Position numbers and translations under genes: made by a program. The notes below the pieces were generated by a model that had not been told where the DNA came from, did not search any database, and saw only the letters and a program-made list of their open reading frames with translations. This document shows positions 1-64,000 of a DNA stretch of 64,000 nt, in pieces (positions within the stretch are counted from its first letter, which is position 1; each line of letters opens with the position of its first letter). The DNA lies in NCBI GenBank assembly GCA_964247055.1, contig OZ176055.1, forward strand, positions 7,936,001 to 8,000,000, written 5' to 3'. The DNA comes from Paragordius varius (lineage: Eukaryota > Animalia > Nematomorpha).

Positions 1-609
1 CGCAATTATAGAATTTTTATTGAGAAAAATCACTTTTTTAAGTAAAAATATGCTTCGGTTTTTATCATACTCACCTGAAATTATCATCGCACAGCGTCCA
101 TAAATAACCTGATAAAATATGTATATAATGATAGGAAAATGTCAGGATTTTCATGGTGATTTTTGGTTTTGGCTCTCGAGTGATGTAGGAAAGTTATGAA
201 CACTGGTGAGAGGTCCATATCGGAAAATGTGCGCACTTTTGAATGAATTCGCTGAAAGCTAAAGGTTTTATTTAAAATTCCAAATATAGAATGAATTACA
301 TATTAAAACAAAGCAATATTTCCAAAAGTTTAAATTTATAGATGTCAGCTCCGCAAATCCCATTTTTATTCTTCTGAAATGGGCTTTGGCCGATACTAAT
401 TTTAATATGCTGAATATTTATATCACCTAAAAATATTAAAAAAATGCATATTTTTTTCAAAATTTAATTTTCACCAAAATTTTGTTCAGCGTTCAAACTT
501 TGAGGCATGAAAAGACATCATAAAAACACTTTTTCTATATAATTTGATGATACTAAACATTTCTATCACTTCAAAATTTTGATTAAAATTTTCGCTCTTC
601 AAATTCATA

Positions 610-1692
610 TTAACACTTGGATACAACATATTCATTTTAGTCCTTCGATTCAAATAGGGATAGTTAAATACCCCAGGCAAGTAATTGAAATCAGGGCAAA
701 ATTTTGCACTTATATAACTAACAAACCGAAATTTATAAAAAATTTTATTTAAAATACATAATATTACTTATTTTAATCTAAAACCGAAAGGTAAAAATAT
801 AGTCAACGTGACATGTGTGCAATGGTAAAATTGAGAAATAATACAAAATAAACCGCTTTTTCTATTTCCATCAATGTTAGTTGTAATTTAAATAAAAAAT
901 TATCTGTAATTTTACACTTAACACTTCTATTCAAATTGGGGTATCTAAATACCCCAAACAAAATTTAAATTAATATTTTTATAAAACTACTGAATGAAAC
1001 GGTCCCAATTTAAATTTATGCTTCTCTCTTAATAAGAATTATATAAATATGCCAAAATATCTAAATAAAATTTCGTTTTGAAAAAAAATGTTCCATGTCA
1101 AACTACTTCGACGCCATTTTTATTTTACAAAATTACAGAATATCGTCTTCATTTAATTTTAAGGCTAATTTTTGAAAAAGCATTTTATTATTATTTTTTG
1201 ATTTTGCAATAGCACACATGTTAAGTTGACTATATTATTACCTTTCGGTTTTAGCTTAAGTTATATCAAGTATTTTAGAATAAATTTTTTTATATATTTC
1301 GGTTTATTAATGCTATATAAGTGCAAAACTTTGCCATGGTTTCGATTGCCTCCATACTTTTTAAAGTATTTTATTTTAAACAGGCCTGGGCTATTTAACT
1401 ACCCCAATTAGAATCGAAAAACTAAAATGAATGTTGTATCCAAGTGTTAAAATTAAATGAGGACGATATTTTGCAAAGTTTTTTAAAATAAACACGGCGT
1501 CGAAGTAGTTTGACATGGAACTTTTTTTCAAAACAAAATTTTATTTAGATATTTTGGCATATTTATATAATTTATATTAGGATAGAAACATATATTTAAA
1601 TTGGGACCGTTTCCTTCAGTAGTTTTTTGAAAATCCTTAACTCAAATTCAGTCTGGGGTATTTAGATACCCCAATTTGAATCGAAGTGTTAA
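610..1692 (+). mobile_element. piggyBac-type non-autonomous MITE (outer copy), interrupted by a second copy of itself
   Basis: Ends TTAA|CACTTGGATAC... and ...GAATCGAAGTG|TTAA. The same ~560 bp element occurs at 8734-9304 and 36623-37179. No transposase ORF. Confidence 0.85.
918..1450 (-). mobile_element. Nested reverse-orientation copy of the same TTAA MITE
   Basis: Flanked by TTAA at 918-921 and 1447-1450; its sequence is the reverse complement of the family consensus. Removing it restores a contiguous outer copy. Confidence 0.85.
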
Positions 1693-2151
1693 GTTAAAAA
1701 TTGTGTTTTTTCACAAAAATGCATCAAAATTTTTAGCCATACCATTCAAATTAAAACGAAGCGATAGAAATGGTTATCCTCCTGAAATCAATAGAGAAAG
1801 TGTTATAATATATAAGTGTTTCTATACCGTTTCCATCATGCCTAAAAATAGTATGAAGTACGTTTCAACAATATTTTGTAACAATTAAATTTTTTAAAAA
1901 ATATGCTTTTTTTAAAAAAATATTAATGTTTAATTTTAGCATATAATTAAAAATTTTATTGCGCACATCCGGCATTTTTGCGTTTATTTAAAAAGAATTA
2001 GCCAATTTTAGAAGAAAAAATTTGGGACTTTGGAGCCCTATCTAAAAATTAATATATTTAAATTTGTTTTCAGTAAAATAAATTTTATTGCGAAAAAGGC
2101 ATCCCGAAAGCGATTTTGCAGCATGCTAGAGACGTATTAAAGCAACCACAA

Positions 2152-4010
2152 TCTATATATTTATAAAAATGGAATGCTGGCTTTGTGATCTGTTTCCGGA
2201 AAACCGGTGAACGCAATCAAATCCGAATATCAAAAAATATAATCATCAATGAATGTCCCGACAATAGCTTCGCCCTCTTTTTAAATTAGGCCCCCAGTTC
2301 GGGCCCACCCCGTGAAAAAACGGGTATTTTCCTATAACATAAGTCCATAAAAATCTTATGTTTGAGGCCTTTTTTCCGAAAACGTGTTGGACCATTCGAT
2401 TTCAAAATTGATTTTTTTTATTTTCGATTGCGCCGAACATAGTCGGGTCGCTTTAGGCCCTCTTTTTACTCGCTCCCCCGTAAAATGCCATTTTTTTCAA
2501 AAAAACTTAAGTCTACAAAAATAATTTTAGAAGTCTATTTTTCCCACAGGGGATGAGACCGTAAAATTTAATGAGGATTCCAGATAATCCCTGTTAAAAG
2601 GAAAGTTTTCCCAAAGCTTTTTTTATGCCTGCCCCTGTGTTTGGTGCTACCCGCCAAAAACTGCGCCTCTATATGGAAATTGCGTTGTTTTGGAGCTGTT
2701 CAGTAAATCTATCAGGTGATATAAGATTAATAGGTGCTTAACATATTACCCGTAGTAAGGCAAAACATTAGGTCGTACGGTTTTTTATTAGCCGTTAATT
2801 AGGACCATCACGCCCTAAAAAATGCGCCACCATAGAATGATTTTTTTATTTTAAGGCAATTTTCCAAAAAGCATATGGAATAGGTGTTTTCCGTAAAAGG
2901 GCAAAAATTTTAATCAAGCGCATTTTTCGTATCAACCTCTGGGTAGGGAGATACCCGCTTAAAACTGCGCCATAGCTTGTTTAGTAGTTAATTTTCAAAC
3001 CTATTAGGCCACATAAGTTTAATAGGGGCCTGATATATTACCCATAAAATGGCAAAATTTATGTCGAGCGGTTTTTTTAAATTAGCCGTTAATTGGGGCC
3101 CTTTACGCCCTAAAAATGCGCTATCATTAAACTATTATTTAGTTCTGAAGCCATTCTTCCAAAAACTAGAACACAAGAAATAAATGACGATTCCAGGTAT
3201 TCCCCTATAAAGGCAAATTATCGAACGTCTTTTTTATATTTACCTCTGGATAGAGGGCTACGCCAACAACTGCGCCACTATCGAAATTGCGTTGTTTTGA
3301 AGCTATATAAGCTCATTAAAAGCTTGAAATATTACCCGTAACTAGATAAAATAGGTCAGGCGTATTATTAGCCGTTAATTTGGGCCTTTATGCCCTTAAA
3401 ATACACCTTATAACGATTATTTAGTGTTTAGGTATTTTTTTGAATAACCCAAAATAACTCATGAGACGATGGTATCAACGATGATTCCAAATATTTGCCT
3501 TATAAAGGCAAAGGATTTAACCCAGCGCTTTTTCCATATAGGTCTATAGGTAGGGGTCTACCGGTTTAAAACTGAGACGCCATAAAAAATGGCGTGGCTT
3601 TCTAGCTAAATTTCGAAAAACTTTAGAAGCCATATTCAGTTAAACACATTGGGAATTCGTATAAAATCATGTTTTCCTTTTAAAGAAACCACAAATGATT
3701 TACTTTTTATATCCCTTGATCCCAGCTGTGTGGACACAATTTTAAAATAAAACTTTTAACCATGATTTCGTAAAACAAAAATGTTAGAATAAATCCAATG
3801 ATAGTCAAATATTAACTTTAATAAGGGACATTTAAATAACAATTTTGAGTAAACAATATTTGAGCCTACTCAAAAACCCGTAAAAGAATTAATTAAAGAC
3901 ATACTTTTTATTAAATATGTTTTTTTATTAATTATTTATCTCCATTCTATTTATTGCAAATATTAAGAATTATCGGTGAGACTATGTCACAGCGTGACAC
4001 GGCAAGCTAG
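2152..4010 (+). mobile_element. Non-autonomous Helitron-like element
   Basis: Begins A|TCTATATATTTATAAAAATG and ends with hairpin TGTCACAGCGTGACA followed by CGGCAAGCTAG|T, i.e. TC...CTAG inserted in an AT target with no TSD. A truncated 5' copy lies at 40343-40600. Confidence 0.75.
2570..3610 (+). repeat. ~300 bp degenerate tandem repeat (about 3.5 units) inside the Helitron-like element
   Basis: Recurring blocks GATTCCAG..TAAAGGC, AAAACTGCGCC, ATATTACCCGTA and TTAGCCGTTAATT at roughly 300 bp period. Confidence 0.75.
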
Positions 4011-5547
4011 TTTTACTTTTTTTTACATTCATGCTGCATAAGGATTCTATCAGCATATAACTTTGATAAAAAAACTTTTTTATCATCAAATTTAAATATC
4101 TGTAAATATATCGCCAAGAATCAGATCAAATGAGATTTGATATAATATTTAGGATCCTAGTTAAAATTGGTGACTATGGGAAGCCTAATATTAAATGCAG
4201 TGTTTATCCTGTTATAAGTACTGTAAGAAACGGTTAATATATTTCCTAGATCTATAATTTAATTTGGGTTGAATTATAGAGGTTTAATTAGTTTTGCACA
4301 AAATATTTCTGACCGACACGGTCTGGTGTGTATAAATCTCGGATTTCTAAAGCGTTGCTTTTTTTTAAAATAATTTTATTAAAATCGATATCAATGATTC
4401 CGAAAGTTGGAAAACCTATTTTAAAATTTGATCATAACTTTAAAAATTGCATTTTTTTATCCTTTCTTAACCCGTTATTTTAGGTTTTCCCAACAAAAAA
4501 ATCTAAGCAATATAGTAAATACTTAAAAATGATGTAACTTTAATGTAAAATAGGTTTTTATCTAAATTTGATAATTTTATTATTGTTAATGTGGTTTATT
4601 ATGCAGCATAGTTTATACAATTACTTATAAAACCAAAATAATTTGGTTTTTTGTTTGAAAAACAGCCCATACACATATGGAATATCAATTATCTCTTTTG
4701 AATAACCCTCATCCCTCCAAATCGTGCAATAAACTTGATGAACTTTACAGAATATTCCAAAATACATTAAACCAAATTTATTTGCATATAGGCATCATCA
4801 AAAAAGGTAGTCAGTCTTCTGGATAGTTTTAGAATTCGAAAAATAAAATATTTTTATCGTTTTTTCTAAATCTCGCAGTAATCTCATCTTTAAATCAACC
4901 ATTTTTAAGTTCATTTCTAATTCCATATTTTATAGCAAAAACCAAATAATATAAAAAAACCATATTTGCCTTAATTGGGGTTTGGGGGATAGGGTTTAAA
5001 AACCATCTTTTTTTTCAAACAATAAAAATAATCTTTAAATATAATTTGGTTAAAATTGACCCATCAAATACATTATATATTTGAGTGTAAAATCTCTTTT
5101 TTATTATCAATATTATGATATCTCCATTATTTAATTTAATCTTAAGATTTATAGAAGAAAACCACAACATATCATTATGTGAAAAGATTATAAATTTTCC
5201 TGTCAATCATTTATTTTTATCTATAAAAAAAGAAAAATATAAAAAAATTCAATCAAAACCTCTGATGATGATAAAAAAATTATAAAATAAAATTACAAAA
5301 TATTCAAATTTTAAGATTTTGATAAAATCAATGAATTGCGTTTCGAATCGTTCGATTGAGAGGTTATAGGTTTTTTCAAGTTGATTGGAATTAAAACTAC
5401 AATAGATTCTCCACAGTGCAATGCAATGCAATACTTTTCTCAAATAAGTTTTCTGTCTAAATTATCAATCTACAATTTGAATCGCAAACAAAGTTAAAAA
5501 TTAATCATTTAATCAAGGACATATAAATATCGATATTTAATATATGC

Positions 5548-6870
5548 TCAATTTTTTAATGAAGTTAGAGGACATGAGATGTCGTTGGATTTGACCTTAT
5601 TGTCACTGCTTTTTGGTTCCTGTACTTTATGACAAGAATTACGAGATTTAGCCAATTGGCGATTATTATTATTTACATAATGATTTACGGTTTCATGACT
5701 TTTAGAGGTATTTGAGATAAAAGCCACATTCTTGTTATTACTATTAATCATATCAGTCCGGGCCAAAGTATTTTTTAGGGCACAAATATAGGCTATAGCG
5801 GTTCGTAACGTCTTAATTTTCGAGAGTTTTCGGTTATAACCGTGAAATTCGTAGGGTAGGACTTTGCGTAACTCTTCAAGGGCCACATTTAATTTATGCA
5901 TACGTCTTCGTTCTTGACCATTAGCTACGAGCCTTTTGTAACTCAATTCATTTTCTGACATGAATAATCCAGGTAGATCGGTATCTTGCATATCAACTTT
6001 GGCTGTTGTACCGATAAAGTTATTGGAGAAATCTAGTGGATAATTAGAGTGTTGACTTGTGGTTTGAAAAGATAAATTAAATTTGGATTGCTTTGATTTG
6101 AGTTTCGAAGGGTTATTTTTATGTGTATTTTGTCCAACTTCTGAATTTGTGGATTTTGTAGATTTTGTTATGCCTTCTGAAGAATGACTTTCTGATGTAC
6201 TTGAGTTAGTTTCATCCCTGTTTTTGGTACAATCAATTTTAATTTTTTGATCATTGTATAACGATGATATAGAGATTAGCTGAGGATAATAACTGAAATT
6301 TAAGGGTCCAACAGGATTATTGAGTGTTTGATATGAATAGTTTTCGTAATTGACTGTTGAAACACTTTACACGGCAAAACAAAGATATAAAATTAAATAA
6401 GAAGAAATTTATCAAGATTGTAAAATTTTTACAAAAAAAACTAAGCTAAATAAAATCTACCTCAGTTTGGATTCCGAGGAGTGTGGAAAGAAATGTTCCT
6501 TAGCGGTAATTTTGATAAACTCACCAAAAGTGGGAATCCCTAATAAATCGTTATTTTTTACATTATCGTGATTGCTTCTATGATTGGATGATGGGGTCTC
6601 CACATAATTTGTCATGTTCTCTAAATTTTGAATTAAGGATAAATTTTGTTGGTCAATAATTTGGTTCATGTCATTTTCCATTGATTCCCGTTTGAGTTGA
6701 TAGCTAGAATTGATTTTATTTTGTAAAGATAAATTTTCTAAGTTAGTCTTTGTTGATGAAATATTGGAAGAATTGTTATTTTTGTGTTTCTTGTTATTAA
6801 GGGTGTTAAAATTGGCCATTATATATTGGGTATCTTCTTCCATAGAGGTTATATATTCCGATTTTGTCAT
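5548..6870 (-). CDS. Class A bHLH transcription factor (atonal/neurogenin-like), 2 exons, ~408 aa
   Basis: bHLH KRLVANGQERRRMHKLNVALEELRKVLP...KLSKIKTLRTAIAYICAL. The frame is open from 6364 to 5548. Exon 1 (6870-6461) joins in frame through a GT-AG intron 6460-6365 (phase 2). Confidence 0.75.
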
Positions 6871-8030
6871 TTTTGTATCAATATTATATATAACGTTCTA
6901 AAAAAAGATTAATATTTTTATTCCCAAAAAAATTTTTGTAAATTTGAAAGTGTCGAAAATAACAGAACAGAAAGGGGAAAATAACTAAAAAAAGAAGTTA
7001 AAAAAAATATGTATAATAATTCATGAGTATGGCAAAAAAGAAAAGACACAATAATAATTCCTCATATAAAATTTGTGAAAAATGGGTATTCATATTCAAC
7101 AATTTATGCTACTTTAAAAAATAAAAAAAATAACGTTTCTATTTCGTTTTCACTTAAATAATTGAAAAATTAAAAAAATTTATTTTCTGGAATTGTATTT
7201 ATCGAATATTATTGTGCAATCGTATGTATGGCTTTTTTTTTGCTAAATATGACAAAAAGTCTAAGTAGTGTAATTGTTTTAAAGAAATATAAAAACTTTT
7301 ATGTTTTATTAATATATATAAAATTTGATTTGCCGCTTTTAATAGATAAAATCAATCATTCCATGTCATTAGGAGATGATTAAAATTTTTATGTTAAGGG
7401 ATTATTATAGATTTTATAGAATTAATGGATTTAAAAAGTTTTTTGACTCTTAAAATCAATGCTTATTATTTGATAAGTATAAAAAGTTGAAAGGCACCAA
7501 TGATTTAAAAAAATTCTCCTTTTCGATTTTTTAGATTATATAACATGGTCTTTTTTTATCAAAATGCCGCCGTTTTTGTTTTTCTTTCAACTCAAACACA
7601 AAACAAACTATTTGAGGAAAAAATTAGTATTTTAATAATTTACACTGCAAAAGCAGCACACTAATAATTTAGTCTACTCTCTATTTATCCTATTCGCCCC
7701 CTACATTATCCTTTAAAAAATTTACTAATTTGTACTTTTTTCTAATATTTGAATTATTATGTCGGTAAAATCGCCATGCATTTGTTTCATACACACAATG
7801 CTTGTTGCTAAATAAAGAGGTGTAAATAATTTTAAATTTTGATAGATACTTCCATTTAGTCAAAATACTCTGTTTTAAAAATTATTACAGATAACAATAT
7901 TGTATTTATCCTGAGTTTGAATTTGATTTGACGCTAAACATTAAAATTTAAAATAGGCATAAAACCGTCGTTAAGGGATTTTTTCGTAAGTGTACCCTCC
8001 TTTTTTATCTATTTTTTTGCGGGAGCATTT

Positions 8031-8320
8031 TACAGTAAAATTGAAATTATACGGACAAAATGTAAAAATATAAAAACAATTTTTTTTCAAAAACAACCAT
8101 ACTTTTTTAAACCTTAATTTATCCTATAAAAAACAGTTAATTACAATCGTAAAATACATAATTGATTCCAATCATTTCAATATTATACTTTTTAGTTTCA
8201 AACAATATGTTAAATTTTAAAAAACAAGATTAAAAAAGTATAGTTGTCTTATTGAAAAAAATATTTGTCTCTCGGAAATCTCACATTTTTTCTCAGCCAA
8301 AATGGGCTAATTTCTGTAAA
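8031..8320 (+). mobile_element. MITE-like repeat (TACAGTAAAATTGAAA...GGACAAAA family)
   Basis: Same 5' block recurs at ~41270-41546 and partly at ~46515-46570; imperfect inverted ends, TA-flanked. Confidence 0.5.
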
Positions 8321-8733
8321 ATACAAGTAATTGTTTGGCATCGCAGGATAAGATTTTTGTTTAATTTTATATTATAGCTTAAAACAAAAATCTTTAAAAA
8401 ACGTATATTGCTTTAAAATATATGGCAAAATTCAATTTTTTTTAAACATTCATTACATATTATTCTGCCGAGGAGAAGAGGCTTTGTACTCTAGTGCTTA
8501 AAGTAGATAACAAAGTACTGTTTTGAAAGTTGTTTTGGTTAAAATTTAATTATCAAACCCTCTTCTGTGTTAGATATAATTAGATAGATTTGCTGTTTTT
8601 TTCTAGAATCCCAAATTCAGATAGCTCTAACACTGAAAAGAATAGCTGATGTTAAAATATCAATTTACAATAAAATTGTATAAAAGCTTTCCGAAGATAG
8701 TTATTTAAATTTTTAAACTATACATTTATTTGT

Positions 8734-9304
8734 TTAACACTTGGATACAACACATTCATTCCAGTCCTTCGATTCAAATTGGTGTATTTAAATACCCCAG
8801 GCCTGTTTGAAATTAAATTCTATAAAAAGTTGGAATGAATCACATGGCAAAATTTTGCACTTATACAACATTAATAAACCGAAATATATAAAAATTTTAT
8901 TCAAACATACTTGACTTATTTTAAGCTAAAACCCAAAGGTAAAAATTTAGTCAATGTAACATATGTGCATTGGCTAAATTGAATAATAATACAAAATAAG
9001 CCACTCTTTCTATTTCTTTCAATGTTAGATGTGATTTATAAAAGAAACTAGCTTTGATTTTTACGGAATCAAATAAACACGATATGCAAAATTTTTGTAA
9101 AATAAAAATGGCGTCCAAGTAGTTTGACAGGGAACTTTTTTTTTCAAAACAAAATTTTGTTTAGATATTTTGGCTTTTTTATATAATTTTTATTAGGATA
9201 GAAGCTGAAATTTAAATTTAGACTGTTTTCAGTAGTTTTTTAGAAATGTTAATTTAAATTTAGTCTGGGGTATTTAGATACTCCAATTTGAATCGAAGTG
9301 TTAA
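8734..9304 (+). mobile_element. TTAA-flanked piggyBac-type MITE, intact copy
   Basis: TTAACACTTGGATACAAC...GAATCGAAGTGTTAA; similar along its length to the copies at 610 and 36623. Confidence 0.85.
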
Positions 9305-10700
9305 TTGACGATTTAAAAATTATAAAAAGGGCGGCTTAAAAAGTTAGAGATAAGGATTTATTTACATTTTATATCGTTAAAAAAAATTTTTTGTATCACG
9401 CGTCCGAATCAAAAAAGAAATTTGAAAATTCCAATTGTAAAAACATTTTTTGAGATAATTTAAATGGCTTTGAGGTATAAACACCACAAGATCGTAAGCA
9501 CGATGGCAGCCATAACTTAGGATATTATAAACATTTTTTCATATTATAATGTTATTAACACCTCATTACTTTCAAATTTTTGTCCTAGCATACCCTTTTT
9601 GATATTTTATCCCAGAGCTCATTTAGCTCCAAAAGACGATTAAAACGAACAGATGATATTAGAACCAAAATTATTTTGGCTGGTTGAAAGCTTTTTTAAG
9701 TTAATTATTTACATTTTATATACAATACATTTATTTGCCTGTTGCATTGGCGCAAAAAAATTTATAGTAAAAATGGCGGAAAGTTTTAGAAGAAAATTTT
9801 TTACAATACATTTTTTAAAAAATATTTTTCATATAATGCGCCTAAAAGGCTAAAGATATTTTTAGATTCTGCTTAATTTCTTATTAAAATATTCGAATAT
9901 AAACTCGCTCTAGATAAAACTACCTAAAAAGGTAATGGACTGTTGAATTTATTTAACCAGATTTTATCTCTCTTTTATTCATTTTTTATGAAATATATTT
10001 CTATATTTAGCCTTAATTTTAAAACAAATTTTTATTATTATTTTTAATTGTTAAAACAACATTAAATTTTATAAATTTGTCTTTTCTATACCAAATAAGT
10101 TTCATAAATTTAGTCAAAATTCTATATTTATTAATAGTATATACTTTTTGTAAAGAAACAATCCAGAATAAGTTAATTCTCATGACACAATTCACTAAAG
10201 ATTTTATTTAGTCAAGCCCATTCAAATGAGTTTAAATTAATGGTTTATGAGCTAACATTGAAGAGCTATATTTAATAATGTGTAAAATTTAAAATAGTTT
10301 ATAATTTATTTTAAATACGATATTTTGTTATAGAACATTACTCAAAAGGTGGAAATAATTGCAAATGAGAAATTAAATCAAAAGCAACATTATATTCATG
10401 TATTTAAAAAAAATTTTTTTATGTGAGCGCATTTTTGTGCACTGTTATATCAAAAGTTTTTAAGGTTTATATATTTTAACATCTAAAATATATAATTTTT
10501 GCTATATAGAATTTACGGATTACAGAATACGATAAACCCTCTATAAATTATAATAATGTTTTATTCAATAACTTTTGCATTAAAATTATATTTTTTTAAT
10601 TATAATCCACGCTATGAATAAATTAGCTCTATCTTGAGCTGCTCACTATTTTCATCAGACTGAGGAAACTTTTTACAATAGGTTCAGCATGTATAAGGTA

Positions 10701-12513
10701 ATGGAAAAGGTGGATTTTGTGGTTGAGTATTTACGGTTTAAACGACTGATGAAAGACCTAAATCAGCGCTATAAAAAAGTTTAAATCTAACCTAAATGAA
10801 ATATAGGATAATCTTTGTGATACAGCCCTAAAATGTCATGAGTTTTTGATAAAATTTAGTCGAAGCTTTGTAATAGTTATCCTTTCTCTCAATGCTGATT
10901 TAAGGTCTGTGTTTAAATATTATTACTAGTCATGCCGTATGCATTTATTATTTGGTTTTACGGGCCTTAGATACTATAGAGGATGATCCCACGATTGCAC
11001 TTTCCTTAAAATTACCTATGTTAAAAGATTTTTACACTCATTTAGAAGATCCTGATTGGAGTTTTATGGAAAGCAATGATAAAGACAAACAAGTGTTGGA
11101 AGAATTTTTTAACGTATTTATTTTTTATCATACATTTATAAATTCATATTAAAAAATAATATTGTTGCTCTAAAATTCCTAATTATAAAAAGATTAATAA
11201 CGGATGGACTCAGAGGTTTTTTTGTTATTTTTTTCATAAGAACATTTTATCTAAAAAATAAAATTTACTTTATTTGCCATGAATTTAAAATGGTATGAAT
11301 TGACTTTTTGATGAAATACTTAAAATCGGAATAAATTCAAATCCCACATTTTTAATAACAACAACAAAGGTCTCAAAAGAATTCATAAAATTTGATCCTG
11401 TGATTAAAGAAATAATCTCACACATTTGTCACGAAATGGGCGATGGAATGGCTGAGTTTTTGCAAAAACGCATCGTTACCATAGAGGAGTGGGAAAAAGT
11501 AGCTATCTTAATTAAATTTTTTATCACAATTATATTTTGATATACATATGTAATATTTCTAAATAATTTTTTTAATACAATATACATTATGATTTAAGGC
11601 GTAAAACAAAATCAAAGTTTTGTAGCATAAATTTATAACTAAAACTTAATTTAAATTAACTCAACAATATTTTAAGGGTTGGCAATTTGGCATATAATGA
11701 AAATAAATTGGAATTGTAGAGTTTAAGCGTAAAATATGTGTAAAGATTGTCAATTATTATCAATTCTAAATTCGCTCTATAATTTAATGTACACAATGCA
11801 TTTTTAAAGATAAAATTTCTTATTTAATTAATTTAGTTAAAAGTCACGTAAAACATGTGTACTCATATAAATAGCCGTCAAATGGCATTATTCCCTCAGA
11901 ATTATGTTTTCATCATGTTAGGTTTTTAAGTTATACTATTTTGCTGTTTTTTGATCAAATGACAAACTCGTCGTAGCTTAATTGTGACGGTTTAGAGTTG
12001 AGTTAATTTTTTTACATTTTACCTCTAATTGTAATTTTTCCTGTAGTATTGCTATTATGTGGCCGGTTTAGTGGGGCTTGGTTTAACGCGACTTTTTGTC
12101 ACCATATCTCACGAAAATGAAACGCTTTTACAAGATGAAAAACTGCCAATAGCTATGGGCTTATTCCTACAACAGACTAACATTATACGGGATATAAGGG
12201 AAGATACGTTGGACTCGAGACATTTCTGGCCCTTGCAAGTTTTTTTTTATTTTTCTTTCCTAATGAGTTAAACTTTTTTATATCACAATTAAACTTTTTT
12301 TAAAGTACTATTTTTTTACATATTTTTTTGTTAATAGTTACCATTATGTATAATACCATTTGGTGTATTGTTACACATAAATAGCTTTTTTTTAATTTTT
12401 GGTCTAAATAGATTTATGCTTTTTCAAATTTAGATTTGCTTTTTCGATTTTCTTAAGCATATCCAAATTTTTTTTGATTTGCAGTTGCATATTTTTCACA
12501 ACAAAAAAGTTTG

Positions 12514-12544
<31 letters not shown>

Positions 12545-14446
12545 TTGATTGAAAAGTATATGGGGAGCGCCGATAATTATGATAAACTTTTGAGTGTAGA
12601 AAACAACACATGTTTACGTTCTCAGGCTATTGCTTGCGCTAATGAGCTTATAACGATTGCAATTGGAAACATACCAGCCACCATGGAATATATGGGACAA
12701 ATTCACGATCCCTCTATCTATAGATTTTGTGCTATCCCACAAGTATTTATTATATATATTATATATATATATATATATATATCCATGTATGAACATTTTC
12801 ATTTCAAACATTTTTAACTCAATCATAAACATTTCCAAATTCACCCTTAACATTTCAATCAAAATCACTGTCAAACAAAAAATTATATGATATTGGGTTT
12901 AATTGACTCACTCATAATTATTATTATAAATTTCTTTTTGGTATTTTTTAATGATGAAAAATATAGGTAATTATCAATTTTAGGTGCCTTATTATGATTT
13001 GATCAAAAATACCTAATTTTTTTGTTATTTTTGAATTTTTTTAAATAAAATTAACAAAATAGAGTAACAGAGAAGAAAAATAGACTAAAATTTTAATTAG
13101 GTACCACATGAACCATAATTAAAAATAACGGGGTTTTTCACCGATTTTTCTAAGTTTATTAAATGCCAAAAACTAAGTTAAAAAATAGTTCAACCTTTAA
13201 TTATGCGTTTTAATGGCTATTTCAAGGCATGATACTTGCAAAAAAAATTTAAGATTATTAAAACTTAAAAAGTGGTATCATTATTGCCATACTTATATTA
13301 AGGTATTTAAATTACAAATATTACAAAAGGCGTTTTTGCCATAAATAGTTTCTTACGACTGCTTTAATTTATTAAAATGTTAGCCAGCCATCCTTCTTGA
13401 TAATTATATATTTATTCATTAATTTGTGAAGTATTGAAAATATATGCATTTCAATAATAAATTTACTCTAAATGCTTTATTTAAGGTTATGGCGTTGGCT
13501 ACACTCACTCTGTGTTACGATAATGGAGCCATTTTCGAAAGGAATGTCAAAATTGCACGATATGAAACAGTTAAAATCTTTAACAATTGTCAAACACATT
13601 CACGTACTAAAACTATGTACACCTATTATCTCACACAAGTAGAATTAGATTTTTCTATTTTCAAATTTTAACAAAAGTTAAATATTTAGCATTTTAATAC
13701 CTACATCAAAATTGATACCGATTTCAAATTATAGTATTGAAATATAAAACAAAAAAAACTAAAAATACAGTTTTTTAAAAAACAACTATACTTTTATATG
13801 AACCATGAATCATTTCTACATAAATTTTACAATTTGCTGTTGTATAAAAACTTGGGGTTTGAAAAAGTAGGGTTATGTTTAAAAAAATATTTGTTTTTAA
13901 GTTTTACGTTTTGCTTATAATCTTTATTATATTTGTACTGATATAGCTTAAAAATAAAATGTTGCGTGCACGTCAAAAATATAACGCAAGCTTACAAACT
14001 AAACCTAAACAAAAGCAACAAGGTTTGCTATTATTAGAAGATGAATCGAATCAAAAAAATAATGGATTAGAACTTAGCCAAAGAATATGCGATACATTTG
14101 AATTAATGAATCAGAATATAGAACGAGCTTTGGAATGTTGTCATTCTGAATATTATAATTTGCGAAATATCCGTGGTTTAAAGTTTAAAGATCCTACCAA
14201 AAATGGAGGTTATTCATTGTTTTAAACCATATTTTTTAAAAAAACTCTTTTATAGATATTTTATTTTTTCATTTTATAGCTAAACCAAAGATGGCCTTAC
14301 CCCTTATCTCTTCAAATAACTTGGCTCCAGTGTTTTGGTGTCAAAAAGATTTTTACGTACAAATTGTTAACTTTTGCTTACTGCCTATCCTTTTTCTCAT
14401 TATATTTATAATGGTTAGAGTTATTAGAAGATTGTATTTTAGCTAA
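10701..14446 (+). CDS. FDFT1: Squalene synthase (farnesyl-diphosphate farnesyltransferase), multi-exon
   Basis: Spliced exons give SRSF flap, [53 protein letters not shown]|VMALATL and a C-terminal hydrophobic anchor ([18 protein letters not shown]). First introns are 28 nt (10779-10806) and 25 nt (10905-10929). An alternative in-frame ATG lies at 10689. Confidence 0.92.
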
Positions 14447-14736
14447 TCATCAAACCTCATTAATATATTATTTTTTCCATTTTCAAATAGCACATTTAAA
14501 ATTTATATGGCATTTCTCAGCAAATTGTGGAATAATTGTTACTTTTTCATAAAAACGCGCACTTTTTGAAAAATTTTACATGCAATTTGATATTTTTTGC
14601 ATTTTTTTACACCATACCTGCACACACATCAATTATATATATTATATAAATGATTCTAGTCATTTTTTTCTGCACAACACACTCAAAAATCACCATCAAA
14701 TATAATTTAATTTACAATTTTTTATATATAAATAAA

Positions 14737-17281
14737 TCAAATTAATTCATCAATCCCCACTTCTGTATGCGGTACATATTTTAGAGTAGTGTTTGAATTA
14801 TCATACACTTCTAGGTATCCTTGGTCACCACTTAATTTGTTGTGTAATTTCATGTTTCTCATATAAGCATAAGCCTTAATATTATCTTTTTCCTCTCCAC
14901 TCTGCAGTGATTTATTAAAGGGTCTAACCTAAACATCAAAATAAAAATTTTTATAAGTTTTTGAATTATAAAAGTTAGTTAAAAAACTTTGCTATTATTA
15001 CCCCAATGAGTAATCTTTGATAAAGGTCAGGGACACCTTCAAATTTATCCAAAAATTTTAACATGGATTCATTTACTTCATATACCTCTCCATACACGTG
15101 CTAAAATTATGAGATATAAAAAGAAAACTTAAAATGCATTAAAAATCTATCTAAATTAAATTTGTTATCTAACGTATAAGGAAAGTTTTCCATATCGTTA
15201 ATTTTGGCATGACCTTTTTAGTATTTAAAAATTGTTCATGTTTTATGCAAAATATATTGTCGATTTCTTCTCTTCATTGGCAGCCAGCAAGCCTTTGCAA
15301 CTTTATTCGCGGCCCGCCTAAATACTAATATACAGTATGAGTAAGTATACATTGATAGAAAACTTATTAATTATGCCATATAGTAAATAAAAAACAAAGG
15401 GGGCAGTGTTATTGGCTTATAGTTATTTTTTACTATTATTAGCCAATAATACTGCCCTTTGTTTTATTTACTATTTGGCAATAAATAATAACTTTCTAGC
15501 AACGTATACTTACTCATACTGTAAAATTAGAAAATTTCGAAAAATTTAGACTGCAGGCTTGATGAATGTAGTGGGAAAGCTATTTTTAATCTTTATGAAA
15601 ACTAATAATATCATTATTTAGCCGTTACTGTATATTCATGTGTAGATTTCGGACATAAACACCTTTCAACTGACAAGTAAGGTGTTATTTTAATGTATTG
15701 GTAAATGATTTATATTTTTGGCAGGATAATATAAAAAAATGAAGACAAGAAAGGAGTTTTGATTTTTTCTCTAATCATAAAAACATTATTAAAATGCTGT
15801 CCTTTATAATGCAAATATTAAATAACGCAATCACCTTTTAGTAGATTAAATATTAGCAAAAATATCTATAAAATTAGGCGGAATAGAATATATATGCTGT
15901 GGATTTCTAAAAACGCATTATATCAAAAAATATTGTTAATTAGCAATTCTCTTGCAAAATTTTACCACCAATTTCCTTCTTCTCGATTTCTTGTTAAATC
16001 ACTTAAAAGATTAGCAATATAAATAAATTATGATTGAAAAAAATAGCTCGCTTTATAATATGTTTATTACAACTTAATTGCAAATTTTGCTAATTTTTAA
16101 TTCAAATCAGTTGTGGTTGCTTTTTAATATTTAGGCATGCTTTAAGTAAATGTATGTATAGTTAACCATTGATCACTAACAAATAATTTTATTTTCTGTC
16201 ATAATATTATTAATTTTTGGTTTTTGGGGCCTAAATGTACCCAATGATGGCGGGGCGGGGTATAATTTGTTTAAGTTACTAAACATTAAAATTATCTACT
16301 GAGGTCCCATTGTGTCAAAAAAGAAATATCTGGCTGCAAACAAACATTTTTGGTGTTTAAAAACGGTGATATCAGTCACCATGTATTGGTTAAATGTAAC
16401 TGCGGTTAAACCTCTTTTTGTCTAAAGCACGGGATTGAACCAAAAAAATTCACAAAATCGTAGAATTTATAAATCACATATTTTGTCATTATATAATTGA
16501 TCGGAGTTAAATGAAAACTTTTTCGTCAGGAAAAATATCCCCATAAAAAGTGTATGTTTAATTTTTAGAGGTTTTATGCATATTCTTGTAATGATATGCA
16601 TAAATTGAATTATAAAATATTCAATGTTTTGTCCAATTAACCAATTTTTGCAGTTATATAATTTTTAAAAAACTAGGAATATGATTAATATCATGATGAA
16701 AAATTTACAAAAATATCAGTTTTATTTTTATTTATGATTAAATATTGTCGCTCATAAAAGTCTCACATATGTTATTTTGCACAAAAATTGGTAAAAAAGG
16801 TCAACTCACAAAAAAATCCACATCGATAAATGTTATTAGTGTTACCGAACCTTTTAAGATTAATACAAGGTAGATAATACATTATAATTTATAAAATCTT
16901 ATAAAAAAACAATTTTCTTTTCATTTTGTATTGTGCTGAAGTCCAAAATATCTGCTCATTTTACGTATATTTTTATGAAGTCAAATTCCTGAAGGTTAAT
17001 AAGTGTTTATAATTGCACTTTTAAATGGCATAAACAATGTTATATATCGTAAAAAAATTCAAGTGTATTCATAAAAAAACCTTTCCTTCACCAGGCTCAT
17101 TCAAAAGAAATGGAATATTAAACTGTGTGGATATAATCAATGGATATTCTGGAACAGTTTTTCCATCAAACTTATATTGAATAAATTTATTTCCCGAAAT
17201 ATTTTCGATTAAATAATGATTTGGCTGATTACGTTTCAATGTACCGTAAACAAATAGAAGACTCGTGTCACCAATCCCCAT
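14737..17281 (-). CDS. GGACT: Gamma-glutamylaminecyclotransferase, 3 exons
   Basis: Exon 1 LFVYGTLKRNQPNH...YPLII.TQFNIPFLLNEPGEGK; exon 2 (~15100-15002) HVYGEVYEVNESMLKFLDKFEGVPDLYQR; exon 3 ends VGIDELI*. Phase-0 GT-AG joins. Confidence 0.88.
15333..15521. mobile_element. Fold-back (near-palindromic) MITE in GGACT intron 1
   Basis: TA|CAGTATGAGTAAGTATAC...GTATACTTACTCATACTG|TA; almost the whole element is an inverted repeat (inner GGGCAGTGTTATTGGCT / AGCCAATAATACTGCCC). Confidence 0.8.
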
Positions 17282-17444
17282 TTTAATACAATCATAAAAA
17301 CACACCCTTATTCTAATAAACTACCCATTTTAACATTGATTTTATTTTTTTTATTGAACATAAATAAAAAATATAGATAGTTGATTTAAAATCATTTATT
17401 GATACATATAATAATTATAAATATGATATGGATGGATTAATAGG

Positions 17445-17863
17445 TTACGCTCTAGTGTATTTTCCCCATATGTGAAGCAAAAAAACGGATGCAATAAAAG
17501 TGAGGCTCATAACTAAAACTGGTACTGGTCCACTATAAAATTAAATAAAAAAAATAGTTACATACACTTTGATTCCTGGAGAATCATCGGTATAAAAACG
17601 CCACATACCAGCATTATTCGTTCGGGCTCTGGGAGCCGTTGTGGATGAAACAGTTTTTCTATTATTAGTATAAATATATTTTAAGAATAACCATAGAAAC
17701 AATAAAAATATTTTTAAAAATTGTTGCTACCTCTGTCTTAAACCACTGGAAGAACTGGCTCCCATTCTCGATCCCGATGGTTTGGCTGTTTTGCCTCCTG
17801 AACCAACTGTAGTAGAACTTGCGGCAATAGTCTAAAAATTGGATTTAAACCAAAAAATACCAT
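17445..17863 (-). CDS. SEC61B: Sec61 translocon beta subunit, 4 exons
   Basis: ATG-only first exon, then [14 protein letters not shown]...GLRQR, ...[16 protein letters not shown], and [28 protein letters not shown]. Confidence 0.95.
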
Positions 17864-17952
17864 TTTAACAAGGTACTAATTTGACGACGTATCGATTTCG
17901 TGCCTAACTATGAATGTAACAAAAACAGTTGTGCAAAAAATTTAATAACGGC
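17864..17952. promoter_or_regulatory. Putative bidirectional promoter between SEC61B and CPSF2
   Basis: Only 89 nt separate the two divergent start codons; promoter function is inferred from geometry. Confidence 0.5.
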
Positions 17953-20900
17953 ATGACTTCAATCATAAAATTTGAACCCTTATCTGGGGTATGGGATGAG
18001 GGACCATTAGCCTATATTCTTCAAATCGATGATTTTACTTTTCTGTTAGATTGTGGTTGGGATGAAAATTTTTCCATACAAACTGTTAAAAGCATGAAAA
18101 AGTTTATAAATTGAATATTTATAGTTTTGCTCACAAAATTGACGCTGTTCTTATTACATATCCAGATCTTTATCATTTAGGCGCTTTGCCTTATTTAGTC
18201 GGAAAGTGTGGTTTAACTGCTCCAATCTATGCCACTATACCGGTTTATAAAATGGGCCAGATGTTTATGTATGACAATTATCAAGTATATTGGCATTATT
18301 AACTTTGTTAGTCTAAAAAGAACAATGAAGAGTTTGAGCTATTTAGTTTGGATGATGTTGACTCTGCGTTTGATAGAATTACTCAATTAAAATACTCGCA
18401 AACGGTAGGATTAAAAAGTATGTTGCGTAAAAATACTAATTTGATATTTTTTAGGCATAATAATCTTTTCCGATATTTGTTACTTATTTACAATATATTT
18501 CCTTTTCTTTCAATATTTGTATTCTATAACAATTTTTTTACATAAACAAAAAAATATTACCTAAATAATTTTATTTTCTGTTCCAGTTCCATTGTTTTTT
18601 TGTCAAATGGTTTTAATTACAGTTTCCCTTTTTTTAATTTATTGATGGCCTATATTTTCTCACAATGTGGTATATATAAGCATACAAACTATAAAAAATT
18701 GTTATACGTTGCTTTTTTTTTCTAAAATCGATAAACTTGATTATAAAACAGAGGTAAATTTTTATTAACTTGTTTAATTTTTTTTAAAAATATTAAGAAT
18801 TCAATAAATCTCTATTTTGACAATCGTTATGGTTCCTAAAAACAGTTTTTATTCAAATTCATGATTAACAAACCTTTCAAAAATAATAAGAATTGGATTG
18901 TAAAAATTTCATTGTTTTTTTTAAAAAAGGTAAAGGTCATGGGTTAGAGATTACAGCTATCCCTGCAGGTCATATGATTGGCGGAACGATTTGGAAAATT
19001 GTTAAGGACGGCGAAGAGGAAATTATATATGCCGTCGATTTTAATCACAAAAAAGAACGGTTTTTTACATTTTATTTAATTATTTTTTTATTTGTAAAAT
19101 TTTTTACAGTAAGCATTTAAATTTAAAACTGATAAAATGTGTAATATATTTTCTTGTATACAATCAATTAGGTAAAAAATTGTAATTAATTATGTTACAA
19201 TTAATGACTGTCTTTTTTTGCCTTTTATTTTTAGTTTTGTTATTTTAAATGATATTGATAAAAAAATGTTTTTTGCATTTAGACATCTCAATGGATGTCA
19301 AATTTTGGAAAATTTGTCGCTTACAAAGCATGCCAGTGGTATATTTTTTTAAAAAATCATTATACATGTGATTTTTTATTATTTTTTGAAATACTTATAG
19401 AATATGATTATTAACTTTTTTTCTATTAACTAACCATTAGTTTACCTTAATGCAAGTGCAAAAATAATAAATTGTATTGGACTTGCAATTATTATATGTT
19501 GTTTCCTTAATTTTTTTTAAAAAAAATAATTTGGAACGAATAATCATTTAAGTATGCCTCTTGAAATATATTATTTGATTAAACTGTATTTTTTTCATTA
19601 ATTAAATCAAAATAATATCTTTTACTCTAATTTTTACATGTTTTGTCTTTCTTTCCGTTAAAATTTTCTTTTTTTAAGCTAAAATATAATTCTTATGATT
19701 TGCACTCTAAAACTTTGATTTGATAGTTTTATTACGGTAAAATGAAATTATATATCCACTAACTTTTCAACATTTATTTTATAAATATCATTCTTATTGG
19801 ATATTTCCCTCTTCTCTAACATATACCACTTACAGTTCAAATTCACCTCTAAACAATTCAAATTTACCCTTAAAGAATTCAAATTCACCCAAAAATTATG
19901 CATTTTTGAACTAATATAACTCATTATTAATATTAAATATATCTTTATGGCATAGTTTATTATTTTTTCAGTATTTTGATATTAAACAAAATTTTATGTT
20001 TTTAAAAATATATAAAAATAGAGGCAAGTTTTAATCTTTAAAAACACATAATTTATTTTAGGGTGAATTTAAATTGTTCAAGATTGAATTTGAATTGTAA
20101 ATGGTAAATCATTTTTATCCATAAATTATCTTTTTCCTTAAAATATAATATTTTTTTCTTTTTATACTTTTTTTTACGTATGCATATAAATAAAAAAGGT
20201 GGGCCAACCCGGGATAAACCTTGCAGTTTACTCATAACAGATGCCATGAATAGTGGATATGAACAAAGTAGGAGACGCCTTCGTGATGAACTCCTTATAA
20301 CTCGAATCCTTAAAACGCTCCGAGATGAGGGTGGAAACGTTCTCCTGCCCATAGATACGGCTGGGCGAGTGCTTGAAATTGCACATTTATTGGTATGAAA
20401 GTTTGTAAAGTTTTTGGGAGTTTTAATTGATTTTGTAAAATTTTTGTGATGTTTTTAGGTATATTTTTTGAAAAAGATAAAATCCCTTTTGGACAGTTAT
20501 ATAAATAAATGCCTTTATACCTATAGACACGGCTCATAGAATGCCGAAATTATTTATTTATATGAATTTGTATAAAAACTTGATTTGTTTAAAGGCTTTG
20601 GGGTTTTTCGGTTTTAAAAGGGACTTAGTTGTTTTCTGATTTTATACGTTTTAGAGGTGTTTTGCCCTTAGATACGGCTGGCAGAGTGCTTGAAATGGTA
20701 TTGGTAAAAAGTTTATAAAAAATGAGTTTTGACTGATTTTGTATAGTTTTGTTTAGGATCCTGAAATAATTTTGGTTTAATGATTTTTTGGTTTTATATA
20801 ATTGCTTAATTTTTTCAAGGAGGTTAATTTATTTTTTTCGTTTGAAATTGCTCAAATATTGTATTTATATGATTTCGTTTATTTTGTTATAATATATTTT

Positions 20901-23900
20901 ATAAAATAAAAAAATATTTTGCAAAGGACTTTTTGATATTATCTACCATTCAGAGTTCAATTCACCCTTGAACAATTTAGTTTTACCTTAAAAAAATTAT
21001 GTGTTTTCGAACTATAACTCATTATTAATATGAAATATATTTTTTCGGTATTATTTTAATTTAAAACAAGATTTTAAAAATATAGGTATTTTATAGTAAA
21101 TTTGAATTGTTCGAGGGTGAATTTGAATTGAAAATGGTATATGTTTAAAAAAGTATGGGTTATTCTATTAACATATATATTGTTTAAAAAGTATGGTTAA
21201 CTCTATTAAGATATATATAGGTATTTTTATAAAAACAACACTTTTTTAACATCAATTAGGCGATTTGAAACCATTAACTTAGCATTTTTCCACTACCATT
21301 TTTTTCAATTCACTAAACACATTTGTTTGTCTTATCAGTTGATATTCACATGAATTTTTTTAGAAAAGTTTAATTTTTCGAAGATTTAACAGCTAAAATT
21401 TTATTTTATATGTCAATACATACTTATTCATACTTGACATTCATTTTCTACCTTCTTAAACTTTTTAAAAAAATAGTTTTTGAATATAAAGGTTTACTTT
21501 ATTGGTTTTATATTGATTTTTTTATTTCTAGGATCAACTTTGGCGTAATCCGGATAGTGGTTTAAGTGCATATCCTCTCGTATTTCTCAACAATGTAAGT
21601 TACAATGTTGTAGCTTTTGCCCAAAATCAGATTGAATGGATGAGTGAAAAGATTAGCAAAATAACTATGCCCCCTAACAATAGTTTTTATTTTTATAAAC
21701 TACTTTTTTGGTTTTTTATTTGCACATCATTTTTTATGATAAGGAATTAATTGGGAACATTCGGAAATTTATTAATATATGATTAGTAAGTTAGGAAATG
21801 TTCGCATATACATATATGAATATATATATGTTTTCAAAAAGTTTCCTTTTTGTTAATTTTTCATATTATAATTAAATGGATTAACAATATTATTTACACA
21901 TAATCATTGATTTATATATTAATTATTTTTGCATTCAAATAAAGCAAAAAATATTATTGTACTATCAAAATTAATTATGATAAAATTATGTAATTATTTT
22001 TGCCCATTTTAAATTTTCAATTTTACAGGTGTCGAACAATCAAGCGTGTCCCCGTTTCATTTCAAACATTTGACTCTTTGTCACAATTTATCAGATCTGG
22101 AAAGGATATCTTCTCCAAAAGTATGTATAATAATTTTAGATTTCTTTGTTTTATAAAATATTTAGATTCTATATATAAATTGTTTTTAGAAATCTCTATA
22201 TATACCCTTTTTGTTATAGTTAACATCATCTATAAATGGGTTATTTAAATAAATTTTTTTTCGATTTTACGTAAAATTTATTTTTTTGCGTCCTAATCTC
22301 ATTATATTATGATGTCTACGTTATAATCGGTTATATACATAATAATTATTTTAATTAAAAATATATTTTCCTGCATACCTTTAATCATTTACAACAGGTG
22401 TGTCCAACAAAATGGCTTCGCGGGCTGTATTTAAAATATTTATATAAACATTTATAAATTATATAATGGATTTCAAACATAAGACGGAAAATACAAACGT
22501 AATATAACAATTTTTTTCGGTAGTTTTTGCCAATTGTATAGATTTATTTAAAAAGGTTTTTTGAGAAATATCAATTTTGCTAAGAATTTTGGCATTTTAA
22601 CATTTTTCCCTGGCCGGGTGTTGGAGACCCCTGTTTTACATTTTTTATATGTTTTTTTAAATTATTTTAGACATGGTTTAATACAATTTCAATTTCTTTA
22701 TTCTTTATATGTCATATTATTATTATTATAATTTTATTATCAAAATTTTTTTTAAACCATTTTATTTTCTTAATGACCACAAATTGGTTTTTAATGGTTA
22801 TATAGGAATTTTTTTTTGATATTTTTATTTTTATTAATACGACCGGATTGATTTTATTTAGTTTGTCTAAAACCTTAATTTTTGTTATAATAGCACACAT
22901 AAAAGGTGGTTTACTGAAAAAATTTTTAAACATTTTTATTATACGACCAAAATGGTTTTAGTTTGGTTTATTCCTTTATTTTTAACACTATAATGTTATT
23001 TTATGTTGATTTTAATGAAACACTTTAATTTTAACGCTGTCATATGAAGGTGATTTTATTTAAAAATTTTAATTTTTTAATATTTATAAACGGTGTTTGT
23101 ATTATTTTGATTTTTTAATTTTAAACCATTTATATTTTTTGAAAGGTGGTGTTAGCTTCTAGCCCAGGGCTTGATAGTGGATATAGTCGAGACTTGTTTA
23201 TAGAGTGGTGTGCCAATGCTAAAAATACCATAATTTTAACCTCAAGAACAACGCCAGGAACCCTAGCTAGAACCCTTATAGATGATACTACTGGCATGAT
23301 TAAAACTTTAACCCTAGAAGTTTACATTTTATTAATTATTTATGATAACTTTTGATTACAATTGATTTCTTACTGAGAATTTACACACAGACTAATTACT
23401 TAAATAATTAAAGTTTTTTTTACCACATTTTTTCCTTTTGAATTTTTTCTTTATAACTTTTTTAATTAAAATCTATACTCCTTTTTATCATTACTGTCAA
23501 CATTTATTGATAATATTTTATGTGTAATTAATACCACGGCAAAAGTTAGACTAGTTTGGGTTTTTTATTTTAAAACAGCAATAACAGTTTTATTCATTGG
23601 AATCGGTCGTTTCGATTTTTTAAAATATTAAATAAATATTGTTTCATCACCCTAAAATCCAACAAATTTAAATTTCAACTTTACTTAAACATTGTAAAAT
23701 AAATAGTTATTTTAATTGTATGTTAAATAGTATTACATATCTAATACCCCGCACATATGAGTCTTTAATTGTTAAACTCCTCATATTAATGATTAAAATT
23801 ATTAAAATTATACAAACAAATCAATAAATTAGATGAAAATTTATTGATAAAAATAACAATCGTTAAAGCAAATTATCAAGAAAAATATTAATATTTTTAT

Positions 23901-26900
23901 AACAAAAAAATCCTATTACCCGATTTTTATGATTTAAAGATAGATTTAGCGGTTTGAATAGAAAACAGTTGACAATAATGGTCAGCGGTACCGGTCTTTT
24001 AAAAAATCCCAGAATTCGGTTATTGTAATGGGGTTGTTTTTTTAAGGATATTTAATTTTTTAAATTGTACATTTCATTATTCCACCTATAGATACTTTTA
24101 CAGTCATGTCTATATAGAATTGTCAGACATTCGTATTTAAATGATTATAATTTTTTTTAATTTTTTGATGTTTGATATGTCAACTTTCAACATGCGCATT
24201 TTTAAGCCTTAAAATAATAATAGCCCATTTATTGTAAGAATTTTTAATTTATAATTAAAAGATGTTGCAAAATATTATTCTTGAACATTTTATTTACAAC
24301 ATGCGCATGTAATTTATGATAACCAAGTTTGATATTTGTTTTCATTTTCTAGGGGTTTTTAACATGCACTTAAAATATAAGCTAAACCCAAGCAGATGTC
24401 CATTTAATCTCTCTATATATATTAAGAAATAAATCATAAATCTAGAGTTATTTTAAAAAATTATGAATATCAACGATAACCCATTATTTCTTCTTTGCTC
24501 CGCAGCTAGTATACTTGAAGGTTTATATTAAAAAATAAAAATTCAGAACGAAATCCAATATTAAAGAAAAACATAGCTCCCTCAGTTTATACTTTTGAAT
24601 CAGATACAAGTGAAGAGTCTTCAAGTATTTGATAATAACAATTAGTAGTATCTGATTTGGATGTTCCACTGAATGAAAATGAATTATCTCGTGAAAAAAT
24701 AAAACATTAATATTTTTAAATTTTAGAACATAATTTTTGGAATAAGGAAAAAATAGATAGAGCTAAAAAATTATTTTTTGATCCCAAAAATTTGGAAAAA
24801 CCCTCAAATTAATTTTTGGATTATTTTGATATGTCCTTAACATCTATAAATATATATTAAGAAGAAAAATGATTCTTGGAAATTCTACTGATAGAAATAA
24901 ATCTGGTCGGCGTACCAAATTCAGAAATCCAGAAATAATAGATGCTGTCAAAACATTAATAAACAATGATTGTGAATTAACAATCGATGAATTAATGGAA
25001 CAAATACCAGACCATATTAAAGTATGCAGAACAACTATTTAAAATTCTCTCAGATTCAGAAATTACTCGAAAGAGGTGTATTTTACAACCTCGGGAACGA
25101 AACACCCCAGAGAATATAGAAAAGCGTTATAATTATGCCAGATTGGTGAAAGATATTCCACAAGAAAAAGTTTTTTTATTGATGAGTCAGGCTTCAGTTT
25201 GAAACTTACAAATATATGGGGTAGAGCTCCAAAGGGCAAATCTCCTATTGTAGAGGGATTTAACAAAGGTAAACTTTAAATTTATTTTAGGAAAAAATGT
25301 TTCATTGATATGTATGATTGGTTGTCAGGGAGTTATTAATTACAAAACAAAAGAAGGGGCCTTTAAAGGCGGTGATTTTCTAATTTTTTTGACGGAATGT
25401 TTAACAAGAATCCCTGAAAGTTCAATAATAGTTTGCGATAATGCACCTATTCACAAAGCCGCAGTGGTAGGTGAGCTAAGGAACAAAATTGTTTATTTAC
25501 CTCCTTATTCGCCACAACTGAATCCCATTGAATGTTTTTTTCATGAGATTAAACATCAATATGATAAAAAACCACGGTGTAGTACCACTCTAGAGCAGCA
25601 TAACAAAATTGCAAGACTTTGCGAAGAGAGAAGGGAAAAAAATCTAAAAAATTATTATAATTTTTCTTCACATATTTTGTTGGAATGTATACAAAGAAAA
25701 CCCCTAGAAAACGAAAACAATTATAAATTATTTAAATATTATAATTATCAATAAATATTTTTATCTTTTAAATTATATTTTGGTTATGTGTGTTTAAACT
25801 TTGAGTTAATAAAATTTCATAATTAATATTTTACAAAAGATAAAAATTACAATATGCGCATGTTGTGCATCAAGAATAATATTTTGCAATAACTTTTAAT
25901 TATAAATTAAAAATTCTTACAATAAATAGGCCATTATTATTTTAAGGCTTAAAAATGCAAATGTTGAAAGTTGACATATCAAACATCAAAACAATTAAAA
26001 AAAAATTATAATCATTTAAATACGAATTTCTAATTATATAGACATGACTGTATATACATACAAACTTTTATCTATTTTAATAAAGTTTACATAAAATCCT
26101 TTTTTTTGTACTAAGGTTAAAAAACGCGTAAAACTCCAAGGCTTCGAACTTCAAGATTATTACAGAAGACAAAAAAAGGTGTCAAATGCCCGCCTAAATA
26201 CAGAAAGTTTTGGGCGAAGCAGTACTTCAGACCATCTATTATCATTACAGAAAAAGGGGATGTCTAGCACCCTTCATGCCTCATGGCGAAAACATAAAAA
26301 ACGGTTAAATAGTTTGCTTACAAACAAAAATGCTAATAAATCAACACAAGATGATAAAAGCTTAACAACAACAGTCTCTAAAACTATTATATCATCTGAT
26401 GGAATTGGGTTTGTTTTTATTAATGAACGGCGTATATTTTGAGATATATTATGGCTGGTATGTTGGGATTTTTGTTTGCCATTTTTTAAAAACGATTTTC
26501 TGATGATTTGAATAAATCTTGTATTCTTGTTTATTCAAACAAATAAAAAACAATCCTGTTAGTTTAATTTTTAATATAGCTTACTAATATATTATTACTT
26601 TTTCTATTCATCTTATTACTTTTAAACTCTTTTTAATAGTTTGGACAAGCAGCATATATTAGAGGCATTTTGACTTTTTAAAAATGACTTCCTGTTGATT
26701 CTAACATTTTTTAACATGAAATATATCTTCAAACAAATTAAATTAACAAATTTCTTTTTAAGTTATATATAATCATTACCTAACTTTTTTTTGCAAAATT
26801 TTATATTGAAACAATTTTGTTGTAAATGTCTTTTTTTGGGGTAGTTTGGACAGGTAGCATATATTAGAGGCATTTTGACTTTTTAAAAATGACTTCCTCT

Positions 26901-29900
26901 TGATTCTAACATGAAATATTATGTATTTATATCTTCAAACAAATTAAATTAACAAATTTCTTTTTAAGTTATATAATATATTACATAACTTTTTTTTGCA
27001 AAATATTTCCCATTTTCTTTATAAACTATTTACTGTTAATGTCTTTTTTCATAGTTTGGACAAACATCAGCATGTTTCAGAATCCGTTTATGATTCTGAT
27101 TTTTCAAGTGGTGCTCACACTTGTTCATCCTCTGACAATGATAATGCGGCGAATGCAATGGATGAAGGTTCAAGTTCAAGCGATGAAACTGGAAAATCTA
27201 GCGTTTCTGATCACGAGGATGGAGGGAACACGCTTAATCGTTCTCTAAGGAAAAGTATTATGGACATTTAGGATTTTTTTCGAAAATTTTTTTAGAGTGC
27301 TCTAATTTTGGAATTGTTTAAACAGAGAAATTTTAATAAACGGCCCTTTAAGATAGTATGTGCGGCGCGTAAAAAAATTGAAAAATTTACCAAATAAAAT
27401 CAAAATCACCCCTGGTTTAAAGTCCTTTCAAATGAAAGTTGTAGTGTGTATTTTAGTTTATTATCTCTTTATATTGTGACTATAAGTAGTAACAACATCT
27501 TAAATCATAAAAAATAGATACTTTGCTTTGGAATAGTTAAATAAATGATTATAAATAAAATTTTTAAATTATTAATTAAAAAAGGGTAAAGAGTATTTTT
27601 AGGCTTTTCACCCGATATTTACGCGTAAAATAGCTAAAATTTGTTATTTTTAAAATAATTAGAGATATAATGGTAACTTATTTCATATTTTTATGTTTTT
27701 TTCTTTTGAATACTCTCTCTTTTTTAAAACATTGTATGATTTTTTTCCCAATTTACCAGAATCCTCATTCAAAACTGCAAGTGGTATAATGGCCAATGAT
27801 ACATTGTTTGAAAACGCACAATACCACAATCGAGTCTTAAGTTCTGTGAGTATTGGGCCAAATGAAACATTCTTATCAAATAATAAATCACTAGCTTTTA
27901 ATGATAATATGAATGTTGGAAACCAGCAATTTTTGGGTAACGCTGAGAATGGATCAACAACCGCCTACGATGTTTATATCAATAATGATGTATGCGGAAA
28001 CATTTTGATATTTTATTAAATTTAAGGTTTAAATATTTTACGAAATATTTTGTTTGTTTTGATTTATATTTCATCCTTACTTATATGATTTTATATCTTT
28101 GGTGTCAAATAATTGTGTGGATTTTGCAAAAAATCAGGAAAAAAAATTAGTTTATTATGGCTAAATCCAAGTATTCACCGTACCGTTTTATAACTTTATT
28201 TTAAAAAATAATCAATTTTGAATCCTTAAAATATAGATCTTTTTAGTATATTTGATTAAAGTAACGATATTTATTCGAAAGTTTTGGTATATGTTTAATA
28301 TGCCAAAGTTTTTCAAAATATTTTATAAAATTTTTTAATATTTATAGATTTACCTGAATGAACTTGATATCATTAATTACAAAAAGTATCGGAAACGTTT
28401 AATTTGTTTTGCCGGTTCAGAACAACAAGAAAAATCTCAAAAACTCAAATGGGATGATTATGGCGAATCTGTCGAGTAATATGCATAAATTTTTTTTTTA
28501 AATTTTTTGGGAAATACTTTTTTTATTATATTGAAAACAAAATTTTTATAATTTACTTATATGCAAAATGAACCCCAAATGTTTCGAATTCCGGTAAATG
28601 CTAGTAAATATAACATTTTTGATAATAAATTTGGTCCCTTATGTCATGAATAGTTAGGGTTTGGTCTGACTACCGTTTAAGAATGTATTTTTATAAATTT
28701 GTCCGCATGAAAACAGATGACAAGCTTTAAAACATATCATTATAAAAAATTGTAAAAGAATAATGGTATAAAACTTGAGTTTAATGTAAAAAAATTATCA
28801 AATATTGGTAATTGTTATTAAAATAACTATTACACCGATTCAAACGGTTAATTTTGTTTTATATATTACTTTTGAGCTAGAGTTACCGTAATAGTTTAAA
28901 ATTGTATAGAGAAAACATAAATATTAAAAGATTTAAAACTCTTAAACAACGATATATTTTACACTTAAATGTTATCTCTTGTTTTGGGTTCCCAAATAAT
29001 TCATAGAGATTTATTGATAACACACACACTCAATTGTGTATTTTACAATAGTAATCATACAGTTTTCATGGGCGTTTAAAATAAAATGGCTTTGCAGGCC
29101 GCATTGAAATATATATATAAATGGGCATTTATTTATAATTTATTAGATTTCAAACATAAAACTGCAAAATGAAAACGGAATGTAACATTTTTTTATGCTA
29201 TTTGCATAGAATTATTTAGATGAATAAAAAGAATTATTAATTTACTATTTTATGATCATGTTTTTTCAAATTATGGATTCAATAATGGTTGCGGTTCGCA
29301 TGTTGTCCACCCCTGGTTTAGTTTATATATAAAATATCAAGATTTACGAGAGTATGGTTGTATGTTTTACAAAAATTGTTGTTTAGTTTTTTACGTTTTA
29401 TGGTTATAATTTTAAAATTGTTCTATTTTTATTTATTATTAAATATATCATAAAGTGTGTTAATAACATCGCTATATCTTATTTTGCCACCCAAAACGAT
29501 ATAAGTAACAAAAAATAAGGTTTAAAAAAATTATAGTTGTTTTTATAAAAGGATATAATTTTACTATTTGTCTGTATAATTTTGATTTTTAGTCCAAATG
29601 AATTTAACTTTCAAGGCGTTCAACAAGAATTATCAGCCTTAGATATCGCTTTAAGGGGAAACCCTAATCCAAATACGACTCAGGCTTCTGATCAATCACT
29701 TAACTCCCCTACTTTTCCCACTGACCATATTTTAGGTTTTTTTGTAGTTTTTAATATTTTTCGTAGTTTTGCGTAAATTTTATTAAAAAGTTAATCGACT
29801 TTATCTACAGAAAAACTATAAATTAAGTTGATTTGACAAAAATTTAATGCTAGTCGCACCGATAAAAGTTTCTAAAAATTATAGAGGTAAAATATTGGAT

Positions 29901-32660
29901 ATTTTTAATTAAAAATATATATATTGTATTATTTAGGCGCTTCTGAAGTCCCAACTAAATGTATATCTACACCCCGAACATTAAGCATACGAGCTTCAAT
30001 AGTTTTCATAGATTTTGAGGGCAAATCCGATGGTGAAAGTTATAAAAAAATTATTGCTCAAATAAAACCCAAACAATTGGTAACAACATTTAGTTTTAAA
30101 TATATATATATATCTTTTATACCCTTTATATTTATATGGAAATTTTTGTTTTAAGGATATTTTATAAAGCCCTTTTAAGTTAATATAAGAATCATGTTTT
30201 AAAACATTTTTTTTGTTAGGTTTTAGTGCATGGCACAGAAAAGTGCACAAGCATGTTGGCCGATTATTTTAGATCACACCCAGCGCTTGGTAAATTATAA
30301 ATTTAATTCAATAATATTAATTGATTTTACAAAATAGGTTTCCCTCTCTTTTTCCTGTTAAAAAACAATTACAGATTTGATTATTTGCTTGAGAAATTTT
30401 GTTGATTATCCTTTGTAATACTTTGTAAAGTTTAAAAAAATGAGCCATAAAATAAAAGTGAGGGTTTGAATTTTTTATATTAAATACCTACAAAAGGATA
30501 TTAGAAATTTAACTATATTCTCAGAATAATTTTTCTTATAGCCTTCCTTTATCTTTAGAGTTAAAAACGCCCCTTTAATGTAAAGATTATAAAACAAACT
30601 AATCATATACACTGAATTTTTTAAAAAATAAAAAAGTGTTAAGTTTAAAAAGTTAATTGTACTTTTTTAATGTAGTTTTATATGATAAACTCAGACTTTA
30701 TTTATTATATTATTTTACGTCTTTATTTTGCGAACTATTTTATAACATATATTTTTTATTTAGTCTTGGAAAAATATTTTTTTTATTAAATATATTATGC
30801 TAGGTATCGCAGCAGATAAAATTTTCACTCCAAAGCTTGGGGAGGTGGTAAATGCTACTCTAGAGACTCGCATATTTAAGGTTTGGAAGAAAATAAATGT
30901 TTATCTCAAATTTAATTAAAATATAAAATTAAATTTTCCTTAAAAATATTTTTTTGCGTTTTACAATCAATTAAAAATTTGTGGTATTAATTCAAGATTA
31001 GATTGATTGGTATCAAACATATATTTACATAATTTATACCATTTCAAATCCCTTGAACAATTCAAAACTACCCTCGAACAACTCAAATTCACCCTAAAAT
31101 AAATTATGTATTTCTTAAGTTTAGAAATTACCTTTATTTTATAATTTTTTAAAATGTTAAATTATGTTTAAAATTAATATATTGCTGAAAAAATAATAAA
31201 TTATGCCATAAGGTATATTTCATATTAATGATGAGTTATATTATCCCGAAAACACATAATTTATTTTTAGGGTGAATTGGAATTGTTCGTGGGTGAATTT
31301 GAATTGTTAGAGGGTGAATTTGAATTGTAAATGGTATATCATGGGTATTTAGACAAAATATTAATAATATGGTTTCAAATATATAAATATTTTTCAGTTT
31401 TTTATGACTTATGATATGTGTAGTTATAAAAAAAACTTGCAATTTTTTTAACAATATAATGTGCTTACTCAGCGTGTAATTTTAATTTTTACCGTAATTT
31501 ATCCTCCCAGGTAAAAATAAAGGATGCCTTGGCTTCCCAATTACGATTTAGTAAATATCGAGGTATGGAACTTGCTGAATTAAACTCTTCTATTGTAACT
31601 TTCGATGCGGACCTAGAAAATGATGAACAGAAAAAGACATTACAGAGTAAAAACTTATTATATTTACTACATATCTTGGATGGCAAAAAAAATATTTTTA
31701 TGATTCTGTCCATATAATAATATACATTCCCAAAGTTTAATTTGGCTTTTTGGGTATAATGTAAACTATTTACCATTATTTTTCCGCTCTTTGTTCTTTT
31801 AACAAGTCTAGGCATGTCATTTTTGTCGACATATTTCATGGTTATTTTTAACTTTTTCAAACATTATATCCTTATTTTTAAGTGTTGCATAACTGTTATT
31901 AATTTAAGAAACTTAAAATTTACAGCGATTGTCAGAAATCAAATAATTTATTTTACAAAATATATATATTTATATTAGATGACAACATTGATGCCAATTA
32001 TGAAAATGAAGAGGTCTGTTTATCTCTAGATGTTGAATACTCATCTTCTTTACTAAACAATGTAGGTGATAATAAAAATTATTGTCAAAAAGCCGGAAAA
32101 TCCAACAATTATTTTGTGGGCGATTTGAAACTCACAGATTTCAAACAAATCCTGATTGCTAATGGGATTAACCAAGTCGAATTTTTGGGGCCTACACTTG
32201 TTTGTAATGAGCTCATAGCTATTCGTAAAGTATGTAACATTGCAAATCTTTATATTTATAGATCAAATATAAAAAATAGCGTTTTTTCGATGTTCAAAAA
32301 AATGGTTTTTAAAATATTTTCTTTTCCTTTTTTGACCCTCATTTTTATTATTTCTTATCGAAAGAATTTGTTTAAATGTTATATTTTTGCTTTCGACATT
32401 AACATTTAATGATTAAAATAACCATCAATAAGTTTTTTCTAAAAATTTGCTAACAAAAATTTGAACCATATTGCATAAAAATATATGGAACCAATACAAT
32501 CCTGAATTACAAAAATCTATAAAGGACAAATTTTTTTACATTTATTCCAAATTGATTTTTGTTTTAGAATGAACAAGGCAAAGTTAGTTTTGAAGGGCCA
32601 ATGTGTCGAGACTACTTTAAGATTCGTGATATCTTTTATCAACAATTTGCAATTTTATGA
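17953..32660 (+). CDS. CPSF2: Cleavage and polyadenylation specificity factor 100 kDa subunit, many exons
   Basis: [116 protein letters not shown], and C-terminal [16 protein letters not shown]. Confidence 0.95.
19824..20106. mobile_element. MITE family with TIR TACCATTTACAATTCAAATTCACCC (copy 1 of at least 7)
   Basis: Inverted ends with subterminal ~21 bp repeats. Other copies at 20944-21139, 31037-31336, 33670-33935, ~35236-35400 (partial), 41932-42215 and ~42781-43045. Confidence 0.85.
22395..22633. mobile_element. hAT-like MITE
   Basis: TIR CAGGTGTGTCCAAC / GTTGGAGACCCCTG; imperfect 8-bp flanks ATTTACAA / TTTTACAT. Confidence 0.55.
24101..26050 (+). mobile_element. Tc1/mariner-IS630 DNA transposon with ~215 bp TIRs, in a CPSF2 intron
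   Basis: TA|CAGTCATGTCTATATA...TATATAGACATGACTG|TA. Transposase motifs [16 protein letters not shown] and [13 protein letters not shown]. The N-terminal part has a stop codon and frameshifts. Confidence 0.92.
24868..25754 (+). pseudogene. Disrupted DDE transposase containing a 22-nt intron
   Basis: In-frame stop near 25040 and a frameshift at the T-run before ATTGATGAG. Splicing of 25269-25290 joins [14 protein letters not shown]. Confidence 0.75.
31037..31336. mobile_element. TACCATTT-TIR MITE copy in a CPSF2 intron
   Basis: Same TIR and internal sequence as 19824-20106. Confidence 0.8.
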
Positions 32661-33358
32661 GGCAACATTTTTTATTACTTTCTAATTTGTAAATTCTAAA
32701 TAAATAAATAAGTTTAAAATATATAATTTTTCGAATTTATTATTTCTCATAAATAAAATATGATGGATAATATAAAACATAAATATTATCATAATGTGTT
32801 CTTGGTTGAGACTAGCTATCGGAGAAAAAGGTTATTTATATAAATATATCGTGAAAACAGAAAAAAATGCATAATATATATAATGTGTAGTTTTCATTAA
32901 ACATTTTATCACAAATGAAGGTCTTGGTTGTTATCAATTGTTTAACAAATTGAGATTAAATTTAAACTTGAATAATTTTGACCATGATTAATTTAAAATA
33001 GATAATATATATAATATAACATTGCCATATAAATATTTGAAATGCACCATAAAAAATAAAATCTTTACCAGATAAAACATAATCACATATGCTTTGTGTG
33101 TTTAAAAATATGATGAATTTTCAAAATTTTATCAAAAAATTTAGATATATTACAAATGGTATTGATGCGTTTAAAACATTTTTGGCAGAAAAATATGCCC
33201 AATTTAAACCGTTTTGTTTTGAACAACAATATGTTATTTCCCACCATTGTATGATCAGACACTGGTAATTTTGTCAATACCATCATTAATAAAGTTTAAA
33301 TTTTCAGAATTTTATACTTTATGTGAATAAAACTTTTTTTGGCAGAAAAAGTGAGATT

Positions 33359-36350
33359 TTAAACCGTTTTATTTTTGACAACATTGTTGGGTTCCACCAT
33401 GTTTTTATGGTCAGACGACGACGTTGCAGTTAAATTTTCAATTCCAACTAAGTTTGAATTTTCAAAATCTTCAATACATTTCATGCTGAAGTCCCAGAGT
33501 TCTTGAGCAAGGTTAGGGTCTCGACTAGCTGGAGAACTTTTTTCCAAAGTACAATCCCCGTAATAATAACCGCCCATATCTTCAAGTTCAGGTGCAAGGG
33601 CACAATACAATATGGTTTGACAACCCTGTAATAATATAAGTTCAAATTTGTTTCCTTTATATATATATATATCATTTACAGTTCAAATTCACCCTTAAAC
33701 ATTCAAATTCACACCCTAAAATAAATTATGTGTTTTTTATATTATTTAAAAAATGAAATTACGTTTAAAATTATAATAATACTGAAAAAATAATAAACTA
33801 TGCCATAAAGATTTATTTTATATTAATGATGAGTTATATTAGCCCGAAAATGCATAATTTATTTTTAAAGTGAATTTGAATTGTTGGAGGGTGAATTTGA
33901 ATATTTTCAAGGGTTAATTTGATTTGTAAATGGTATATATATATATAATAAAATTATTATAGAGACAAAACATACAAAAATAAAAAGGCAAATAATTATT
34001 TAGAGACAAATATTTTTAAGTAAAACCTTTAATTTTTTCAATACATATTATATAAATACACCCAAACTCAAAATTACTTAAATAGTTTACGTGGGAAAAC
34101 TAAGGTTTGAAATAACCCAGAAATCGGTTTTAAAATTGGATATTTAGTCCCGAAACTATCTCTAAAAAACATAAAATTAACGCTTATAGTTAGTGGTTCA
34201 AAAATTAAGCACAAATTAGTTCTAATTTCGATAGTTACGATATATAATTTTCTAAAATTTGAAAAAAAAACAGATAAGGACGGTTTATCCATTTTCATTT
34301 TTACAAAAAGTTTTAACATCCACATACAAAGTCAATCCTTTTTTTAATGCCGATTTATGAGTTGACTCATTTTTTAACCTCTTTTAAAAAAATAATTTTA
34401 TAATCTTTTTATGCGCAACTGATTTCTTTTATTAAGTTTAATCAAACTGTTAAAAAGGTATTCTATAAATAAGGAAGTTAGTTCAAAACAAAATTGTGTT
34501 AAATTTTTAACGCCTAAAATATAATAAATTTAAAAAAATCCGCGTGTTTTACACATAAAAAGTTTTCTTTATAATTTTAGAAAAATATTCACCGACCTGA
34601 AAAGTGTTTTGAAACACCAAAGTACCAATTTTAACATAAAGTTCACGAAGTTTAGCCAATTTGACTTGAATGTTTTTGCTTAGGTTGGTAACCACGATCC
34701 CAGGATGCATTACAATCGAAGTTATATTATATGGGGGATGCTCTTGTATTGAATCAACATTTTCTTTAATTAAATCATCGTTAGCCCTTATGGATTGGGT
34801 AGTTTTTAGATACCTCTCTAAGCCTTTACCTGTCGACGCAAAAAAATATTTACAGTAAAAATTAATATTATACGAATAAAATGTTAAATATTTACAGATG
34901 CCATATATATATTGATCCTAATTAAACCTATATAGTGATTATACTATAAAAAATATATCAGTAAAGTATTTCGCCCAAAACAATAGGATATTATCTTGAA
35001 AACAATGTTTTTTCTAAAAAATAAGTCATTTACTTTTTATTATTTTTCTAAATAATTTTATTTTTCCTGTTTTTGTAAAACAGTTAATTATTAATATTTA
35101 ACACAAAAACTATTTCTCCGACAATTAAATGATAAACAAAACACATACAAAACATAATAAATATTTTTTAGCACCTAAAATCTCAATGAATGTAAAAGGT
35201 TTAAGAATAAAGCGAAGAGTACAAAGATAATTAATATGTTTAAAGAGGAATTTAAAATGTTTAATGGTAAATTTGAAATGGTCAAGGGTAAACCGATGCT
35301 TAAAGGTGAAAGTAAATATTTAAGAGTAAAACATAAATGTTAAGTAATGCATTTTAAAGTAAAAATAAACAATGTTGAAGGGTAAATTTGAAATGTTTAA
35401 AGGTTGATATATAAATGGAACAAAAAAGTAAAAATACCCGTTTTTAATCGTCTGGCTAATTCTTTGGTAAACAAAATGTTTGCAAGCTTACTGGTTGCAT
35501 AAGCTTTCATATATCGAAATTCACGACGTTCAAAATGTAAGTCGGAAAAATCAATTTCCCCGCCCTTGTGAACAAAAGAGGAAACCGTTACGATTCGCGG
35601 TTTTAAATTAGTTTCTTGAAAATTTGGTAGAGCATAAAAACGTGATTTTAATTTTTCTTCCGGTGACTCGGCAAACATTGGACAACGGCTTGGATTTTGA
35701 TTGGTGTCGTCATCATTTGATTCAGCTAAATCATTTGCTGACTTTTTATCGATTTTGCTTTTATTTTTTGTATAAGCAATCATATTCTTTTGAGCAGTTG
35801 CATTTAGGAGTGGAAGTAGCAATAGTGTCAGGTACATGTGACCCAAATGATTAATGCCAAAATGTTCTTCATGCCCTTGAGCCGTTTTTAGGCGACGTGT
35901 AGACATAACACCGCCATTATTGATAAGGATATCAAGGCGAGACTCAGTTTCCAGCATTTTTTGAGCGAAAGAACGGATACTCCTGAAATCAGAAAGATCA
36001 CATTTGTGTGCAATCAAACATGGGTATGTAAACTCATCGGAATATCGAGTTTTATCAGAAAACCATTCATCCATTATCTCATGAGTAATGGAGGTAGCTG
36101 CAGATAAACCTGTGCCCTCATCGCGACAAGCCATAATCACACGGGCACCACGTTTCGCTAAATCTAAACTGGTTGCACGACCTAAAAATTAGTAATTAAA
36201 AAATAATTGCTAACCAATTCCAACATTTGCACCAGTAATTATAACCGTTTTTCCTAAAAGTATCTTCCTTGCATCCGGGGCTGCGTCTAAAAATTTGGAA
36301 TATATATTTCTTCGCATTTTCCACTGTCTCCAAATTATAAAGGCAATCTA
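33359..36350 (-). CDS. Short-chain dehydrogenase/reductase, RDH12/13/14-like; 5' end uncertain
   Basis: GKTVIITGANVGIG, DLAKRGARVIMACRD, RLDILINNGGVM, FGINHLGH, YATSKLANILFTKELARRL (YxxxK), HPGIVVTNL and GCQTILYCALAPELE. Confidence 0.85.
33670..33935. mobile_element. TACCATTT-TIR MITE copy in an SDR intron
   Basis: Family TIR and internal sequence. Confidence 0.8.
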
Positions 36351-36622
36351 AATTATATTATAATTTAACTAAAATTATCCAAAAATATGCAATTAAATTT
36401 AAAATTTGAAATTCCATGCCGTTTTACAACCAAATGTGAGCAAATGTTTCTACACCATATGCTATTCACAGTGCTCCTACTGTGATGGGCCAAAAACATA
36501 TTATATTTTTTGATAATAATATATTTTATTTTTCACAGATAATTTTTTGAAAAAGCCTGATAAATTTTGGATATATGTAAGCTGATGTTAAATTACTATA
36601 AATGGCGAACTACCCATTATAT

Positions 36623-37179
36623 TTAACACTTGGATGCAACACATTTACTTCAGTCTTTCGATTCAAATTGAGGTAGTTGGATACCCCAGGCCTGTTAAAA
36701 ATAAAATATTAATAAATATGGACTGAATTGAAACCATGGCAAAAACTTTACCTATATAACATTAGTGAACCGTAATATATAAAAATGTTCATTCGAAAAT
36801 ACTTGATTTAACTTGTTTAAGTGTAAGATCTCAAGGCAAAAATTTAGTCAACATGACATGTGTGCATTAGCTAAATTTAACAATAATACAAATAAACAAA
36901 TTTTTCTGTTTCTACCCATATAAGATGATTGAAAGGAAAATTAGCTTTTATTAAGCTTTAAAATTAAATAAACACGATATTTTGCAAAAAGTTGTAAAAT
37001 AAAAATGGCGTCGAAGTAGTTTTATATGTTTTTTGAAAACTAAATGTTATTTAGATATCTCGGCATTTGGAGAGAAGCATAAATTTAAATTGGACCGTTT
37101 CTTTTAGTAGTTTTGTAAAAACATTAACTTAAAAATAGTCTAGGATATTAAGATACCCCAATTTGAATCGAAGTGTTAA
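36623..37179 (+). mobile_element. TTAA-flanked piggyBac-type MITE
   Basis: TTAACACTTGGATGCAAC...GAATCGAAGTGTTAA. Confidence 0.85.
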
Positions 37180-38690
37180 ATAGCTATTATATTTTTAGTA
37201 TTTTAAATTTAGATTAACCTCTTAACTTTTACTTTTACAGTATCTAAAATGATATTTTACAAACAACGAATATAAATAAATTATCTGATTGTGCTTAGAG
37301 CATTGAAGAATATTTATTTTAATAAAAAACTTTATTTTATTACAAGCGATATTATAAAATAGTATAAATGCTAATAAAATATTTTTTGGTTAAGTTTATC
37401 ATTAATAATTCAATAGATTTCTATGTTTTGTTTACGATTGCATTTTAAGTTGTTTTTTTGGATTTTTATATGCTAGTGTTTTCAATGTTTAAGTTAAAAA
37501 TTAATTAAAAAATCTCCTGTAAATAGTGTCATCACAAATCCGCTGGATAAAATATATGTATTCTGATGAAGCAAATCAATATCACAAATCTGCTTTTGAG
37601 CCTTGCGAAAGATTTGACGCTAATTCCACTTTTTTAGTAACTACTCCAATAGCAAAACTTGCCGACATTTACTATAAATTTTTTGGTGGGGCTAAATGCT
37701 TTTCAAAAATTATTACTTAAATGCAGAAATTACGTATAAAGCAATATAATATTTTAATAATTTCAAATTTTAGTGTAGGTCGTGAAGTTTCAAATTGGGT
37801 TAGTTTTCTGAAATATAAGGCAAAAGGGTTGAGATTGAGCGATAAAATTTTACACCAAATTTTTACATAAAATATTTTTTTCTGAAAAGAGACATATTAA
37901 GAATTAAAGGATTAAATTTACTATATAATTCGATAAGGCTGAACATTTCTATCACCTACTTTTAATTGTTAAGTTTGTTTACCTTTAATTTTGGGTGATT
38001 ATATATAAAATAGATTTTAGCATGTATGATTTGCTTTTGACTAAGTCACGTTCCTATAATAATCGATAAGACCGGGGTTATAATTTTTACCATGGTGTCC
38101 ATAATTAATATTAATGATTATGAAAAATAATGTTTTTTAAAGCCGTGGAAAAAATAAAATTTAATTATTTTTTAGATCACAAAAGCGAATATTTGTAATC
38201 AAGTTTAAAAATGATGTCTTATATTAAAATTCGTTTAATATCTATAATCCATAATCAAAAGATAAATCCAGTTTTAAGTTTTGATAATACATCTCTTCTT
38301 AAAATTCCACATAGTTTTTTTTTACCTTGAATTTGGTGGTAAAAATAACCAATTAGGGAAAAAAATTTTTAATATTTTTAATAACTGGTCGAAACGCTTG
38401 ATATTAAAAATATAATATTTCTAAATGTACAATTTATTATGAACATTGAAATTGTTGATTATGTTACAAGCTCATTTAATTTTAAATCATTACTGATACT
38501 AAAGAATGTGAACTTCTTTAAATGCATACATACCTGAAAAAGAGTTTCGACAATAACTAAAATTAAAAAGATATAAATTTGGATCCTTATTCCAATAACT
38601 GCATTTTTTTGATAATTGCATTTATGGAAAGTTTTTAAATATTTTTGGGATTCCCAATAAATTTAATTTTCTGAATGTCCATTCCGTGGT

Positions 38691-41211
38691 TTATTGAGGT
38701 GCCTATGGAAGTATTAATATATCCAGATAACGTTTAAAAATAAAAAATATAAATTAATTCGAAATTACAGTTGAGCCATAATTGGAGGAAGCTGCGTCTG
38801 TCCCATAAGCACTACTGGCGTCATATGCCTAAAGTTAATAATATTTATTAATTATTTATTAAAAAATTGAAATATAAGTAATATCATTTTGAGCTGTTTT
38901 CAAATCAAAAATGTTTTCAAAAACAGTTCCAAAACCGTTTTTACAGCTAAATTTACATTTATAAACGGATTTTTAAATTATTTTTTCATTCTGAAAAATA
39001 TGAATCACATTTTTATATTCTTATTCACATTGTTAAATTGACCAACAAAATATAAACAATTAAGTGGTTCATACGGTAAAAAATAATAAAGATAAAATGT
39101 AAAAAGTGAAAAACAAACTTTTATAATGAAGAAAATTATACTTAATAATACTAAATTATATATCGTTTTGAGGTGAACACTATCAATTATATATTTTGAA
39201 ATCGCAATCATTTAAGTCATAAAGCAAAAAAGGATCAATTGTTCTTGATATGTAAAACAAATATTTGTCTTTATAATTTTATTTTTTATTGTAAATGAAA
39301 CCGTGGGCATTTTGCCCAAAACCATTTAACTTAAATAAAGTCAACCAGTCTAAAATCGGATTTGTGTACTTATTTCTGGAAAAATCTTGCAAATAGTCGT
39401 TAACTTAAATGAAAAAATTTATTAAATGATATTTTAAATTAAACAATAGAAATATTAAAATACTGAAGAAGCTCCGTAATTGGAAGACGCAGCATCTGTT
39501 CCATAAGCACTGCTTGCATCATACGCCTAAACCAATAAAATTTTATTTAATTATTATGAATATATTGTTAAATTATATTAATTTTTTAACTTCAGATTAA
39601 ACACTTCCAGGCCTTAAATAATGTTCCACTCTAAATTTTTACTTTTATAAATGTGCTTGATGCGGATTAATACTTTTAACAGAAAAGAAACTCATATAAA
39701 ACTCAATCGCCTCAATTTTGCGTTATTAATATAGAGGCGTTAAGAGAACTAATTTCCAATGGAATTAGAAATTGTTAAAAGCATTAAAATAGCTGATATT
39801 TATATTGGCTCGGATTAGTTTAATCAAAACATAAACTGGATATCAATTTTTTGTTTATAGATAGGATTATATTGCATGTCAGAATCTAATCAATTTTTGT
39901 TTTTTAGAAAAGCATTTTTACGTTATTACAGTAAAAATTTATAAACCATTGATTATCAGAAAGATAATATATATTTATCATCCGTTTTAAAAATTTGTTT
40001 ATCAAAGCATAAAAATATTTGATTTTTTTGTTTAATATTTTCAAATCAACGTTAGATTTCATAATTTTGATATTTATCTCTGACATTCCCAAACAAAACT
40101 CGGTTTCAGTCAAACAAACTCGTAATAACAACTAACTAAATCATATTTTAAAAATCTAAATCCTTTTTGTATTAGTATTGGAAGATAGAAAATACCGAAG
40201 AAGCGCCATAGTTGGAAGAAGCCGCATCTGTTCCATAAGCACTGCTTGCATCATAAGCCTGTTTTTTATAAAAAAAAATGGGGTTTTATAAATACATCTA
40301 CTCAAAAAACAATTTTATTGAAATTATTTTACAAATTTCAAATCTATATATTTATAAAAATGAAAAAAGCTGGCTTTGTGATCTGTTTCCGGAAAACCGG
40401 TAGACCCATTCAAATCCAAATGTCGAAAAATATAATTATTAATAAATGTCCCGATAATAGCTTCGCCTTTTTTTGAATTAGGCCCCCAGTTCGGGCCCAC
40501 TCCGTGTAAAAAACGATTTTTTTAAAAACAGAAGTCTACAAAAATCATGTCTTTGAGACAATTTTCCGGGAAACGAGACCATTCGATTTCAAATATGATT
40601 TTTACTATTTTTCGCCAAAATTATGAGATCATAATAAATAATTAGGAGTGCAGATCGTATATAAAGACAAAAAATTTGCTTTCCCTCTCCCTCCAAGAAA
40701 ACCGTAGTATGAATATATATATTGCATGAACAATAATTTAGGTAATTTAATTCGAAAAATCAAGTTTTTTAACTGTGAAAATTTAAAAATAATCATAAAA
40801 AGTTAATAGAAAATTGCCGCCATATGCCGGAAGCAGCATCTGTCCCATAACTGCTGGCATCATATTTCTATTTTAAATTTTTTTATCTGTATAATTATTT
40901 TGAAACCAAAATATAACGCATAAACAATTTATTCAAAAAATAATTTTCCTTGAATATAAAGGTAATGTTCTTATTATGCGCATGGCCAAAAATTAATTTT
41001 TTCAAATTTTAATGTACAATTTTAAAGTATTCTAGTAAAATATTTACCGAAGCCCCACCATAAGCCGAAGACGCGTCCGTGCCATAACTTGAAGCCTTAA
41101 TGATATAAAAAATGTTTTTTAAAATTTTAATTGCAAAATAATTATATATTTATATTTGAAATACCGCCGAGGCATCATATGTTGATTCTCCCCCATAGGC
41201 CTAATATTGTT

Positions 41212-41260
<49 letters not shown>

Positions 41261-43106
41261 AAAAAATTACAGTAAAAATTGAAATACAACGGACAAAAGG
41301 TAAAAATAGAAAGGCAAATATTTTTTCAAAAGACAACCATGCTTTTTTAAACCTTAATTTTTCATTAAGCTCCTTAATTAAAGTTATTAAAATATATGAT
41401 TGATTATGTTACCAATATACATATTTTGCAATTTAAAACGATGAGTTTTATTTAAATTAAATTTAGAAAAGAATGATTGTCTTTTAAGAAAAAATAGTTG
41501 TCTTTATATTATACGTTTTGTCCCTATAATTTCAAATTTTACAGTATTTTTTTAATTTGAAATTTTAATTTAGTTATTCATACCGAGGATGCGCCCGCAC
41601 CATATGCACTGGAATAGGCCTAAAATTTGTATATAGAAAATGTTTGTAAAAAGATTAATTGGTTGATAAATATAAAAATACCCCAGAAGCATCGTAAGTT
41701 GATTCTCCACCATAGTTCTAAAATATAGATTAAATAGCATGAAGGAAAACTTTTAAAGGCAGCAAAAAATTGCATAAATAGTTCCAGAAAAAGGATATAA
41801 CTTAACAAAATTGCGTTTTTGAGTTCCATTTAAACTATTCTTCTTAAATATAATATTAATGCGTACTGTTAAACAATTATTTTTATTCGCTAACAAATTT
41901 TCCCTTTAAAATGACCAAATTGAAAGTTATATACCATTTACAATTTAAATTCACCCTCGAACAATTATTTACCCTTGAAAAATTCGAATTCACCCTAAAA
42001 ATAAATTATGGGTTTCGGAATATTATAACTGAAATTTAATGAGATATATTTTTAAGACATAGTTTATTCTTTTTTCAGAATTATATTAATTTTAAAGAGA
42101 ATTTCAGATTTTAAAAATATTATAAAATAAAGGTGATTTTTAATCTCTAAAAACACATAATTTATTTTAGGGTGGATTTTAATTGTTCAAGGGTGAAATT
42201 GAACTATAAATGGTATAGTATGAGTTGAGAAGTTTCCAATATTTATCAAATAACATAATGAATCCATAAATAAACATATTTTAAGAATTTATCGTTTAAT
42301 ATTTTAACATCTTTTGGCAAATATAAAATAAACCTATCCCTATACAAACAACACATACTATAAATCTATTATTCATATCATATGATTTTTACGAAATCTT
42401 TTTCTTAATATTGCTTTCTTTTATAAAAATATTAAAAATTTACCGATGTTGCTCCGTAAGCGGATGAGGCATCAGCCCCATAAGCACTGGAAGCCTATGA
42501 TAAAAAAATAAATTAAATGTCAGAGATTTATCATAAATTCTTAAAATTTTTGGATATTTAAAAAAATCTCAAAATTTATTTTAATATAATACAGCTGAGG
42601 CATCGTAAGCGGATTCTCCTCCATAAGCCTAAAAATTTAAATAAAATATTTAAATTTTAAAATTCATATATTAACAAATATATTTATTCAAGTAAATTTT
42701 TAAAATTTTACCGAGGACGCACCGTATGCAGACGAGGCGTCTGCACCATAAGCACCGGAATAAGCCTAGAAAAATATAATGTAAAACAATTCAAATTCAC
42801 CCTTGAACAATTCATATTCCCCCTTAAACAATTCAATTCCCCTAAAAATAAATTATGTGTTTTCGGGCTAATATAACTCATATCAATATGAAATAAATTC
42901 TTATGAAATAGTTTATTATTTTTTTAGTATTATTTCCATTTTTAAAAATATAAAAAAATATAGGTAATTTTTAAGCCTAAAAACCCATAATTTATTTTAG
43001 GGTTAATTTTAATTGTTTAAGGGTGAATTTGAACGGTAAATGGTATATAATAAAAAAAATTAAAATTCAATAATTTGGTTAAAAAAATATTTAAATGAAA
43101 AAAATA

Positions 43107-43146
<40 letters not shown>

Positions 43147-44773
43147 TCCAGAAGCGTCATAACTTGATTCAGCACCATAAGCCTATTAAAAAATAAAACA
43201 TATTGATTTTATTTCTATGCAATAGAAAATTATTGATAAGTGTAGTATGAAATATTAGATATTTTTTAGAAAATTAAAAAAATAATGCTACTAAAACCAA
43301 TATGGTATAAAATATTACCGAAGATCCATAATTTGAAGCATCGGCACCATAGGAGGAATATGCTGCCTAGAGTTTTAAAGGCACAAATATTACATAAATC
43401 AATTTGTAAAATAAAATTGAAATATAATAAAACTTTACCGAACTGTCGTAAGTTGATGTCTCCCCGAGTGCATAAAGCTATTAACAAATATCATAAAATT
43501 ATATTTGATCGATATTACTAAATATTTTACAAAATTAAAATTGATACATTTTTTAATGACTTCTAAAATAAACCGGGAAAAAAACTTTGTAGCGAAAACT
43601 ATTTATACCTCAGCAGCCAAAGGGGGTACAGTTTGACCCCTTGGTTGACCGCCGTCGTTTCCGTCTGGCAAGGGGGTCTCGGCAACACCTAGGCTCGGAA
43701 TGCCAGCAGCTGATGTAATGTCCGTAACTTGTGGGACCGATGTCAGCTGATTGTCCGCTATAGCTGTGATCATCTGTGAACTATCAGCTAATTGTTGAGC
43801 TGGGGCAGGGGGAGGAGTTGGAGGGACAACCGTTATAGCTGGTGGCGTTTCCTCCCGAATGGGTGGGAGGGATGATCCTGAACCAACTGGTCGTTTGGTT
43901 AAACTAATGCGGCCAGCACTGGCACGTTTGACAGGTGGAGATGGTAGGGGCGTTGCCACGGGTAACGGACTCACAGTTGGCGATTGAGGCGTTGCCATGG
44001 CAACCTTTGGCGCTGCAGAAACCGGAGCAGAAGGAGGCGATATTGTAGTAGAAGGCACAGATGTCGGTGTAATAGGGCTGACTTTGGGAGCTGGGAGTAA
44101 ACCTGAATGATAGATAGATTTTTTATGTAAATTATACTCAAAACTAACTTATTTTTAAAGCAAATAAAATTTTATTGAGATACTATACATTATTTGCGTT
44201 TTTTCAAAACTAGTTAAATTTGAAAAATGATTATAGTAAGAAACCTTTTTTGCTCTTTAACGTAAAAAAACTCTATTTTAAGGATGCAAATGTGTGATAA
44301 AATACTTTTTAAGGTTACCTTTTTTGCCAGAAATCTTATTTTTGTAAATGATAAAAGCTGCAACACCCAATTCAGCTATGATAAGGATAATGCTTATAAT
44401 TCTAGTTTTAAGCCATACAGGATTAGCGCTTCTTGCTATCATCTTTTCCAGGGCCCCAGGCACTAAAAAAGAGAATGAAATATATATGATTGGAAATTTA
44501 TAATAATTCTACTATAGGATTTAAATTCAAAATAATTATAAATATTTGTTATAATAAAAATCAAAATATCCTGACAAAAAGTAATAACTACCATATCTTT
44601 TTAAATCTTTTTAATGTAACTTATTCATTGTTTTGTTTTGGTAAATAAAGAATATAGAGAAAATTGGTAACGTACTCAATTATCTATTTAATTGCTAAGA
44701 TAAAAAAATTGGTTGTCTTTTTAAAAACTGGGTTTTTAAGTTTTTACGTTTTTTGTGTCCATAATTTTGTCTT

Positions 44774-44809
<36 letters not shown>

Positions 44810-46967
44810 AATTACATGGTAACTTTATTATGTTTTGCTGAAATTTATAGATGTCGCCATCTGGATCCAGGCAGGAAAATGTTATTTCCTCCTTTCCCCG
44901 GCTTAGTTCTTTGACTAAAAGCAGCTCGTTTCCAACCACTCGAAAATTTTCAGAGTTTGCTTGACACTTTAGCTGTTCCGGATAATGGAATTGCACTTTT
45001 TCGATAACACTATTAACCGTGGCATTAATGTATACAGCTATGATGCAAAAATATATTTAAGTAAAAATTTGGATATATGGTTAAAATAATTTATTTTAAA
45101 AAGAACAAGCTCTTTGCAGTAATTATTAAAAGAAAAAGATAATTACTTAATATTTGCTAACAAAAACAACTATACGTAAATTAGGAGCCAAAAGAGGTTT
45201 TGGTTTCAGTGGTGGTGGAATAACTATTAGGGATAAAATTTGTTCAGCTATCGCCGTACCATACAAAACTTGAATGTATAGCGTATAAACTTTGGGTGAA
45301 ACCGGGTTAATTATCTTGACTTGGCCCAAGTCATCAATAGCAAAATAATTTAGTTCATTCCCTTTCGTAATCTTATAGCTGTATTCCAATTTTTCAGGGG
45401 TCGTCGGGTCATCTTGCTTAAGTTTTGGCTTAACTTTATGCACTACGCCGGAAACATCGTTAAATACCTCAACGTACCAAAATGGTTCCAACAGTATCAA
45501 TAACGGTTTAAGGATTTCCACCTCAACCCGCAACGACGTATAAACACTGGAAGAAGCAAATCTTGCAGCGATAAAAGTTAAAAGCGTTTCTGGACAAGTG
45601 TCATCCAATGGTGCTGTAAATAAAAATGTGCAACTGATTAAAAAATGCGGAATTAGGTTAAGGTACTATATGGTGTGCTTCAAATTACATCTTATGATTA
45701 ATTATATAACCGATAACGTTTACACGGAACCATTTAAAAGCGGTTCCAGAAAAAAAGGATTTTATTTTAATTTTTAATACATGGTTATAATGTTAATTTA
45801 ACAAAAAGATTTTAGCCTGAAAAATTAAATAAATATTTTTGCCAAATAATATCGCTCTCCTTTGCTATCGGTGGGACCTCAGGGGATATCAATATGAAAT
45901 ACTAAAGTTTTACTGCATATCCAACACACTTTTGCAGATTAGGTAAATGGCTGAATACCAAATATTTTAGATATTTGCGGAATTTCATTCCATCTCTTAA
46001 ACACAAACGAATATACAATCACAATGTATATCATTATAACTTGAGAACATATACTTTTTAGAGTTAAAGTTCCGCTACTTTGATTAACTTGCAACCATTC
46101 ATTGTTCAAGGTGTATTCGATCGGTATTTCGGCATTTTCATTTTCCGCCTGAAGTTTAGCAACTACCGTATTAACAGTGGCATTCATAGGGAGTTTAGTT
46201 ATGAGGGGACCCCTAAAAACCGGGGAAACCTTGATCTGTTGCATTTTTAGGGTTATATCCATCTCAACCGGTTTTCCAAAATACGAGGCACGGGCCCTAT
46301 AACTCAACTCTTTGAATAGGAGGGGTAGCTTAGCATCTGGCAGCTGACAAATTTGGACTCTACCATCATCATCTCGTTTGATGGAGAAGGCATCGGATGG
46401 CAAAATTTCATACCTTATCATTTTGACATCACATTTACCACAAATGGCACGTGGCTGAGAGTATAACATTATATGCTTAGAATAGCCAGGTTATATAATT
46501 TTGCTGGTATAAAATTAAATTGTACGGACAAAATGTAAAAACTAAAAGACAAATATTTTTTAGGAATCAACTAAATTGTTATACAGACTAACGCAAAATT
46601 AAAAAACATTTTTTTTTGTAAAAGTTAACCCATATTTTTAAATCTTGTTTTTTATAAATATAACTCAATGCTTTAGTTGGCGAAATAAAAATTTGAGATG
46701 TAAATTGGAAATTTTTAATTAAAAAGTGTCATTATAAGGTTTATGTGGGAAAAATTAAGGTTTAACATTATGCTTGTATTTTTAAGATTTATAAATTGTT
46801 GACATATGCTATAAAATTTCAGAACATACTATTTCATAGCAAGGTTCATCCATCAAATTAATTGTTACGGAGTTTGTGATAAACCTGATGGGAATGACTT
46901 TGTTAACATCAATTTTGGCACCATGTAACAAAAGGCCGAATCCACACAATAAAAGGATAGGAATCAT
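38691..46967 (-). CDS. Type I membrane protein: signal peptide, divergent cadherin-like ectodomain, TM helix, Pro-rich segment and micro-exon-encoded Ala/Tyr/Gly/Ser tail
   Basis: ATG at 46967 gives MIPILLLCGFGLLLHG. Cadherin-like strings IEYTLNNEWLQVNQSSGTLTL and YKITKGNELNYFAIDDLGQVKI. TM IISIILIIAELGVAAFIIY (~44410-44340). Pro-rich exon 44103-43609, then 13 phase-0 micro-exons and a last exon APQ* (38702-38691). Confidence 0.75.
40343..40600 (+). mobile_element. Truncated 5' fragment of the Helitron-like element
   Basis: Closely similar to ~2152-2410 (GCTGGCTTTGTGATCTGTTTCCGGAAAACCGG; TAGGCCCCCAGTTCGGGCCCAC). Confidence 0.8.
41932..42215. mobile_element. TACCATTT-TIR MITE copy inside the micro-exon array
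   Basis: Family TIRs at both ends; another copy at ~42781-43045. Confidence 0.8.
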
Positions 46968-47469
46968 ATTTAAATAGCAACGGACTTTAAAAAAATATGA
47001 TGTTATAAAAAATTGCCTAAAGGAAATAAAACTTTAACTTAAATTAAATAAAATTAAATGAGAATCATTAATTATAAGATTCCTATCAATTGAAATATAA
47101 ATAATGATTGTTGAAATGCAATATAATTAATAGGGTGCCGTGCCTAAAATGCAACCGGTAAAATTTATCAGAAAATATACCATTTGCGCTTCAAGAGTGT
47201 TCTTGAATTGAAAATTTCAAGTTAATCCTTAACTTTTGTTTTATTTTTAACTTTTATCAATCAAAATGTTTATAATTCATCTATTTCAGTGGTACTCATC
47301 AAAAATATTTGACGGGCCAAATAAAATATATTTTTATTTTCGAGGGCCATGAACCTTATAATGGCAAATATTTCATAATTATTTGAAACCTACAATGAAT
47401 TTTTGCGGATCGCTTGTAAATCCAGCTAAAACTGGTTTTGCACCATTTAGTTGAAAAAATTAAAATATT

Positions 47470-49250
47470 TTGATAACAACATTTATTTTAAAATAACTAA
47501 TAATTTTTAACAAATTTGGTTTCGCCTCATGACAGGCCAATTTTAATACGTCATCCATATGATCATCGGTTAAGCGATTTCTGTATGTATTCTTGGCATA
47601 CTTTATTTTTGAATATGCCGTCACACGTTTAAATTGAGGGAAAGACAGTTAAGATACCTTGCGCACATTTTTTATAATTTTATATTTGGCACATCTTGAC
47701 AAAACTCTACATATTTTTCTTCTCTGCGATTCTCCTTGAATATAGCCTCCAAATCATAATCATTTTTAAAATCTACGAATTCTTCAATGATATGCGCCTG
47801 ATCAAAATCGAATGCTCAAGTTGCTTAATATTCGATATATCCAGATGCCAAGGATTTTCAACGAGTTTTAAGCAATTTTTAATATTTCTTAATTCTTGAA
47901 ATCTGAATAATCCCATTAAATATAAATGTTAAATAATTGTCTATTGTTAAATTAATCTCGGGATAAATTTTATGTTTTTTCATGAATCGTTTTAATTGTT
48001 GGAAAATATAGGAGTGTTTTATTTATAAAATCTTGTTTATATATAATTAATTTTTCTTCAAAAGCAAATATTTGATTAGCAAACTGGATTATTATGCTCC
48101 CTTGAAGAATTGTATTAAAAATACTATGTTTATAAGGTCGCAAAGGTAGGCTAATAAAGGCCACCGTTGCCACTATTAATTTCATTGTCAAACTTTCTGT
48201 TATCTTTTATAAAAAATAGAATTTCACGTCTTAAAATAAAAAATCTATTTAAGACTTTGCTAAGGCTTAGCCATCTCACCGCGGTGTACAAATGAATATC
48301 ATCGAACTACCTGTAGATATCTTTCGGTAGTTCGAATTTACGGCGGTTAAATTCTCTGCCACGGATGTGGTTAACTATATCCACAACCGTTTAAATTACT
48401 GAATTGAGTGATCTTTTACACGCGAAACCAAGTTTTGATGATGAACAAAACAATAGAAGGATATATTTTGCAAATTATATTTGTTTTTCAAAAGAGAATT
48501 ATATCCTTTGTTTATTACGATCGGACCATCTATGCAGATCGAAACCAATTTTTTCATATATATACCATTATTATCAAAAAGGGTGTTAATTATTTCGAGA
48601 ATCACTTTCTTTCACATTATTCATTGGCAAAAATCTTAAAATTTCCTCGTTGATTTTATTATCGTTGCAAAATCTCACGAAGAGCGCACATTGAGATGTT
48701 GAACTAAGATCAGTGGAATCAATACCAATACTAGAATATTTGCAGTTTTTCATAGCCAATATTGTATTGTTAAAAACATATTTAGACATATCTTCAATGC
48801 GTCGAGCACACGTTGAATCAGAAAGTTAAAGTATTTTAATTTGCCACATGATATGATCTTTATTATGGAATTTATCAAATAAAAAAGTGCCACCATATAT
48901 TATACATTCTTTTAATAGTTAAGAATCAGTAAACTTTTTTTCTAAAATAGAGCAAATACGAAGGTAATGTTACAATTTTTCTCTGGGAAAAAGCTAAGGG
49001 AATAATAGATTTTTCTTTCTGGCATAATTCCTTTTTATATTTTTTGTTTCATTCCTCTTGATTTTATAGAGAGAAAGATGGATTGTCAAATAACTCTCAA
49101 TATTGTATTTTTTATAATATGTTGTCCTTACATATAAGGCAGGTAACAATATTTTTATATAAAACGACAACAAATTTTTTTCCCTTTCTTTTTAAAGAAG
49201 CGAATTTTATCGGATAATTCGTTTTTTAACATTAGATGTCCTTCTTTTAA
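47470..49250 (-). pseudogene. Decayed hAT (Buster/Charlie/GTF2IRD2-like) transposase
   Basis: Frameshifted fragments STCARRIEDMSK, IGIDSTDLSSTSQCALFVRF, SICIDG..CFVHHQNL, AVRWLS and C-terminal YRNRLTDDHMDDVLKL; multiple stops. Element boundaries not resolved. Confidence 0.8.
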
Positions 49251-50228
49251 TTTATTTTTAAATATTATGTAAATTTTTTCAAAAAATAGGAATATAATTT
49301 GAATTATGCTATAAATTAAACAGGTCGAAATTTAATGATGTTGGTTTTAAAAATATTTTATGGGAATAAGTTATAAAAAATGATGCAGCATAGCAATGAG
49401 AATATGTACGTGCAAGTTTGGGGTGAAAGTTAATACAAAAAATGAATTCAATAAAAATTTAAATGAAATGAAAATAAAATACAGAAACCAGTGTGCCAAA
49501 ATTATGAAATCATTTTTATGTAGGGAAATTTTTCTACATTTCAAATTCAATAAAAATTAAAAATTATCAAAATTAAATCTAAAGAAAATAAATTTATATT
49601 AAAATAGGCGAAAATTTGTGTATGTGTATTGAAATTCATCAATATAAATAACACTAAATATCAATATGGTCATAAGGCAATTTTGAAGCATAGGGCCGCG
49701 GTTTGATTAACACTTATTTTACGTTTCCATCTCGACTCAAAATTGTATGAATTAAGGCTGCAATAATATGTATTTTTTGTTGATATCAAAATTTAACATA
49801 TATTTTACGCTTTTATTGCGCAATCTCGGCATTTTAATGTTTAATATCAGAGAAATAGCCTATTTGAGACGAGCGAAAAAATCTGGGACTTCCCCAGACC
49901 ACATAAAGAAATTGAAATTTTTAAAATTAGTGTTTTGCTTTTCATTAATCTATGATATATTTTAGTCATATTTTTTGTAATAAACATTTACCTTATACCA
50001 AATAATTTATTTAAAAGTTTAAATTTTGCTATTTTCTTATAGAGAACAGTTACCGCAAATGTGTAAATAACTTGGTTATTCCATTCGTAAGCGTCAAAAG
50101 TAAAAGTAGCATGTTAATTCGGATATATTTTTCTATAAGTAGTATTTTATCGTGTTTTTTTTCTATTCAACGATTTTTGACATTTTTAAAAAATCATATG
50201 AAATTTCGCTTGAAGCTAATATAACCAC

Positions 50229-50500
50229 ATGGATAAATCAATCCCGAATCCGTATCGTTCTTATAATAAAATATACGGTACTCCGCTTGGAAAACGTATG
50301 CATAAATCATTAACAATTGTGTCTATTTCTGGTTTCTTTACTTTGATCGGATCCGTGTAATTGATTAATAAATAATATATAGAATTTTGTTTTCCTATGT
50401 TGACTTATCAGCCATAGACAATTTTTTCATCGACGAAGAATCTTGCTTGCACCGATATGCTGAGGAAGCTAGATTAAAAAATGAACGATCTAAGCGTTAA
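50229..50500 (+). CDS. Candidate 81-aa single-TM small protein overlapping the SLX4 start
   Basis: MDKSIPNPYRSYNKIYGTPLGKRMHKSLTIVSISGFFTLIGSV|ILFSYVDLSAIDNFFIDEESCLHRYAEEARLKNERSKR*, using a 26-nt GT-AG intron (50357-50382). No homolog recognised. Confidence 0.35.
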
Positions 50501-53500
50501 TATTTGTTTTATATGTCAAAAAAATATATCACAATTGCACACCACTTTTAGACTGATTCATATAAATAAGTTAATTTGCCTCTGATAATATTTTGTTAGA
50601 TGTATCGATAGTAAGCAAATTTCTGACTACAATTATGCGAATAAATTAAAAAATGATCTTATTAAATGTCCTATTTGTGGTATTATCAAACCTAACATAA
50701 AAAGCCATTTAAAAAGTTGTTCAAAACGTTTTGATATTCCGTTAAATGATTTAGCTCGCATATATAACAATTATCAAATTGAGAAAATATCTATAAATTC
50801 AGATATAGAAACTCTTAGGACCAGGTTTAGATTTTAACTAAGTTTAGTTATAAACCTATTAAGAAGCAAAATAAAATCTCCACATCAAAATATGATTTTC
50901 AACTACAACTCGGTTTAGCACTTTCCAAATCCGAACAAATCTCTAAAAATACCAAAATCCATCGCAGTTTAATCGAAATTAAAATAGCCCGTAAAGACAA
51001 TTTGGAAAACAGATTAAATCTCTGTTTAGAAAACTCGTTACGCGCCAATCAATGGTGTCATAAGAAATTTTATGGTAGCGATCATATTAATAATATTTCG
51101 AATACATATTTTTACATATAAAAAGAGTTAGTTTACAACATAGTTTGTTGAAAAACATGGCAAGAAAATCATTAACATTCAATTTTAGTCTACCAGATTT
51201 GGATGATCCTATCTCACCTGCAAAAGTTGGCCCAAAAATTTATGCTAACAATGTAAACGAAATTATTGACTTGAATTCTAGCAAAAATACCACAATTTCT
51301 TTGGAAGAACCAAATGAAATGGGAGATGATAATTTGGTTTTTACGTTAAGTTTAAACAATAATCCTATATCATCATCAACCCCTAAACATATAAAACTTA
51401 TTAAAGCGAATCCACTTCAAAAATCAGAAACAACCACTATATTATGTCCAATTACACCACAAACTCCCAGGAGTATGAGAGTTCTTAGTAATAAATCTAT
51501 CGATATAAATGAAATTAATGAAACATCTATTGTAGAGTGTATATCTCCTTATATATCAAACACAAAGCCTCTTAACAATTCGAATGCGTCTGCAAATTCG
51601 TTAGAAAAGGAACAATCATTTAAAGTTTTATCGCCAACTGACGAATATTATGAACAGGATTATGCGGCTTATCAAGAAAGTTATCAATGTTATTACCCAA
51701 TTAATGTGTCAAATGAAATAAATTTTCCAAAGTCTCCAAATGAAATAAGTTTTAAAAATGATTCTCCTAATCAAATGCATAAAGTATTACCTGCAGAGAA
51801 TAAAGTGGTTGATAATATGGATGACATTGAAAATGGGACAGGCTCACATTGTATGGATATCGTAGAGATATCACGAAAGGAATATGAATGCGAAGTAGAA
51901 AATTTAGAATCAATTGATTATATATTGGAAAAAGCGTCTGATGCTTTGCAAAACAGCGATGAAAAGATTAATTCTACCTTAAATGAAATTTTAACCACTT
52001 CTGAAACAATAAATTTGGAATGTTATGAAAATTTTAGCGCATCTGTGTTGAAATTAAATCTTGACACGCCAATTAGTGAAAAAACTAAAGATAAACTTAT
52101 TAAAGTAAAAAGTAAGGAGCCCAAAAAAATTAGTCAATTGAAAAATAAAAAGAATGGTAAAATCCAAATAAACATAAATCCTCTGCCCATTCAAGCACCA
52201 ATACTCAAGAATAAAACCAAATATCACGTTAAATGTCAAACTTTATCGCACGCAGATTTGATAAAAGAAGCCCACAAATACGGCGTTAAAAAGTTAAATC
52301 AAACCCGATTGCGAGCTATATTAACCAATATTTACAATTATTTCGATGAAATAGAAACGGGTAAACAGTTTAAAACTAATAATACATCTCAAGAAACCTC
52401 ATTTACAGATTTAAATGCAAATCATGATAAGAATAAAAGGAAACGTTTATCCCAAGCTAAAAAACTAAGTAAAAAATCAAAATTACCAAATGCAAATATT
52501 ATTAATATAACTGATCCTATCTCCTGTATAACACCTCCCCGGCCTGCCTCAAAAAATACTTTTACTATTCAGAGTCCTCCAGATTCTGGCTTTATATCTG
52601 ATGCTTTTTTAACCAATAATTGCAAAAATCCCGACAATAATGTTGTGATATCAAATGAACTAATTGACAATCCAGACATAAGTGAAGATGATCTCACCGT
52701 TAATGCAATATCGCCTATTGAGCCCAAATCATTATATGAGGTAAGTTTCGAATATTTCTCATTGCTTAAATAATATTTTTGATGTGTTTGGTGTTTTTTT
52801 TATTTTGTTTGCGTTGATGGTTTTAGTTTTACTATTCATAAATATAATATGCAAAAAAACTTTACCGTTGATAATAAAATTTGTGTTTTTGAGTGCTGGC
52901 TTGCTTATCAAATATTTGTTATATTTGAATTTTTTGTACGGTCAATATAAAAATGCTCTAATTAATTTCGATCACCATTCAATTGTAACCGTAATTTTGC
53001 TTTGAAAAAATATTTTATCCTATATATAGTTTTACATATATTTGTGTACAGAGATTAGGGATTCAACACAGTCCCGTGACTCAAACTATAGAAGAGGTTA
53101 TCACATATGGCTCACAAACCAATTCTAATCAATCATTTTTTCACGATATGCAAAATGATATTGACAATAATTCTAATTCTTTAACCAGTAATCATCACCT
53201 TTTAACACCTACGAAAACTTTAAAAAATACCGGCAGCAAAAAACTTTTAGTTAAAAAACTTAGCGTAACCAATTCCATGCTTTACGAATATATTAAAGGG
53301 TCACCATTTTATACACGTATACTTAGGTATGAACCCATACCCTTTGATGAAATATATACGCATTTAAATGAAACCTATTTACCATCCCTTAAGATAAGTT
53401 CAACAAGAATGGAAAATAGCTTTTTATTACTCCAATCACCGGATAAATTTTATGTGTCTACTTCTCAAGAAAATAAAAAGAAAAAATTAATAGTAACTGA

Positions 53501-53633
53501 CATTGAATATCAGTATAAAAAATGTTGTAAGAATCAATTAATAAAATTTTTGGACTCTTACTGTATAATTTTTAAGTTTGATCAACCCAAAGGTTGGAAT
53601 CATAAACCTAAAACAGCACGACAAAAAAGATGA
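50481..53633 (+). CDS. SLX4: Structure-specific endonuclease scaffold SLX4-like
   Basis: Two UBZ4-like fingers (CFICQKNISQL...HINKCID; CPICG...SHLKSC), MLR-like DFQLQLGLALSKS, SAP-like LIKEAHKYGVKKL..LTNIYNY, and SLX1-binding C-terminus FYTRILRYEPIPFDE...LIKFLDSYCIIF. The junction near 51100-51150 is unresolved. Confidence 0.8.
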
Positions 53634-53799
53634 ATCTATGTGCATACTAAATGTTTTTTGGATTATTATTTCAAAGTATTTTATCAACAAATTTTTTTTT
53701 TTGTAATTATATACGAAATTTTATGTCATCCCGTGAAATTAAATTTTTATGAATAAATGGGGTATTATATATACGGATATTTATAATATTGTGTTTCAA

Positions 53800-54402
53800 T
53801 ACCATTTGCACTTCAAGATGGTTTTTTGACTTTTTTGGTAATCAAATCGCATATCATTCATCTATTTTATCGTTTTTTACCTATTTTCTATTATTTAGCA
53901 TAAATTTTAAAGCAATATCGACTTTTAATCATTTAGAAACCGTATATATTACAATTTAATATGTAATTAAAAATATACAAGTTTTCTGGGTTATTATTCA
54001 CAATTTTCATTGAAAACATTTAAAAGTTAATAATTTTGTTAAATTGGAAAAAAAATTGCTTAAAACAAAAAAGTGGTTTTTGAATAAAAATTTCCATTTT
54101 TAAATGAATAAATATAAATTAAAAAAAAATAGGTTAAATAATAAAATAAATGCAAATATTATGATTAAATTAAAATTTAAAAATTTTAAGGACCAATTGA
54201 AATGTTTAAGGACCAACTTAAAATGTTCAAAGACCAACTTGAAATGTTCAAGGACCAACTTGAAGTGTTCAAGGACCAACTTAAAGTGTTCAAAGACCAA
54301 CATGAAATGTTCAAGGATCAACTTGAAGTGTTTAAGGACCAACTTGAAGTGTTCAAAAACCAACTTGAAGTGTTCAAGGACACTTTTTAAGTGCAAATGG
54401 TA
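53800..54402. mobile_element. MITE (TIR TACCATTTGCAC) with ~9 tandem 21-bp repeats AAGGACCAACTTGAA(A/G)TGTTC
   Basis: Inverted ends at 53800 and 54402. The tandem array at ~54190-54380 explains the periodic ORFs 54100-54457. Confidence 0.75.
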
Positions 54403-56298
54403 TATATGCCAGCAAAGTCAAAAAAGGATGCTAAATCTTGTTTATTTAATTTTTTAGCAATATCATATTTGATTGTTTTTCAATAAAAATGTTTTAAAAA
54501 AATCGTGAAGAATTGCCAATAGTTATTTTAGTTTTACATTGGTTTTAATGAAACCTAAATTTGGTAAATGAGACTTGGCTGGCCGATGAATATCCTCATA
54601 TTCATGATCTAGGAATGATAATTTCAAAAAATATATTATTTTGATAAGTAAACCACCGTTTTTAATAATTGATAAGTTTTGATTTATCCTCTTAAAACCG
54701 CATAAGTTGTCAATTAGAGTGAAAAGGCTAAAGTGCCTTAAACGAAAGGATAGTATTTAATATTTTTTGTAACTTTTATTCCATGCAACAACTATTACGA
54801 TTGATGACCGGTGTGGTTAAATGTTGGAAAATGTGATTTAAATTTTAAGGTACAAACTAATTTTATTAATAAATTGTTAAATCCCGTAACATAATGATAT
54901 AAACGAAAACTAAACTGAAAATTAAATTATTAAGTAAACATACTAAATGATATGTGAAATCCTTCGTCATTATTGATCGCAAAGTAGTTTCATGCTTGTT
55001 AGTATACTTATCAGTTTCCAGTTTAAACCTTTTTAGTTTTCGTTTATAACACTATCTAACGGATAAAACAATTGTTAATACAAAAAATTATCAATCCGTC
55101 ATCTACCTTTACAATATCAAAATTAATTTTATATTATAATTGAAATAGGAGTTTGTCATTCTATCCTACATTTCTATAACCAAATATAAGGGATTGAAAT
55201 AAAAATGGCCCATTACTCTGGCTTAATCAAAATGGTATATTTTACAAAATGCAATATGTTTTTACTGAATTATACAAACTTATAACTTGACTTTTTTAAA
55301 ATTAAATAGGTCCCACATATTAATCAAAAAAATTATTTGCATTTTTTTAACGGAATGAAAATTCGGAGGCCTAACTTAACAATTAAAAGTATACGGATCC
55401 ACATTTCTCATATATAAAAAAGATTTTACAGTGCCGCTAGTATAGTTTTTGATTTGAAAAATACACCGGTTGTTTGGAAATTAGAACTGATTAGAGGATT
55501 TTAATCACAACTTTTTAACCATCTTGAGAAAAGCTTTATTAATACCGTAAATGATTTTATCTCTAAAATGGTTATATAAAAATTCGACAAATATGCATTA
55601 ATTTAAAAATCTTTCAATAAAAATTGATGAATATTAAAATTATTTTTATCCGAAATTAGTTGTCGAAAACCAGGTTAACTTTATTACATTTAATTATGTA
55701 CCCATAAAATATATATGAAAAACAACATAAAAAATGATTTTAAAACAAAATACATGTGCTAATAAACATAGGGATAGTTTAATATATTATTAAAATAAAT
55801 TTTTTGGCTAAAAATTTAATTAATACAATATTCTAAGGTCAAATGATTTAAAATTTAAACTTTGAGACAATTTCGAATTAATGAGAAAAAATGAGCACTA
55901 ACAATGTCATAAAGGATATAAAATTCATTTGTAGCCACTTCCAAAATTTTGGAATTATGGGGAGATATAATATATAACTTTGGTAAAATTTTGAGAATAT
56001 CGGCAACCCAAATAATTTATATTCACTAATTTTAGGAAAGTGTACAACTTTAGAATTAATCTGCTCGAATCTTAGACCATTATTATCAAGAGATTGTCTA
56101 ACAACCTTTTTTGAATTGAACAAAAATACATGAGATATGATTTGATTTTTATTGATTGAATTACCTTTGTAGATATACTAATAAATGAATATATAAATAC
56201 TTAAAATATACATATCCATTTGTTTGTTGATTATATTATCAAATTTTGCATAAACTGATTTTTATGTCCTTCAACAATTGCAAAAATGATATAATTTA

Positions 56299-56542
56299 AA
56301 GGGTGGCCAACACGCGGCCCTTGAGACTTTGTGTGCGGCCCGCGAAAATTTTGTATTGCATAATTTGCAAAAATATACTTATGTAATCTTAGTAAAATTA
56401 ATAATTCTTATTTTTTAAATAAGTTTATCCAGCGGAAAGAACGAGAATGTTAATTATTATTTTGCAGTCTTATGTTTGAAATCTATTAGATTATTTGCCT
56501 ATATATTTTAAATGCGGCCGGCGAATTCATTTGTACACCCTG
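56299..56542. mobile_element. hAT-like MITE remnant
   Basis: GGGTGGCCAACACGCGGCCC...GCGGCCCGCG at the left and GCGGCCGGCG...GTACACCCTG at the right. Confidence 0.45.
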
Positions 56543-56983
56543 ATTTGAAAGATACAAATAAAAAAAGGTTATTAAGTATTTTTAAACTATTATATAAGAG
56601 TGTACCAATTATAGAGCTTTGACATGATTATATAAAAAGTTGGTCTACAGAGCCGGTTCTTAAAAGGTTTCCCTAATTCGGGTTCTGTACATTTTTTCGG
56701 TAATCGGTTTTTTGAAAATTGGAACATGTTCCAAAACGGTATTTAAAATTTATTAAATATTTCCGGTTCCCATTGTGGAAAAACGGTTCCATCAAAGAAA
56801 CGCAATAACAGGCGGTTCTGGTTCAAAGCCCTGATACATAATGAAAGATGGAAAAATCCTAGGTATATTTAGCAAAAAATAAATATAAAATATTTTCTAC
56901 TGGTAAAATATTTTCCTATTTACTGTATATTTTACATTGTTAAAAAATATATTTATTAAAAAACTCTATTATGTGTTAAAAAA

Positions 56984-57339
56984 TTATCTATTAGTTTGAG
57001 CTTGCATTTGTAGCAATTCGAAAACTTTTTGCTTAATCCATATTTTATCATATGGAGCATATGTATTGGAAGAACTTTGAAATCTAAATGTAGACAAAAA
57101 ATTTACACTAAGCATCCCATATCATACAATGAGTCTATAAATTGATAAAGATCATTTAAATCATAAGATAAGGATTGAGAATATGGATTTTTTTCTTTTA
57201 AACATTCTTCATATATTTTGCATATTCCTACTAGATATATATTTATACCATCCATGCAGTTAGTGACTGATTCAAAATCAGCATAAGTTCGAGTTTGGCC
57301 TTCCTTGCTAAACTGCAAAAGAAGTATCGTGTGGGGCAT
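56984..57339 (-). CDS. ERH: Enhancer of rudimentary homolog, 3 exons
   Basis: MPHTILLLQ...TRTYADFESVTNCMDG|ICKIYEECLKEKNP...YDLNDLYQFIDSLYDMGCLV|FQSSSNTYAPYDKIWIKQKVF. Both introns are tiny; the first is 21 nt. Confidence 0.93.
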
Positions 57340-59192
57340 AATTTAAAATACTAACTTGACACCGAGAACATCTGTATAAATAAAATTTCTCATTTTTATA
57401 ACGCTTAACTACTTTATTTTATCTTTTGAGCATCTAAAATATAAATATTTGTAAACTTTGTTCCTTTGATATGTAATTTTAGCTTCAATAATGTTATCAA
57501 GGGAGATCTTAAAATAATTCCAAACTATTAAGTTGGATGCATCATTTTTTAACGCTTTAACGAAATTTTTTATAACGTTTTCTTGATATATCTAAACTAA
57601 TATAAACCAGGACATAGAATCAATTTATATAAGCTAAGGCTTAAGAAGAGTTTTATATAATCTCGGGGAGATAATATGCATTTAAGGTAATAAATCAAAT
57701 ATGCAAAATATATAATTTGTAGTTTCTAAATCTTACTAAAATTATTACTTTATAGAACATTTAATCTAATCTAGCTAGTTAAAAATTTTCCCAAATAAAA
57801 GCCTTAATTTTAATTTATATTTAGATAAATTATAATTTTATCATTGAATTTATCCTTGAAATATTGTCAAAACAACTTCTAATATATTTGCATGGGACTT
57901 TATTCAAATGCGACTTGTGGGTATTTGGCACAAAATCTTTTTTATTCAACAATTTTAACCATTTATTCTTCAATTTATTTATTTCGATATTCATTTTCTT
58001 CTGCATTTTCCAGGCATCAATGCCAATATCCTATATTTTGAAAGTATCTCTAAGACTGAAATAATTAGTCTGTATAAATCTTGTTACAATTAAGTATGGG
58101 TGCTAATTGGTTAAGCTGAATTTAAAAATATGCTTTCTTGCACTTGGCATTAATTAAAAAATAAAAAAAATCTTCATGATGAATTATTTTCCACCCATTT
58201 TTTCCTATAAATTTTTTAAATCTAATAAACAAACAAATGTATATTATGGCTAAAAATGTAATTAACTTTAGAAGCTATCAAGCTTCATTTGAACAGAAAA
58301 AACTTGAAAATTTCGATTTTAATATCATTAGCTGCCCCTTTCAATTTTGTTGAAGCTGCCCCAATTTTAAACTCTAGAAGTCACAAAAGTGTAAACAAAG
58401 CTTTTTATTTAATACATGAGACTCTTTCAAATATAATTAGAATTACTTTCAAAGTTTCAAAATTTAGCTCTGGGATGTTAAGCCCTAATATGTTAACTAG
58501 GTGAAAAAGTCATGAAGTGTTAAAGATAATGTTTTGTTTTTAAGTGGTGATAGACCCTGCATGACAAAAAATGGGCTTACTGTTTTTTTTAGCTAAAAAT
58601 GTTAAAAGAGAAAAACTTTATGTAATTATAAATGTGATATTTAACTATATAAGATAATACCCGAAATTTATTATAAAAATTTATTCATAGATTAACCGAG
58701 TTCATCCTTAGGCTGAAATATATGTATTATTTGTTATTTGCCAAGGATCATAATATTGTACATGCGGTAAAAGTCAAATTAATACCTTAAAAATTATTTT
58801 TAAAATATTTTTTGGACCTTAATTAGTTATACAAACATAGATGCCTGTTTTTGACAAGCGCATATAAATTTGCTTGATCATAAAGATGAAAATTTTAAAG
58901 GTTATAATTTCGATATATAATTAGGTAATCTGCTCAACAATAGCTATATTGTCCATGCTGCTGGGTGTAACTGCATTGGAAGAAGAAAATATCCTTATTA
59001 CTAACAAGACAATGACCAAAACAACTGTTAAACCCAATACTGTCTGGCCAATGGCTATTTAATTTTATAAATTTATATAATTTTAAATTTATAAATCATT
59101 TATAATGCAATATGGATCACATGGAATCAAATTATATTTATGCGTGAAAATAAATAATATTTATAATTTAATAATAATCTATAAATATTTTG

Positions 59193-59607
59193 TTAATATA
59201 GTGGTAATTGTTGTTGCATTTGATTCAGGATTGGTCTTGTTTGACCCATTGTCCCCAACAGTGGAGTAGTTGGTGAACGGGGTGATGTATAATATATTGG
59301 TTGTTGAGGATTACCTTGAACAATTTGCCGTTTGTTTCGCATTAATCGATTTATCAAGGTTTGAGTCAGAAGCGATCGTTTCCGCCTTTTCTTCCGATCG
59401 TCGCCATTAGAATCCAAGAAAGCTGCCATTTGAGCTATGGGAGATGGTACTACACTTTTTGACACGATATTCTTTGATGTTGAACGATGGTATGCACCAA
59501 CTTGATCACAAATGACAGCACTCAGGAGAATAAGGGAGATAATCTAAAAAATTAGATATAACATTGATATTTTTTACATAAATTCCAGAGTCACGTTTCA
59601 TTTCCAT
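59193..59607 (-). CDS. Putative secreted precursor with polybasic cleavage sites (~126 aa; 3' structure uncertain)
   Basis: MEMKRDSGIY|IISLILLSAVICDQVGA (34-nt phase-0 intron 59577-59544) followed by ...DDRKKRRKRSLL...RNKRQIVQ. Confidence 0.55.
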
Positions 59608-60100
59608 ATTCCAATTTTTAATTATATATTTAATTTGATCAAATTATAAAAATATAAAATAATTTTAACTATAGATAGAGTTAATGATGAAATATATTTA
59701 TTACATAGTAACGTATAGCCCAAGGGAATGTTAATTAGCCCACATAATATATGCATAGTTAGCTATTGACGTAATTAATGAGTATGATAAAAAAATGGGG
59801 AAATTATTGAAAAAAAATATTTAGTTAAGTTTTTAACTTTTAATATATTTCAAAAAATTAGAGAAACTACCAATTAAAATCAATATTCAACAAAAATAAT
59901 TAACAACCATATATAATTCTCTCAAGTAATTAAATACAAATCTGCTTAAAATGAAAACTATACAATGGTGAATATATTAATCTTACGAAAACAAAAAGGA
60001 TTTTTTTACCCAAATACAGTTTATTGTCCATTAGCAAATTAATACAGAAAATTTTATTGTGCATTGAGATGTAGTGTTGATAAGACCATATTAAAAACAG

Positions 60101-63100
60101 TTATGGTTGAGCCATTTTTGTCATAATCCATCTTGAGCGATTTTCTTTGAGGGCTGAAACGATACCTAAAAAATATATTTTTTAAATAATATTTCAGGAT
60201 GTTAAAGGCCTTTAAAATTAATTACTGTTGAATAAAGGGTCCAGCAAGGCTAGAGATTCGTAAAGAGGCATACAGACTTCAGTTAACCATGTTTCTTGAC
60301 CTTGAGGAATTTCTTTCTTTTTATCCCTATCCATCATAGGATTTAATTGATCAGTAAAAATTTGCTTTTCCAGATCGCCTTGGGTGTAAAATTCGGCGGT
60401 AACCAAATCAACAGCCTTTACACATATAACATAATATATTTTAGATAAAAATATATGACGAATAGGCTGGGAAAAATATCCGGATCTTAATTCTTTAAGC
60501 TAATGTTTAAAAATTTTATTTCGTTTTAAGCATACATATATAACTAAAATGCATTTATTTTATAAAGAAAAAATTAATAGATAACTGGGCTTTTAAAGAG
60601 GTTTGTGCATACCACCATTATTATGTTTAATGTAACATGAATGTCGTTTTTATAAATAGGTTCGTTGATTGGGAAATTAATTTTTTAAATTAAAATAAAA
60701 TTCATTAATAACGGACATTATAAATACAACTTTTATCATTTGTAAAACATGTAAAACTAAATCAGCTCTTTCACGTTTTAACTTATTCTTTCTTCGCTCA
60801 TATGCCGTTTCATCCCATTTGAAATTGGTGAAAATTCATTATACCTCTCTATCATGCCAAATGAATTCTTCTTACTTATAATATTTTAGATTTTTATGCA
60901 AATTTTATGAATAACCTTTTTCTGAATATCCCAAGCTTTGAATGAAGCCGATAAATCACATGCAGACATTAGCATCCCCATAAGTAATTTCAAATGATCC
61001 CCATTTTTGGGGTTAAATTTAACATTGCCTGTTTCCAGTGTCTCAGCATTCCGTTTTTCTTGTTTAACGCTTTCCTTAAGGGTAGATGGCGAAGGTGAGG
61101 ATAATTGAGATACGGTTGTTGCTTTTACCATATCAAAAAATTGTTGTCGAGTTTTGAAATGCACCGAGAGATCCGTTGCTAAGATAGCGACTTTGAGCAA
61201 AGAAATGACCCTTCTGTAATCCTCTGGTTTGAGATTGGCAAATATATTATGGCCTTCAGTATGCAAAATCATGATTGCCATATTAAAATGATGATATTCC
61301 ATGGTAGCTTCGCCACCATATAATTGCTCAAGCGGTGAATGTGTTCTACGGTTATCGACAAAATATATATTTATTCCAAAATAACTCTCGCTTAACATTT
61401 AAAAATATCGAGAAAAAGTTAAAAAACTACTTTATATGGTAGGCATTATTGAGTCCTCTGTGATCGAGATCATGGGAAAAACATGCAACAATTATAGCTA
61501 ACCAATCCAACGGTTCAAAGTATTGAGTTAAAATTTTGGAATTCTCGAGGTTGCATAAATGATTATAAAATATTTATTGAAAGATGAGAGTTATAGTAAA
61601 AATAAAATTAAACTAACTTTCATAATGGCATACATGGTTTGAGCAACGTTAAAAGCATGACACCAATTGTGATATAAAACTTTGCGATAATTTCTCCGGG
61701 TCGTTAAGATCCACCTACAAAGGGTCTATTGTGGCAAAAAATAAGATTAATATAATATACAATTCCAAGAGGTATTTAAAGGCCATTTCGGTATATTAAA
61801 TGAACAAGAGGATGTTTTGTTTGCTGCCGAGTATGCGATTTTTTTTAGTTACATATAATTAAACAATCACTGTATGTTTTCTCTAGACAATTTTGAAAAT
61901 GTAAGTAATAATTTACGAAAAATCTTATACATGGCAACATGCATGTAAAATCTTCTTTTAGCCATTTAAAATACCGAAATAGTCTATAAATAAACTCTCG
62001 TTACCATATACAGTATGCATTTTAATGGGTGCTAATTACTATAGTAGGGTAATTTGCATCACAGTGTGTATGGAAAAAACAACAAAATGAATAAACAATT
62101 ATTTCCTTTTTTCCATACACTCTTGTGTTGCAAATTGCCCCCTATTATAGTGTAAATTAAGCAACCATTAAAATTCTTACTACATATAAACCAAATTTTT
62201 AATTAACAATACCTCATAATTAATATTAAATTCTTCAATGAAATTGGCATCAATAAACATTCGCACAACGGCTTTAATCATATCGAAATCGTTTAAGCTG
62301 TAATCATCAAACATCAGATCCTCGATATTCAATTTTTTGGCTGAATCAATTTTAGCATACTGTTGCATATAGTATTAAAATCAAAAATATTGTTTTTCAT
62401 AAAGTGTTTTGTTTTCGAGAAAAAAATTGAATATTATATATGATGTTCATTAAAAATAATCTCTGCAAAAAAATATTTAATTTTTAAAAATGTAGGGGAA
62501 GGCTCGTAACAAACGTAAGTTTTAACCGAGTAATTGGCTATAATTCTTTAAGTTAACGTTTCTATCAGTTCTTTAAAAACGAAACCGGTTTAAGTCGCAA
62601 AAAAGGGAGCTTTCTCTGGTTCGCATTTTTGCATACCAAAGAGAATTCTAAAAAATTAAAACCAAGTCCCAACCCCTAAACCGCGGTTTAATATTTTTAT
62701 CAAAACCGTTGAGTTTATTGATTTAAACTCCGAGCTTTCGGTAAAAAGTTACACCATATATATGGGATTATAAATTTACGGTTAATCTTTGGACATCATC
62801 TTCTGGTGTGCGGACGTGATACGATAGAACCTGTAATACACATGAGAAAAGTTTTTGTTAAATAAAAATTCAGACTAAATTACGTATTTATATATATAAA
62901 AAGACGTTACTTCTAAAGCAACTGATTTCATTGCGTTGGTATCTGCCATTTGCAAATAAAGGATACTTTTATCATATACCAAACCACAAAATATACCAAA
63001 TATCTAAAGTTTTTACAAATAAACATAATAGAATATATTCTGACAATATTTAATTTTTCAGTGAAAAGTATTACTTTAAGTAATTGTTCATCATATTTGT

Positions 63101-63848
63101 CAAACTTCTCGTTGTTTAATTTATCACTAGCAAAAATGTGTCCTAAAAATTAAAAATTACAATATAATTGAATCGTTGTCAGAAATTAATAACATAAAAA
63201 TCTATACCAATTTTTTCTATTTTTCATAGAGTTTAACAAGCGTAAAAACTATACCTATATAAATTTTTTTCTTATTGATGATTTCGGTTCCAATACTGTT
63301 GGTTGATGTAGTTTTTGGTTTTCGTTTCCTCTAATACGGTAGTATTTTAGTAAAAAAAATTTTTGATTAAAAATTATAAATTTATTTTAAGATAAAGATT
63401 AAAAATAAGCTATATTTTTTTATAAAATTTATGTTTTTACAAAAAATTACCAAAGGCGCCGGTTCCAAATCCATGAAGAAGGAACGACTTGTTGTTAAAT
63501 TGAGTTCAAACAAATTTTTATCGCCTTTGCGATATTTAGATTGACAATATACTTTTTTTCTAAAGATTAAAATGATTATGTATAATTAAATCAGGGGTAA
63601 AAATGGCAATAATGGCGTTATTTGATGAATACGATGATTTAAAATGTTCTTATAGCGAATTTTATAGATAAATTAGATTTTCTCTTTATAAATTAAAAAA
63701 CTTAGATAACAGGTAAAATATTAATTTGCGTTTTGTAATTACCAAACAACCGTTAAATGGCAAAACTTTCAGACAGCGCCCTTTTTACAGAATAATCAAA
63801 TTAAAAATGTTTTAAAAATCAAACAAATGTATTAGGCTGGTATATCTA

Positions 63849-63880
<32 letters not shown>

Positions 63881-64000
63881 ATTTCACCTTCTTGAAAGTT
63901 AGCATAATTTTATTCAATGGGTTGCCTCTTCAATAAATTAAGTTTATTTTCAATATCAGACTAAAATCAGAAAAAACTATTCTGAATAAGATAATTTTAC
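60101..64000 (-). CDS. GAF-containing class I cyclic nucleotide phosphodiesterase (PDE5/6/11-like), 5' end beyond the window
   Basis: [14 protein letters not shown]|[73 protein letters not shown] and MMDRDK..IPQGQ. Stop at 60101-60103. Confidence 0.88.

Follow-up and report, generated by a model that had tools for sequence, protein, structure and literature searches.

A predicted type I membrane protein with a cadherin-like ectodomain and a tyrosine-rich tail encoded by duplicated micro-exons

Non-classical receptors of the cadherin superfamily, such as protocadherin-15 and mucin-like protocadherin, start with a signal peptide and tandem EC-type beta-sandwich repeats, cross the membrane with a single helix, and have an extended Pro-rich cytoplasmic region that is probably disordered. 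The locus described here, found in a 64-kb window (the whole stretch of DNA that was analyzed, 64,000 nucleotides), is predicted to encode a receptor with the same general layout. Unlike the protocadherin-type receptors, it has no Pfam Cadherin match, the DxNDN-type linker residues are replaced at the two linkers that can be read, there are only about four repeats, and there is no catenin-binding or known cytoplasmic domain.

The second unusual part of the locus is a run of tiny symmetric exons that are invisible to ORF finders. In this, it is like the schistosome MEGs and the aphid bicycle genes. A schistosome MEG keeps most of its coding sequence in symmetric exons no longer than 36 nt, flanked by ordinary first and last exons, and encodes a small secreted product. 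The locus falls outside this class, as its micro-exons are 36-63 nt long, provide 606 of about 2454 coding nt, and lie downstream of a transmembrane helix. A parallel in exon structure is provided by the 54-bp exons of the fibrillar collagens and the exons of titin PEVK and tropoelastin, which are tandem-duplicated and frame-neutral, carry one or two repeat units each, and have intron positions that are fixed relative to the repeat. Arrays of 54-bp collagen exons are, so far as is known, spliced constitutively. The array at this locus shares these structural features but differs in its peptide chemistry, its exon size of 36-63 nt, and the cytoplasmic location that it has in our model. The pairing of symmetric exons with protein disorder is a general principle, as described in PMC3632108.

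With regard to composition, the predicted tail is like the low-complexity domains of FUS, EWS, and TAF15, in which Tyr is placed among Ser, Gly, and Ala, and it contains no Lys or Arg. PMC5927716 describes the phase separation of FUS as tyrosine-driven. Domains of the FUS type have regularly spaced Tyr among Gly, Ser, and Gln, carry few charges, and form condensates or fibers; the tail resembles them in Tyr spacing and in its small-residue setting. Stretches of the tail such as AYSSYG and AYSGAYG resemble SYSGYS and SYSSYG of FUS, although this is a resemblance only and no homology is claimed. In contrast to FUS, the tail has no Gln, has Ala in place of much of the Gly, and is 10% Asp and Glu; also, FUS is an RNA-binding protein, whereas the tail is borne by a membrane receptor in our model. 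Nephrin and LAT, multi-phosphotyrosine scaffolds of the kind whose Tyr are phosphorylated in vivo and recognized by SH2 or PTB partners, are similar in another respect, since they are membrane proteins with disordered cytoplasmic tails that contain many Tyr, some of them followed by Asp; the Y-D pair occurs at 8 of the 31 Tyr here. However, nephrin and LAT use three to nine defined motifs (YDxV, YxN), while the 31 Tyr of this tail lie in near-identical repeats with no hydrophobic residue at +3.

Gene model and ectodomain

The whole locus is on the minus strand, and exons 1-6 form a frame-consistent six-exon model. Exon 1 (46830..46967) starts with ATG and provides 46 codons, including a hydrophobic, signal-peptide-like N-terminus (MIPILLLCGFGLLLHGA), and it ends in phase 0 at the donor GTATGT. 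The ectodomain, about 400 aa in length, continues through exon 2 (46055..46454, 400 nt), which contains two N-x-S/T sites and 3 Cys, exon 3 (45176..45613, 438 nt), which contains the end of one cadherin-like repeat and a complete further repeat that carries YSYKITKGNELNYFAIDDLGQVKI as its motif, and exon 4 (44816..45037, 222 nt), a membrane-proximal piece. Exon 5 (44319..44462, 144 nt) encodes the single transmembrane helix IISIILIIAELGVAAFIIY, which has a maximum Kyte-Doolittle mean of 2.63 over 19 residues and is followed by KNKISGKK. Exon 6 (43609..44102; 494 nt, 164 aa) is rich in Pro, Ser, and Thr, lacks Cys, and ends in phase 0. After the micro-exons and a 66-nt intron, a probable terminal coding piece (38691..38702) encodes APQ and a stop codon that sits within AATAAA. 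In total, the gene model has about 20 coding exons, about 817 codons, and about 2454 coding nt. GTA was found at all 19 donors, and the acceptors were (T/A)AG after T-rich runs.

All 8 Cys and all 3 N-x-S/T sites are N-terminal of the transmembrane helix and none come after it. With these features confined to the pre-helix side, the predicted topology is that of a type I membrane protein. Searches and folds were all conducted exon by exon, and exon peptides were pooled only for residue and codon counts. No family was found when exons 1-6 were scanned against Pfam (hmmscan, E up to 10), with nothing beyond noise matches for exons 5 and 6; the same scan showed no catenin-binding domain in these two exons, and the tail is of low complexity. 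There were no Rfam families in the window and no tRNA at the locus (38000-47500).

The initial annotation described the ectodomain as degenerate cadherin-like repeats. The remote likeness and the loss of the readable calcium linkers were borne out, but a match to the Pfam Cadherin family was not obtained: a six-frame search of the genome with PF00028 (E up to 1) gave 29 matches, all of them outside this locus. With exon 3 as the query, phmmer gave 60 matches, and the six that were checked were all multi-repeat cadherin proteins. A cadherin-repeat profile and an alignment for folding were built from the matches to this query, and exon 3 scored 97.8% against the profile in hhalign. The AF2 model of exon 3 had a pLDDT above 90 at roughly residues 80-130 and low confidence in the N-terminal half, and its top matches in Foldseek were protocadherin EC domains (E about 2e-5, TM about 0.5). 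This model is partly circular because the aligned cadherin repeats were chosen by their similarity to the query. Exon 3 also has the EC core motif, x-Y-x-I-x-x-G-N-x-x-x-x-F-x-I-D-x-x-G-x-I. Its domain combines an EC-type beta-sandwich fold with this core, as judged with a profile and alignment derived from the query's own matches, and by sequence and modeling it is a remote cadherin-type repeat.

The C-terminal half of exon 2 resembles the N-terminal half of a cadherin-type repeat. Exon 2 aligned with the profile in register (hhalign 34%, E 4e-4), and its nearest ESM-Atlas clusters by language-model features were all Cadherin (0.94); modeled alone by AlphaFold, it had a pLDDT of 38.6. The second domain of the ectodomain is probably a cadherin-type repeat as well. 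Exon 4 had no Pfam, PDB, or profile match and only weak Ig-like leads. A PDB sequence search with exons 2-4 found nothing usable, and the best match, ribosomal protein eS31, was rejected as a chance match.

In cadherins, calcium is bound between repeats by the DxNDN and DxD residues and by the Glu of the PE motif. When the two readable calcium-binding linkers were compared to the profile consensus, V-x-D-x-N-x-A-P, the binding residues were found to be lost. Linker 2/3 is VEVEILKP, with Asp replaced by Val and Asn by Ile, and linker 3/4 is SLIVIPPP. Therefore, "degenerate" is a fair label for these repeats. A D-D pair and a Glu are retained in the interior of repeat 3.

The micro-exon array

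Downstream of exon 6, the initial annotation had counted 13 phase-0 exons of 36-63 nt (606 nt, 202 aa) in which Tyr occurs 31 times while Lys, Arg, Pro, and Cys are absent, and our recount matched it exactly. An AG acceptor, a GTA donor, and an open frame are present in all 13, which together supply a quarter of the coding nucleotides. Micro-exon 1 (43439..43477, 39 nt, LYALGETSTYDSS) is separated from exon 6 by a 131-nt intron and is followed by micro-exon 2 (43319..43366, 48 nt, AAYSSYGADASNYGSS). Type A units of 36 nt are found in micro-exons 3 (43147..43182, AYGAESSYDASG), 5 (42593..42628, AYGGESAYDASA), 7 (41682..41717, NYGGESTYDASG), and 9 (41165..41200, AYGGESTYDASA). Type B units are found in micro-exons 4 (42712..42765, 54 nt, AYSGAYGADASSAYGASS), 6 (42444..42494, 51 nt, ASSAYGADASSAYGATS), 8 (41584..41619, 36 nt, AYSSAYGAGASS), and 10 (41048..41095, 48 nt, ASSYGTDASSAYGGAS). 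The last three are of type C: micro-exon 11 (40196..40258, 63 nt, AYDASSAYGTDAASSNYGASS), micro-exon 12 (39464..39526, 63 nt), which has a peptide identical to that of micro-exon 11, and micro-exon 13 (38769..38828, 60 nt, AYDASSAYGTDAASSNYGST).

A decayed 14th copy, also of type C and on the minus strand (40825..40867), has kept its AG acceptor but lost its GT donor, and its frame is broken; if included by splicing, it would read into a stop. This copy was missing from the initial annotation. It was the only find (40867-40825) when further hidden or decayed copies were sought, and a scan of the whole 64-kb window on both strands for similar composition and splice sites found no other micro-exons of this kind.

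The composition of the 202-aa tail is A53, S53, Y31, G28, D15, T10, E5, N5, and L2. Ala, Ser, Gly, and Tyr account for 82% of the residues, with about one Tyr per 6.5 residues. Asp and Glu contribute 10%, and the net charge is about -20 with zero basic residues. Tyr is the second residue in 10 of the 13 micro-exons and is preceded by Ala in 9 of these. The GC content of the micro-exons is 0.44-0.61 compared to 0.21 for the introns, and each exon forms a GC island.

A probable single gene with a predicted tyrosine-rich tail

Exon 6 and micro-exon 1 are 131 nt apart, and both junctions are in phase 0. It had been recognized at the outset that the micro-exons might belong to a separate gene. We found no ATG-plus-hydrophobic first exon either ahead of the array or within its first twelve micro-exons, which favors a single gene. 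One ATG-plus-hydrophobic frame (39211-39119) was considered as the start of a separate gene and rejected, as it is AT-rich and lies downstream of 12 of the 13 micro-exons. Without intron removal, exon 6 reaches a stop one codon on, so a short, tailless isoform is no less possible.

The best explanation of the locus, which we hold with moderate confidence, is one gene for a type I membrane protein with a cadherin-like ectodomain and a cytoplasmic Tyr tail that acts as a multivalent array. The micro-exons would be spliced onto the Pro-rich exon 6, giving a 202-aa tail that is acidic, dominated by Ala, Ser, Tyr, and Gly, probably disordered, and cytoplasmic. The ectodomain may serve in adhesion or recognition, whereas the host-interaction or capsule-associated role raised in the initial annotation is speculative. 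The tail would present about 31 evenly spaced tyrosine "stickers." If phosphorylated, the tail could dock SH2-type partners in the manner of nephrin and LAT, and SH2-domain genes are present in the genome. Alternatively, the tails could associate through aromatic contacts like a FUS-type low-complexity domain. Simple self-association is disfavored because of the net charge of about -20 and the complete lack of basic residues. The most common Tyr context is A-Y-G (19 of 31), and Y-D-A-S is found at 8 of 31, with D at +1 in 8 of 31. The E-x-x-Y context, named in the initial annotation as typical of Src-family sites, holds for just 4 of the 31 Tyr, which have the acidic residue Glu at -3.

Another possible explanation, that of the initial annotation, is that tissues or stages differ in which of the 13 symmetric exons they include and so set the number of phosphotyrosines or stickers. 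Since all 13 are phase 0-0, any subset keeps the frame, and the decayed copy indicates that the number of exon copies has not stayed constant. However, tandem duplication of exons yields symmetry as a matter of course, as in the collagen arrays mentioned above, and symmetry permits skipping rather than demonstrating it. The purifying selection described below and the good splice sites in every copy fit constitutive use at least equally well, and we consider splice tuning of the tail unlikely.

Less likely again is that the micro-exons mainly serve a secreted or extracellular structural product, such as a tyrosine cross-linked protein of the matrix, cuticle, or egg coat, that would be produced from its own isoform. 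Exons 1 and 6 both end in phase 0, and skipping exons 2-6 removes 1698 nt, a multiple of 3, which would bring exon 1 in frame with the micro-exons; in addition, a composition of Ala, Ser, Gly, and Tyr that lacks Lys, Arg, and Cys is reminiscent of proteins of the silk, resilin, and eggshell types. On the other hand, the closest upstream donor is that of exon 6, only 131 nt away, and the first twelve micro-exons have no independent first exon upstream of or among them. The tail is also free of Pro, while resilin- and elastin-type repeats are usually rich in Pro and Gly. Joining the two ideas gives a cadherin-type adhesion receptor whose tail valency is set by splicing, with the 13 frame-neutral micro-exons choosing the number of stickers or phosphotyrosine sites and an in-frame skip from exon 1 to the micro-exons possibly yielding a secreted form. 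This is a long shot, but if true, it would amount to splice-encoded, graded control of a cortical condensate or of signaling strength.

The single receptor gene with a multivalent tail is the reading that we favor. If the tail is expressed as modeled, the protein would be a natural fusion of an adhesion receptor and a FUS-like, Tyr-rich acidic low-complexity domain. We found no description of this combination in the literature, and no tyrosine-rich cytoplasmic tail made from micro-exons or cadherin with a low-complexity tail. Such a protein would offer a natural system for relating sticker number on a membrane-anchored tail to clustering and signaling.

Age, selection, and copy number

Micro-exons 11 and 12 differ at 7 codons synonymously and at 0 non-synonymously. 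Nei-Gojobori comparisons between copies gave a pS of 0.45-0.89 versus a pN of 0-0.15, and this pattern was lost in both other reading frames. The introns that flank the copies show identity at background level and cannot be aligned. Near-saturated synonymous sites and unalignable introns mark the copies as old. Judged from these comparisons, the micro-exons are real coding sequence with a peptide under purifying selection, and the 13 arose by ancient tandem duplication from two or three types of unit and typically start with Ala-Tyr. It is very improbable that they are unexpressed, whether as leftovers of a dead gene or as GC-rich islands that arose by chance: one copy is clearly decayed, but the peptide was retained in this frame alone despite near-saturated synonymous sites, AG/GTA and an open frame are intact in 13 of 13, and the decayed copy provides a local example of relaxed constraint. 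A search of sequencing runs found no RNA run that contains the locus, and three presumed RNA runs and one related DNA run gave no spliced contigs; the related DNA reads were too close to the window sequence to reveal constraint.

A full HMMER search with exon 3 against 1.8 billion representatives returned generic multi-repeat cadherins alone and no ortholog, and the protein's standing as apparently undescribed was upheld, with no described ortholog found. The exact product of the exon 2 ORF had no record when looked up, which is weakly informative because the organism's own ORFs are absent from the collections. Exons 2 and 3 are each single-copy, and neither they nor the repeat peptides had paralogs genome-wide. 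When two degenerate patterns back-translated from the peptides were searched in the 110-Mb genome, they gave 4 and 3 matches, all at this locus, and the controls gave 0. By its sequence, the locus is a real, unusual, single-copy, and lineage-restricted gene; the gene model is well supported, and the function is predicted.

The exon array is probably best read as the trace of repeats that multiplied as their exons were duplicated, comparable to the collagen and titin PEVK exons. It provides a clean case of such growth by tandem exon duplication, with old copies under strong constraint at the peptide level next to one that has decayed. ORF-based annotation in this AT-rich genome overlooks a quarter of the gene's coding sequence.

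Gene model and coding status of the micro-exons

The window is very AT-rich (GC 24-34% in 2-kb bins). The whole feature lies on the minus strand, and a frame-consistent model was read from the reverse complement. Six upstream exons, e1 (46967-46830), e2 (46454-46055), e3 (45613-45176), e4 (45037-44816), e5 (44462-44319) and e6 (44102-43609), all on the minus strand, sum to 1836 nt, or 612 codons. The first opens with an ATG and a hydrophobic start (MIPILLLCGFGLLLHGA). All six donors begin with GTA, and all acceptors are AG. Downstream of e6 are 13 micro-exons of 36-63 nt, each of which is phase 0-0 with an AG acceptor and a GTA donor. Together they make up 606 nt and encode the 202-aa tail (A53, S53, Y31, G28, D15, T10, E5, N5, L2), which has no K, R, P or C. 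The corresponding figures in the initial annotation (13 exons, 606 nt, 202 aa, 31 Tyr and none of these four residues) matched our recount exactly. A terminal coding piece at 38702-38691 (-), following a 66-nt intron, likely supplies Ala-Pro-Gln and a stop, and this stop sits within AATAAA. Overall, the gene and its architecture as modelled are somewhat probable in our judgment.

The strongest evidence that the micro-exons exceed chance is their evolutionary pattern. Three types were recognized: type A, x-Y-G-G-E-S-x-Y-D-A-S-x (36 nt, four copies); type B, A-Y-S-x-A-Y-G-A-D-A-S-S-A-Y-G-A-S-S and shorter forms; and type C, A-Y-D-A-S-S-A-Y-G-T-D-A-A-S-S-N-Y-G-A-S-S (three copies). Within types, pS was 0.45-0.89, with synonymous sites near saturation, versus a pN of 0-0.15; the micro-exons at 40258 and 39526 differ at seven codons, all seven synonymously. 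This pattern was lost in the two alternative frames, one of which also contains stops. Since pS far exceeds pN in the proposed frame only, the micro-exons are coding, with purifying selection acting exactly there. The 80-nt intron flanks of the copies were no more similar than random intron pairs, indicating that the duplications are old. A 14th copy, of type C at 40867-40825 (-), retains its acceptor, but the GT donor is gone and the frame is broken; it illustrates what happens to an unconstrained micro-exon. Its inclusion in a transcript would truncate the protein, which makes it a candidate poison or alternative terminal exon.

Base composition and peptide patterns also set the array apart. 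Each micro-exon shows up as a GC island (0.44-0.61, versus 0.21 in 4.2 kb of introns), and a scan of both strands of the whole window found AG...GT open stretches of such composition at this locus only. The genome searched comprised 110.6 Mb in 44 contigs, with the window at C6:7936001-8000000. The degenerate patterns Y-G-x-E-S-x-Y-D-A and Y-D-A-S-S-A-Y-G had four and three matches in it, respectively, all here, and the reversed-pattern controls for both had none.

Ectodomain and topology

All searches and folds were run exon by exon, and the exon peptides were pooled for counting only. None of e1-e6 matched Pfam, and a search of the whole genome with PF00028 (Pfam Cadherin) detected ordinary cadherin loci without the receptor locus among them, so membership in the Pfam family was not borne out. 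The ordinary loci, at C4:9267546-9269405, C9:2868736-2886128 and C2:8076052-8084976, would be useful internal controls for cadherin annotation in this genome.

Other comparisons point to e3 as a remote cadherin-type repeat. A full HMMER search of 1.8 billion representatives, with e3 as the query, returned 60 matches, and all six that were checked were multi-repeat cadherin proteins. The cadherin matches run through the segment YSYKITKGNELNYFAIDDLGQVKI, and one covers about 100 residues across a repeat boundary. The large summed HMMER E-values make the resemblance look stronger than it is, because one short motif matches many repeats. A cadherin profile was built from 84 repeats picked as e3 matches, with the query excluded. 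The e3 score against it (97.8%, E 9e-13) is inflated, since its members are e3 matches; the second half of e2 matched in register (34%, E 4e-4), and e4 did not match this profile. AlphaFold, given the alignment of these repeats, modelled e3 with a mean pLDDT of 68 (above 90 at about residues 80-130, with the first 70 residues under 60), and the best Foldseek matches of this model were protocadherin EC domains (E ~2e-5, TM ~0.5). Independent evidence came from protein-language-model features, in which the nearest named clusters to e2 were all eukaryotic Cadherin (0.94); the same features gave only weak Ig-like leads for e4 (0.80). The description of "degenerate cadherin-like repeats" is, therefore, fair for two of about four domains, but not as formal family membership. 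The linkers read VEVEILKP and SLIVIPPP where the consensus is V-x-D-x-N-x-A-P, indicating that the calcium-binding residues are gone.

The N-terminal end is a classic hydrophobic signal. Only e5 contains a strong hydrophobic stretch, the predicted transmembrane helix (Kyte-Doolittle 19-residue mean 2.63), followed by KNKISGKK. All eight Cys and all three N-x-S/T sites precede this helix, with none in e6 or the tail. This arrangement fits a predicted type I protein with about 370 cytoplasmic residues, Pro-rich and then Tyr-rich, which are probably disordered.

Linkage, composition and possible roles of the tail

The joining of tail to receptor is proposed from gene anatomy. The receptor exons and micro-exons share a strand, with 131 nt between e6 and the first micro-exon and phase 0 on both junctions, and their GC3 is alike (0.33 against 0.32-0.39). 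Three sequencing runs presumed to be RNA yielded no spliced contigs, and one related DNA run was too close to the window for inference. A tail-less isoform is possible, since without splicing e6 meets a stop one codon further. It is also conceivable, from exon phases, that a hypothetical skip from e1 to the micro-exons would yield a secreted in-frame repeat protein; e1 and e6 both end in phase 0 and e2-e6 sum to 1698 nt (566 codons), so the frame would be kept. As for a separate first exon, none with an ATG and hydrophobic start was found either within the run of the first twelve micro-exons or upstream of it, and the sole candidate, at 39211, was rejected, being AT-rich and downstream of 12 of the 13.

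Within the tail, Ala, Ser, Gly and Tyr account for 82% of residues and acidic residues for 10%, with no basic residues, and Tyr occurs about once per 6.5 residues. Ala precedes 19 of the 31 tyrosines; Gly follows 19 and Asp eight. Glu stands at -3 in only four, so the earlier argument from E-x-x-Y contexts applies to a small minority but not to the rest. Tyr is the second residue in 10 of the 13 micro-exons, preceded by Ala in nine, which fixes the intron positions relative to the repeat, as tandem exon duplication predicts. FUS-type tyrosine-rich low-complexity domains are alike in composition, with segments like AYSSYG, whereas the tail is acidic and without Gln; it also loosely resembles the multi-phosphotyrosine tails of nephrin and LAT. 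SH2-domain genes are present in the genome, so the machinery that a multi-phosphotyrosine role would need is at hand.

The receptor would serve adhesion or recognition, probably independently of calcium, and the tail, as a cytoplasmic multivalent tyrosine array, might recruit partners or self-associate beneath the membrane. The micro-exon array is best taken as a record of repeat growth, and a role as a splicing device would be less likely. Any particular tail function is doubtful.

Symmetric small exons encode repetitive or disordered protein in collagen (54-bp exons), titin PEVK and tropoelastin, and schistosome micro-exon genes are a further case. This design is already known. Exon symmetry and disorder in general are treated in PMC3632108. 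In the literature, we found no description of this design in the tyrosine-rich cytoplasmic tail of a cadherin-like receptor. The e3 HMMER search gave no ortholog, an absence that weighs little since the collections lack the organism's own ORFs.

Repeats and neighbouring genes

Two copies of a ~270-bp MITE-like element with terminal inverted repeats (42775-43045 and 41927-42217) account for a large share of the two long introns in the tail array; the genome gave 3049 first-look candidates, and 40 scored copies were ~80% identical. A second ~270-bp dispersed family lies at 40340-40615, in the intron after the decayed micro-exon copy (3027 first-look candidates). Its scored copies were ~90% identical, suggesting that it is probably young. 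ARAGORN found no tRNA-like part in it, and its depth was very high in the related DNA sequencing run. The receptor gene's introns also hold (TA)n microsatellites at 41207-41269, 43097-43153 and 44779-44806, and one directly adjoins the donor of the micro-exon at 43182-43147. Elsewhere in the window, a 542-aa open frame at 51145-52773 (+) had no Pfam match, and the neighbouring open stretches at 35397-36140 (-), 53076-53633 (+) and 60886-61398 (-) matched adh_short (short-chain dehydrogenase), Slx4 endonuclease and 3'5'-cyclic nucleotide phosphodiesterase.
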